DNA of 63,478 nt, filler included. It is 14 parts of 14 records of this genome, joined end to end, with 100 filler letters (N's around TTAATTAATTAA, not from the genome) between each part and the next. Parts side by side here need not be neighbours in the genome. Positions count along the whole stretch, not along the records: positions 28,027 to 34,094 come from SRR9670534_1302; 13 more parts are not named here. The stretch is one strand, 5' to 3'. Positions 1 to 63,478 of this stretch are shown in pieces. The first letter of the stretch is position 1, and each line of letters starts with the position of its first letter. Made by a program: the position numbers and the translations under genes. The notes under the pieces are model-generated. The model made no database searches. It saw nothing but the letters and a program-made list of their open reading frames with translations, and had not been told where the DNA came from.

Positions 1-13
1 TATTACCTTTTAG

Positions 14-3000
14 CGTTAACGCCAATAGAGTCATAATACGTCAAGGCCATTATGCAGAAAATTTCTACTTCATACTTTCAGGAACAGGTGCATTATTACT
101 GCTACATTTATGTAACTACTATTCATTAATGATTTTATATTGCAGTATCATATCACGCAAGTACATGATTTATTAATAATTATTAATCACTCACAGTTAA
201 CTTATTATTACTACTATTAATACAAACTGCTTGATAATTACATGGCATGATCTTTGAAGCATTGTACCAAGTATTTTTTACACAATAAGGTACCTATTCT
301 GAATAGGCTATTCATCATTAGTTAGTCATAAACACTGTAATGACATAGCTCCGCCCCTTTTTTCTTTATGTATTTTATATGCTGCATAGAGTATCCGTAA
401 TTTATTACTAACTTATAATGATGGAAAATTGTTGATTAGGTATATAGGCTATGTTATGTAGGCCTACTAATTTAGTGATGCACATCTATCATAATATATG
501 GTACTTATTAGTACTACACATGTATCACAATAAACATTGAAGCATTACTTTAGGTACTCTATCTATTAGAACAAAATAATAATTTAATAAAAATGCTTTT
601 TATGTTATTATTAATAATTCTGAGCATTATCTTCTAGCTGTTGTAACATTATTTGCCTACAATGAAGCAGCGGGTAAAGAAGAACTCAGCACAGTGGCTG
701 CATTAAAAAGGGGGCAAAGCTTTGGAGAATTAGCTCTGCTTTTTCATAAAAGGAGAAATGCCAACGTAATTAGTCAGACTGCTGTCCAACTGCTGGTTAT
801 AGGAAGAGATGCATTTTTTGATATTTTTATGACCGCTTCACAAGACGGTAAAGATCCTGACCATATAACATACATTAAAAGTCTTGATTTTATGAAAGGG
901 TGGCCTTTTGATAAATTAAAGGAGCATCCAGAACAATGCCTATTGCACTATCATAAGTAAACATTTTGAACATAGTTATTAATAAAATGAACATATTTTA
1001 TTTGAAGAAATTTTAGAAGGAATTCTGTGGTGGCTAGAGATAGTAATGAATCTGATTGGATATACATAGTGAAATCTGTATATCAATTTTAATAATAATA
1101 AATAGGGCCTATAATAACTATTACAATTAATAACAATTGTTATTATTATTAATATTAAGTATTAGTATCTAGTATTATATTATTATAATAAATTTAATAA
1201 TAAGCCGCAAGTGCTAACAATTTTTATATTGCAAGCAATAATTTCCTTAAATTAATGATAATAACTATCAAATTACATCACTGTTCAAATTGACATATAC
1301 TAAATATGATAATATAATTATTTATTAATAATATCTAATATGATTTGAATAAATTTACCTACATAATCTATCTTTTTCCTGTACGAATATCTAATTATAC
1401 ATTGTTCTACAATATTTCATATTTTGTTATAATGATATAGTAATTTAATTATTATTGATTATTATTACTTAATATATTATAATATAATTAAAATGTTACT
1501 AATTTGCTAAACAAATATTAATAACTAATAGTTATTAACTATTACCAACAATTATTAAAAATTATTAGTAGGCTAATTATATTAATAATAATACAATACT
1601 GATTAGGGTTCACTTCAAGTACTAAAAATTCTTCATGATAAAAAAGCAACAGATGAAGACAGTAACCTGGAAGGTATGTTTTACAAAAATGTTACAAAAT
1701 TAATTTATTATATCTTTTAAAATATGTTTTCAGGTGTGATACCCCAAATGTCGAAATTTGTCTCAACGTTAAAGCCAATATTGAAGCTTAAAAGCAAAAA
1801 AGATGCCATGATAAGGAGAAGGAAGAAGAAGGAAATAAATGCCCTTGACAAAAACTTGGCAGCAATGGCTGCAAGGGGCAAAATGAAAGACAAAAATAGT
1901 GCAATCAGCCCTAGTCTCTATACTTCTTTTATGAAAATTGCTACTCAAAAAAGAACAGTTACTCCCGCCGTAAATCAAACCGTACCATTTGCTAAGTCTA
2001 AGGATTCTGAATCTCGAAAAGAAACTGAGGAAAGTTCCAAAAAGAGTGTACTTTCACTCAGTACTTCTACCACTGCAGAAACCAATGCAACTACTCAAAG
2101 TTCAGTCAGTAATTCTTCTCTGATGATGCTCAGCAAAAAAGCCAAAAAAGTAGGACTTCCATATTTAAATGAAAACGAAGAATCCAGAAGGACTGGTCAA
2201 CCTGTATTTTTACAGTTGGGCTTGCTTGGACCAGGAGATGTTTTTGTAAGAAGTGTTTTATGATAACTATGCCTTGTTAATAACTATTGATATGAGCTTG
2301 ATTCATAAATATTGATTTTAGCATTACTATATAGTAATATTATTAGGTACTAAATGACTTATTTAGTAGGCTTGCCCAATGGTTTACTATTGTAGGCCTA
2401 CCTATTAGTAATAGTAGTAAACTATTATAGTATTACTATAGTAAAGCTAAAATTAATTATCTATGAATTTTGTATTATAACACATAATTCATATTATTAC
2501 TATTAAATATTAATTATGTTTTAAAAATATAGGAACTAGCCAATAAAAAATTAATTGGTACTTCGGAAATTCAAAAAATAATGATTTATTGAAATTTAGG
2601 TTGCTTGTTATTAATAAAGCTTAAAAGTTAAACTATCACCTACAATATCTAGTAGTAAATAATCTTTTTATAATATTTTCTAATTATAATAATATTCAGC
2701 AATTAATTAATAATAAAAACATAAATATGTGATACCCGGTATTATAGGCTATAATATTCATAAATTTATATATACATATATCATAAATATGATATTTTTA
2801 GGGGTTGGACAATTTGCAAATTTTTGAAGATTTTGAAATACCAAGAACTTCCGTGACTCTAGTTAGTAAGGGTGCAGAGTGCGTCATGATGAACAAAAAA
2901 TTCTTTTTAAAACATGCTCCTGAAGATGTCAAAGGCCGTGTTTTGCAAATAAAAACCACATACCCCACTGAAACAGTATTAGAAAGAGACTACCAAGATA

Positions 3001-3083
3001 AATTTGCTTGGCAAAGGTACCGAAAAGATATTGTGAAAGATATTATTCAGAAGCGAAGGGCGACAAGTGCAAAATACATTTAG
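14..3083 (+). CDS. Cyclic-nucleotide-binding domain protein (CNBD2-like), 3' part, multi-exon
   Basis: Phase-consistent GT-AG exons: 14-87 (VNANRVIIRQGHYAENFYFILSGT), 638-956 (GQSFGELALL...RRNANV, phosphate-binding cassette), 1017-1077 (SDWIYIVKS), 1607-1673, 1734-2245 (...LGPGDVF), 2802-3083 (LVSKGAECVMM...TAG). Two cNMP-binding domains; the second is interrupted by a long low-complexity insert. Confidence 0.75.
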
Positions 3084-3927
3084 CTAATATGTTTATTAAC
3101 TTTTGATTATTGCCAAATGTTTCATGATTATAACTTGTACATTTCGTCCATTGTTATTATAGGTATAACATTGCATTATCACAATAAAAATTCATAATAA
3201 AAATTTGACCTTATAAGAAAAGTATAGTTAAATTTTATATTCATAATTATATAATTTACAATAAATTTGTCACTTGGCACATAATTCAAGTTGTCTTTTG
3301 TCAGTGGTCCCTAGATTACAATAGTTATTATTATGTGAAAGGCCATTAGCTTTCGAAATTCGCTTTCGCAATCAATTTTCAAGAGTTGGCATCAATATCA
3401 TTAATTTTATGCAATAACTAGAATTTTAAGAAATTATTAAATTTAAAACAGCAATTTAGAAGTGAATTTAAAATAGAAGGAAAAAAATAGCACCTGTACG
3501 ATCACTATAGTGATGAGCATATATTACTGGCTATTCAGTTGGGTTGGTGTTTTTGGTCTTCTAAGTTGATGCAGTTTTCACATTTAATGGTGTACAGTGG
3601 AACAAAAAGTGTAATAACAGGTAAAAGTCGAATAATGAAGCTTTAATTTCGTCCAAAATTATTAGGCAATAAACTCACCGGCTTTGCGTTTTTTTAAAAT
3701 TTTTGTCAAATTTTAAGAAGATTGATTGTTATCAAGATATTATTGCGAATTTATAGGGTGAGGGAACAATATAGTACCCAATTTGTAGCTCATCTTGTTC
3801 CCAAGAGATGTGGCGTTTCATTTCATAAACGAAAAAATTGGTAGATTGGATACTAGTCTAAATTTTGTTAATTAAAAGTAACTAACATGCACACTTAAAA
3901 GGGGAAAATCAAAAAATTGCATTCATC

Positions 3928-3970
3928 CCAATCGTGCGTTCTATCAGCAATTCGTCCATACTTTATATAA
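3928..3970 (+). promoter_or_regulatory. Putative histone H1 promoter (CCAAT and TATA boxes)
   Basis: CCAAT at 3928-3932 and TATATAA at 3964-3970, about 80 nt upstream of the H1 ATG (4049). Confidence 0.5.
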
Positions 3971-4048
3971 TACGGAGGGCAAACAATTTGGCTCATTGTT
4001 TGAATTGTTACTCTTCTTCTCAATACAATTAAAAACTACTTGACAAGA

Positions 4049-4609
4049 ATGGCTGACGCTCCTGCTGCCCAGAAAAAAGCAACTCCAAAAAAGGCCAAGA
4101 AGCCAGCAGCTCCAGCTGCTCATCCACCATACCTTAACATGGTAAAAGCTGCCATCAAAGCTCTGAAAGAGAGAGGTGGATCTTCAAGGCAAGCCGTTTT
4201 GAAGTACATCATGGCTCACTACAAAGTTGGAAATGAAGCCACCAAGATTAACGCAAGAGTTAAGGTTGCCCTCAGAAATGGACTCAAGAAAGGTGTTTTG
4301 GTTCACGCAAAGAAGGGAACTGGTGCCACTGGATCCTTCAAAATCGTTGACAAGGCTGAGAAAAAGGTAAAGAAGGTGAAAAAGGCAAAGAAGCCCAAAA
4401 AGCCAAAGGCAAAGAAACCAAAGGCTAAGAAAGTTAAGAAGGCTGCAACACCAAAGAAGAAGAAGGCTGCTAAGCAAAAGAAGGCTGCTAAACCCGCTAA
4501 ACCTGCTGCTGCTGCAGAAAAGAAACCAAAAGTTGCCAAAAAGCCAAAGGCTACAAAGAAACCAGCACAAAAGAAAGCCAAAGCAGCTAAGAAACCCGCC
4601 AAGAAATAA
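4049..4609 (+). CDS. H1: Linker histone H1 (intronless)
   Basis: ATG at 4049. Winged-helix globular domain HPPYLNMVKAAIKALKERGGSSRQAVLKYI...KGTGATGSFKI followed by a K/A/P-rich tail; TAA at 4607-4609. Confidence 0.97.
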   Translation: MADAPAAQKKATPKKAKKPAAPAAHPPYLNMVKAAIKALKERGGSSRQAVLKYIMAHYKVGNEATKINARVKVALRNGLKKGVLVHAKKGTGATGSFKIVDKAEKKVKKVKKAKKPKKPKAKKPKAKKVKKAATPKKKKAAKQKKAAKPAKPAAAAEKKPKVAKKPKATKKPAQKKAKAAKKPAKK

Positions 4610-5168
4610 ATTTCAAATTACAAATTTTGTATTTTGAATTGTTGATTAGGTGTTCCTACTACATTTGTCTCCCATTTTCAAACTTTCAAATTGTGCGCTT
4701 TTATAAGTAATGTACTATTCCTAACCTTATTATTGTTCCTTAATTATTACACCTTTTGCTTCTTTATATTGTTATCAAACACTTTTGTCTCAAGTTATTG
4801 GACTTGAATATGATAACATTGTATTAGTAATTTTTGCTAGCAGTAATAATAAACAATAAAACTTTCAAACTTTTTAAGTTGAGCTTTGTAACTTACATAA
4901 ATTTGAAATATATGATAAAAAGTTTTTTATTAAAAACATGTTTGCATCTAATTGAAACAAACTATGGGCATTATCAGTAATATTAGCCTAGGCCTACTAG
5001 TTACTAACAAGTAGTACTACCAGGCATATTTAGTAAGTAGTACCTAGGCCTACATAGGTAATAAACGTGAAGCAAACTTTTGAGTACGCGTTATTATTAT
5101 TTACACTATAATAGTGTTCTAAATATAAAAGGTTTTTCAGAATTTGACAACGTCAAGTGACTTTTTGG

Positions 5169-5624
5169 TAGATGTCTATGAGGTAAGCATGCTCCAAAAC
5201 ACTGTTTGGTGCTACTAGCGACGGTCATATTATATGACATATTTCTTGATTACTAGGTATGTATTAGGTATATAATAGAAAGTGAATTTCCTTAGGAATT
5301 TTTCCTATGGAAAAATCCATTATAATTTTTGCCTATGGGATTTTGTATGGTAAAATTTACTATAAGAAATCCCATAGACTAGCATTATAAAGGATTTTCC
5401 TATAGAAAGTTCAATCTTTTGTTATGTCTCATAAAATAAGAAATAATAAAGAAGTATTTATGTCAGTTATACCTATATGTCATTCGAAAGGGCATTGACT
5501 GTAGTTTACTCCAGGGGTTTTATGTTAAAATTTCAGGTGAGGTGGGGCATTTTTTTACAACAAATGAACTAATATATTTGGGACATGCTTACCTCATCTT
5601 TGGCACCTACATAGACGCCATCTA
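5169..5624. mobile_element. Inverted-repeat (MITE-like) element with an internal ~120-bp hairpin
   Basis: ATGAGGTAAGCATGCTCCAAA (5178-) matches the reverse complement of TTTGGGACATGCTTACCTCAT (5577-5597). An imperfect palindrome lies inside at 5296-5412 (CTATGGGATTT/AAATCCCATAG arms). Confidence 0.5.
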
Positions 5625-5910
5625 TATTGTAATTTAGTATTCATGCGCTAACTGCATGTAACTTTGGGAGTATTGTAAGGTGCCCTGCACCATAATTCCT
5701 TGTGTTGAATTGGAAGTTATTTAATAATAAGTAAATAAATTATAATATTAGGGTGGTTCAAAATCCCAAAGTTTTGGAAAGTTTTGCTCCCTCCAATTTT
5801 TTTTGTTTCATTTCGATGAACAAAACAGCTCCACAAAATTTCAGCCAAAAAGTTGTTGTTTTGATTTGTTTCAATTAACCTAAATACTCAAATTTTGCCA
5901 AAAAAATCTT

Positions 5911-6010
5911 NNNNNNNNNNNNNNNNNNNNNNNNNNNNNNNNNNNNNNNNNNNNTTAATTAATTAANNNNNNNNNNNNNNNNNNNNNNNNNNNNNNNNNN
6001 NNNNNNNNNN
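5911..6010. other. Artificial contig linker (first of 13)
   Basis: 44 N + TTAATTAATTAA (stops in all six frames) + 44 N. Identical linkers at 10134-10233, 15265-15364, 19132-19231, 21604-21703, 27927-28026, 34095-34194, 36673-36772, 41801-41900, 45614-45713, 52211-52310, 56908-57007, 61057-61156. Confidence 0.98.
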
Positions 6011-6019
6011 ATTACGAAC

Positions 6020-9000
6020 CTCGACCAAGCGAATGACTAGTTATCCAACCATCACCAACTTCTTCTGGTAGCGCGCCAACAAATACACCATTTTCTTTGG
6101 TGGCAAAATTCAACTGTTCTGCTTTGTCAACTCCATATACCACCTCTCTTTCCTTACCACCATCAACAGAGAGCCACACATTATTACCATATCTTTCAGC
6201 ATGAATTGTATGCCATAATCCATCTGAATAATTGTGATTTCCTAAACGTATTGTTGTACCATCATTATCATCAGTGGTATCAGGGACATATCGGAATTTG
6301 ATATTCCCACTTGGTGTCAATTCAAGTTTCATATATGAAAGATCATTATCATTTCCACCTTCAACAAATAGCAGATATCCCGTTTGGCTGGTTTCTCTTG
6401 GGTCCACCAAGAATGAGACATCAATTTGTTCCCCTTGTTCTTCATCACCGACGGCAGCTCTTCTTTTTCTCTTGGCACCACCATATGGTCCTCCATACTG
6501 AACAAACGCATCTGGTCCCATGGTTGTCACAGGTTTGTCTTCAGTACAATATTCACCATATCTAAACTTCTTTTCACCATCGTTGTACCCTTTAGGATCA
6601 TAACAATGACAACTGAATGTTATAAAGGAGCTGGTACAGTATCCGTATTTTTCATCACAAAGACCACAGTTAACACCAGAAGAAATGCCTGGTGTTGAAT
6701 CTTCAACTTGTCCAAGAACATCACCTGGAAGCTCCAGAGATAAATCGACCAATTCTCCATTTTTGTAAAAGTTTTGTATCATACCAGTTAAACGAGCATC
6801 AGGAAGGTCGGCGACAACTGTTATTGATGTATCATGTATTCCCCCCACCTGCATAGGTGAGTCCACATCCAACAAAATGGCTTCCAGGGATATATCTTTA
6901 GCAATAATGTCCTTATTTTTGTCCAAAACAAGATACATTTTCTTGGTAAAGGTGGACATGAATAGGTCAATTTGGTGCCAATCACCGTTACCATATACAG
7001 CTAATTCAGATTCCATAAACACTTCTCCAGCACCAAGATTGAATCTCACCTTAACAAAACCACTTTGTAAATGTATCAGGAGAAAGTCACTTTCATTTGC
7101 TAAATCGGTCAAAGGCCCGTTATAGAGAAGAACAGCATTTACTGATTCAGAAGCAAATTCAAAAGTCAAGTTAAAGTCATCACATCTATTTATTGGTTCC
7201 AGCCAAACATAGCCACTACCTCCGAATTCTCTTGCTAAAAGCTCACAATTGGGACCATTAAATCCATTTCGACATTCGCAAAAATAGCCAACATTTTTAA
7301 CGACATCATTTTCATAAAATTGAGGACGACAAGTTCCACCATTTTTACAAGGAGGTACAGTATTACAAACGTTTTCAAGGGATGTTATGTTTGCAGCCAA
7401 ATATTCGTCTGTAGTACTTTCGGATATGCCCCCAATGGTACAAGTACATGATGTTGTAAGATCTAGGTTTAGTTTAATGTATGAACTAGAGTTTCCAGCA
7501 ATTGAAGTGAAGATGTCTTCAGTAGTATTATCTAAACCAACAACGGACGTACAACCTCCTGTTCCAAAGCAAGAAAAGGGTTGACACGCAGTTAATGGTG
7601 CCGCCAATATTGTTAAAGCATTCTCTTCAGCAATAGTTTCCATATTTAATTGCAAAAGCCCATTAATTGTGGCTTGGGCTATATAGGGATTAAAACTTGC
7701 GAAAAGATACACGTCCAATTTGTTCAAATACATATCTTCATCCAAAGATATTAATTCAACTGAAATTTGGTCCACAGATACCCCAGTAGTTTCTTGAAGC
7801 ATAGTTTTGACTGCATCAACAATAATATCATATTTAGATATACCAGTTTCAGGGTCTTCCTTTACAAATTGTTCCGCTGTCATATCACCTAATCTGAATA
7901 CTGTTGTCTGTCCGAAAATGTTACTGTTTAACGACAACACTTTAATTGTAACATCTGAATAAGCAACAACTTTAGATCTAGCCTTTTCCTTAATGTCAAC
8001 TTTGAAATTGAACTGATCTCCAGCATCTCTCAACTCATCAACATTAATGTCATCAGAAAAAGTAATGTATCCCTGAGGGTCTAAGCTAAAATAATATAGA
8101 AATTACGAATGATGAAAAAGATAAATACATTTAATTTAATGAAAACGACACGAATTATTAGTATAAAAATTTTGAGTTAGTTTTTGCAATTTGATCTAAT
8201 TAAACAATCCTGTGTAGTTCTACTTGAGTCAGGTAGCCCAACCTATTTGTTGGTGCCAACAGTAGTGACATCTATTTATAGACATAAACATACTGGAAAA
8301 AGGTTGTGTCTTCTCCTTCACTTTTTTCGAAATTGTATTGAGATGTATCAACCCATTTACCAGGTTCTGCAGCTTCAACATTTACTCTTCCTAGTGCACC
8401 CTGTGGCAATTTACCTTCAAATTCAATCACGTTAAGTTCAGTTTGGGAGGTGGAACCCTCCGCAATTTCGCCGTAAGTTGAAAAGGCTACTGTAACTGGA
8501 GTTGCCCGTTGGTTTACACCATCCGAAATTTGAAGTGTAAAATGATATTCTCCAACAATATCTTTACTATCTGGATAAATAAATATTTCATACTTGAGAG
8601 GAATTTTAGTTGAACCATCATTCAATTCTTCCATCCCATCTATAGTACCAGTCTTTCCCTGCACCCTAATCGTGGCAGCACCAACCAATGGATTATCATT
8701 TACAGATAATGAATAAGTGTTCTGGTTACAAACACCGACACCGTCAGTATCGATTGCAAATAAATTGGAAAATTTCGTAACAGATTGATCAGAATCTACT
8801 ACGAAATCTGAAGGATACAAAGAAGGTGCATTGTCGTTTTCGTCACCAACATTAATTGTCAACGTAGAAGTACTTGACATACCATCTATTGACATACCAA
8901 TTAATCGCATAACATTTGTAAAATTGTAACAATACAAGCATAAATTATAAGCTCTTACCTTTATCTGTCGCAACAACCGGAACATAATACGTTGGAATAT

Positions 9001-9863
9001 TTTCGCGATCTAATGTTACTTGGGTGACAACGTTAACTTCTAATGGAATACTTCCAGATATTGTTGACTGTGAGGCTTCAAAATATGCATTGTCTACTGA
9101 AACGCTAAAAAGTAAAAACGCTATTGTTTGCATTAGCACAAAACGCAAACTTGTTATTTTTAAATTATACTTGATCTAAAACGATGAGTAAAGAAAAAAG
9201 CAAAGCTACCACAGAAGACGAAATTGCTGCAACTATCAACAGTGATTTGAGCGGTGGATCAACTTCTGGAAGTTACAAAGCAAGAACACCAGACAAGGTT
9301 GGAGATGACTCTTCGAAGAAGTCAAAGAAATCCAAGTCGAAGAAATCGAAAAAGTCAAAGAAGAAGAAGGAAAAGAAATCTACGTTTAGCACCTTGTGTC
9401 CTTGCTGTGCCCCATCGCACCCTGATGACAAGTCGAAAAAGTCTTCCAAGAAGAAGAAGGGTGGTTCCAAAAAGAAAAAGTAGACAAGCAAATGGGAATG
9501 AAAAAGATGATTATTAAGTAGATTTGTGTCAGTTATGGTTATAGTAGCAAGTGTGTACACAATTAAAAAGCTTACTAACGTTATTAATAATTTTAATTTA
9601 TTAAAATAAATAATATAACGTATATACGAGAATGAGCCGATTGTTCTGTCTTTATCATTCAATGTAACAGATGTCACAAAAGCACCAGCATTTGAATTTT
9701 CTGAAATACTTGGTACTTCGGGATTGAAAGTTATCTCAGGAGCCTCGTCATAAACTTGTGCAATATTGATTGTTGCCGTAGTTGTAATTTCATTGCCATT
9801 AGAATCCTTTACTGTTACTATTAGGTTGCGTACCGGAGAATTACTTCCTGAATCCATATCAAT
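6020..9863 (-). CDS. Classical cadherin, invertebrate type-III-like (EC repeats, NC domain, EGF, LamG, EGF, LamG), internal fragment
   Basis: Phase-consistent exons 9863-9628, 9104-8959 (LDRE...VATDK), 8885-8294 (INVGDENDNAP) and 8085-6020 (EGF CKNGGTC...CECRNGFNGPNCE; LamG with LLYNGP and GDWHQI; second LamG with DGLWHTI). The TM and cytoplasmic domain lie beyond the contig end. Confidence 0.85.
9184..9483 (+). CDS. Small Lys/Ser-rich protein with CPCC motif, nested antisense in a cadherin intron
   Basis: Complete 99-aa ORF (ATG to TAG) lying wholly inside the cadherin intron 9105-9627. More GC-rich than the flanking intron, rich in AAG codons, AATAAA at 9605-9610. Confidence 0.6.
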   Translation: MSKEKSKATTEDEIAATINSDLSGGSTSGSYKARTPDKVGDDSSKKSKKSKSKKSKKSKKKKEKKSTFSTLCPCCAPSHPDDKSKKSSKKKKGGSKKKK

Positions 9864-11217
9864 CTAATCAAAATGCTTATTTATGCAATATGTTTCACAA
9901 TCATATTGTTATTGTAAGGCTATATGTAGGCTTGCAGAATGTGACTATAAAACCATTCTGTGAAATTTTAAAGTGGTGTTAATGACCAATAGTAAAACTA
10001 CAGGGCCATTCCCCACGAAGGCACCCCCACCTCCAGAAGAAATCGGAGGTTGGATGAGATTATAATGAGATATATCTCATCGAGACAACTGTGATGTTGC
10101 ACTGTTATTATTAATTAATAATAACTTATTATTNNNNNNNNNNNNNNNNNNNNNNNNNNNNNNNNNNNNNNNNNNNNTTAATTAATTAANNNNNNNNNNN
10201 NNNNNNNNNNNNNNNNNNNNNNNNNNNNNNNNNAACAATAAAAGTCTGACCTTTCAAAAAAATGATATTATTAAATAGTTTATAGTATACATTATTAAAT
10301 TAGCAAAAAGCTAAATTGATAATAATGATAAGCCAATTTAATTTAATACTATCATATTATATATACTATGAAATATATACTACATTATATATACATACTA
10401 CAGAAATTACCAACAAAAAATATTCTAAATATTTATTATTTTGTATCGATATATACATATATAAAAAGATTTAATTTACTCATCAAAGGTGAGTCACTTT
10501 AGGTGACTTAAAAGATTTAAACTAAAGCTACTATAGCATTGCAACAAAAATGAATTATTATTTTTATTATTAATAAAGATAAGTATTATACTAAAAATAC
10601 AGTATATGATTTATTTAAATATCCACTACCTTATAAGTTATAAGTTATTCAAACTTATCTATTAAAAATAACTAGTTTTTTAATAAATAATCTTTTTTTT
10701 TCATTTTTGTCATTTTTGTTTATATTTACTAAGAGAGTATTAAATTGACAATATTTCTAATAACATTATAGAATAGTTATTATTAAATATTTGTGATATA
10801 TATTACATAATTTATATTTTATAGATACCTATATCATTCTATCAAAATATTATTGGAAGACTTTTTATCCATCAATTTGTAAATATTTATACAATAGGTG
10901 ACTAAATAATTACCAATGGGGATTTTCATTACTAATCATTCTTTAAAAATGTTCATTATTATTAATGAAGTATTTTTATTATTGAACAATAGTTTACAAA
11001 CATCAAGTCAACAAAATTATAAAAATTTTATTCAAATGAATAATTTATCGCAATAATCTTAGCATATTAAAAAATAAAAAGGTAGATTCTTATTAATACG
11101 TAACAATAAATAATAAATAAAACACATTAGAAAAAACTTTAGTCATTATATCAACATATTGACATATTTTCATTATTGATTATCATTAATAATAATGACG
11201 CATTATTAATATGCATA

Positions 11218-14148
11218 TCAAACATATTTAAAACACTTCTGTTCATCATATCCAATTTTCGTCTTGAAAAGAACAGAATCAACCCTAAACTGGGTATTTA
11301 ATAGGGGATTGTAGCCATAAATCTCTGCAAAGTAATTAATACAATTATGTCTCTCTTGAAAATGAGACCCAGACCCATATAAGGTATTGCCACAGGTAGG
11401 ACAAGTAAATGTCCATCTCGAAGTTGTTTTGATTGGAGGCTTTCTGGTAATATGAGATACAAGAAAATTCATTGCAATATCTTCACAATTTACATATTCA
11501 TCGATTTTGTCTGTGATCCTTTGATCCATGTAGTAACTGTACATGAAATAGTAATACTAAAATAAAAAATTTTAAAATCCAATAAATTTTGAAAAATTAA
11601 ATTCTAAAATTTTCATAAATTATAAAACAGAAAGTAAAATTATTAAAATGATAACCTTATGTATGAAAGCAGCTCCAGTAAGGACCATAGACAATTCACA
11701 TGTATGATTAGAACTGTATGTCCATGATTTACCATTCCAGCTATGAAACCTTGCAGGAAACCCTACAATTTGATCTCTTACTTCTCTCCAGACTCTGAAG
11801 CCAAAAATAATTTCATCATGCCTCAAATGCATGTCATCATCCATAGACAATATTGCATCAGTTTCAATGATGTCATATGGCAGGAATCTATTATTTAAGC
11901 TGTTTTTACTCGTTTGAAGGACAAAAATGGGTACATGAATATCTGGCCATACCAAAGTCTTGCTTGGTGCCTCGGGGGAATTCCAAACGACAACAACCTT
12001 GTTTAAATATGGTAAACCCTGTAGTCTTTCCAAGGACTGAATTAAAACCATATCTCTTTTATATGTTAGCATAACAATTGTAAATTGTTCTCTGGGGAAA
12101 TTACCACCCAATGATTCACTAAAATGATTGCCATCTCCTCCTTGACCATTGTGAATTGGTCTGAAACCATATCCAGAACCAATAAATTTAGCTTCTGAAG
12201 GAAGAACATTAAGATCAAATGGAATAGATGGAAACATATGAAAGGGGTCTCTTTCAGGAAAATTCCATGCACTTTTCCAATATGAAGACATGTTCTTTTC
12301 ATAAGTAGGTGAAGAGAGAGCTGCTTCAATTGGTCCTAAGTATTCTTCATTTTCTGGTGGGTCATACTTAACAAGTGGCTGCAATAACAAGGGAATTGAC
12401 ACTGTTCCATTATTAAAAGCACCAATGCCCAAATGCTGTTTAACTGGCAATGGGGGAATGTTTAGTCGGGTTCTCATTAAACCTAAATAATAAATACGTG
12501 TGACATGTACAACGCACATTTGCAATTTTACCGATCTAACGCCGCGACGCTTATTTCATGGTGAAAAAAATTGGAGCGGCGTTTTATAGTTAAACTTTAA
12601 TTGGGGTTTAATGTTGGCACATTAATATAGGCGTTTATTACATAGTAAAAAATAGCGCTGCGGCGGCTAATTAATAAGGGCGTCGCTTATTTAAGGGCGG
12701 TGTTAGATCGGTGAAATACGGTATCCAAAACACTTACCAAAAATAACATCAACGTATACTGGAAGGGTTGAAAAGTAGTGAAGCCAAAAGTTTCTGCCCT
12801 GTCGACGAAGTTCAATTACATCCGCATCTGAATATGTTCGCAAAATAAAGTGAAGCTCAGTAACTCTTGCTTTCGGTAGGATAACAGAGAAAAGGTTCCA
12901 GTCGATTATTTCAGAAAAGGGTAAATAGAGCTGTCCATGGTCTGATAAAATAACTGGAACTGCACCAAATTTTAAACAATTCCAAATAGTAGTAAAATAG
13001 TCGGATTGTTCAATTACAATGCAAAAATTGGATTCCCTTAGGAACTGTAAATTTTGATTTTTATTGTCCGTAATAAATACGTCATCAATATTAGTAGATT
13101 TTATTGTCTTAATTTTCTCATCAAGTAAGGAAGATGTTTGCGAAAAGTACAAAAAGAAGTACTTCCTTCTTGCAGGCACAATTGGTGTTAGGAAGTCCGT
13201 ACTGTTCTTTGAGTTAGTAAAAATCTCAAATGGAAATGAGAGTATGTCAAAATATGGTCTAAAGTCTTCAGAATAGCCCTGAAAAATTAATATCGATCTA
13301 CTTTGCTGCAACTTTGGCATTACTTTGTTATTCTTGCCCAACTTAATTACATGGTTTCTGCCATCTCCACCCCAATATGTTAAAGTCTTCTCATCTGTGA
13401 AATGAAATACCAAATAAAGGCAGGCCGTAGCTGGATTTGTTGTGACATACTCCGAAGTAGAAATTTTCTTTTCTTCGTCGTCATAAATGTAAACTTTACC
13501 ATGTGTTGTTATAGAACACCTGGAGTAGTCAAAGCATGAACTCATTGAACATTTCTGAGCTAGACTAGGCTGAGGCGGATGGTAAATTTGAAAACTCTCT
13601 GCTGCAGGACCAACAGGCAAGGGTGGATGAAGTTTAGGAGATTTTGCTTTGACTAAGTCTGCATAGGCTATCTTTGCTTGATCTATATCGAAATGAAGTC
13701 GTTCTAAATGCCTTCTTAAGCTTTCATATTCAGCTTTTAAATTGTTAAGTTTGGTATTTTCTTGCTTAATCATCTCCTTCAGATTCCATCTTTGCTCTTC
13801 TAGAGTTCTAAGTTCGTCACTAGTCTTTAGTTCTATTTCCTCAAGAAATGACAAATGTTTTTGGAGACTATGGTATTTGTCAATTTGAAATTCATCTGGC
13901 ATTCCTTTGATAAATCTACCTTGCTGTAATATGGGATTTTCACTAATCTTTTCTACATCTTGCTCGTCATATGGGATTTTCTGACTTGCTTCATTATAAT
14001 GTGATCTTATGAAACTATAAATGACTAGGGTTGAAACAATGGTTGCAATCAATGAGGTTATCATCACCAAAAACATAAGCTTAGCATTTCTGACAACTTG
14101 AAGAAACAAAGATTGATTTCTGTTATGGTAACGCATAATGTACTGCAT
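11218..14148 (-). CDS. EXTL3: Exostosin-like 3 glycosyltransferase
   Basis: Exons 14148(or 14136)-12738, 12482-11656, 11556-11218. N-terminal TM, coiled coil, GT47-like domain ([15 protein letters not shown]) and GT64 domain ([40 protein letters not shown]). Confidence 0.95.
12523..12721. mobile_element. pogo/Tigger-like MITE in an EXTL3 intron
   Basis: TIRs (TT)ACCGATCTAACGCCGC ... GCGGTGTTAGATCGGTGAAATACGG followed by TA. Internal GCGGCG/CTTATT subterminal repeats; a GC-rich island in an AT-rich intron. Confidence 0.65.
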
Positions 14149-15670
14149 CAGTGTGTACTTATTATTACATTGTACCAGAAGCAGAAACATGCATAATAAT
14201 AACAACCATGGAACAGAACGAAATCGCCAATGTTAGACATATATACATGCTACGTATCAGCGTAGCAGTCACACTGTAGCTAAAAATGAAAACACACAAC
14301 AAATACACATCATATGTAATAAAATGTTTGCAAACAGATGCTAGATGGTATAAGACGTAAAGAACCAGAACAACTGTTTTTCATTCGCTAAATAAAACGT
14401 CTGATAATAGTCAGACTAATACAATAGGTAGCCCCTACTAGTACATGACATTTGTAGCAGGCATATGGCCTATGGTACATAAATTGTCACATACCAAAAC
14501 ATATACCTAGGTACCTATGTACATATGTAGAAAATGCGTACAGTACCGTATAGAAAATACAAGTAGGTACAGTATCTTATATGAAACTTATACGTTTCTT
14601 ATACATACTAGGTACATAATGTTCATGCCTACATAAAAAAGGCTATGATTGCAAACATAGGCAAGAACTCCTTAGATACATACCTATGTACATAGGTATG
14701 TAATAAGAAGTATTGTCTACCATGTACATTGTAGAACAGTCCCTGTACTCCTTCAATCAACTTGATTCAATATGTACTACCATTGACTCTACAAAACCCT
14801 TATCGAAAATTAGAAATTTTATTAATTATTAATAATACTGAAAATTCTAATAATTATTATAATAATTTTCTAATAATTATTAATTTAATGAAAAATTAAT
14901 AAATTAATAAATTTAATAACTATTCTAATAAAAAATTTAAATTATAAAAAAAGCTAATAAAATTTTAATATAAAATGTAGACTATAAATAAATTTTATTA
15001 CTAAAATGCTATATGTACTTCAGTTAGTTTTAAAAAGTAAAATAAAATTTATCAATAAGATTCTATCAACATAAAACTTGATTTAATTTAATTTTATAAT
15101 GTAAAGTAGTAAGCATATTTATTTTTTCTCAAAAAAAGTAAAAACTTATATACTGTAAAGTTTTGTCTAAAAGGCATGCTTATAAGGTAAAGCAAACTTT
15201 CTTGTTATAAAACATATTTGTCTTATATAAGAAGAAGTCTTATAGTAGGCATCAAAATATAAGGNNNNNNNNNNNNNNNNNNNNNNNNNNNNNNNNNNNN
15301 NNNNNNNNTTAATTAATTAANNNNNNNNNNNNNNNNNNNNNNNNNNNNNNNNNNNNNNNNNNNNGAGTAAAAAGGCGCGAAGCAAGAACGCTAATTTAAG
15401 TTCTTAGAACATTAATCAGAACTTATTATACTTTAGTTTATACTATAAACTTTATAGTCAATATTGGTCCAAAAGTTTTGGATGCAACCATGGTCTATTG
15501 AATGTGCCTATACCGATGCTTTACTGTATTATGTTATATATTTAGTGTAATAGTAAAACGTTTTTTATTGTAAAATTAATTGTATTATTAATTAATAATA
15601 CATACTATTGTTACAATAGTATTGTATAATATAAAACGCTTTTAGTATTTAATAGTACTGTATTATGTAT

Positions 15671-15782
15671 CATTAGTAAAACTCTATTATCAGTATAAAC
15701 ACGTCATTATTAATTAATAATGAGTCATTGTTATTATTAATAATAATAACGTGTTTTTATTGATAATATAGTTTTACTAATG
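15671..15782. repeat. AT-rich long palindrome
   Basis: CATTAGTAAAACTCTATTATCAGTATAAACACGT ... ACGTGTTTTTATTGATAATATAGTTTTACTAATG form near-complementary arms. Confidence 0.6.
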
Positions 15783-15858
15783 TTACATATTATGTAATAA
15801 TAGTACATAATATTATTATTATTAATATTAATACACAATTATTATTGTATTAATAAAG

Positions 15859-16033
15859 GTGGTTGCAAAACATGACTGATGAAACACCGATAGTTTCACC
15901 TCCTAAGAGGCAGCCCTGGATGCTTCCACACGTTGAAAATTGGTCTGGCAAAGCACCATACGGCATGGCAGCGTACGTACCTTATAAGACAAGCAAGCCA
16001 AGAATTATACCATGGGATCCTCGAAGAAGCTAA
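15859..16033 (+). CDS. NDUFA12: NADH dehydrogenase 1 alpha subcomplex subunit 12, terminal exon
   Basis: After the AG acceptor at 15857-15858 it reads (R)WLQNMTDETPIVSPPKRQPWMLPHVENWSGKAPYGMAAYVPYKTSKPRIIPWDPRRS*. This matches the NDUFA12 C-terminal pattern WL..MTD..P...H..N..G....YVPY.T....I..W.P. Too short for the ORF track. Confidence 0.8.
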
Positions 16034-16831
16034 ACTGCTTCTTCAGCAATGAAAAAACTGTTTGGTAACCAATTCTACGATATTTCATATTCTGTAATAT
16101 ATTTGAAGCTACCACGAAATAGGATTTTTGTTTTGTGTAGGATTGATGTATTATTTTTGTGTAGGATTCATTATTACAACATTACATAATAACAATAGTT
16201 CAATTTTTGTTTATTATGCAAGTCTTTGATACAATACATACATATTGCTAATCCTGGTAATACAACTTTATAAATTCTATATGTAGTTTATAATACATAG
16301 GAATTATTATTATTAATAACTATGTAAAATCATTGAATAAGAGACGTCATAGGACTTCAATAAAACTCACAAATACAAAGGTCTGAAAAGAAATAAACCT
16401 GTTTTCCTTTACGTTCAAACATTGCTATGGTTATGGTGACGTGTTCCATTATTCGTAGTTTATATAAAACTTGCTTCATAGGCGTGACACCGTATATGAT
16501 ATATTGTTCTATAGTACCGATACAAAGTTCGAACCCTATTATGTTAAAGTTCGATGTGACCACCGTATTTATTCTAATACATTTGATTATGTCGACACAT
16601 GTGAAATCGACGATGTACATAATATGTAGTATGTATTGTACTACAATGTACTACAACGTAATTGTTCTGTAGGTCATGAATTGATTTTTTACTTGTGAGT
16701 ATGTATTCATACATGATAGGACCTGTTCTGAGAACAGGCTGTTGAATGCGTAGTTCAACATGCATATTTGCCGGTTCTTTCTACTGTTTAGATTATAAGA
16801 GTAGATATCTTCGATAAAGTGGTTTGAGTGC

Positions 16832-19081
16832 ATGGCAGAAGAAGATAAAAACCGCTCATACAGTATGTATCTTCTGATGTTTACAAACACATGCAAACAT
16901 ATTGCTGATGTCACGGTGTAGCAATATCGATAAATATACTTTTTCAGCTTATCCTTGGTGTGGGATTGATATTGGTGGCACTTTAGTAAAACTTGTCTAC
17001 TTCGAACCGACAGATTTTAATCATTATTCCAATTTTCAAAGCCATAAAGATGAGGAAACAATTATTGTGGAAAATATCAGAAAATATCTTGTTAGTAAGT
17101 CAGCTTATGGTGAAACGGGTGTTAGAGATACATATCTGGGTTCGTCCTTATTAATAATAATAACACTCTACTTATAATTTTATTACATATTTAATTATTA
17201 AAGGTGATTTTAAATTATTAGAATTGCCAGATATAGTGTTGGATGGAAGAAAAGGAACTCTACATTTTATTCGTTTTCCTACCTCATCAATGGATAGATT
17301 CATAGAATTGAGTGTTCGCAATAATCTTCATCGACTAACAACTCGAGTTTGTGCTACTGGTGGCGGTGCCCACAAATTTGAAAAACTCCTTCAAGAAGTA
17401 TTTTTAACGTTCAACGTTATTACATTTTGTATTAATAGTTTAATTCCTGTAGGAACTCAACTTGAATTTGACAAAGTACGATGAATTAGAATGCTTAGCA
17501 AACGGAATTCTATACATTCGTTCAATTAACCCAATGGATGAATTTTTCCACTTTTCTTCGACAAAGCCGTGCTTTAACGCAGGAGATACTGCCTCCATAA
17601 ACGACTATAGTGAGAAACCTTTTCACTTTGGTAAATCTGCTGACAATAGCACAGAGGCATTTCCATTCCTTCTTGTAAATATGGGATCAGGAGTAAGCGT
17701 TTTGGCAGTTAGAGGTCCTAATAGTCTCAAGAGGGTTTCAGGCTCCAGGTTTCTTACATGTTGACTTCAGTGTTCAACAATTACAGTCACTTTTATAAAT
17801 GTTTAGCATTGGCGGAGGTACATTCCATGGCTTATGTTCCTTATTAACCGGTTGTGATTCCTACGAAGAAGCTGTTGCTTTGGCAGAAAGGGGCAACAGT
17901 AAAACCGTCGATAAACTTGTTAAAGATATTTATGGTGGAGATTATGAGCGCTTTAATCTTTCAGGCAATACAGTGGCTAGCAGGTATACCTCTTTTATTC
18001 TTTGCTGGTATGTATATTTCTTCTCACTATTTGTTGATAATATTGTACAATAGTTTTGGGAATATGATACATAAGGACAAGAAAGAAAAAGCCCTACCAG
18101 AAGATTTAGCATGTGCCACATTAGTAACTGTCACAAATAATATTGGATCACTAGCAATGATGTCTGCATCATTGGAAGTAAATTGCATTCTTCTCTTTTT
18201 ACTGTTATTAAAAATATTTCTTAGTTATTTTGAATATAAAATTATAATTATACATTATGTTATAACAGTTATTATACAATTTATGTATGATCGTTTAGGG
18301 CCTAAACTTTAGGCACTAATGCATGAAATTCAAATTTTGAATCAGTATGGTACTGTAATACTACAGTACGCACTACGTAGTTTATTTGAGTTGTTATTAT
18401 TGCTTGCAATAGCATAGGCCTTATGCCATAGGGTAGTAATCGCCTTGCAAGGTAATAATGAATAATAAGGGAAAATGTGCATTGTGTACAATATTAAAGT
18501 AACATGCTTGCTATAGGTTTCAATGGGATGAAATTTTAGACCTATAATATAAAATTTATTAAGTTAGTATATAGCTATATAATATTATGCAGTTAAAAGA
18601 TAGTACCATAAAAAGGGCGGAGCTACTTAAATTAGCATGCCAATAAATAGCAAAAATGAATATAAAATTTGAAAATCATACTGCGCAATGTGACATGTGA
18701 CAATATGCAATTGCACTTAAGTGAGATTCAATCATTGTCATGCAAGAAGCTTGTCCACTGTGCAAACTTGACCTTTACCTTGTCCACTGTGCAATCTTAT
18801 ATCGATTCGAGACTAGGAAATTTTATATTCTTCAGTACAAAAAATGTACATTATTAATCATAAGTTTAAAATGTATGTACATACATGTAGTACAAGTTTA
18901 AAATGTACTACATTAATCGGAATTTTTTGAGAAGTTGCATTTGTATTATCTTTAGAAAATTGACAAGGTCTTATTTGTTGGTAACTATTTAAGAGCTAAT
19001 ATGTTAGCAATGAAAATGTTAGCATTTGCAATGGACTTTTGGTCTGGTGGAAAAGTAAAGGCGGTTTTTTTGCGGCATGAG
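16832..19081 (+). CDS. PANK: Type II (eukaryotic, fumble-like) pantothenate kinase, last exon(s) missing
   Basis: Exons 16832-16862, 16948-17139 ([16 protein letters not shown]), 17222-17397 ([10 protein letters not shown]), 17453-17748 (LVNMGSGVS), 17807-17983 ([21 protein letters not shown]), 18054-18177 (TNNIGS), 18956-19081 (FVGNYLR...FLRHE). Confidence 0.95.
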
Positions 19082-19479
19082 GTAAAGTAACTTTACTAAA
19101 GTTATGTGGTACAAAATACTGTTTTCTATAANNNNNNNNNNNNNNNNNNNNNNNNNNNNNNNNNNNNNNNNNNNNTTAATTAATTAANNNNNNNNNNNNN
19201 NNNNNNNNNNNNNNNNNNNNNNNNNNNNNNNAATTGATCTAATATTTTTTGAGAAGTGTTTCTCCATGGACTTCTTTCTACCAGTAAGTTCAACTTATGA
19301 TAATGCATGGGGATGTAAACGTCAAGAAAGTGTCGCTATTATTGAGCTTGATTGTTTTTTGCTATAAATAATAAGAATAACTTTATTTCTGTACAGCGAC
19401 TGCTGAAGAGTCTTCAATGAAGAGTGAGTAATAAGGGTATTTTATTGCATATTTATTCGTGCTAAAAAATATAACACAA

Positions 19480-20280
19480 AACTCATTTATTCAAACTTTT
19501 CATGATTTCAGAATTTTCTGGACCAGCTTGAGGATTATCGAGTTCTTTTATTTTATCCGCCACAATCCTTTCTGCAAACGTTCCAATACCTGCAAAAAAA
19601 AACATCAAAATCTTCCCTGGACCAATTTCTAATGATTCTGATCAACTCAGAAGCTTTCCCGTCATGAAATTGAATGATTCAATTTGAATCTCGTTTAGGA
19701 AAGAGAGATCTTCTCGTATCTTGACGCCTGATGATATTAATTCAGCAAAATATTCGTCAGGATTTAAGCTTATTTCTTCATCAGTGTCGATGGGTCTTCT
19801 GTAACTATAGTAAAATTCTCCCGCCATTTCCAAGGATGCTTTAGTTACTTTATAGTTAGGAAAAATTCTTAACAATTCTTCTTTTAACTAGGCTTACACA
19901 GAAGGTTCGTCCCACGCAACAATCTTTGTGCAATAACCACTACGCAATAATCTTTGTGCAATAAGCACCATAAATTATGGTCCATAATGCGAAAAATTAA
20001 GTGAAGATGTCGCTTTTGCCGCCTCTTCAATATGTTGTTGTATGGCAACAACATTTTAAGGACAGATTACAATTTGTTTTGGCTATTAAAAATGAAATAT
20101 CTAGGAAATTTATTGTATTGTAGATATTTTCAAAATGCATGCTTATTATTAATAATAATGATAAATCTTTGGTTTGTTTCTACGCCGTAACAGTCTTCCT
20201 GCAGTTGGTGCTATTTCGTCAGAGTAAAACGATATAAAGAAGCTGGAATTTTGGAAATGGTATGAAGATGTCGCTATTTT
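19480..20280 (-). pseudogene. Decayed coding-like sequence of unknown family
   Basis: One frame from about 20050 to 19480 is protein-like for about 185 codons but has 4 in-frame stops. A similar module (ATSS...RLLR...KI) recurs at about 20277-20150. 28-bp tandem duplication at 19915-19970. Confidence 0.3.
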
Positions 20281-20597
20281 AGTATCCTAATTAAACAGCC
20301 CATTCTAAAAGCCCTTTGAAAAATTTGATCAATGATGGGTGATCTTTGATTGCCTATAAAATAACCATACCTAGATGTCCCCATTACATGAGCAGAACTT
20401 ATATTTATTGTCTTAGAAGTTTTATTTACTGTTATTATTGCTAAATACCATAGTAAAAGGTAAGCATTTTTTTTATGAATTTATGACTTTCGTTTATTAT
20501 AAATTATTCTAGAACTTTGCTTCAAGAACCATCTACTTTATTGACTAAATCCAATTCTTCTTCATATAGTCTAATTCTTATTGCTACAGCTATCACT

Positions 20598-21301
20598 ATG
20601 AACATTTACCTTGCATTATTATGCATTTTGGCTTTCTGCGCTGGAAACACATTTGGACAACCAAGGTGTTTAAAATTATATATTGATATAAATTATATCG
20701 CATTATTAGTAATAATTATTAAGTGTCACACTTAACGGTTAACGGTTAACACTACTACACTAAATATTATAAATTCTCAACAGTTTTAGATGTTGGCAGA
20801 AATATGCCATTTACTGTTGAAATATTTGGTGGAAGTTGGCCAATGAACACTGAAATTAAGGCTATCATGAAGAGATATTGCCCATAATGGGCCCCATTTC
20901 AACTTGCGTGTGATAAACCACGCCATCCTTTTCTAACCCAGTACACGTAAGCATTGCAGTAAGATAGAAGAACTGTTATTTATTAATTTCTGAAAGAATA
21001 ATAATAATTTACTTATTCTAGTAATTTTGAAATTTGCGCGTGTACATGTGATGGTAGAATCCCGGACAATTTAATGCATTATGAGTACTTTCCAGATGAT
21101 TATATGAAAGGTAATAATTATATCAATATAGTTTACTTTGTAACATAGATAAAATTTGATTATTAAAAATAATTATTAGTAAATTTTAGATACCACGTTT
21201 AGACTGAACATACAAATTATTGAAAGAAGGAGAATGATGCGTGAAATGAAAACATTACTCCAAGGCTACTGTCCAACACAGCTCCGTTGCCCTTCACCTA
21301 G
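20598..21301 (+). pseudogene. Secreted Cys-containing repeat protein gene with an in-frame TAA (possible pseudogene), 3' truncated
   Basis: Signal-peptide exon 20598-20667 (MNIYLALLCILAFCAGNTFG), then exons 20790-20946, 21022-21110, 21190-21301 in consistent phase. TAA at 20885-20887. TATA-like box near 20355. Confidence 0.5.
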
Positions 21302-22278
21302 GTACATCTTTAATTTTAATCACTGCCCAAGAAATTTTGGTCAACCTTTTGATCAAAAGCGCAGGTACTGCGGTAACCCATTTTAAGAGATTCAATGGTG
21401 CTGATTTCAAAAATCAGGTCAGCTTTTGCTCATTACATTCTCATCTTCACCAACATGGCATCAAAGTTGCAAAAAACGCTACTTTTGACTATTTTCGGTA
21501 GCACATAACTTTTCGCATGAGCTACCATAGGTATGCTTCGATTTTTCATCCTGCTGAAAGACTAGGCTTTGCACTTTCTAACGACATACAGAGCGTTTAT
21601 TTTNNNNNNNNNNNNNNNNNNNNNNNNNNNNNNNNNNNNNNNNNNNNTTAATTAATTAANNNNNNNNNNNNNNNNNNNNNNNNNNNNNNNNNNNNNNNNN
21701 NNNTACATACCTACCTATACATTGGTCCATATTACGTAATTCGTGTTCTGTTTGTACATCATTGCATTCGTTGTACAGTACAACTTGTATGTACTGAGTA
21801 TTCACAATGAATACGCCGTACTGGCACTGTCAAGTTGACAGTGTCAGCGTTGACTGGCTAACAGCCTTATTAAAATTTATTAGGTACATATTAGAGCCGA
21901 GCCTTGTGTTTTTAATAAGTAACATCCTTATTGTTTTATTCTTTTCAGCCAGTGGCTAGATATGTAGGTAATGAAAACCTACCTAATTAGGACTGTACTA
22001 CATGTACATACCTACCTAGTGATGATTGAAAAATACTATTAGTACATACCTAGTGATGATTTAAAAAATAGTATTTTTAAAATACAATACGCTACATTAA
22101 GTACATGGTATGTTACCTATATGTACTACTGTAACAGTAGGTCTACAATGTAGCTAGAAAATTAACGTACCTACCTAGCCTAGGTAACCTAGCCTAGGTT
22201 ACCTAGGTAGCTAGAAAATTTAGTACAGACATTACACGTAGGTAGTAACGAAGTAGCTAAGACTTATTTTCATTATAG

Positions 22279-22809
22279 AAACAACCACCAAAGCGTAAAG
22301 AGAAAATGGAAGTTGTTAAACGAGCTGAAAGACCGAAGAAAAAAGGAATACACCCAAAGCTACGCCCTTCTATTACGCCTGGCACAATTTTGATCCTTTT
22401 GGCTGGTACTCATAGAGGTCGAAGAGTTGTGTTCCTGAAGCAGTTAGAATCAGGTTTGTTGTTAGTGACCGGACCATGGCTGTATAATCGTTGTCCACTA
22501 AGACGTATTGCGCAAACGTATGTTATTGGAACAGAAACGAAGCTTGATATTTCTGGCGTTACCATACCAGAAGACGTCAATGATCAGTTCTTCAGTAGGC
22601 AGAAAGCAAAAAAGAGCGGGGGCGACATCTTTGCTCAAGAGGATGAGCGATACTCAGCATCTGATATTAGGAAAGAAAAGCAGAATGAGGTTGATAGTCA
22701 AATTCTGTCGGTCATTAAAAATTATCCAGAAAAGAATTTGATGAAGGCATATTTGAAGTCGCGATTTCAGTTAAAAAAGGGCGACAAGCCGCACGAAATG
22801 AAATTTTAG
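22279..22809 (+). CDS. RPL6: 60S ribosomal protein eL6, main exon
   Basis: LRPSITPGTILILLAGTHRGRRVVFLKQLESGLLLVTGP...PLRRIAQTYVIGT...PHEMKF*. Acceptor at 22277-22278, AATAAA at about 22850. Confidence 0.96.
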   Translation, partial: KQPPKRKEKMEVVKRAERPKKKGIHPKLRPSITPGTILILLAGTHRGRRVVFLKQLESGLLLVTGPWLYNRCPLRRIAQTYVIGTETKLDISGVTIPEDVNDQFFSRQKAKKSGGDIFAQEDERYSASDIRKEKQNEVDSQILSVIKNYPEKNLMKAYLKSRFQLKKGDKPHEMKF

Positions 22810-22918
22810 TTTATTTCTGTTGATGGTAGTGTGTGTTTTTGCGCAGGTAAATAAAATAAATTTGAAGCGTACGATTTATACAGTATGAAGTTCATGCTAT
22901 GAACATATTGTACATATT

Positions 22919-23940
22919 TTACGTGTTACTTTTATTGTTATCGCTGGCTACGTGAATACTTTCAGGGGTTCTAATGTAACTGACTCGCACATCCTCATGA
23001 AAATGCTTACTTATAGCATTTTGCATGAGATTTTTTACATATCTTTCATCTTTTGTAAAGCGTCTTTGAAATTCATGCGTGAGAAACCCCATAAAATTCC
23101 CAAGGAAGAGTCCAGCTCCACTAACCTATAAGAATGGAGCATTATACATGCTATTATATGTCTAAAATTATACCAAGTGGCCCTGCCATTGCTTAGTAAT
23201 CAGGCTGTTTGCCACGTTTATGGCATAATTTAATTCTTGTAGTTCAATTCTTGTCGAGGTGATTGCCTAAATATTGTTCTGTTATGTAATAATAACAATT
23301 ATCAACGATTTATAATTATGACATGATAGCCTACGAGATCGGGGATTAGATGTATGCCAGTCCATGCCACCACGAACATTATTTCTGCCAATGTTTCTAG
23401 AATTTCAGAAAATCGTTTTTCGTCAGCATCTGGTTGTTGAAATTTTGCCTTGGTTTTTATGTGCTTTTGGTGCAAGTATGATTGTAAAAACCCAATCATA
23501 AATATAGCTCCGAATTTCTTCGTAAATAGTAAATTATGATTAGTAACATTTTCAACAGCTACTGGATCACTCCCAGTCACTGCGTTTTTTGTGGTAAATC
23601 CCAAGCCAAAACCAATTCCAATACCAATTAAAGACGCTAGGTGTTGCACCATAATTAAAGGCAGAATATCCGCCGCTTTTCTCTCTTTTGATAGTACCAA
23701 AGCTAAGCTCAGAAAAGGGCTATACATTGTACATGAAGGAAAGGTCAAAATAATGACAGGATTAACTATAGGAGAACTGATGTATATTGACAAAAACATT
23801 ACGGCCAAAAATTCATTTTTTAATAACTTCCAGAAATGTTTATCCTTTAATTTGGCTATGAGCACATGCTTTATTTTGAAGAACTTTACCATCTTCACTG
23901 ATGAAAGAAAGAGCAGAAAACGTTTGAATCTGTAGGCCAT
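22919..23940 (-). CDS. Highly divergent aquaporin/MIP-like membrane protein
   Basis: Exons 23940-23335, 23266-23174, 23125-22919. MIP-like segments: EFLAVMFL (TM1), MYSPFLSLALVL (loop B position), MVQHLASLIG (TM3 Q..G/A motif), ELNYAINVANSLITKQWQGHLV (loop E plus W..HW-like), G.F.G in TM6. Confidence 0.55.
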
Positions 23941-24504
23941 GTTTTGAAGCAATAAATACTTATTATGTAGTTAGGATGGCATTAGTAGCCCATTATCCCT
24001 GCTTGTAGCGATCAATTTAATTACTGTGTTTGGCAATTTATTTAACATAACTTTTACTTATTTTTCTATTTATTACATTATGTAAAGCAATTTGTTTTCA
24101 TGTGCACTAGAGATTGCTTATTCCACCATCTAAGGAAGATGGATAGTCTTGTTTATTTTTGGAATGACTTTTGTCTGTTCTAAATGTTCCAAATTGGAAC
24201 TTCCAATGAAACAACTGAATTTCTTTATGCCATGATGCTTCGTGAAAATAACATTGCATGTAACAATGTTACGTAATCAGAGGTTATGTAATGGTTTTTA
24301 ATAATTAAAAGTTTCCAAATCGTTTTTTTCATTAAAAATTTTGTACATTATTATCGTAGGTTTTTCACCTGAACTAAGTTAACTTTATTAAGTAATTGTC
24401 CTATAAGAAAGTAACAAAATTGCATTTTTTAGTAAAATGTTTTCATAGATTTTAGAATATCCAAGTGATAGAAATTATAGGTACATATACAGATGTCGTT
24501 AGTT

Positions 24505-27500
24505 TTAAGTTCCACACTCTTCAAGATTTAACAGCGTAAAGTTTACATCATATGAAGTGCGAACATCTGCCAAATACCCTACAAAATGGTTTACATACTC
24601 ATATGGAATACAATAAGGAGGAAGACACGAAGTTTTTCTCATTTCCTTTCCAAAGATGAGTTGAATAGGTTGAGTGTAATTCTGTTGTGGTTCCAGCAAT
24701 AACATAAATATGTTGGAGTAAGTCTCCCTTATTAAGTTTATTGATAGGTCACTTATCAATAAATGGACTTCATTTTCAGTTACTGAAATGCAAACATTAT
24801 ACCAATTTTGTGGTTCAATGTACACTAACTCATTCAGTAAGTGAAATATGGTTCCATTTGCAGTGAGGAAATAGGCATCGAATAGTGACGTGTCAAATAA
24901 TCTTCTAACATAAACAGTTAATTGTTCGTCATCCTTTGATAATTGGAAAATTGTCTGAATGTTTTCGCCTTGTGCTTCTTCTTTTGACAATTTAAACTTA
25001 AGACAAATCAATAGTGCTGATCGATTGCCAAGAAATGCACCAACAAAATGTAGAGACGAATGCTTGCAAGGAAATCTGTAACAATTTCTGACATTTTCGT
25101 TGTTGTTCTTATTAAAAATTGGCACAAGTTGATCTTGGTAGGAAATCTGGGGACATGGGCTGAAAAAGCTTTTCCGCTTTCGATGCAAAATAGCTTTCCA
25201 GTCAATTAATCTGCTCTTAGTTGCACCATTTTCAAGAGCTTGGTAAGTATCGAGATACCAGTTACCATAGTATCCCTTGAAACGCTCTTGGTATTTCTGC
25301 GTTATGTTTTGCTGCACTCTACCAACAACAGACGAATCATGTTTTAATTCGTAACCAATAATGACACTAATATTATTGTGGTTAAACTTTGAAAATGACT
25401 GAGAAAATGCAGAATCTTCATAGCCAATGTGCACCAAATTACCATCATAAGTGATTGCTATGTTATCGTCCTGACCACTTTTCATCAAACATACTTGGTG
25501 CCAACGATCAAGTGTCAAGATGTCTGTAACCATGGCATGGTATATGCCATCATAAACTAATTCTATGCCTCCATGTGTTTTACTGTCATAGATGATCTTG
25601 AACAGTTCCGCCATGTAATATCCCTGGTAATAAAATGTTGATTTATACTTTGTTGCATACAGGCTAATTAAATTTTCTGCTTGGGGAATTTGGTCACCTG
25701 TAATAGAATAATAATAATAATCTAAATCTGATGTTAAATCACATGTGGAGGAGAAGGTTTTCAGAAACGTAAGGCACATGGTAAATGCTGGTGGGAAAAC
25801 CATTTGCTTTACTTCTACTCTGGTCATATTGCTTTCAAGGAGATCAATACTATTCCAAATGCATAACTGTTCTTTGTCATCGTTATTATTGCTGTTAGGC
25901 ATTGTCTTCCATTCAGCTTGTATATCTGATGATAATTAGAGAGTTATTTAACTACTATAGAAAGTTGATTCACATGCTAATAATAATATGTAAATGCATA
26001 CCTTTTAATTGTGCACTTTGCAAAATTGACCTTTGAGGCTGAGATTTGACTGATGGTTCCTGTTCTTATTATTAACAATGGAAAAAAAACGTTTTTAGTA
26101 GTGGGTGTTATAAACCATATTGTAGTCAATATCATATTACATGTTAATATAAGTATAATAATAGACTACTATTAATAGTACTACGTAATGCGATGTGAAG
26201 TGCCTATTGAAATTTAAATTCATTACGTTTTACTATCAAAGCCGGATTAACACATTGGAGGTCGGATTAAGACATTGGTCATTTTACGAGCTCTTTGCTC
26301 AATTTATTTTAACTTTTGCTGCAAAATTAATTGACAATATTTTTAGGTAGCACTTGTACATTATTATTATTATTATGTATATTGTATTTATGTTCATATA
26401 GTATACTATAATAATACCTATTAATCATTAATTGAATTATCTTTTGAGAAGGGCATACCTTGTTCCTTTGTTAATTTTCCAGTGCTTACTGTTGAAGAAA
26501 CATTGTGTTTTGAAACTGTACTGTTAGTTATTGAGTTATGATCAATAGCCAGTTCTAATTGGATGTAATATGTAGTTATAAAATTTTAAAAGATAACTAC
26601 TATTATGAAAATGCAAATCTCTATTTACTGTTGTGCTTTTTTGATACCTAATATTATTATTTCAATAATGCGAAAATCCCGAGGAAATTGTTTTGCAGTT
26701 GCTCATAAATTATTCCCTTTCGGTTTTATAAACTGCACCATAGGGACTTATTATAAAAAATACAGGTAGAAGTATACTTCTATATACTACAATATATTGT
26801 CAATACTGCATTGACGATAATTCAGTAACATCAAAAGAGATTTTTGACGATAGTACCGTACTATTAGCTAATTAGCTAATTACAGTAGTTTACTAACAAT
26901 AACTTATATTGAAATTATTAAAATTTCGCGTGTACGTTTTGCAATGTAAATACGTGAATTTATTTAATAATAATAAATTTGAGAGAAATTAAAGAACACG
27001 AGTAGAAACTTCTTCGTTTTAATTTACAATTTTTAGCTGCAATGTATTCATAAATGACATGAATTCGAATTATATTAGTGAAATTATTGTCAATGCCTTT
27101 ATATTATCATTCAATTTTATTTATTAATAATAATGCTATATTACGTCATATATGTAGTATACTGTTTTCATAATGAAAATTTCATTATGCAGATTTATAA
27201 TTTACTGATGTACACTATTTTCATGTTGTATATGCTATTATTATAAACATATGTTTTTAGTATTAGAAATCAGGTAGAACAAACCATAGTAGCAGATGAC
27301 ACCAATAATGATTGATACTAATGCGATGAATATGAGCAAAACTATTAGTAGGGAAATTTTAACAGAGTGTTCCCTGAGGAAACTTTTTCCCATCCGTCTG
27401 TTATCCCCAAGCTCATTTGCTGTGGCTATAATTGGCTGATTTGTCTTTTCTAGTAAAACTTCCGTAACCGTAACAACTACCTTGTCCGATGCACCACTAA

Positions 27501-27510
27501 TGTGATTCAT
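24505..27510 (-). CDS. Type II membrane protein with two pentraxin/LamG (ConA-like) domains
   Basis: Exon 27510-27285 (cytoplasmic N-terminus plus TM ISLLIVLLIFIALVSIIIGVIC); stalk exons 26554-26490/26459 and 26059-26002; large exon 25925-24505 with AFTMCL / RWHQVCL / IIGYE / FKGY, then LLICL / NWYNVCI / IFGKE / FVGYLADV. Confidence 0.65.
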
Positions 27511-28124
27511 TAACAGTTAAACATCCTGAAATTAGAGAACAATTATGCTTAGTAATATTTTTTTATTATTAATAATTTATTGAATAGCAAATAATAAGTA
27601 CACCGATGTTATTATTAAGTTCCAAAAAGGGCATTGGTCAAATACATTTTCAGTAGAATTTTATTATACTAATAAGCATGTCAGAATGCAAAAGTATTGA
27701 CATATGCTTTTGCTTTATTTTGACGTTATTATTAATAATAAATGGCTGCTAATAAAAGGGGAGGAGCTACAATTTCAGTGTCAAAGGCGACAGCTTATAT
27801 AATGAATGTCAATATTGACTGCTTTAGAAAAATAGAATAAACATTTGCCATTTACTAAGTTTAATTGAGAGACTCATCTTTGTCACTATATCTAATAATG
27901 CATCAAGAAATGTGAGGTAATGTATGNNNNNNNNNNNNNNNNNNNNNNNNNNNNNNNNNNNNNNNNNNNNTTAATTAATTAANNNNNNNNNNNNNNNNNN
28001 NNNNNNNNNNNNNNNNNNNNNNNNNNAACACGTGACTTTGTCACAAGTTAAAATATTATAAGTTATAACATTGTAATAACATTATTATAATAATTTCTCA
28101 TGTCATCAAAAATTTTAATTTTAG

Positions 28125-31100
28125 GATGCTCAAGATGTATACATTGAGCAAAAACGCGATGCAGCCATAACTGCTAAAATAACCATGCTACAAAGCTTTT
28201 TCCGCGGAATTCATTACAGAAGACAATTTTTACGTCTAAAAGAAGATGTCAAGGTGTTGCAAAAGTTTGTTAAAGGAGCTCTTGAACGGAAGAGATTTTT
28301 GGCTGTAAGATTTTTTTGATTGTACATTTTATTGATATTTTCCAATTTATCATACTTAATGATAGTGAGCGTTCCATTAACATGACATAACATAACATGA
28401 ACACGTTATTAACACATTGTACGATTACATAGATGAAATTGGGTTACATGAGATTACAAGCAGTCGTTCGAAGTCAAGTGCTAACACGCCAATTTGCAAT
28501 GATTAGAACAAAAATAATCGGGTTTCAGCGTTATTGTCGTGGTTCATTAGTACGTGAACGCTTGAGACGAAGTGCTAGCAGTGCAACGCTCATTCAGTGC
28601 TACATCAGAGGCATGATTGCTCGAAAGCGCTTTTATGAATTAAGACAAGAGCATGCCAGGCTTATGGAGCTAGAAAGGCAGAAAAAAGAAAATGAGCAAA
28701 AACTTCGCAAGCAAATGAACCAAAAGAAGGCACAAGAGGAAGCAAATAGGGTTGCAAGGTTACAGTATGAACGCTTGCAAGAGGAAAAACGAAAGCGAGA
28801 TGCTGACACTGCTAGAGCTTTGGAAGAGAAGAAGCAACGATTGGCCGAATCAGAAGCAACAAATGGCGAAGTGAATCCTGAACGTGAAGTTGAGCAAATC
28901 TTTAACTTCCTTGAAAGCTCAAGTGCCACTGGAGAACAGTCATCCACTGCCTCTGGCCCAAGGGCTTTTTCTGATTTACCCAGAAGAGCACCAGGTTCAA
29001 TTGATGGATACTCAATTTCGGATGCAAGATTACCAATCTTGGAGGACACAGAAGATATTTCAGAGTACAAATTTAGCAAATTTGCCATGATGTATTTTCG
29101 ACAAGATTCATCAGCTACATATGTGAGAAAGATGTTGAAGTATCCTCTCCTAGCCTTAGAGGATGAGGGTGACCAATTGGCTGCTTTGGCTGTCTGGGTT
29201 ACCATTCTGAGATTTATGGGAGATTTGCCCGAACCAAAGTTTCACACTTCAATGGCAGAGGAGCCGGTAAGTATCAATTGAGTAACATAGAACAATTCCC
29301 AGAAGTTAGTTAACTCTTGAAAGTAGACATCTAGTATCCTTTTTAGACAAATATGGCTGTTATGACAAAGCTATATGACACGATTGGAAAAAGCTATGGC
29401 AAAAAGCATGTTGCTGACATTGTTGAATATGGACAACAGTTTGAGCAAAATCCAGCTGGAGACGATATTCTTGCAAATCATTCCTCCCAACGTGGTGTCA
29501 GTAAGAAAGTCAGTGCGAAAAAGAAAAAGGGTTTGGTGTCTTTGACTCTTCGAAAGAAATCCAAGTTGACTGCAGCTATGGCAGATAGATTGAAAGCTGC
29601 AGATTTTGATGGTCCTGCAGCTACAATGCTTGAAGATAGACCTACGTCAAATTTAGAAAAATTACACTTTATCATTGGAAATGGTATTCTTAGGCCAAGA
29701 ATTAGGTAAAGATTGTAAGGATAATGAATTGCTACTTCTATAAATATATATTATATCATAATACCTAATATGGTATTAATATGTTATAAAGTGCTTTAGA
29801 TATTATTAAAGGACTTTTTTACTTGTGCCAATTGGTGCGCCATCTATTAAGCAATCTACGTTGAGAATGATGAAATTAATTAGCCTGCAGTATAATACTG
29901 CCAGTATTGTGTATTTGAGACCTATTCTTTATTACTATTTGTTTTGTAATGTTGTAGGGATGAAGTCTATTGCCAAATTTGTAAGCAGTTATCTCACAAT
30001 CCATCAAATATTAGCGTCGCTCGTGGATGGATTTTGCTTTCACTTTGTGTCGGATGTTTTCCTGCTAGTGAAAATGTAATTCTTATAAGCCTTGCTTCTT
30101 TGCTTTACCAAAATTGAATTAAGACGTCTTTCTTTAGTTTGTAAAATATTTAAGAAATTTCATTCGAGATGGACCAAAAGGTTATTCTGGCTATTGCGAA
30201 GAACGTCTTCGACGAACTTTTGCCAACGGTGCAAGAAGTCAACCACCAAGTTGGTTGGAATTACAAGCAACCAAATCCAAACAAGCTTTGATGCTGCCAA
30301 TTACCTTCATGGATGGCTCTACGGTAACATTACTTGCAGATTCCGCAACAACATCTCGAGAACTTTGTGAAGCTTTAGCAGCTAAAATTGGCTTGAAGGA
30401 TACATTTGGTTTTTCCCTCTACATTGCTCTCTTTGATAAGGTTTCATCCTTGGGTAGTGGGAGTGACCATGTAATGGACGCTATATCACAATGCGAGCAA
30501 TATGCTAAAGAACAAGGTGCCCAGGAAAGGAATGCGCCCTGGAGGCTGTTCTTTAGAAAAGAAATTTTTTCACCATGGCATGATCCAACAAAAGATGCAG
30601 TTGCAACAAATTTAATTTACCAACAGGTGATTCGTGGTATCAAATTTGGAGAATATCGGTGTGATAGGGATGAAGATTTGGCTATGATTGCTGCCCAGCA
30701 ATATTATGTCGATTACGGAATAGACATTACTGCGCAGAGACTTTCGCAAGCCATTCCTAATTACTTGCCAGAATACTGTTTAGCTGGCGGACCAAGAAAT
30801 TATCAGAAATGGACCCAGCTTTGCATGGCATCTTTTCACAAGGTTGATTAATCAATTGAACATTTCATTTTTAAATTTATATGTAATATTGCAATATTAT
30901 AATGATGCATTATGATAGAGTTACTACGCTAAAGAAGGAACACCTCAATCAATCGTCAAAGAAGATATAGTCAACTATGCAAGATTCAAGTGGCCTTTGT
31001 TATTTTCTAGATTTTATGAAGCCTTTAAATTTAGTGGGCCCACCATCCCGAAAAATGATGTTATAATTGCAGTTAATTGGACAGGTGTCTACGTTGTTGA

Positions 31101-33881
31101 TGACACTGAACAAGTACTGCTTGAACTTTCCTTTCCAGAAATCATTGGTGTTTCAACTAGTAGAGCTGCTAGATCACAAGCAATGAGCTTCATATTGTCC
31201 ACGGTTAGAGGAGATGAATTCGTCTTCACAAGCAGCAGTGCTGATGACATCAGAGAGTTAGTGGTAACATTTTTGGAGGGTTTAAAGAAAAGATCTAGAT
31301 ATGTAGTAGCGTTGCAAAATTATGGCAATAACAATGCTGCTTTTGATACTAATTCAGAGTCTGGAGCAAATTTTTTGAACATGATCAAAGGTGACTTGAT
31401 CCTGTTGGATCAAAGCAGTGATGAAAGGTTGAGACAATCTGGTTGGTGCATTGGAGAAAATCAAAGGACTGGCATGCAAGGCGACTTTCCTGCTGAATGC
31501 GTTTATGTTCTTCCTACTGTCACAAAACCCCTTCCTGAGATTTTGGTATGAAATATGTATAGATATCAGTTGTTGTAATTTTTTGCTTTTATTAAATTAA
31601 AAAATCCACTTTTTTAACTTTATCATAAACTTTGTTTTTTAAAATAATAATCCTTTAGAAGTTATTTTTTGACACACCTGAGAATTTTGGTGGGGCTGGT
31701 GAAGACAGTACTGACGTGATCTCATTGTCAGGAAATGAAAGGCCTCACACCCTTGAAGCCTACAGTTATGACCATTTCAGACTTCCACCTAAACGAACTC
31801 TGACTGGAACGTTTAGCAGTGCTAGAAGATCAAAGGAACTTCTTTGGAAACATCACAAAGACCCTTTAAAGTTGCCACTTTTAAGAAAGCTATGTGACTC
31901 TCAAAATGAAGAGCTAATTCAACAGGCTTTGTTTTGCAATCTGAGTATACTAAAGTACATGGGTGATTACCCAACTAAAAGGGTTAATCCTGGAGTTGAA
32001 TTTACAGATATCATATTCAAAGAGACTCTGACTAACGACCTATTGAAGGATGAAGTGTATTGTCAGCTTCTGAAGCAGTTAACGGAAAATAGACGACAGT
32101 AAGGATATTTGACAATACATGATATACCTTTAAACTGTTACGAAATTATACCTTTAGGGCAAGTTACGACAAGGGTTGGGAATTATTATGGCTTTCAACT
32201 GGGTGTATTGCTCCAAGTGTAACTTTAATGAAGGAAGTTGAATTATTTTTGCGAACAAGGAGTCTACCTTTATCTGAAGAATGTTTGCAAAGATTGAAAA
32301 AGACAGTCAGGTACGTTGAAATTACCTGAATTCCTTTCAATGTTATAATACATAAATATCTTAAATTATTATAGTAGTGGTCAAAGAAAATATCCTCCAC
32401 ATGCCATAGAGGTTGAGGCCATCCAACATCAAACAACCCAAATTTACCATAAGGTTTATTTTCCTGATGAAACTGATGAAGCATTTGAAGTCGGAAGCAG
32501 TACAAGGGCTAAAGATTTTTGCCAACAGATTGCTACCAGATTGAGACTACAATCATCTGAGGGCTTCAGTCTTTTTGTCAAGATTTCTGACAAGGTAATC
32601 AGTGTCCCTGAAGGAGATTTCTTCTTTGACTTCATAAGTCACTTAACTGAATGGATTAAGAATACTAGGGGAAGTAGTCAAATAATTAAGTTATCCTACC
32701 AAGTGTTTTTCATGAAGAAACTATGGTTTAATACTGTACCTGGAAGAGATCGCCAAGCAGATATTATATTTCATTATCATCAAGAAGTGCCAAAATATCT
32801 TAGAGGATATCACAGATGTTCCATCCCAGAAGCTGCTTTGTTGGCGTCTTATATTTTTAGGGTCAAGTTTGGTGACGATGAAACCAAATTAGATTTTGTC
32901 GTGTAAGTTTTCAATTTAAATTTTGAAGTTTAAATAGCTTAAATTATGTTATTTTAGGCAAAAAATTCAAGAATTTATACCAGCAGATTTGGTGAGGCAA
33001 GCCAATCCAGAAGATTGGTTGGTACTTATTCGTGAACAATATGTGAAAAAAGTGGGAATGATACCTGAAGAGGCCAAGATAGAGTTTCTGAAAGTTATTT
33101 ACCACTGGCCAACATTTGGCTCCGCCTTTTTTGAAGTCAAGCAGACCACTGACACCAATTTACCACCAGTTCTTTTAATTGCTATCAATAAAAATGGAGT
33201 CAACTTAATCCATCCTCAAACAAAAAAAATTCTGGTGAACTATCCCTTCACAAAGATATCAAATTGGAGCAGTGGAAACACTTACTTCCACATGTCCATA
33301 GGAAATTTAGTTAAAGGTGGCAAACTCCTATGCGAAACACCTTTGGTAAGTACCTTTTTAGATTTCTATATTACAACAGTGAATTTATTTGTGTAATACT
33401 GCAACAATGAACAAATAGGGTGATAGCATAGCAGACTTGTTATCATCTTGCAAAACGTACGTTACAACGATTGCAAGTTCAAATGACGACGTTTTCCATA
33501 CTTATGGAGAGGAGAATCAAATTGTTCAAAGAAATTCCTTGGCATACCATCCTCCACCTTACTCTAGTATCGCCTATGGAGAAAAAACACGTCGTCAGCG
33601 TCCTAGAACATCCCTTGATTTGGCACATGATGGAAAGTTTAGATACACTAATCACCGATATTCAGAAATGTTACCATCTTCAGAGATTTTGACAAAATTT
33701 TAAACGTATATTGCAGCGCTTAGCTTGCTTGCAATTTTGTTCGTCCAAGACGATTTAGAAATGCATAAAAACATGAATGTTCATCTTTTAGGGATACAAA
33801 ATGGATGATCTTTTAACCTCATACATCAGCCTTCTACTATCCAATATGAGTAAACAAAGGTCTACGTTAAGGATAAAATGA
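28125..33881 (+). CDS. MYO7A: Myosin VIIa (crinkled), neck and tail
   Basis: Five IQ motifs, an SAH/coiled region, then MyTH4-FERM-SH3-MyTH4-FERM, with typical peptides ([66 protein letters not shown]). Canonical last exon 33792-33881 ([13 protein letters not shown]). The motor domain lies outside the contig. Confidence 0.97.
33419..33703 (+). CDS. Putative alternative terminal exon of myosin VIIa
   Basis: AG acceptor at 33417-33418 is in phase with the donor after 33345. Reads [15 protein letters not shown]..., paralleling [14 protein letters not shown]; 94 open codons ending ...ILTKF*. Confidence 0.65.
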   Translation, partial: GDSIADLLSSCKTYVTTIASSNDDVFHTYGEENQIVQRNSLAYHPPPYSSIAYGEKTRRQRPRTSLDLAHDGKFRYTNHRYSEMLPSSEILTKF

Positions 33882-34336
33882 AGAACTTGTTGGACCTTTT
33901 TGCAGCCTACCAATATAATTATGTTTTATACATGCTAATCTATTTATTGTTTCTTACCATACTCCGTTCCTTCATACAACAAATTACATTCCCTTTTTTT
34001 CTTTTGCTGTGCTTATTGAAATTTTATTAGTCATTTTATTAGTCAGCCGTAAAATGTATTTAACTGTATTGCATTTTATCATTTAGATTTCATTNNNNNN
34101 NNNNNNNNNNNNNNNNNNNNNNNNNNNNNNNNNNNNNNTTAATTAATTAANNNNNNNNNNNNNNNNNNNNNNNNNNNNNNNNNNNNNNNNNNNNATAATA
34201 TGTATTATTATTAATAATAATAATCATAGACTTTATGTAACATAAATTATGTTAATTCTGTAGTATACTAATTGTACTACAACATGTTATGAAAAGAAAA
34301 GATAAGCATGAATTTAGAAAGAGGAAGGCGACATTG

Positions 34337-35838
34337 CTAATAAGATAAATAAGAAAACAGAGTAAAAGCAAAGGTGATCATTCCAACGATTACTACTGAT
34401 TTTGATCCCTTGTTGCCGCTTATGTAGACCCGGTCCGTTTCAAACCCGTGCGGAGCTTCAGGCAAGTCTATATTGCCCCATTCTGCAGAATCTATGTAAT
34501 AGGTGCAGGTCTTAGGATTGCTACAGATGGTATGCTCTTTACTTGAATGTATACAGCCTTTTGTGATGTGACCTTTGTCATTCCTGGCGAAGCAAGCATC
34601 TTCGCCCTTCGAACAGATATTAGCATTTCCTGTGTCTCTCAATGTTGAATCTGTGTTACATTTACGCTCTGATCCTTCACATATGTAGCACCTATGCGCA
34701 TCTAAAGAAAACTTTCCTTAGGAAAGTAATGATGGGATTTAAATTAGTAATTTAAAATTACATATCATATATATGATTACCCTTATATTATTATGATATA
34801 GATTATAACTCGCATAGCCATAGCTACCGTATTGTATACCTATTATTATTATTATGTATACTTGATAATAAAAATAGGTATACAAAATGATTCAAACATG
34901 TAAGCCTATAGTTACTTTGTACATATAATGTAAGACTTATGGTATATACTATGACACGTGAGATAATATATGCCTTTATAGTATATGTACAATATAACGT
35001 GTCTAATGGACACTGTCCATAGGTAATGATAATACCTGCTTGCACATCTAATAGATGATCTATTTGTCTAGTTTGCAGCTATTGCAGAATAAATATATAT
35101 ATTTAATATTAATATAGGTATTGGTATTTTTATATATTGTAATATAGTCACTATATTATAGTTCCGTACTACAATACAATACATAAAAATACTCATATAA
35201 CATGAGTGGTCCGTTTGTTCATTTTTCCCATGTGGGTAAAGTGGACGGATTTTATTTCAATTGATTTTCTGTATATCCACATGGTCCACTTTACCCAGGG
35301 TGGTCCATTTTAGCCCCTGGTCTATTTTGGGCTTTCTTACCTTAGTGCAATATTATATTCTATAATAATGTACCTCAGTATAATTATTATATATACACTA
35401 TAATATTAGTATATTATCTGTATATATACTATAATATTAGTATACTGTAATACATTATACAGTTTTAGTATATTTTACACCGTTGTGCATTAAATTAATC
35501 TAGCATTTTCTTTTACATTGTAAATTTTACAATATATGGTCCATAACCATAATAATGGTTATAGTCAAGATATTGTCAATAATTTGCTGAATAATTCCAG
35601 CAATGTGATTGAAAAGTGGAATTTACAATTAATAATAATAATTATGATTATAATACTACTAAACATAATATGTTATATAATAGCATATGTTCTAGAAGTA
35701 GCTACTTTTGAACTTCAAAAAAGTGCCAACACAACAAAATAGGTACTCATAACTAGGGTGCTAGTATAGTAAATTATTACCGTTTTTATGTATGACGATG
35801 AAAAAGAGAAGAGTGAGGACTGCAATGGATTTCACCAT
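34337..35838 (-). CDS. Ly6/uPAR (three-finger, quiver-like) GPI-anchored protein
   Basis: Signal-peptide exon 35838-35781 (MVKSIAVLTLLFFIVIHKN) joins by a phase-1 intron to exon 34701-34337 (AHRCYIC...C...C...CF...KGC...C...C), which ends in a hydrophobic GPI-type tail. TATA box near 36009-36014 on the minus strand. Confidence 0.7.
35205..35343. mobile_element. Partial MITE / DNA-transposon end in the Ly6-like gene intron
   Basis: Inverted repeat TGGGTAAAGTGGAC (35233-35246) / GTCCACTTTACCCA (35284-35297), tandem GGTCCAYTTT subrepeats, ends CTTACC. Confidence 0.45.
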
Positions 35839-37144
35839 GCTAAATGTTATTATGATAACTGCAAAAAATTTTTTATTACTATAATTATTATTAATAATAA
35901 TTAATTATATTGGTCTTATATAGTAAAGGCTACTTACTTTGTTTGATAGCTTGTTTCTGTGAAAAAGATGAATATTCACTAAATTTGAAAATACTTGATT
36001 GGTACAAGTTTATAATAAAAACTTAATTTTGATTTGATGATAAAACATTGTGCTAGCAGGCTTTATAATATAGTAAAAGAACCACAAGAAAGATCAAGTT
36101 TTGTTTATGACACTGAATAGCCATTGACGTGTATACGTGGTTGTGTGATGAAAATTTTGACAGAAAGTAAGCTTTTCCAGTATCTTTGTTATTATTTTTA
36201 TTGTTATTATTATTATGAAAATACATTGTTGCTTGAAATCAATGCTTTTCGCACTCAGTGGCTAAGAATATTGCGTCATCATCATCAACTTCAAAAGTAG
36301 GTGGTCACTGCAAATTGTAGGCGTTTTTCTTCATGTTACGACTCGTAACTTACGACATCAAGCGGTCATATTATTGATAGCTGATATGTTGAGTTTTTGT
36401 TAACAAAATGTCATTTTATTATGAAACGGTCATATGATATGATATCATATAATTTTTACGTTCGATAATAATAATAAAATAAATGACGCCTACATAGCTG
36501 TTTTAATAATAATAACTTATTATTATAATATATTATTAATAAGCATCTTGTTTATCCCGAAATTTCTACACTGCAATTAACTAGACTCTATGAGTAAATT
36601 AACGAATCGTATGATAATAACTATCTCAGATAATGTGTATTAGGACATAAGAGGGATTTTGGCTCATTTTAGNNNNNNNNNNNNNNNNNNNNNNNNNNNN
36701 NNNNNNNNNNNNNNNNTTAATTAATTAANNNNNNNNNNNNNNNNNNNNNNNNNNNNNNNNNNNNNNNNNNNNATATGTATAATTATAATTACATACATAG
36801 ATATAATTTTTAATAAATTAAAAGTTTTAATATATGTAATTAGAAAATATGATGTAAAACATTTCTAAGAATATTATTTTGCTATGTATGTACTGTTATA
36901 CACGTAGGTATGTACCTATTTATTATTAATATGTACATAATTGCTTGTACAGATACCTATTGAAATAAATATAGGTATTACTATTAGGTAGGTATACGTA
37001 TATGTATATCTTATATATGTACAGTACATACCTATGTACTGTATTATAAAATTGTGAATGATTCATAGTAAGACAACTACAACTGCAAATATAGGTATGT
37101 GCATATTTTATGTTGACTTTTATTGTATTTTGTTCAAGTTTGGA

Positions 37145-39925
37145 ATGACAAGTTTTCATCAGCTTGTTGATAGTAAAGGCCCTACTATTTCATCAGAAAT
37201 ACTGGATGATTTGTGCAGGTTTGTAAAGTTATAAACTACCTACATACTTCAGACTGTCTATGTACCTATTATTCAGCTACGTATTCAGGTAGGTATTATT
37301 CAACTACGTACATGTACATAATAGGTATAATAATAATGTAATTGCAATAAAATGTAATAATTAATTAAAAATGTAAAATGTATTAATATGTAATACGTAA
37401 TACATAACGATTCGTTATAAACGAAGTTTTTAATAAGATTTAACTCCGTTTTAGTCGATTTCTTATAAACCTACCTGCAGAGAAAAGAAAGGATGAAATC
37501 TCATTACTCTTTGCAATTGAAGAAGCTCATTGGTTTTACTTAGACTTTTATTGTTCTGATAAACCAGAAACAGAAAAATGTGATATTAAGGATTTTATTT
37601 CACAAGGTACTTAGCTGTTTTTGCATACCTTTTGTATGTACCGTTTGTACAATCTATACTTGCATGTACAATGTACATACCTTTACCTTATTATATAGGT
37701 ATGGTCCATAGCGTATTGGTATAACATGTACATGATGTACACGTACGTATAGTACTGTACCTACTGTACCTTGTATGTATAGTGCTGTACCTACTTAAAG
37801 TAGGCTACTTTGACATTGTAACATTGTACATACTGCAGTACATGTACTGTATGTACATGTATAATAAGTCGATATGGCATTTTCTCAATGTTTAGAGAAA
37901 AATATCATAAAGTAAGTGTTATATGTATATTATATATGTGCTAACATGTTAATACATAATACTAATAAGTAGGCTAGTAGCCTAAGGTTACTTATTAATA
38001 CATACCTAATAATAAAGTAGAGTTTGTACAGGGGAATATTGTTACTGTAATATCTTTTATTTACAATAGTAAGGAATCTTTACTTATCAGGATCATATTT
38101 ACAGTATTGCTTTAGTTTGCAAACATTGTCCAGAATTATATACAGAAGAACAGGGCTTATTAAGCCATTTCAAGAAATGGGTAGATTTTAAGATGAATGT
38201 ACCTACGTATGGCGCAATTATTTTGGATGAAACTTTAGATAATGTAAGTGCAATAAATAACTACCTAATGGCACACTTATTCTGCGCTCTTTACATAATT
38301 GATCTACTTACGATACTTTTGTTAGATACTTTTGGTAAAAGGAACTTGGAAAGGAGCTGGTTGGGGATTTCCTAAAGGTAAAATAAATGAGCAAGAAACT
38401 GAACAAGAATGTGCTATCAGAGAAGTAGAAGAAGAAACTGGTTTTTGTGTAAGAGATCTGATAAACTCAGAAGACTATTTAGAATATCGTGTTAAGGAAA
38501 GGGTCATCCGACTGTACATTATTTGCAATGTTAGCAAAAGTCTAAATTTTAAGCCACAAACAAGGAAAGAAATCAAGGTTTGTGTGATTACGTAACTAAT
38601 ACTGCAGTTAATACGCATATAGTACCTAGCTATGACAATTGAACTCATCTTCTTTTGTTTAGGATATTCGATGGTTTACTTTGCTAGACTTACCAACGCA
38701 TAACAAAGATCATGAAGCCCAAAATGTACTTGGTCTTCCTCCCAAACAATTTTTTACTGTTATTCCATTTTTGAGGTTTTACATCATGATCTGTAATAGT
38801 GCAATTGTTAGTATACTACACTGTCACTGTTTGGAGTCAATTCTTAATAATACACGCACTATCACAGTGTCACTGTGTAGTACTGTACAGTACAATTTAT
38901 ACTATAGTATACGATAGTATACATGTTAAAGTATGTATTGTATGTCAGTAATTACAGATCAGAATTGAGTATTATTTGTAGTCGCTGTACTGTTGTTTTT
39001 TTTGTTGTTGCCAAAATGGCTATTTTTTACAGCATACAGTTACTGCCAATTTTTGGCGATTATTGATACTGATTGTAATTTATTTTGTAGGTCTTTGGAA
39101 AGGTGGATTACAAGCAGAAAACAAGCATTAGGTATTCCGTATCAATCTAAAAGCATGTCTAAGAGAAAAGGTGATAACAGGGGTAAAATTTATTTTTTAT
39201 TTTTTGAAGCAGTGGATGACACTTATTAAATGTTGTATCAATATGGGTGTATAGCTTCGAAGCTTCGAAACGGTCGTTATTTTAGGAAGAAATCAGCCCA
39301 ATCGAAGTGCGTTTATAAAGCTTAACAGTAATGCATCTTCTGTTAAATTTCCAGTTCAGTCGCTACCACACCCGATAAAGTTATTGGTATGTAATAAGAA
39401 CAGTATAATACATGGTACAATGTACCATTGGTACATACTATATGGTACATCATATTTCGAATTTTATTAAATTTATTGCTAGCTCTTATTATTAGCTATT
39501 TTTTAACATTTGTCAAATGAATTTTAATTTTAGAAACGAGACCAGGACACTGCTCCAAATCAAACATCTATAGGTAAAATTTACCTGGTAAAGGATGTAA
39601 CTGTTCCCTCTTTTCTAACGATTATGCTCTGTTTTCAGATCAAATGAGCAATCAACGTGCTCCTTTTATTAATCCATTTACTAATTCATCATTCTCTTAT
39701 TACTCAAAGACCTGGTCAAATTTCAAATTGGATGAGAAATCCCTCATGAGAACATGTCGTCTGGGTTATCCTCAAAATAAACCTACTCAAAGTTACTATA
39801 AACCAGGAGCTCTAAGAGGGCATAAACCCGGAAAGATGTCCAATGTCAATGACACTGACAGATATTTCTTCACCGATAATAATGGTGGAAATCCACCCAA
39901 AGGCTTTTCCGTTTCAAATAGATAA
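37145..39925 (+). CDS. DCP2: mRNA-decapping enzyme 2
   Basis: Exons 37145-37218 and 37455-37606 (ILDDLCSRFLIN...IEEAHWFYLDF, Box A), 38116-38243 (VPTYGAIIL), 38326-38577 (WGFPKGKINEQE...CAIREVEEETG, Nudix box), 38663-38775, 39091-39181, then less certain small exons to TAA at 39925. Confidence 0.92.
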
Positions 39926-40146
39926 TAAATACATGTAACACTATGGTATTGCAGGAAGCTTTCAATCTCCTCTAATCGTAGTGCTAGTCAAGTACAGTAG
40001 TATCCTATTACGTAACATTGTTACGGTAACGATAATGCCCAGGTAATAAACATGTATTTACTGTAGTATATCTTTTTTGTTTTTATTAATAATAATATTT
40101 GAAACAATTTTGAATATACTTTTTTGTCTAAAAGTTGATTGTTAAA

Positions 40147-40219
40147 TATGCTAGCAGTCATTGGTTGAGCATGATTCGTGCGTTACGCACGGTGCGTAAT
40201 AGGCTTGGTTACATGCTAG
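40147..40219 (+). mobile_element. Helitron-like 3' end remnant
   Basis: GC hairpin CGTGCGTTACGCACG (40177-40191) followed by CTAG|T at 40216-40220. Confidence 0.35.
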
Positions 40220-40325
40220 TGTTATAACAATATTATAATTTTTTAATTTGCTTGAAGCTTGCTTCGTGCAAGAGATCTCTTTCGATTTGAAATATTGCAT
40301 GGGTATTTTTAGAATTTTTTAAAAA

Positions 40326-41653
40326 ATGTCTCATGAACTTGCTTATGCTCACGCGCACAATTTTATTGACCAGCTCTATCGGGACGCTACGTTGTCATAC
40401 AGAAGGCGCCAAGACCTGGCCAACGCGCTTTCAAGTGATGAGGAAGCTCTTCTTTCAAAGGAGTTTTGTGAGGAACATCCTGAATCCTTGGTTCTTCTTA
40501 GCATGAGGTCATTGTTAAAGCACAAGCAAATATCAGTGAAGGCTTTGAGAAGTCACCTACGCAAGTTTTTTCAATCATCAACAAAAATATTAGAACTAAT
40601 AAGGCAATTGTTTCTTGAGGAAAACAACTTGCAAAATTGTTCAGAAGTCTTTTTGGTGGAACGCTGTCCCGAGAAGCTATGTAGTACATGCAACGATCTA
40701 GTCATAGAAAATGCATACGTAAAGGATGAAGACTTTGAGCTTCTGACAAGACAACCAGTTCAGAGCCTAGTGCTTGCTGGTGCAAATTTTGATTGCAAGC
40801 CTATTTTCAATCATCCTTTAAGCAGAAGTGGCAGAAGAAGAACAGATGCACTTATCAGAGTTCTGCTGAACAAACAACTAGAATTTGTATACATTGATGG
40901 GAAAACGCTTGAAAATATTTTTATGACAGACATCTCTTTGGTTTGCTTTCAACGTTTTTACTTGCTAACTTTGCTTACTTATCAGTAGTAATTAAATGTT
41001 CCTTAGGATCGAGAATCTTGGAATCGAGATCGTGAATTGGATGAAATCTTGGCAACGTTGACTCAAATTTCCAATTTAAAATTTCTTTGTTTACCAAGCA
41101 TTAAGGCTTGTTGGCTTCTTAACCGATTAACAAAATTACACAATCTGGTCTATCTTGATTTATCTTTTTTCATTCCTAGTAGTATCGGTGGAAGCAACAG
41201 CCCAAAAGCAGTAAACGATGATCTAAGCGAGTTGCAAATGTTAACGAATTTGCGAGTTTTGATACTGTTTGAATGCCCTGTTTACGTTTTACAATTAAAT
41301 TTGGAATATATTTGTAAATTGAAGAAATTAAAGTGAGTTACCTTCGTTTAAACGGATTCGCAATATTTAGAGTAAATTTTTTTAGAAAATTGTCAATTGC
41401 TTCATCAGTGCCAGATCCAAGTGAAGCTGCCACTTTCGAAAATCCTGTTGCATTTTTGGGAACCCTTTGCTCTTCACTGCTGCAATTAGAATTTTTGGAC
41501 ATATCTGGAACAAATCTCACAACCACTTCTGGTCATTCTTCTAGAAAGCTGGAAGCAATTGAGGATTTGAAAGGATTGGAATATCTTGGACTCCTTGATA
41601 CATATCCAGATATTGCATCTAATAATATTATTGTCCCATCAAATGTTAAAAAA
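40326..41653 (+). CDS. ZER1/ZYG11-like LRR protein (CRL2 substrate receptor family), 5' part
   Basis: Exons 40326-40940, 41007-41332, 41386-41653. LRRs LVYLDLS, LRVLIL, LEFLDISGTNL and LEYLGLLDT resemble ZYG11/ZER1. Confidence 0.6.
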
Positions 41654-41900
41654 GTAAAATTTTATTTAAACTAAACAAAATTGCATAAATTCTACAATTT
41701 CCAATATTATTGTACAATATATCCAATGTATGAGTTTTGATAAATTATACATATTATAATAGATTTTACACAGGGTTGAACTCCTAAATTTTTAGGAAGT
41801 NNNNNNNNNNNNNNNNNNNNNNNNNNNNNNNNNNNNNNNNNNNNTTAATTAATTAANNNNNNNNNNNNNNNNNNNNNNNNNNNNNNNNNNNNNNNNNNNN

Positions 41901-44900
41901 TTCGTTGAGTATCCTGCTAGTTTCCACTGGTCAAGCGATATTCGCAAGTCTAGGCATGTCGTCGAAACTCCATGTGGCGTAGTTTTACCCTTGGAAATGG
42001 CTTGTCTGGTCATTATTTCCTTTTCATGTTGGGCCAAAGTAGGCTTTTGCATTTAATAACGATTTTTTAACGTTCATCTCAATTTAGATATACTTTAAAG
42101 GACTGAGACTTGCCGTGAGAGATCCTTGGTTAGTTTTTGGTTGCGTCTGTTTATTTTTATCATTCCTTGATTGGGGTGTATCCGCTTTTTATGTTTCTAG
42201 ATTTTGTCAAAGGGTATGCTTATCTTTCCATTTTAAAAAGCCTTAATTTCTTTAACTATTATAGTTTTTACAATTACGTAAAATTCTCCGACCTGTATTT
42301 TTGATTAACCATTCAACACTTATGAAGAAAATACTCCGGTGTATACGCCGAACCATGTTTCAAGTTCTGAGTGTGCTTTTCCTCCTTATTCTTCACCTTG
42401 GAATCTTTTCGTTACTAGGGGTTCTGATTTTTGGCGAGGTATGCCTCCTATTAATAAAAAGTATGAACGTTTTAGGCCAACACATTTGCATTTAGTCCAG
42501 CGCTTTTAAAATGAAGAATGACGAAAGCCAATATTTCAGAAATATTGCGGACGCAGCTGAAAACCTTCTGGTTTTACTGACAACTGCTAATAATCCAACC
42601 GGTAAGTAAGGTATTTTAAAGCGTTGTTCTTGCACTCTATATAATTTTAATTTAGTTATGACACCAGCATACAATGACAACCGATTAACAGTTATATACT
42701 TCGTTGGTTTTTTCTTTATTGGTAAGCATTTTTATAAATAGATGTCAGTGTTACTTAGTCTTTTGTGCCATCTCCAGGTTAATAAGGAGATTTGGCGATT
42801 CTTGTTAGTAAAGAGTCTTAGTTTACTAAAGATTCATTAGTTTTACCGTTCTTACTGTTCTTATGTTTTTTAGGTCATTACATATTTATGAACATTTTAA
42901 CTGCTGTAATATTTTCTCAATTTCGTGGCTATTTTAAAGATTCTGTACAGTCTTCGTATAATAGAAGAGTTTTTGCTTTAAAGGCTACCTTCAGGGTTAT
43001 TGCGAAACATTCACAATGTGTTAGTTTATCTGTTGCACATAATCAACCTTCGGGGTAATCAATTATCTTTAAATTTATATAATTTAAATTTGAAATTAGC
43101 ATGAATTTCAGATTAAAATTTGAATTTGAAATTAAATTTAAATTAAATTAAAATTTGAAATTAGCATGAATTTAAATGAATTTCAAGTTTAAATTTGAAA
43201 TTCATGTTGGTTTCAAGCTATTACTATACAGTATTAGAGTATTCAACTTATGGGGTATTTTTATTGCTTTAGAAGTACCGTTGAGGAATATGTTCCAGTT
43301 CCCATAGTAAAAGATGTTATTAATAATGCTTCCATAAGTGCAAACGTTAGGACCACTTTATTGAAGGTATGTTGCAAATAATAAACAGATAAAAGTGCTG
43401 CGTTGTCGCAAATTCATCTTTGTTTGTTTTTGATACTTATCGTATTTATCATCATGATTTTGTTAATATACACAATATGCTATTTTTGATATGGGCGGTG
43501 AACATTTAATCTATTTATGTACTATTCATTGTGCTCCCTGCTGACATCTTTTTCCATTTTTTGTTTCACTGTCCAATTTTTTCTAATGTAATTCTACGAT
43601 TTTTTAAAATTATCATCATAAATTTAAACTTTAATTTTAAAATATGTATAACCCAAATATGTATAACCCAAATTATTATAATAATCTATAGAATTATTAG
43701 AATATTAAATTAATAATTCAAAAGTACACATAATATATTAGGTAATTAAGCTAATTGGTTTTGCCTATTAGTGGTATTTATTTAATTCAACTCTTAATTA
43801 TAAACAATTAAATCGAGTTTCTCCTCCTTCTCAAGCTTGTCATTTTTTGTTTACTGGTAAATCACATTAATGAAATCCTTTTACATATATACAAATATTA
43901 TTTACAATTTTAGGAAATGGATAGATTGGAAAATCCCTCCTTGGTGACATTTCCCGAGCTTCTCAAAATATTTGACAGCTTAGAACAAAATCTAATCAAA
44001 GTTGAAGTAAATATACAACAATGTACAATTTAAACGTATTATTATATGTAATACACAATATGTATTGATAATTGTGTAGAGTACTATCATATTGCATTGT
44101 ACAATAGTATGATAATAATGGTATGTATTTCCTGCACACGTGTTCTATGATAATTATAATACCTGTACAATATTAATAAGATATATTTATAATTAAAAGT
44201 TTTTAATGTAAATATTATATTAAAAGTAATAACCTAAAATTGCTTATTACAATAATTATTATATTATAATAATGTAATATATCATTATTATAATATTGTT
44301 ATGTCATTATTATATTAAATATATTTTAAGGTTGAAATAATTAGCAGCTTTTATTTAAAAGTTATTTTAATTTTAAAAAAATAACTTAAAATTTAAATAT
44401 TTTGAAAAATATTTAAATTTTAAAGAGTGATTTAAAATTGCTGTTTTGTTTTAGAAGCCGTTGCCACCAGAATTTCGGAGAAATTGCTGGAAAAGGCTGC
44501 AAGTGATAATATTGTCGCCATACTTTGGCTACTTTGGCTGTTTTGTTGTCTTTCTCAATGTTGTTTATATGGCTGTAAGCAATTAAACATGCTTACACAA
44601 TGTTATACATATTGTTAATTGAATCTTTCTTTTGTGGGAAAGAGGATGTTTCTGGAATGTGGCTCAATTACATGCATATCATCATGTGCCCATTTTTAGG
44701 TCTTTGTTTCCCTCAGATTTACTGGAACGCACAACAACACAGATAGCAAATATCTAGAAGTAATTTTGAGTCAATAATATTTCGAATATTTAGCGCATGA
44801 GACTGAGCGACATCTTTACCTATTTTTTAGCTTGTTAATCTGCTTTTCACCCTGTACTATGTTTTTGAACAAATTTTTATGGTAAAATGCATGGGTTGGA

Positions 44901-45265
44901 AACTATACTTTTACAAGAAGTCAAACATTTATGATGGTTTTGTTACAATTTTCCTGTTGGTAAGTACCATTAAATGAAGATATTTCCCTCCTTTTTCTGC
45001 CATTGAGCACGTGTTCATTTACGGTATTTGTAGATTGCAGAAATTACATCCTTTATGTTTACCATGCTGAGCGGAAGGTAATCGCTACATAACGTAACGT
45101 AATGTAATAAACCAAATCTTTTTAATTACCATTTGCATTCTTTTACTGTTTGTTTGTAGTACCTCAGTTTTCTATCAAATTGATTCAAACGTGACGCTGC
45201 TGATCAGAACTATTGTCAATATGCTGATTTTGCTGAGACTTCTGAGGGTTATTGGCAACGTCAGG
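41901..45265 (+). CDS. TPCN2: Two-pore channel 2, internal multi-exon fragment
   Basis: Exons encode FVEYPASF..SSDIR...PCG, LRKILRPVFLINHSTLMKKILRCIRR, LLVLLTTANNP.VM.PAY, FMNILTAVIFSQFRGY and IVNMLILLRLLRVI. All match TPC2-type peptides. Confidence 0.88.
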
Positions 45266-45947
45266 GTACAGTACTTGTAATATAATATAAGTCTTATATA
45301 ATACATACAATTATTAGTTAGATACGTTTAATAATTTATCAATTTATATTTGTAATAATTACTAATTATGATAAATTATTACTAAATTATTAATAATTAC
45401 TAATTTATACTTATGATAATTATTAATTATGATAAATTATTTCTAATTATTAATTATGTAATAGTTACTAATTATAATACATTATTAATTATGATAAAAA
45501 TACATCACCATTAAAATTTACTAATATTGCATAAAAAATGTATTTATAAATTATAAATTATAATAACTTATAATAATTAATAAGTATATTTGTTAGCGTC
45601 CAAGTCGCAATAANNNNNNNNNNNNNNNNNNNNNNNNNNNNNNNNNNNNNNNNNNNNTTAATTAATTAANNNNNNNNNNNNNNNNNNNNNNNNNNNNNNN
45701 NNNNNNNNNNNNNACAGCGTTACAATTTTATTGTTACTGTACAAAGTGCGATCGATTTCGAGCACATTATGTAAGTTACATAGGTATTCTATTATGTACT
45801 TATTATATGTATTACATAATAATATTTAATACTTAATAATCACATGTGATTTTTAGGTTCATTATCACAGTATTAGTACATACGTACTACAATTATTAAA
45901 AACTGTCAGTATTACAAGAGAAGTTTCTATATTGGCATCAAATTTTA

Positions 45948-48900
45948 ATGTCTTTTAAATCTCTGGTCGACGAACTACAAGACTTATCGCTGGAAGTTAA
46001 AGTTAACTGTGTTCGAGTATGATTATTACGGCTAACCCACTGCTATACTAGGCAGTTGTTTTTTAATAATTATTACTAAATTTTAACAGCATTTATTGTC
46101 ATGTTGTTTACGGTCATACATGCTACAGGGATACTTTTTAAAATCAATTTCTGCTCTAGAACAACTAATACAATACGTGTTTACGGCCCGTCGGTCGCTA
46201 TTGCGGTACATGCTTAGTTAGAAAGTATATTACTATAATACTACTAGTATACTACTATGTATAATACTACTATGTATACTACTATAATAATATGTACAAT
46301 TTGCGCATTCGGTTTATTATGGAATGAGACATACTTACGTATAGAATAAATATATGGTATACACAATACGGTACGATTGATACTTTCGTAGTGCAATCGA
46401 TTATGTGCCTAATGATAGATAGTACCTACTAGATGTACATTGCTGTTGATGCAAGCAGCTTGTTGTACAATACATACAATATTATTATTACGTCACGTAT
46501 GCCTTATGTTATAATGTAAGCTGTGTATATAATATTAATTTAATGTAAGTTACATTATGTAACATGAATAATGTACATAATAACAAGCTAATGTATATCA
46601 GCAGCAATGTGAAATTCTCAATTATTCTACATAAATGATAGAGTTTTTGTTAGTAGCTGTGCGTAGAAGAGTGTGTCATGTCAGTACGAATCTATTGCAA
46701 TTGACAATACTATACTAAATAGAGTAAGCCTTAGTATACGGTAATACGGTAAGTTATCCTATTATTAGGTATTAGTAATACCGTATTACTATGTACAGTA
46801 GGATTAATTAAGTATTTCATGTATAAGAAAACGTAGCATCAAAACGTTAATTAATACTATTAATTTAATAGGTAGTAATACAATATTGAAATACGCCATT
46901 AAATTTGTATCAATTGCCTAGAGCGAAGAAGAAATTGCTCGACATACTATTAATGAAGAACTTACGGGCATAGAACGTGCAACGCATCTTTTGAGGTAAT
47001 TCGTTTTCAAACCTGTTCGTATTCATGTGCTCTATTTAAAGACAAACCAGTTTACTTTTTAATAATGCATATAGTAATGTATATAATAACTCTGCTATGT
47101 TATCTGCCATGCCATCAATCATCTTGTTTGGTTGACAAGTAATAAAGCTATATCTATATATACGCGCATATGTATGACGTGGATAGGAACCAGCTGCATT
47201 ATCGTTTCTACTCCGACTCCATACATTATAATTATTAAAATTCCTATTTTGCTCATGACTTTGTTTTTGCCAATGCAGACTATTATCCATTGTTTTTCCC
47301 ATTACTGTTCTGATAATATGCTAATAAATGGAGTTTGATGAAATAGAGAAGTTTGTGAAAAGTGATTGCGATTTCCCTAAGTACGTCTTTTTCTTGTTTA
47401 ATTACCCGTATAAATGTGTCCGAAGGAAAATTCACTTTCTTCTTACACGAACTTTAGCCTCTGATTATAAAAAAGGATTGAGTTATTGATTTTTCTTTGC
47501 AAATGACAATGCAAATGCAAAATCTATTATTATTACGTTGGTAGTCGTCGTTGTTTATCGAATTCTGTTTGAACTAGACTAGTTTTTTCGTCGACATATT
47601 CTTATGGTGCACAGCTTAAGTCATCTGTCTTGAGATGAAAACTATCATGAAGTTGTGTACCAACGATTTAAATGGCAGATGCTGGTTTCTTGTTAATAAT
47701 AATTGGAACCTTATCGATATCTATATCGATCTTCATTTCTGAAGGAGTTGTTCCAACATATTTTTTAATTTAAGTTCTTTTTCGTCTTTGTGTCACGTTT
47801 TGTCTTTTCATAGTTCTGGTGAAGAGCTACAACGACTGAGTGTCATCAACGACTTGGAAAACCTACTGATAACTTCACAAGATGAATGTCTGGATGAAGT
47901 TGTACCGAAGTTAAGGGTGTGTTCAATGTACCAACTTGTATTTGTTTACATTTATGATTAGAAAGTGTACTTCTAGGAGATCTTATTCGTTAGTCCAGGT
48001 GAACTTCAACAAGCGGCTAGTTATTCTTTTCTTAACATCCTTAAAAATGGAATTGTTCCCATGTCTAATTATGCCCAGTCTTTTCTCCAAAGTATTTTGG
48101 TTGGTCTTGAAAGTAAAGATGCAGGTACAAATCCACTTGACCTTATACATATAAAATACCTAGTAGAACTGTGTTCCAAACATCTTTTTTAGAAGTGTCA
48201 AAAGCGTGGTTGGAAACTTTGCTTGATGTCATTGACCTTTTACCGGAAGAAATTATTAAGACAAACGTATTATGAATTTAAATGAATTCGTTTTTATTAT
48301 TTTATTAGACATAACTGTTGTAGATCCTAACCCTTGCCCTGGGAAAAGGACACCTAAATCGTCCAGTTTCTCAACGTATTGCCAGTTGCAAAATTTTGGG
48401 ACAAATTGGCGGTCGCTTGAATTCGTTCTAGTGAGTTTGCTTGCTTTTTGGTATTGATTACTTACCTATCCTTTAAATATTGCAGTGTCAAGAAAGATGT
48501 ATTACCTGCAGTGCAAACACTTTGCCAGGATATAAATTCTGAAGTGAGAGGTGCTATGTGCGCTTGTTTACCACATATAGCGAATCACAATGGGTATTTT
48601 AATTGTGTTGTACTGTCATGCTTGTTAATAATAACTAACGGGAAGTTGTTACAGTCTGCGTACCTCCATTTCAGCATTGAAATAACCGAATCTGTGCTGC
48701 TACCGAAGATCATGGAACTTTGCAACGATGAAGAAAACGCCGTTAAAATGGTTGCCGTTGAAACCCTTACGAATGTTTTAAAGCATTTATCCCAAGGTGT
48801 CATTTCACGTGATAATACAATGGCTTGTTTAGACGACACAGTTGTGCTAATGAGTTAATGTTTTTAGAGAAAATAAAGGAAACTGTTATACCCCTAGTCT

Positions 48901-51559
48901 TGGATGTTTATTCTTCCATATTTACTACAGGGGAAGACAAAAGTAAGTGTAATGAATCTGACGTATATTTTCTGGTGGGTCTGGTCAAAAACTTGGGACC
49001 TCTATGCTACATTTTACGATCAAAACTGGATCCGTCTGAAATGCAAACTTTTGTTAATATATACACTACAGCTTGTACATACGGTTTATCAAGTGATTCA
49101 AAAGAATGCAATAACAATGAAAATTCCAAGAATATTGAGTCCTCTTCGCCCACGGTGAATATAAATATTAAAATTTTAAAACGAATGTTATTCATTTGTA
49201 AAAGAAGCATAAAATTAATAATGGAAATACTATTAGCTCTAAATTTGCAAACAAAGCAAGCTAATTTCACGATTATTAATTACGTCACTATTTGTAGCCC
49301 ATGCAGAAACTTTTTTCGGAAGTGGACGATTCTTATCAATGCAGACATGCTGCTGCATTTAATTTCCCAGTAAGTTTATTATTATTAATAAGCTTACCAT
49401 TTAATAACAAAAACAACGACAATGCTATCTTTTATAATTCTCTTTTAGGCATTTGTTGAATTTGTTGGTCCTAACCAATTTACTGCTCAACTTTTCCAAG
49501 TATTGTCAGATTTATGTGTAGATCCAGACATTTCAATTAGAAAGACATTGGCTGCGAGTTTTTGCCAAGTAGGCATTAAAATTTAAATTTAAAATAATGA
49601 CAATAATTTTGGTCCCAGACTTTGTCTCAATTTCATATGTGACTTACTGCAGTGGAAGGTTTTTTGCCAAGTGGTCATAATAAATGTCACTGCTTCAAAA
49701 ACCAAAGCATTTGCGTAGTAGCAGTTATTAATAATAATGATAATGATCATCTCTAGTTGATTGACATTTTATTAACCTCATTTGCTATGATTTAGATTTG
49801 TCAAAGTTTATCATGTCACTCAAAAGTACTTTATGAGCAATTTTTGAACTTTTTGAGAACGAACAACTTGGAAGTCCTGGAGAAGATCATTCCAAACCTT
49901 GACCTGCTGCTTGAAATATTTAGTCCTGTTATCTTGGAAGATTTCAAGGTGACTAATTCAAGTTTTGTTCATCATCTCTATAACTTATGAATAATATAAT
50001 AATCTACGATACAATACATAGTTATTATTTGTAATAGTTTTTCAATTATGCATTTTGTCTCTCCCTATCGCAAAGTTTACAGCACTCCTCCTACACACCC
50101 AACCAAAATAGCAGCTAATTTTTGTGTGCGTGCTTCATAATGAACTAAACATATGTAGTTTGAGAGGAAACTGTGTTTCTTTAAGGTCATTATGGTGTTA
50201 TTAGTAGCTAATTTTCAAATCTTATGTTACATTTGCTTATTTTAGATGGATTTAAACACGGACGAACCTTGGACTAGTCTTTATAGATGTGGCAATCTTT
50301 TATTTTCTTCATATAAATGGAGATTGCAAAAGCACTTTCTGGAATCTTTTTGTGTTCTTAGAGATTGCTTTCCCAAAGAACTGTTTTGGAAACCTATCAT
50401 TCCTTTTTTGAAGGAAAAACTAGAGAAATCTGTAATATAATTGTTTGCTTTTTAACTTTAATAAAATTTTTAACGTTGAATGTTAAAATGAGAATTGAAA
50501 TTTTTAATTTAAAACTATTTAATACTTTGAAAAAAATTAAAATTTTAGAGACCATTACCAGTAAAACGAGCTGCTGCAGAAACATTGCTCAAGTTTGCCA
50601 GATATTTGCCTCGACATGACCACCGAAGCAAGGTTTCATCCTACTTTGTCACCGAATTTTGTCACAGCAGAAACAGCTATAATCGACAGCTTTTTGTTGA
50701 TATATGTTACCTCACTTTAGAAATTAACTCAAAAAACTTTTTTAAAGAAAACTTTTTTGAATTTGTCTTGGGCCTTCATAATGACAAGGTTCCGAGTGTT
50801 CGAATCAAATTTTTCAAGTTTATACCAGAATTAAAGAAAATTATAGTCTTGCCCACCGATAGACATTTGCTTCAGAATCTTGAATCTGTTGTTGGCAAGC
50901 TACATGTGGACCAACAGGCATCTCAGAATTGTAAAGAATTTTTAACAGAAGCTTTATTAAAGGTTGAATCAATAAAACCACATCATGATTCTATAGTTAG
51001 GAAAGGCTTGACAGATGCTGATTTATATGACATGAAAAAGAGTCAGGAAGAAAGAGAAATTATTGATGTTGAGATTAATGCCAGAAAAGAAATGGAAGAA
51101 CAAAGAAAACTTCAGAGACTTCATGATGGCAAGAGAAGAGGCTCTGGCAGTGCAATCGCCAGACCTGCACATGTTTATAATGCAGGAAAGGCTAAAACTT
51201 TCATGGATGATAGTGAGATTCATCATCACCATCATCACCAACATAACAGCAATTCTGGAGGGTCTAAAATTCCAAGGAAAATATCATCTCCTCTTGGTAA
51301 AATGAAGAGTAAGCCCCCTTTGTGCGCTACATTAAGTGGTGGCACCAAGGTTACATATCCCAACAAGAAAGGACACCAAAGTTCTTCACCCCAATTAGAC
51401 TCTATCCCAGCGTCAATGAAGAAGCGTAGGCATTCTCTGCCAAAGCTAGCCATTGCAGACACAAACGAAAAATCTCCAAACAATCATGGCAATAATAATA
51501 ACTGTTCAAAGATTCCAACAAGAAAGAGTACTCCAATTGCAGAAGGAAAGGGGAAATAG
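45948..51559 (+). CDS. PPP4R4: Serine/threonine phosphatase 4 regulatory subunit 4 (HEAT-repeat protein)
   Basis: Exons start at 45948-46016 (ELQDLS) and 46922-46995 (EEEIARHTINEELTGIERATHLL). Later exons encode AWLETLLDVIDLLP, VLPAVQTLCQD..SEVRGAMC, CRHAAAFNFP, KWRLQ and DKVPSVR. Disordered C-terminus, TAG at 51557-51559. Confidence 0.88.
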
Positions 51560-52331
51560 GGTAATCAATCATTGAATGATTGCTAATCATCCATGTGCCT
51601 TTATTACATATGAGTATACAATATAAGTATAGATACAGTGTATTTCTTCATTTAGTTTGTTAATTATTGGATACTGTTACATTAATGTATTTTTTCTTAT
51701 TAATATTTTCAGTTATGATATAATATTAATGTTATTGTAGTGAATATTAGTTATATCGTATCAAAACGATCTAATATCTCTGTGACATCCGTCCATGTCA
51801 TTTTCGTTAAAGAAATAGATGTGTAATAAATTTTGTAGCATTTTCTATCATAACCTGATCAATAATTTACAATAGTATATGCAAATTACAATTATTCGTG
51901 TTCACCAAATATTGTGTAATTAAAGCATTGTACAAGTAGGGCCAAACTGTGACAGTAGTAAGCACTGGGCCAACTGTTTTCTCTCGAAATGAATCATCAG
52001 TTTCAATGACTCATCCTGCTAGTTGGCAGAGTCTAAACTTATAAAATGACTTCATAATGCCAGGGTAAATACTGGTGCATGGCATGCTATGACAACATAT
52101 ATACTAATGGAAAGTAAATATATTGCATAGCTCATTGCTTTCATTTGTGTCTGCTTTGGTATTGAGGTATTGAGTTTTAGTCATTATTATTACTATTATT
52201 ATTAATAATANNNNNNNNNNNNNNNNNNNNNNNNNNNNNNNNNNNNNNNNNNNNTTAATTAATTAANNNNNNNNNNNNNNNNNNNNNNNNNNNNNNNNNN
52301 NNNNNNNNNNAAGTATAATAAGGAAGCATAC

Positions 52332-55300
52332 GTGACTTTCAATGCTGTATCTAAGTATTCCTGGTTGAGTTAAACGTTCCATGTTATGAAGAACAATATT
52401 TGGCGGAATTTCTCCAAAAGAAAAGACCTCCCAAAGAAAAGTGCCATAGGAAAATATATCACTAGCACAGGTTATTTTTTTCATATCCTCATACAATTCT
52501 GGGGCTATCCATGAATATCTAAAGTAAGAGAGATAAGTGATGACAAAAACGATATATTTTAATTAATCTTAATTATAATAACATATAATTAAAATTTGTA
52601 CATAGAAATATATAAAACCTCATATTTCTTACCTTTCTTGATTATGAGGATCATCTACAGGTAATTTTGACAACATGTCAACCATGCCTGGATCACCAAG
52701 CTTAACTAGCAAATGGTAATTTGTGTCACCACATACAAATACATTGCGACATTGAATATTTCCATGGACATAGTTATTTTCAGCCTAAAGTAACAACACG
52801 CTTGTTTTCTCAATATGAACGTTTTATATTTAAGTTACATTTTTCACATATTTTAAATAATACTAACCAGATATAGGAGGGCATTAGCGACAGAAGTTGC
52901 AACCCTTAACAACCTTGAAGGACTTAACATGGATGCACCTGTCTTAGCTGCATTGACCAAATACTGTGTCAGATTAAGTTCACAAGATTCCATGACTAAT
53001 CTAACAGAACCCCTAACAAAGTATAAACAGTAGCTCTGCAAAATATTGGGGTTTTTCCAAAAGGAAAAGCGTTCAACTGAACTAATAAAATCGGCAAGAT
53101 GTAAATGGGCAAAGTCATCTTTCAACGCCTTGACAGCAACAGTTTTGACAAGGCCCTCATGCTCCCATTGACCTTTCCTAATTATAGTGAACTTTCCTTC
53201 CCCTAAAATGAAACATATGCATAACTGCGTATTTTTCATTTAAATTCATACCAATGTTCGTATCAGCTACAATACGCACGCAATCTGGATGCACGCATGG
53301 TATCGACTGTTGGTGCTTCCTGACAGGGCGATAGACTTGGCTATATGTCTCGCTGGTACTGCTACTTTGGCAAGACAAATCCATTTGCCTGCCATTTAGC
53401 ATCATTTCACTAGTTGGAATAAAACTCTTTGACATCGATGCTGAGGTCCTTGTGAAAAGCGGAACTGAAAACACATACAGGCTCTTGCACTATGCATAAC
53501 ATACATAATAGTTATAGGTCGATCTATAACTCAATCATACATAAATTATGTAACATAATAACCCACATCATCATCATGAACTACATAAGTATACTGTAGT
53601 CATAAAAGCAAATGTTTCAAAGTCAAAGCAAAAATAATTTCAATTATTAAATGAACAATTTAACTTTTAAACTTTCAAATTATTCATATTCTAATAAAAT
53701 TTTAAAAGTTCTTTAAAGTCCTCACTATTTTAAAGTTCACGACATTAAAACTGTTATAATTTATGAAATTGTTATACAAACTTTTAATTACTTTTAGTTT
53801 TAAAATGAAAAACTAAATGAACTGTAAATCTTTGTTAAACTAAGTGATCACTGAAAGAATGTAAATTACATTATGTAATACAAAAATATTGTAGCAACAT
53901 TGTAGTAATATTTATAACATAACAATTATATTCTAACTGAGTTTTAATAAAAAATAAAGAAAAAGTTGACAATATTAAAATGATTATACAAACTCTTTTA
54001 ATTGTTTTTAGTTGTAAAACTAAATGAACTATAAATATTTACAACATAAGAGTTACATTCTGTACTGATTTTTAATAAAAAAGAAATTAATGAAAAATTG
54101 GTTATTAAACTTTCAAAAACTAAACTTTTAATTTTGGAAAGCGTTGCTTAAGTAACTAATTAGAACATCTAATTAGAAAAAATCAACATTAAATTTAACT
54201 AAAATAACATCAACAGAAAGTAACTGTTTTGCAATTGTTAATACAGTAATTAAAATACATAGATGCCATATGCATACCGTTTTTGACCAGAAATCTCTGT
54301 CCCAACTTAAACTGTTCATGCTTTCGATAGACAGCCAGTAACTCAGCTAATTTTAAACGAGGCTTGCTGCTGCTCCTACTGTTACTGCCACCACCATCTG
54401 GGGAAGTTGAAGAGTAGTTATTATCCTCTCTCAACTCATATCTGTCCTTAACACCCATTACGGGATCAATGTGGATCAGTCGATATCCGTCATCACCATA
54501 TAACTGGAGAACCAAGTAACGGTTATACTTTTCCCTATCCTGGAACAAGAGGTAGTAAGTATCAATTTGGTCAGCCTTGGATTTTTCCAGCAGCTTCCTG
54601 TACATGAGTGAACAGCTAAAGTTGACACTTTTAATTATATAAATTAACACCACATAATTATAATAACTGGACTACTGAACAAATTGATCTCTTAGTTACT
54701 TTCATTACTACAATATGTACACAGTATATACTTTATGTATACACACGTGCTGCACATACTTAGTCACAGGCCCATGGCATTTCAGTTTTTCCAGCAATCT
54801 TCGATAATTACTAGATTCAACTCTTGAGCAAATAAGACGATGGAAGTCAACATACAGTTTCACATAGCCTGCTATACAACTAATAAAGCTCTCACAAATG
54901 GTACGAGATTCAAATGAAAATGTCTACAATGATTTTGCATAAAAATAATCGTTATTTACTAAGTGAAGCAAGGCTGATTATTACAAATGATTAGTTGACT
55001 AGCTAGCTAAATTAGTTAGTAGTAGTCAGTATTGCGGATGGAAGGACTTACTTTTGGTCCACGATCTTCGGATTTGAACTGCACGATAACTTGAATGGAC
55101 GGAAAATAGCCGTGCTTTCCACTTCGTCTGGTAAAGTCTTTGCTTGATGACAAATGGTTTCGCAACGCTTCTTCCAACACATCAATTCTGTCCACGTCGT
55201 CAATATCGCATATCTGCATCAAGTCAGTACATAATTAAATTATTGAGCAGGTATTTTACTACATGTAATTAATTACATTAGCCCGTTACAATAACGATCA

Positions 55301-56155
55301 AACACGCACCTTGCGATAGTCGCTTTTTTCGTTACAACGAGACAAGATACCGTTGTGAACATCGATGCAAATTTCCTCCACTTGTCTGGAGAGCATTGTA
55401 AAACTTTGATAAAACTCAACGCAATGACCATAATTTTTATCAAATTCACGAATGTGCTCCATGTAGCTCAACTTAATGTCATCAACAGTTTTCCCCGTTT
55501 CTACCACTTGTTCCTTCATTTTGCGTAACGTTTTTCTTACAACTCGCAAGAAACGAGAATGATCCAAGAATCTGTACTTCCGCATCCAACCAAGGCTGTA
55601 TCTTGGCAAGAATTCTTTATATTTCTTGCAAAGGGAACCTATATCTGTTTGGTACTGCAAATGACACCTGAGAAGATCTAAACAACACAATTTTGCACAA
55701 TACTCTGTCTTTTGAATATTGACTAAACCGTCCAAATAATCTTTTCGGTATTGAAAGAAAAGATAATTGAAAGACGAATGATGGAACGTCCGAAGATGTC
55801 GCAGATCCCAAAAATAGAATCGCAATCGAAATTCAAACACAAAAGGAGGCACATCTTCATCGTCAGGCAAATAAATTTCCCCGGATGGTGGCAAAAAATA
55901 TGTAGGATTATTTGATTTCGTAATAGCTTCTTTAAGTCCAAATAAATGGTAGCAAACCGGATCTATTCCAGCTTGAAGAGATGCTTCCAAGATTATGTCA
56001 TCAACTTTAAGTCTGCTTCTGTTCTTGTACTGAAGTATACAATGCTTATTGTCTTTATCCCTTCGGTACAAAAATACATGAAGACTTCCACTGCTGGCAA
56101 TGGCAGCGTCTTTGTAGGACAATCCAAGGATTGGAATCTTTTCAACTTCATACAT
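52332..56155 (-). CDS. JAK: Janus kinase (FERM, SH2-like, pseudokinase JH2); JH1 beyond the contig
   Basis: FERM (AGIDPVCYHLFGL, FRLRFYF, FNYLFFQYRKDY), IAGYVKL, CHGP, an SH2-like exon, and a pseudokinase with LGEGKFT, VAVK, HGN (not HRD), KLGDPG (not DFG), WIAPE, DIFSYGTFLWEVFS. Confidence 0.9.
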
Positions 56156-57049
56156 GGTTCTCAGCAGACAACAACATGTTCATCATTTCTCGTGGTCAAA
56201 AAGCTGAAATGAGAAGCAAGCAATTAGGCTCTATTATGAATATATAAGAGTGAGAAAATCATCATCATTGACGAGAAAGTATGTCTTGCACCACAATGCA
56301 ATAGTATGGCCAAAAGTGGGTTTCAGGCCCAAATAACGGACTATTTATTAACATTTTTAACTCAATCGATCATGATTATCATAACAAAAAGTTTCTCTTA
56401 TGAGATTATTATTATTAACATTTTCTGGGTGCATTTCTCCACACATATATTCTAAGTACCAATAAGAAGTTACACTGAATTATTAAAGTATAGCAAACAT
56501 GCATACACTTTACTCGTACGATCGGATACACATACATACGAAGCAATATTGTACAATTGCACTACGTTTATATATGACGCTTGGTTATCCATCATTTAAA
56601 AAAGTCACTTCATAACAAACTGTTTGGTAACTGCAGTGTGTCAGATATAAGAGAAATATGGGTATAGCCAAAAATACATCTGTATTTTTGATCATCAGCA
56701 AGACCATAACAAATCAGTCGCCCAGCACTAAGAGAGCTCATATTTACTAATATGCATAAGGCATAAATAGCTGAAGTTACTTCAACGAAGTATTAATAAT
56801 AATGTGTACTGTAATAATAAGCAATTATAGTTGATTTCAGTCTGGTTAGTGGCTACATTTTATTATTAATAATAATTACAATCATAATAATGATCATATT
56901 ATTATTANNNNNNNNNNNNNNNNNNNNNNNNNNNNNNNNNNNNNNNNNNNNTTAATTAATTAANNNNNNNNNNNNNNNNNNNNNNNNNNNNNNNNNNNNN
57001 NNNNNNNCGACATCTAGATGTGTATTTGTAGAGCTTAATAATTAACCCA

Positions 57050-57166
57050 AAATCAAGTTGAAAAAGACGTGTATTATCCACGACTTGGGGTCAGGGCTTG
57101 AACATTAGCAATACATACACGACAAATATAGCTAATGTTCAAGCCCTGACCCCATTTACATCAATG
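57050..57166. repeat. Palindromic repeat element, copy 1 (perfect 24-bp inverted repeat)
   Basis: TGGGGTCAGGGCTTGAACATTAGC (57086-57109) / GCTAATGTTCAAGCCCTGACCCCA (57131-57154), preceded by AAATCAAGTTGAAAA, which is shared with copy 2. Confidence 0.75.
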
Positions 57167-57528
57167 CATATCACATGTAATGATATGTTATGTTATGCTA
57201 CTTTTACAACTTGTACGGTGTTACGTAATACTTTAAAAAAATTAATTTAAATTTGATTACCTATCGTTAATATTTAATATTATTCATAAAACTATAAAAA
57301 TTGTCAACGGATTAACACGTAAATACATCTGCTGCTATTTCTACAACTGTATACAACTTGTATAATACAACAGTATGCATAAGTATATGTAGTTTGTACT
57401 ATTGAATAATTGAAAAAGCCAAGTCAGTAGTTTATAATTAATTCATAAATTATGCTAATAAGAAATTAATGAGGTGGCTTGCGAACGACTTATACATAGT
57501 TCATTGCACTTAAGCAAATATGACATAC

Positions 57529-60549
<3,021 letters not shown>

Positions 60550-60762
60550 GTTGACGGAAACTACTACTGAAGATTACTACATGAAAAATACATACATATA
60601 CATACATATCACCATATGTATAAAGAAATATGTACATAGGTATGTAGTACATACCTACTATGTACAGTATATACCTAGGTACGTACGTACCTACCTACTT
60701 ACTTTAGTAAAATATACATGTACCTAGGTATTATGTACATACTTACACTACCATAATAAGTA

Positions 60763-60903
60763 CAGTATAACGAAAAATCACAATGACCATATTCGTTATA
60801 ACAGGGAATTCGTTACATCGGTAGAAATTTGTATGGATTTATCTACAAAAATCAAACACAATCATTTCGTTATAAGGGAGATTTGTTATAACGGAGCTTA
60901 CTG
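60763..60903. mobile_element. Tigger/pogo-like MITE remnant
   Basis: TA|CAGTA...GTTATAACGGAGCTTACTG|TA with repeated TTCGTTATAA subterminal motifs. Confidence 0.55.
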
Positions 60904-61527
60904 TATGCAAGTACATATGGTGCATACCATGGTAAGCTAGCTAATAAGTAAGAACTGATCATACTTAGCTGCTATATTTGAGTAAGCATGTACATTATAT
61001 ACAGAACATAGTATGTTCAACATACCTAATAGTGTTGGTCTGATATATCGTATCATNNNNNNNNNNNNNNNNNNNNNNNNNNNNNNNNNNNNNNNNNNNN
61101 TTAATTAATTAANNNNNNNNNNNNNNNNNNNNNNNNNNNNNNNNNNNNNNNNNNNNGACTTTATTGACTATTTTGGATTCTAATTCGTACTTAATCAAAT
61201 ATTATTAATTAAGTGAATTATGGTGTATTCATTAATAATAATACCCCAACACAAAAAACATATACTCTAAGTTATTATTATTGTATTACTTATTAATAAT
61301 AAACAACTGTACACACTAGGGAATATTTCTCTGTCACAGAGCCTCTGTGGTACAATACATTGTGGTACGTAGTACGTGGATGCCTAAATTGAAGATTTGT
61401 ATAGGAAGGTCAGAAAGTAGAGTTGTACAGTAATTTTCAAGCCTATTTTACGCGTGTTTATACCGTACATAACATATGCACATAGTTAAAATTAAAATAC
61501 GACTCAAAACGTAAAAACTATACAAAC

Positions 61528-63379
61528 CTGAAAATGGCATTATTATTGCTAGCGTATGTTTCGGGTTTACTCAAGTCTTCAAGTTTTCTCTCAGTATATT
61601 TCAGTCTCTTTTTAATGTTTTCTACATTACGCAGTAGCTCTTCCCGTGAATCCATTACTGACACATTTGTACTATCAAGAAGAACGTATTACAGTACCAT
61701 TGTTCCTTTTGCAGCATTATAATTAACTCGAAGGCAACCTATCATGTAAATACCAACCACATTATTAATAGGCAATAATAGCATACTTTAAGTAATACTG
61801 TACATCAGGACTTATGTAAAATAAGTAATGCAATACTATTGAATAGCAAATGCTACGTATTATAATACAGTTCCATCTAGGTTATTGTGTTTAACACAAT
61901 GTGTTACATAATTTGCGTATGTATTAGGTAATTGTTTTATGTAATTGCATTACGCATGCTATTGATATGTAACTGCATTAGGCATGCTATTGTGCTACGT
62001 ACATGTGCACGGAGAGCATGGTGTATTTGTTCTACGTAATTTCCTTATGCTTTACATACACAATTTATATGCCAGGTACTGTACCTAAAGCATACAGAGC
62101 ATTACGTGCTTTATGTAAGTACTGTACAGTGTACATAGCTTAGGTAAAATTCTGCAGGATCTACGTACACCAATATTCTGCATAAGCATATACAAATATA
62201 TAATAAATTTCATAACGATAAAAACAACGTATGACATAGTTATGTTAGGTAGTTACCTATGTATTTTACGTATGTATGTGTTTCGTAATACGTATGTATG
62301 TATTTACGACGTAAATTTTACGTATGTATTATTCTACACTTCTTCATATTAGGTACAATTGTAATTATTGTGATTACTAATCGCAATTATAATAAATAAT
62401 AAAAAAAAGAAAACGAATGATGTCATTGCAATAATAATAAGTAGATTCATTGGAAGACATTTCTGCAAGATATGTATAGGTACAAAGTGCAGTACATATT
62501 TCTAAGTTAGGAATTCTAACGTCCAATGTCCGTATATGTACCATACGTAAGTACTAATATGTAGTGAATGTATATCAAGGACTCCTTAGGAGTAATATGC
62601 CATATTAATAATTATTAAATATTCAATAAAAAAATTCTTAATGAGGTTGTAACTTCCATTGTCCAGTACGTATTAAATGGTGATTGCATAAGTATCAAGG
62701 AGACTCCTTGAAGGAGTAATAAGTACATATGCTATACATGTGGTCATTTTTCATCAACCAATTCAACCAATTCTTCATAAGCAGTCAACTGATTCGAGGT
62801 TATCTTTTCGTATACTTCTTTGATTTTATTGCAAGGATATTATAGTTGGTTTAATATCCTTGTTTTATTGAGCAGTGAAAGTTTCTCTTTCAACAGGATT
62901 TCCTTGTTGCAGAGTTCCAGAGAAAGTTTAGCGTTTTCAGATCCCAAGAGCTGCATCTCTTTATTTGCCCTTTCGATAAAATCCTGCATTTTCTCCTTGT
63001 TATTTTCACGCAAATCGTATGGTTTCGGAGAATGATCATTGTGTTCCTTGAAACAGCATTCAACACACAAAATCTTCATACACTGCTTGCAATAGAATGT
63101 TCGTTTCAATCCATGCTCAGCGCACAGGTCACTTTTCTTGTTTGATTCATTTGTCGACAAATACGTAAATGGTGCGATGTCTTCAAGGGTACGATCCTTG
63201 TTAAATTTGACAGATTGTTGGCAAAATGGACATCTCGTAGAATCTGATCTCGCCGAGATTCGGTTAATACAAGTCAAGCATATCCGAATGCTACAATTTG
63301 AGCAGATTTGCTGTTGGTCAGAATATTCTTCACAAACCGTACAGGATAAAACTTCGCTAATCGATGCTGCTGCAGCCAT
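61528..63379 (-). pseudogene. TRIM-like RING / B-box2 / coiled-coil gene, apparently disrupted
   Basis: RING-like CTVC...CSNC...CLTC...CPFC, B-box2 CAEH...YCKQC..LCVEC...EH..H, then a coiled coil. TAA at 62840-62842 is followed by in-frame coiled-coil-like codons and a TGA. A further exon at 61671-61528 (REELLRNVENIKKRLK). Confidence 0.6.
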
Positions 63380-63478
63380 AGGTACATGTAGCTCTTATTA
63401 TGTATGTACGTTGCTTGTTTTGGTTGTTTACTTACCTACATGAGCGTATATGTGAAAAAGTGTACATAGGTAGGTAAT

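Follow-up and report, generated by a model that had tools for sequence, protein, structure and literature searches.

An open frame in the last intron of a myosin VIIa gene is a candidate alternative C-terminal coding exon

The last intron of a class VII myosin gene contains a 285-nt frame that could join in phase to the penultimate exon and resembles the coding sequence of the same gene in G+C and codon usage. On balance, we lean towards reading this frame as a real, lineage-restricted alternative coding exon of myosin VIIa, an interpretation that is plausible but not proven. The evidence consists of the gene layout, coding statistics, splice signals and comparison with the canonical last exon, and the main competitor is unexpressed intronic sequence.

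Layout of the myosin tail gene

The window (the whole stretch of DNA that was analysed, 63,478 nt) contains a class VII myosin tail gene on one contig (28027-34094). The tblastn matches of the gene are confined to 28104-33878, and the motor domain lies outside the window. Over seven exons, the Pfam domains follow the order IQ, MyTH4, RA_2, FERM_M, FERM_C1_MyoVII, SH3_9, MyTH4, RA_2, FERM_M and IRS-type PTB. Compared with named myosin VIIa proteins, of insects, fish and birds alike, the tail shows 59-64% identity across 600-1300 residues, and the best solved-structure match of the gene is the C-terminal MyTH4-FERM of MYO7A (5mv9). The Pfam tail architecture and this top structure match agree with the class VII identity given in the initial annotation and, judged on the tail architecture, support assignment of the gene as a myosin VIIa orthologue. 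Fly myosin VIIa is the product of crinkled. The gene model, with exon junctions read by eye, contains 1473 aa and no internal stop.

All features described here are on the plus strand. The penultimate coding exon (32958..33345) covers the last part of the F2 lobe of FERM2 together with the beta-strands of its PTB-like F3 lobe; the final residues are ...CETPL, and the exon stops in phase 0. It is matched by FERM_M and by IRS-type PTB at profile positions 1-75 of 92, and by residues 372-498 of 527 in 5mv9. The canonical last exon (33792..33881, preceded by TTTTAG) contains 29 codons and TGA, and encodes the conserved C-terminal helix and a basic end. It is 79-87% identical to homologues by tblastn, and the same eight-residue continuation follows the penultimate exon in 111 of 120 homologues. 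In nearly all homologues the canonical exon has 24-35 residues, the first 11 of which are almost invariant. An intron at the CET-x-L position is carried by 27 metagenome loci, and eight homologue models read into it. Because the match to the PTB profile within the penultimate exon stops at position 75 of 92, the data support the view, also taken in the initial annotation, that the last exon provides the end of the FERM2 F3 lobe.

The candidate alternative coding exon (33419..33703) lies between these two exons. It is a stop-to-stop frame of 94 codons (33419-33700) followed by TAA (33701-33703); it starts with [10 protein letters not shown], and an AG (33417-33418, part of a TAG) is located directly upstream. 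If this proximal acceptor is used, the intron (33346..33418) has 73 nt and runs from a GTAAGT donor to AAATAG. The frame encodes a PPPY sequence at residues 45-48 (33551..33562) and ends with T-K-F (33692..33700) directly before the TAA. The spacer that follows the extra stop and runs up to the canonical acceptor (33704..33791) could be either retained 3' UTR or, from a GT at 33706, an 86-nt intron. This layout, with ...CETPL up to 33345 followed by GTAAGT, an open frame from 33419 and the canonical exon from 33792, was described in the initial annotation, as were the 94-codon length, the PPPY and the T-K-F end. These sequence features are confirmed, and the interpretation built on them is partly supported, as detailed below.

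Coding character of the extra frame

The G+C of the candidate frame is 0.382, compared with 0.33-0.43 in the eleven exons and 0.16-0.31 in the nine upstream introns, and the 446-nt last intron is the only intron of the gene with exon-like G+C. By codon position, G+C is 0.43/0.45/0.29 in the candidate and 0.47/0.38/0.33 in the coding sequence of the gene, with position 3 lowest in both. The codon log-odds of the 94-codon frame is 0.168 per codon, compared with -0.11 to -0.61 for the other five frames under this model, and the value is reached by none of 5000 random stop-free frames of equal composition. In the gene's own coding sequence, thirty 94-codon windows score 0.185 +/- 0.079, ten of them below the candidate. 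When the model was trained on only the other genes of the window (2567 codons), the candidate scored 0.169 and exceeded all 13 known non-coding ORFs of its contig (maximum 0.119). Among the 187 ORFs of at least 60 codons in the window the frame ranks 17th, and eight of the 16 ranked higher are myosin exons. The score does give false positives, as two overlapping antisense ORFs (41318-41671) both score 0.17-0.18. Exon-like G+C and frame-specific codon usage thus support the proposal that the extra frame looks coding. The first ATG of the frame is not before codon 84; therefore, the frame, if coding, needs splicing to an upstream exon, and a stand-alone small gene was rejected.

The strongest alternative, which we regard as less probable but serious, is that the frame is unexpressed intronic sequence, either a frame that is open by chance or the decaying remnant of, for instance, a former copy of the last exon that has dropped out of splicing, and that its motifs are coincidental. 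A run of 94 open codons has a chance probability of 2e-3 given the composition of the ORF itself and of 2.4e-4 given that of the introns, and the frame was picked after a scan of 63 kb. Of the 27 other last introns of myosin VII genes that were examined, five also contain stop-free stretches of 84-113 codons, which makes ORF length alone weak evidence. These five introns are all longer ones, whereas the present ORF takes up 64% of an intron that is short and AT-rich. The initial annotation had also stressed that the frame is in phase. The donor is in phase 0 and the frame does join, but this is uninformative: with such a donor, any frame bounded upstream by a TAG, which supplies an in-phase AG, joins automatically. 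Unexpressed sequence would not be expected to match the gene in G+C and codon usage as above, and an old silent duplicate should have gained stops, because hardly any similarity to the canonical exon is left in its DNA.

It is very unlikely that the coding-like stretch belongs to another gene, that is, to an exon from a gene that is nested in or overlaps this one, to the second open frame at 33432-33692 or to an antisense gene. This second frame (86 codons), which also counts for unexpressed sequence, would be selected by an AG at 33431 that outscores the AG at 33418, and an antisense open frame of 60 codons also overlaps the region. However, with either codon model the scores of the remaining five frames range from -0.11 to -0.64 per codon, and on this basis both the second and the antisense frame were rejected. 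The 94-codon frame has the late ATG noted above and neither a Pfam family nor a homologue in our searches, and the sole phase-compatible neighbouring donor is that of the myosin. We likewise give little credence to an assembly artefact in which the extra 372 nt come from a mis-join or a collapsed haplotype or paralogue: the assembly is fragmentary, as the window consists of 14 short draft contigs joined by artificial 100-nt spacers with the myosin motor domain outside it, but the feature lies well within its contig, its edges are free of N and of repeats, and it has normal splice signals on both flanks, in a gene model otherwise intact over 1473 codons.

Splice signals and form of the transcript

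The nine upstream introns are 55-252 nt long, eight of them 55-128 nt. With the extra exon, the region divides into a 73-nt intron, a 287-nt exon and an 86-nt intron, which are the usual intron sizes of this gene; without it, the last intron is the longest of the gene (446 nt). The proximal intron (33346..33418) has a G+C of 0.26, which falls inside the span seen in the nine upstream introns. The proximal acceptor has a PWM score of 2.03, compared with -9.4 to 10.4 for the ten real acceptors scored leave-one-out, all of which end in TAG. Its score is middling and its tract purine-rich, a weakness consistent with unexpressed sequence, and the AG 13 nt downstream (33431), which scores higher, leads into another frame. 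The region thus has usable splice signals together with an open, coding-like, in-phase frame, as would be expected of an alternative 3' terminal coding exon.

The initial annotation described the two exons as mutually exclusive last exons, which is unlikely at the RNA level. No AATAAA or ATTAAA is present in 33701-34094, where only a CATAAA (33764) is found, and neither an own poly(A) signal nor an exclusivity mechanism was identified for the upstream exon. A candidate donor, GTATAT, is located at 33706, 2 nt past the extra stop, with a PWM score of 1.45 (leave-one-out range of the real donors, -2.2 to 11.3). At 0.35, the G+C of the spacer (33704-33791) exceeds the value of every one of the nine upstream introns. 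At the protein level, the two ends exclude each other because of the stop codon alone. "Mutually exclusive exon" is therefore probably the wrong label. As there is no poly(A) signal before the canonical exon and a GT follows the stop, a better fit appears to be a choice between two 3' splice sites, or else a cassette exon that brings its own stop; the canonical exon would then act as 3' UTR.

If the frame is indeed an alternative exon, the spliceosome could join the phase-0 donor at 33346 to the AG at 33418 (proximal) or to the one at 33791 (distal). Choice of the proximal AG would append 94 residues followed by a stop. The canonical exon, now past the extra stop, would be untranslated, and would either stay within a retained 3' UTR or be spliced back on from the GT at 33706. 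In a transcript of the latter kind, the stop would lie only ~5 nt before the last junction, and nonsense-mediated decay should therefore be escaped. In the resulting protein, the conserved C-terminal helix of F3 and the basic end would be swapped for a different amphipathic helix, followed by ~60 mostly disordered residues that contain the PPPY, a basic stretch (R-R-Q-R-P-R-T-S) and the -TKF end.

Comparison with the canonical last exon

The candidate and the canonical exon (with 5mv9 as the structural reference) share the intron position and phase, and their starts are identical at G1, D6, L7, L8 and S10 (5 of 10 residues, and 6 of 22). The shared residues are at invariant positions of the canonical helix. 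At this fixed offset, the resemblance has a p of about 0.002-0.005, and over the first ten residues, where it is modest, of about 0.002-0.003; 372 of 200000 shuffles reach it over 10 residues and 496 of 100000 over 22 residues. Single-sequence AlphaFold2 prediction of the candidate gives an alpha-helix at residues 4-31 (33428..33511), with a pLDDT of 76-78 over the first 20 residues. Both starts are thus helical, the canonical one in the solved structure and the candidate one by prediction. The hydrophobicity profiles of the two helices do not correlate significantly (r 0.18, reached by 23% of shuffles). With a PSSM built from 48 distinct canonical helices, the candidate scores -25, compared with +70 for the gene's own canonical exon, and 87 of the 33734 22-mers of the window match or beat the candidate. 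A complex prediction between the penultimate-exon protein and candidate residues 1-40 gave 0.01; this run, made without alignment or controls, gives no verdict. The common helix start put forward in the initial annotation has modest support from the five shared residues and the predicted helix, but not from the hydrophobicity register.

Exon duplication, which had been deduced from this common start, is doubtful. When the two exons are anchored at their starts, their DNA is identical at 51 of 130 positions, compared with 35.9 +/- 5.1 in the null, where 0.27% of positions reach this value. This weak signal and the five common residues are what duplication rests on. On the other side, the gapped DNA alignment scores 14, below the shuffle mean of 17.7, the hydrophobicity profiles do not correlate significantly, and the clear homology and similar length of a tandem duplicate are not seen (94 and 29 codons, 6 of 22 residues identical). 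The candidate, with 94 residues compared with 24-35 in canonical exons, is also without the basic K-Q-R...K end, and no homologue of it was found.

Tail motifs

The PPPY fits the PPxY pattern and lies in a segment with pLDDT below 50, that is, in a predicted disordered segment. The T-K-F end fits the loose [S/T]-x-hydrophobic pattern, and would be a true protein C-terminus only if the frame is expressed. The PPPY and -TKF motifs are present and may be regarded as putative WW and PDZ ligands, respectively. When the 94 residues are shuffled, 1.6% of the shuffles contain PPxY and 4.3% have a class-I-like end, and the motifs were chosen post hoc, which leaves room for the coincidence that unexpressed sequence would imply.

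Searches for relatives of the 94 residues

The protein, homologue and metagenome sets searched include no close relative of the host organism, and within this scope the 94 residues have no accepted relative among 1.84 billion protein representatives, none among proteins of 166-2000 aa and none in metagenome contigs. The sole phmmer match (P0001) was rejected as spurious, as it is a 928-residue protein of near-identical repeats with four matched stretches, otherwise unlike the query. The initial annotation had proposed conservation by tblastn as a check; against 80 metagenome myosin VII loci, which include no close relatives, this produced no match (best E-value 0.18). No tail replacing the canonical helix occurs among the 120 homologues, the ESM Atlas gave no usable match to the candidate residues, and no Pfam family matches the 94 residues. 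The failure to find relatives in these protein, homologue and metagenome searches is what unexpressed sequence would also produce.

The metagenome loci L030, L012 and L013 share a G-G-K...ETPL signature with the present gene. The last intron is 74 nt long in L030 and absent in L012 and L013, and none contains the extra exon. These loci were rejected as close relatives, since their tails are just 46-49% identical, compared with 60% for L002, and for the same reason the absence of the exon from them says little. The candidate sequence is unique in the window and not a repeat; since neither the window nor any of the 80 loci contains another copy, a repeat or transposon origin was discarded.

Discussion

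The second FERM domain of myosin VIIa is a cargo- and scaffold-binding site. In myosin XVa, another MyTH4-FERM myosin, the extreme C-terminus is a class I PDZ ligand for whirlin. This provides a model for the -TKF reading, although it belongs to another myosin class and its ligand is constitutive, not isoform-specific. According to fly-protein work cited in PMC10579538, the second FERM domain of myosin VIIa also takes part in autoinhibition. In the same article, mammalian MYO7A is described as having isoforms with a long and a short N-terminal extension, which differ by 11 residues at the motor N-terminus (PMC10579538). The candidate would have in common with them a small terminal change that yields differently regulated isoforms of one gene, but it would vary the C-terminus of FERM2 and not the N-terminus of the motor. 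A non-exhaustive keyword search of the literature, including passages on myosin VIIa in PMC6981383 and PMC10579538, turned up no description of FERM2 with its C-terminal helix replaced and no switchable-end isoform of any MyTH4-FERM myosin VII.

If the alternative exon is spliced in and translated, the new helix may complete the F3 lobe, and partners or autoinhibition may change. A more specific version, which we offer as speculation with a small chance of being right as a whole, is that myosin VIIa has a switchable end in this lineage. A splice choice would swap the last helix of F3 and remove the basic C-terminus, and a disordered tail would be added that carries PPPY as a WW ligand, a phosphorylation-type site of the basophilic class and an end of the PDZ type. 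One isoform might then be regulated or tethered by WW proteins (NEDD4-, MAGI- or Yorkie-type) or PDZ scaffolds, and perhaps release from tail-to-head autoinhibition.

Few parts of the protein are as invariant as the final FERM2 helix, which is retained in 111 of 120 homologues. If true, an isoform that replaces it and adds linear motifs would be a natural experiment on the roles of the helix and the basic end, and could show how a single splice choice switches the partners of a motor. If the frame is unexpressed, it is a caution that exon-like composition, codon usage and a plausible motif story can occur without transcript evidence.

Two teleost myosin VIIAa models (P0066 and P0092) have ~60 extra, probably disordered C-terminal residues, like the candidate tail. 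These extensions, which are gene predictions, come after an intact canonical helix, whereas the candidate would swap the helix itself, and they have no sequence similarity to the candidate tail.

The window also contains an EXTL3-like gene, whose best named matches are in ticks and insects at ~30% identity. The similarities of the EXTL3-like and myosin genes allow the host to be described only as an apparently arthropod-leaning invertebrate with a compact, AT-rich genome.

The myosin VII gene in the window

The window is a chain of 14 contigs of ~2.3-6.5 kb each and not one continuous genome stretch. The contigs are separated by artificial 100-nt spacers (44 N, TTAATTAATTAA and 44 N, e.g., 34095-34194), so genes found side by side in the window need not be genomic neighbours. 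The candidate exon, a 94-codon open frame inside the last intron of a myosin VII gene, lies wholly within a single contig (28027-34094). This contig contains the tail of a class VII myosin only, and the motor domain is absent from the window. When four homologues were compared with the window by tblastn, matches were confined to 28104-33878. Pfam domains are arranged over seven exons in the order IQ, MyTH4, RA_2/FERM_M/FERM_C1_MyoVII, SH3, MyTH4, RA_2/FERM_M, and IRS-type PTB. Ten introns were positioned by eye and by alignment to homologues, and the resulting eleven-exon model contains 1473 codons without internal stop, with 59-64% identity to named myosin VIIa of insects, fish, and birds. 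The top identity in protein collections is 71% for the penultimate exon and ~30% for an EXTL3-like gene neighbouring in the window; the source organism and any close relative appear to be missing from these collections.

The penultimate exon (32958-33345) covers the PTB profile only up to position 75 of 92, and the solved MYO7A fragment 5mv9 runs 29 residues past the aligned end. The last exon therefore supplies the end of the FERM2 F3 lobe, as the initial annotation had stated.

Layout of the candidate exon

Every element described in the initial annotation is present in the sequence, all on the plus strand. The penultimate exon ends at 33345 in phase 0 and is followed by GTAAGT. A proximal acceptor AG (33417-33418) lies directly 5' of the extra frame, which runs stop-free for 94 codons (33419-33700, TAA at 33701-33703), and the 29-codon canonical last exon begins at 33792. 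The extra frame contains PPPY (residues 45-48), ends with T-K-F, and shares residues G1, D6, L7, L8, and S10 with the start of the canonical exon. It was also said to join the penultimate exon in phase, which is true of the sequence but carries little weight, because the TAG closing the frame on its upstream side itself supplies the AG, and the donor is in phase 0. The same holds for another AG, 13 nt downstream (33431), use of which would lead into a different 86-codon open frame (33432-33692, plus strand). By PWM, this AG outscores the acceptor at 33418, and the codon score of the 86-codon frame is around zero or negative. The first ATG of the extra frame does not occur before codon 84, so the frame could code only as an exon joined by splicing to coding sequence upstream of it.

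Coding character of the extra frame

The extra frame looks coding, which is our main positive result. Its G+C content is 0.382, compared with 0.33-0.43 in the eleven exons, 0.16-0.31 in the nine upstream introns, and 0.26 in the 73 nt preceding it, and the frame shares with the coding sequence of the gene a G+C minimum at codon position 3. Codon log-odds were calculated with a model trained on the exons of the gene and corrected for the base composition of each segment. The proposed frame scores 0.168 per codon versus -0.11 to -0.61 in the other five frames. Thirty true-coding windows of 94 codons, each left out of training, score 0.185 +/- 0.079 (10 of the 30 below the extra frame), and 0.168 is not attained by any of 5000 random stop-free frames matched in composition. 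Training an independent model solely on the other genes in the window yields 0.169. In this model, the 13 ORFs of at least 60 codons in the contig that are certainly non-coding, being out of frame with or antisense to myosin exons, reach 0.119 at most. Among the 187 window ORFs of at least 60 codons, the extra frame ranks 17th; the sixteen above it include eight myosin exons and one Pfam-confirmed histone H1. We note that the codon score is fallible: values of 0.18 per codon (41318-41671, plus strand) and 0.17 per codon (41341-41532, minus strand) are reached by two ORFs that overlap in antisense, of which no more than one can encode protein.

These properties suggest, with a modest lean in its favour, that the extra frame is a genuine alternative coding exon. 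A serious but less likely rival is that it is an unexpressed chance or relic frame. Its length is not rare: of 27 metagenome myosin VII loci interrupted by an intron here, 5 contain stop-free stretches of 84-113 codons. Those five stretches all lie in introns of 681-1678 nt, and the extra frame occupies 64% of a 446-nt intron. It is also unique in the window and the 80 loci compared, and is thus not a repeat.

Splicing anatomy

The candidate acceptor ends with TAG, as do all ten accepted acceptors. Its tract is purine-rich, and its score with a small PWM is 2.03, within the leave-one-out range of real sites (-9.4 to 10.4) and far under that of the canonical site. Inclusion of the candidate exon (287 nt) would leave introns of 73 and 86 nt in place of the 446-nt intron, both lengths typical for this gene (8 of the 9 upstream introns are 55-128 nt). 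A GTATAT is found 2 bases past the extra stop codon, with a donor PWM score of 1.45, near the bottom of the range for real donors, and neither AATAAA nor ATTAAA occurs from the extra stop to the contig end. In our reading, these features point to an alternative 3' splice site or to a cassette exon with its own stop, and not to a mutually exclusive pair of terminal exons with separate 3' ends. Under either reading, the canonical exon would be untranslated, and the extra stop would be too near any downstream junction for decay according to the general 50-nt rule.

Comparison with the canonical last exon

The proposed exon duplication rests on the shared start residues and an anchored DNA signal, and the case for the candidate exon as a duplicate is weak. 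In fixed register, the first ten residues give a BLOSUM62 score of 21, attained by 372 of 200000 shuffles and by 2 other window 10-mers starting with G out of 2049. The score over 22 residues is attained by 496 of 100000 shuffles and by 11 of 1184 window 22-mers, both exons themselves included. A PSSM of 48 distinct canonical helices scores the candidate at -25 versus +70 for the gene's own canonical exon, and just 87 of 33734 window 22-mers equal or better -25. Acceptor-anchored DNA alignment gives 51/130 identities versus 35.9 +/- 5.1 elsewhere in the contig, and no gapped DNA alignment of the two exons rises above shuffles. The two segments are alike in being amphipathic and have hydrophobic moments of similar direction; their hydrophobicity profiles are not significantly correlated (r 0.18, attained by 23% of shuffles). 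The similarity fits a very old duplication or selection for helix docking on the same surface, and proves neither.

AlphaFold2 prediction of the 94 residues alone gives a helix at residues 4-31 (pLDDT 76-78 over the first 20 residues). The only other predicted element is a hairpin at 64-78, at low confidence, and the remainder, PPPY included, is predicted to be disordered. Reading this tail as a WW and PDZ ligand is motif spotting, with putative motifs picked after the fact; shuffles of the 94 residues contain PPxY in 1.6%, a class-I-like end in 4.3%, and both in 0.08% of cases. Overall, the initial observation is confirmed, and its interpretation is supported only in part.

Conservation

Searches with the 94 residues found no genuine relative among 1.84 billion representatives (phmmer), none among longer proteins (word-indexed search), and none in a metagenome scan. 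The sole phmmer match, a repeat protein, was rejected as spurious. Conservation was not supported by tblastn against the 80 myosin VII loci (best E = 0.18). Of 120 homologous proteins of at most 2000 residues, 111 directly enter the canonical helix, 1 reaches it beyond an internal repeat, 8 run on into intron sequence, and none has a replacement helix. As no close relative of the organism is among the searched sets, these negative results exclude only an ancient, widespread exon; a real one would be lineage-specific.

The last intron is lost in two of the metagenome loci (L012 and L013) and is 74 nt long in a third (L030), and all three have almost no other introns. They have a local G-G-K...ETPL signature in common with the window, with a whole-tail identity of only 46-49%.

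In human myosin-7a, N-terminal isoforms and autoinhibition that depends on FERM2 have been described (PMC10579538). A non-exhaustive survey, covering passages of that study and of a review of unconventional myosins (PMC6981383), turned up no replacement of the FERM2 C-terminal helix by an alternative one. Two teleost myosin VIIAa models (P0066 and P0092) carry ~60 extra residues beyond an intact canonical helix, ending with EDDYL. These predicted extensions may reflect another type of C-terminal variation, in fish.

Other genes in the window

An open frame of 696 codons (6015-8102, minus strand) encodes a pair of laminin G domains and one EGF domain, along with a weak DE-cadherin Ig-like match, and resembles a fragment of a classical (type III) cadherin of non-chordates. 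The EXTL3-like glycosyltransferase, with GT64 and exostosin GT47 domains, is encoded by two large exons (11623-12555 and 12706-14232, minus strand). Its closest named relatives, from ticks and insects, are at only ~30% identity, which suggests a divergent lineage with close relatives absent from the collections. The window also contains a linker histone H1 open frame (4004-4606, plus strand) and an open frame with JAK-type FERM F1 and F2 lobes (55301-56179, minus strand).
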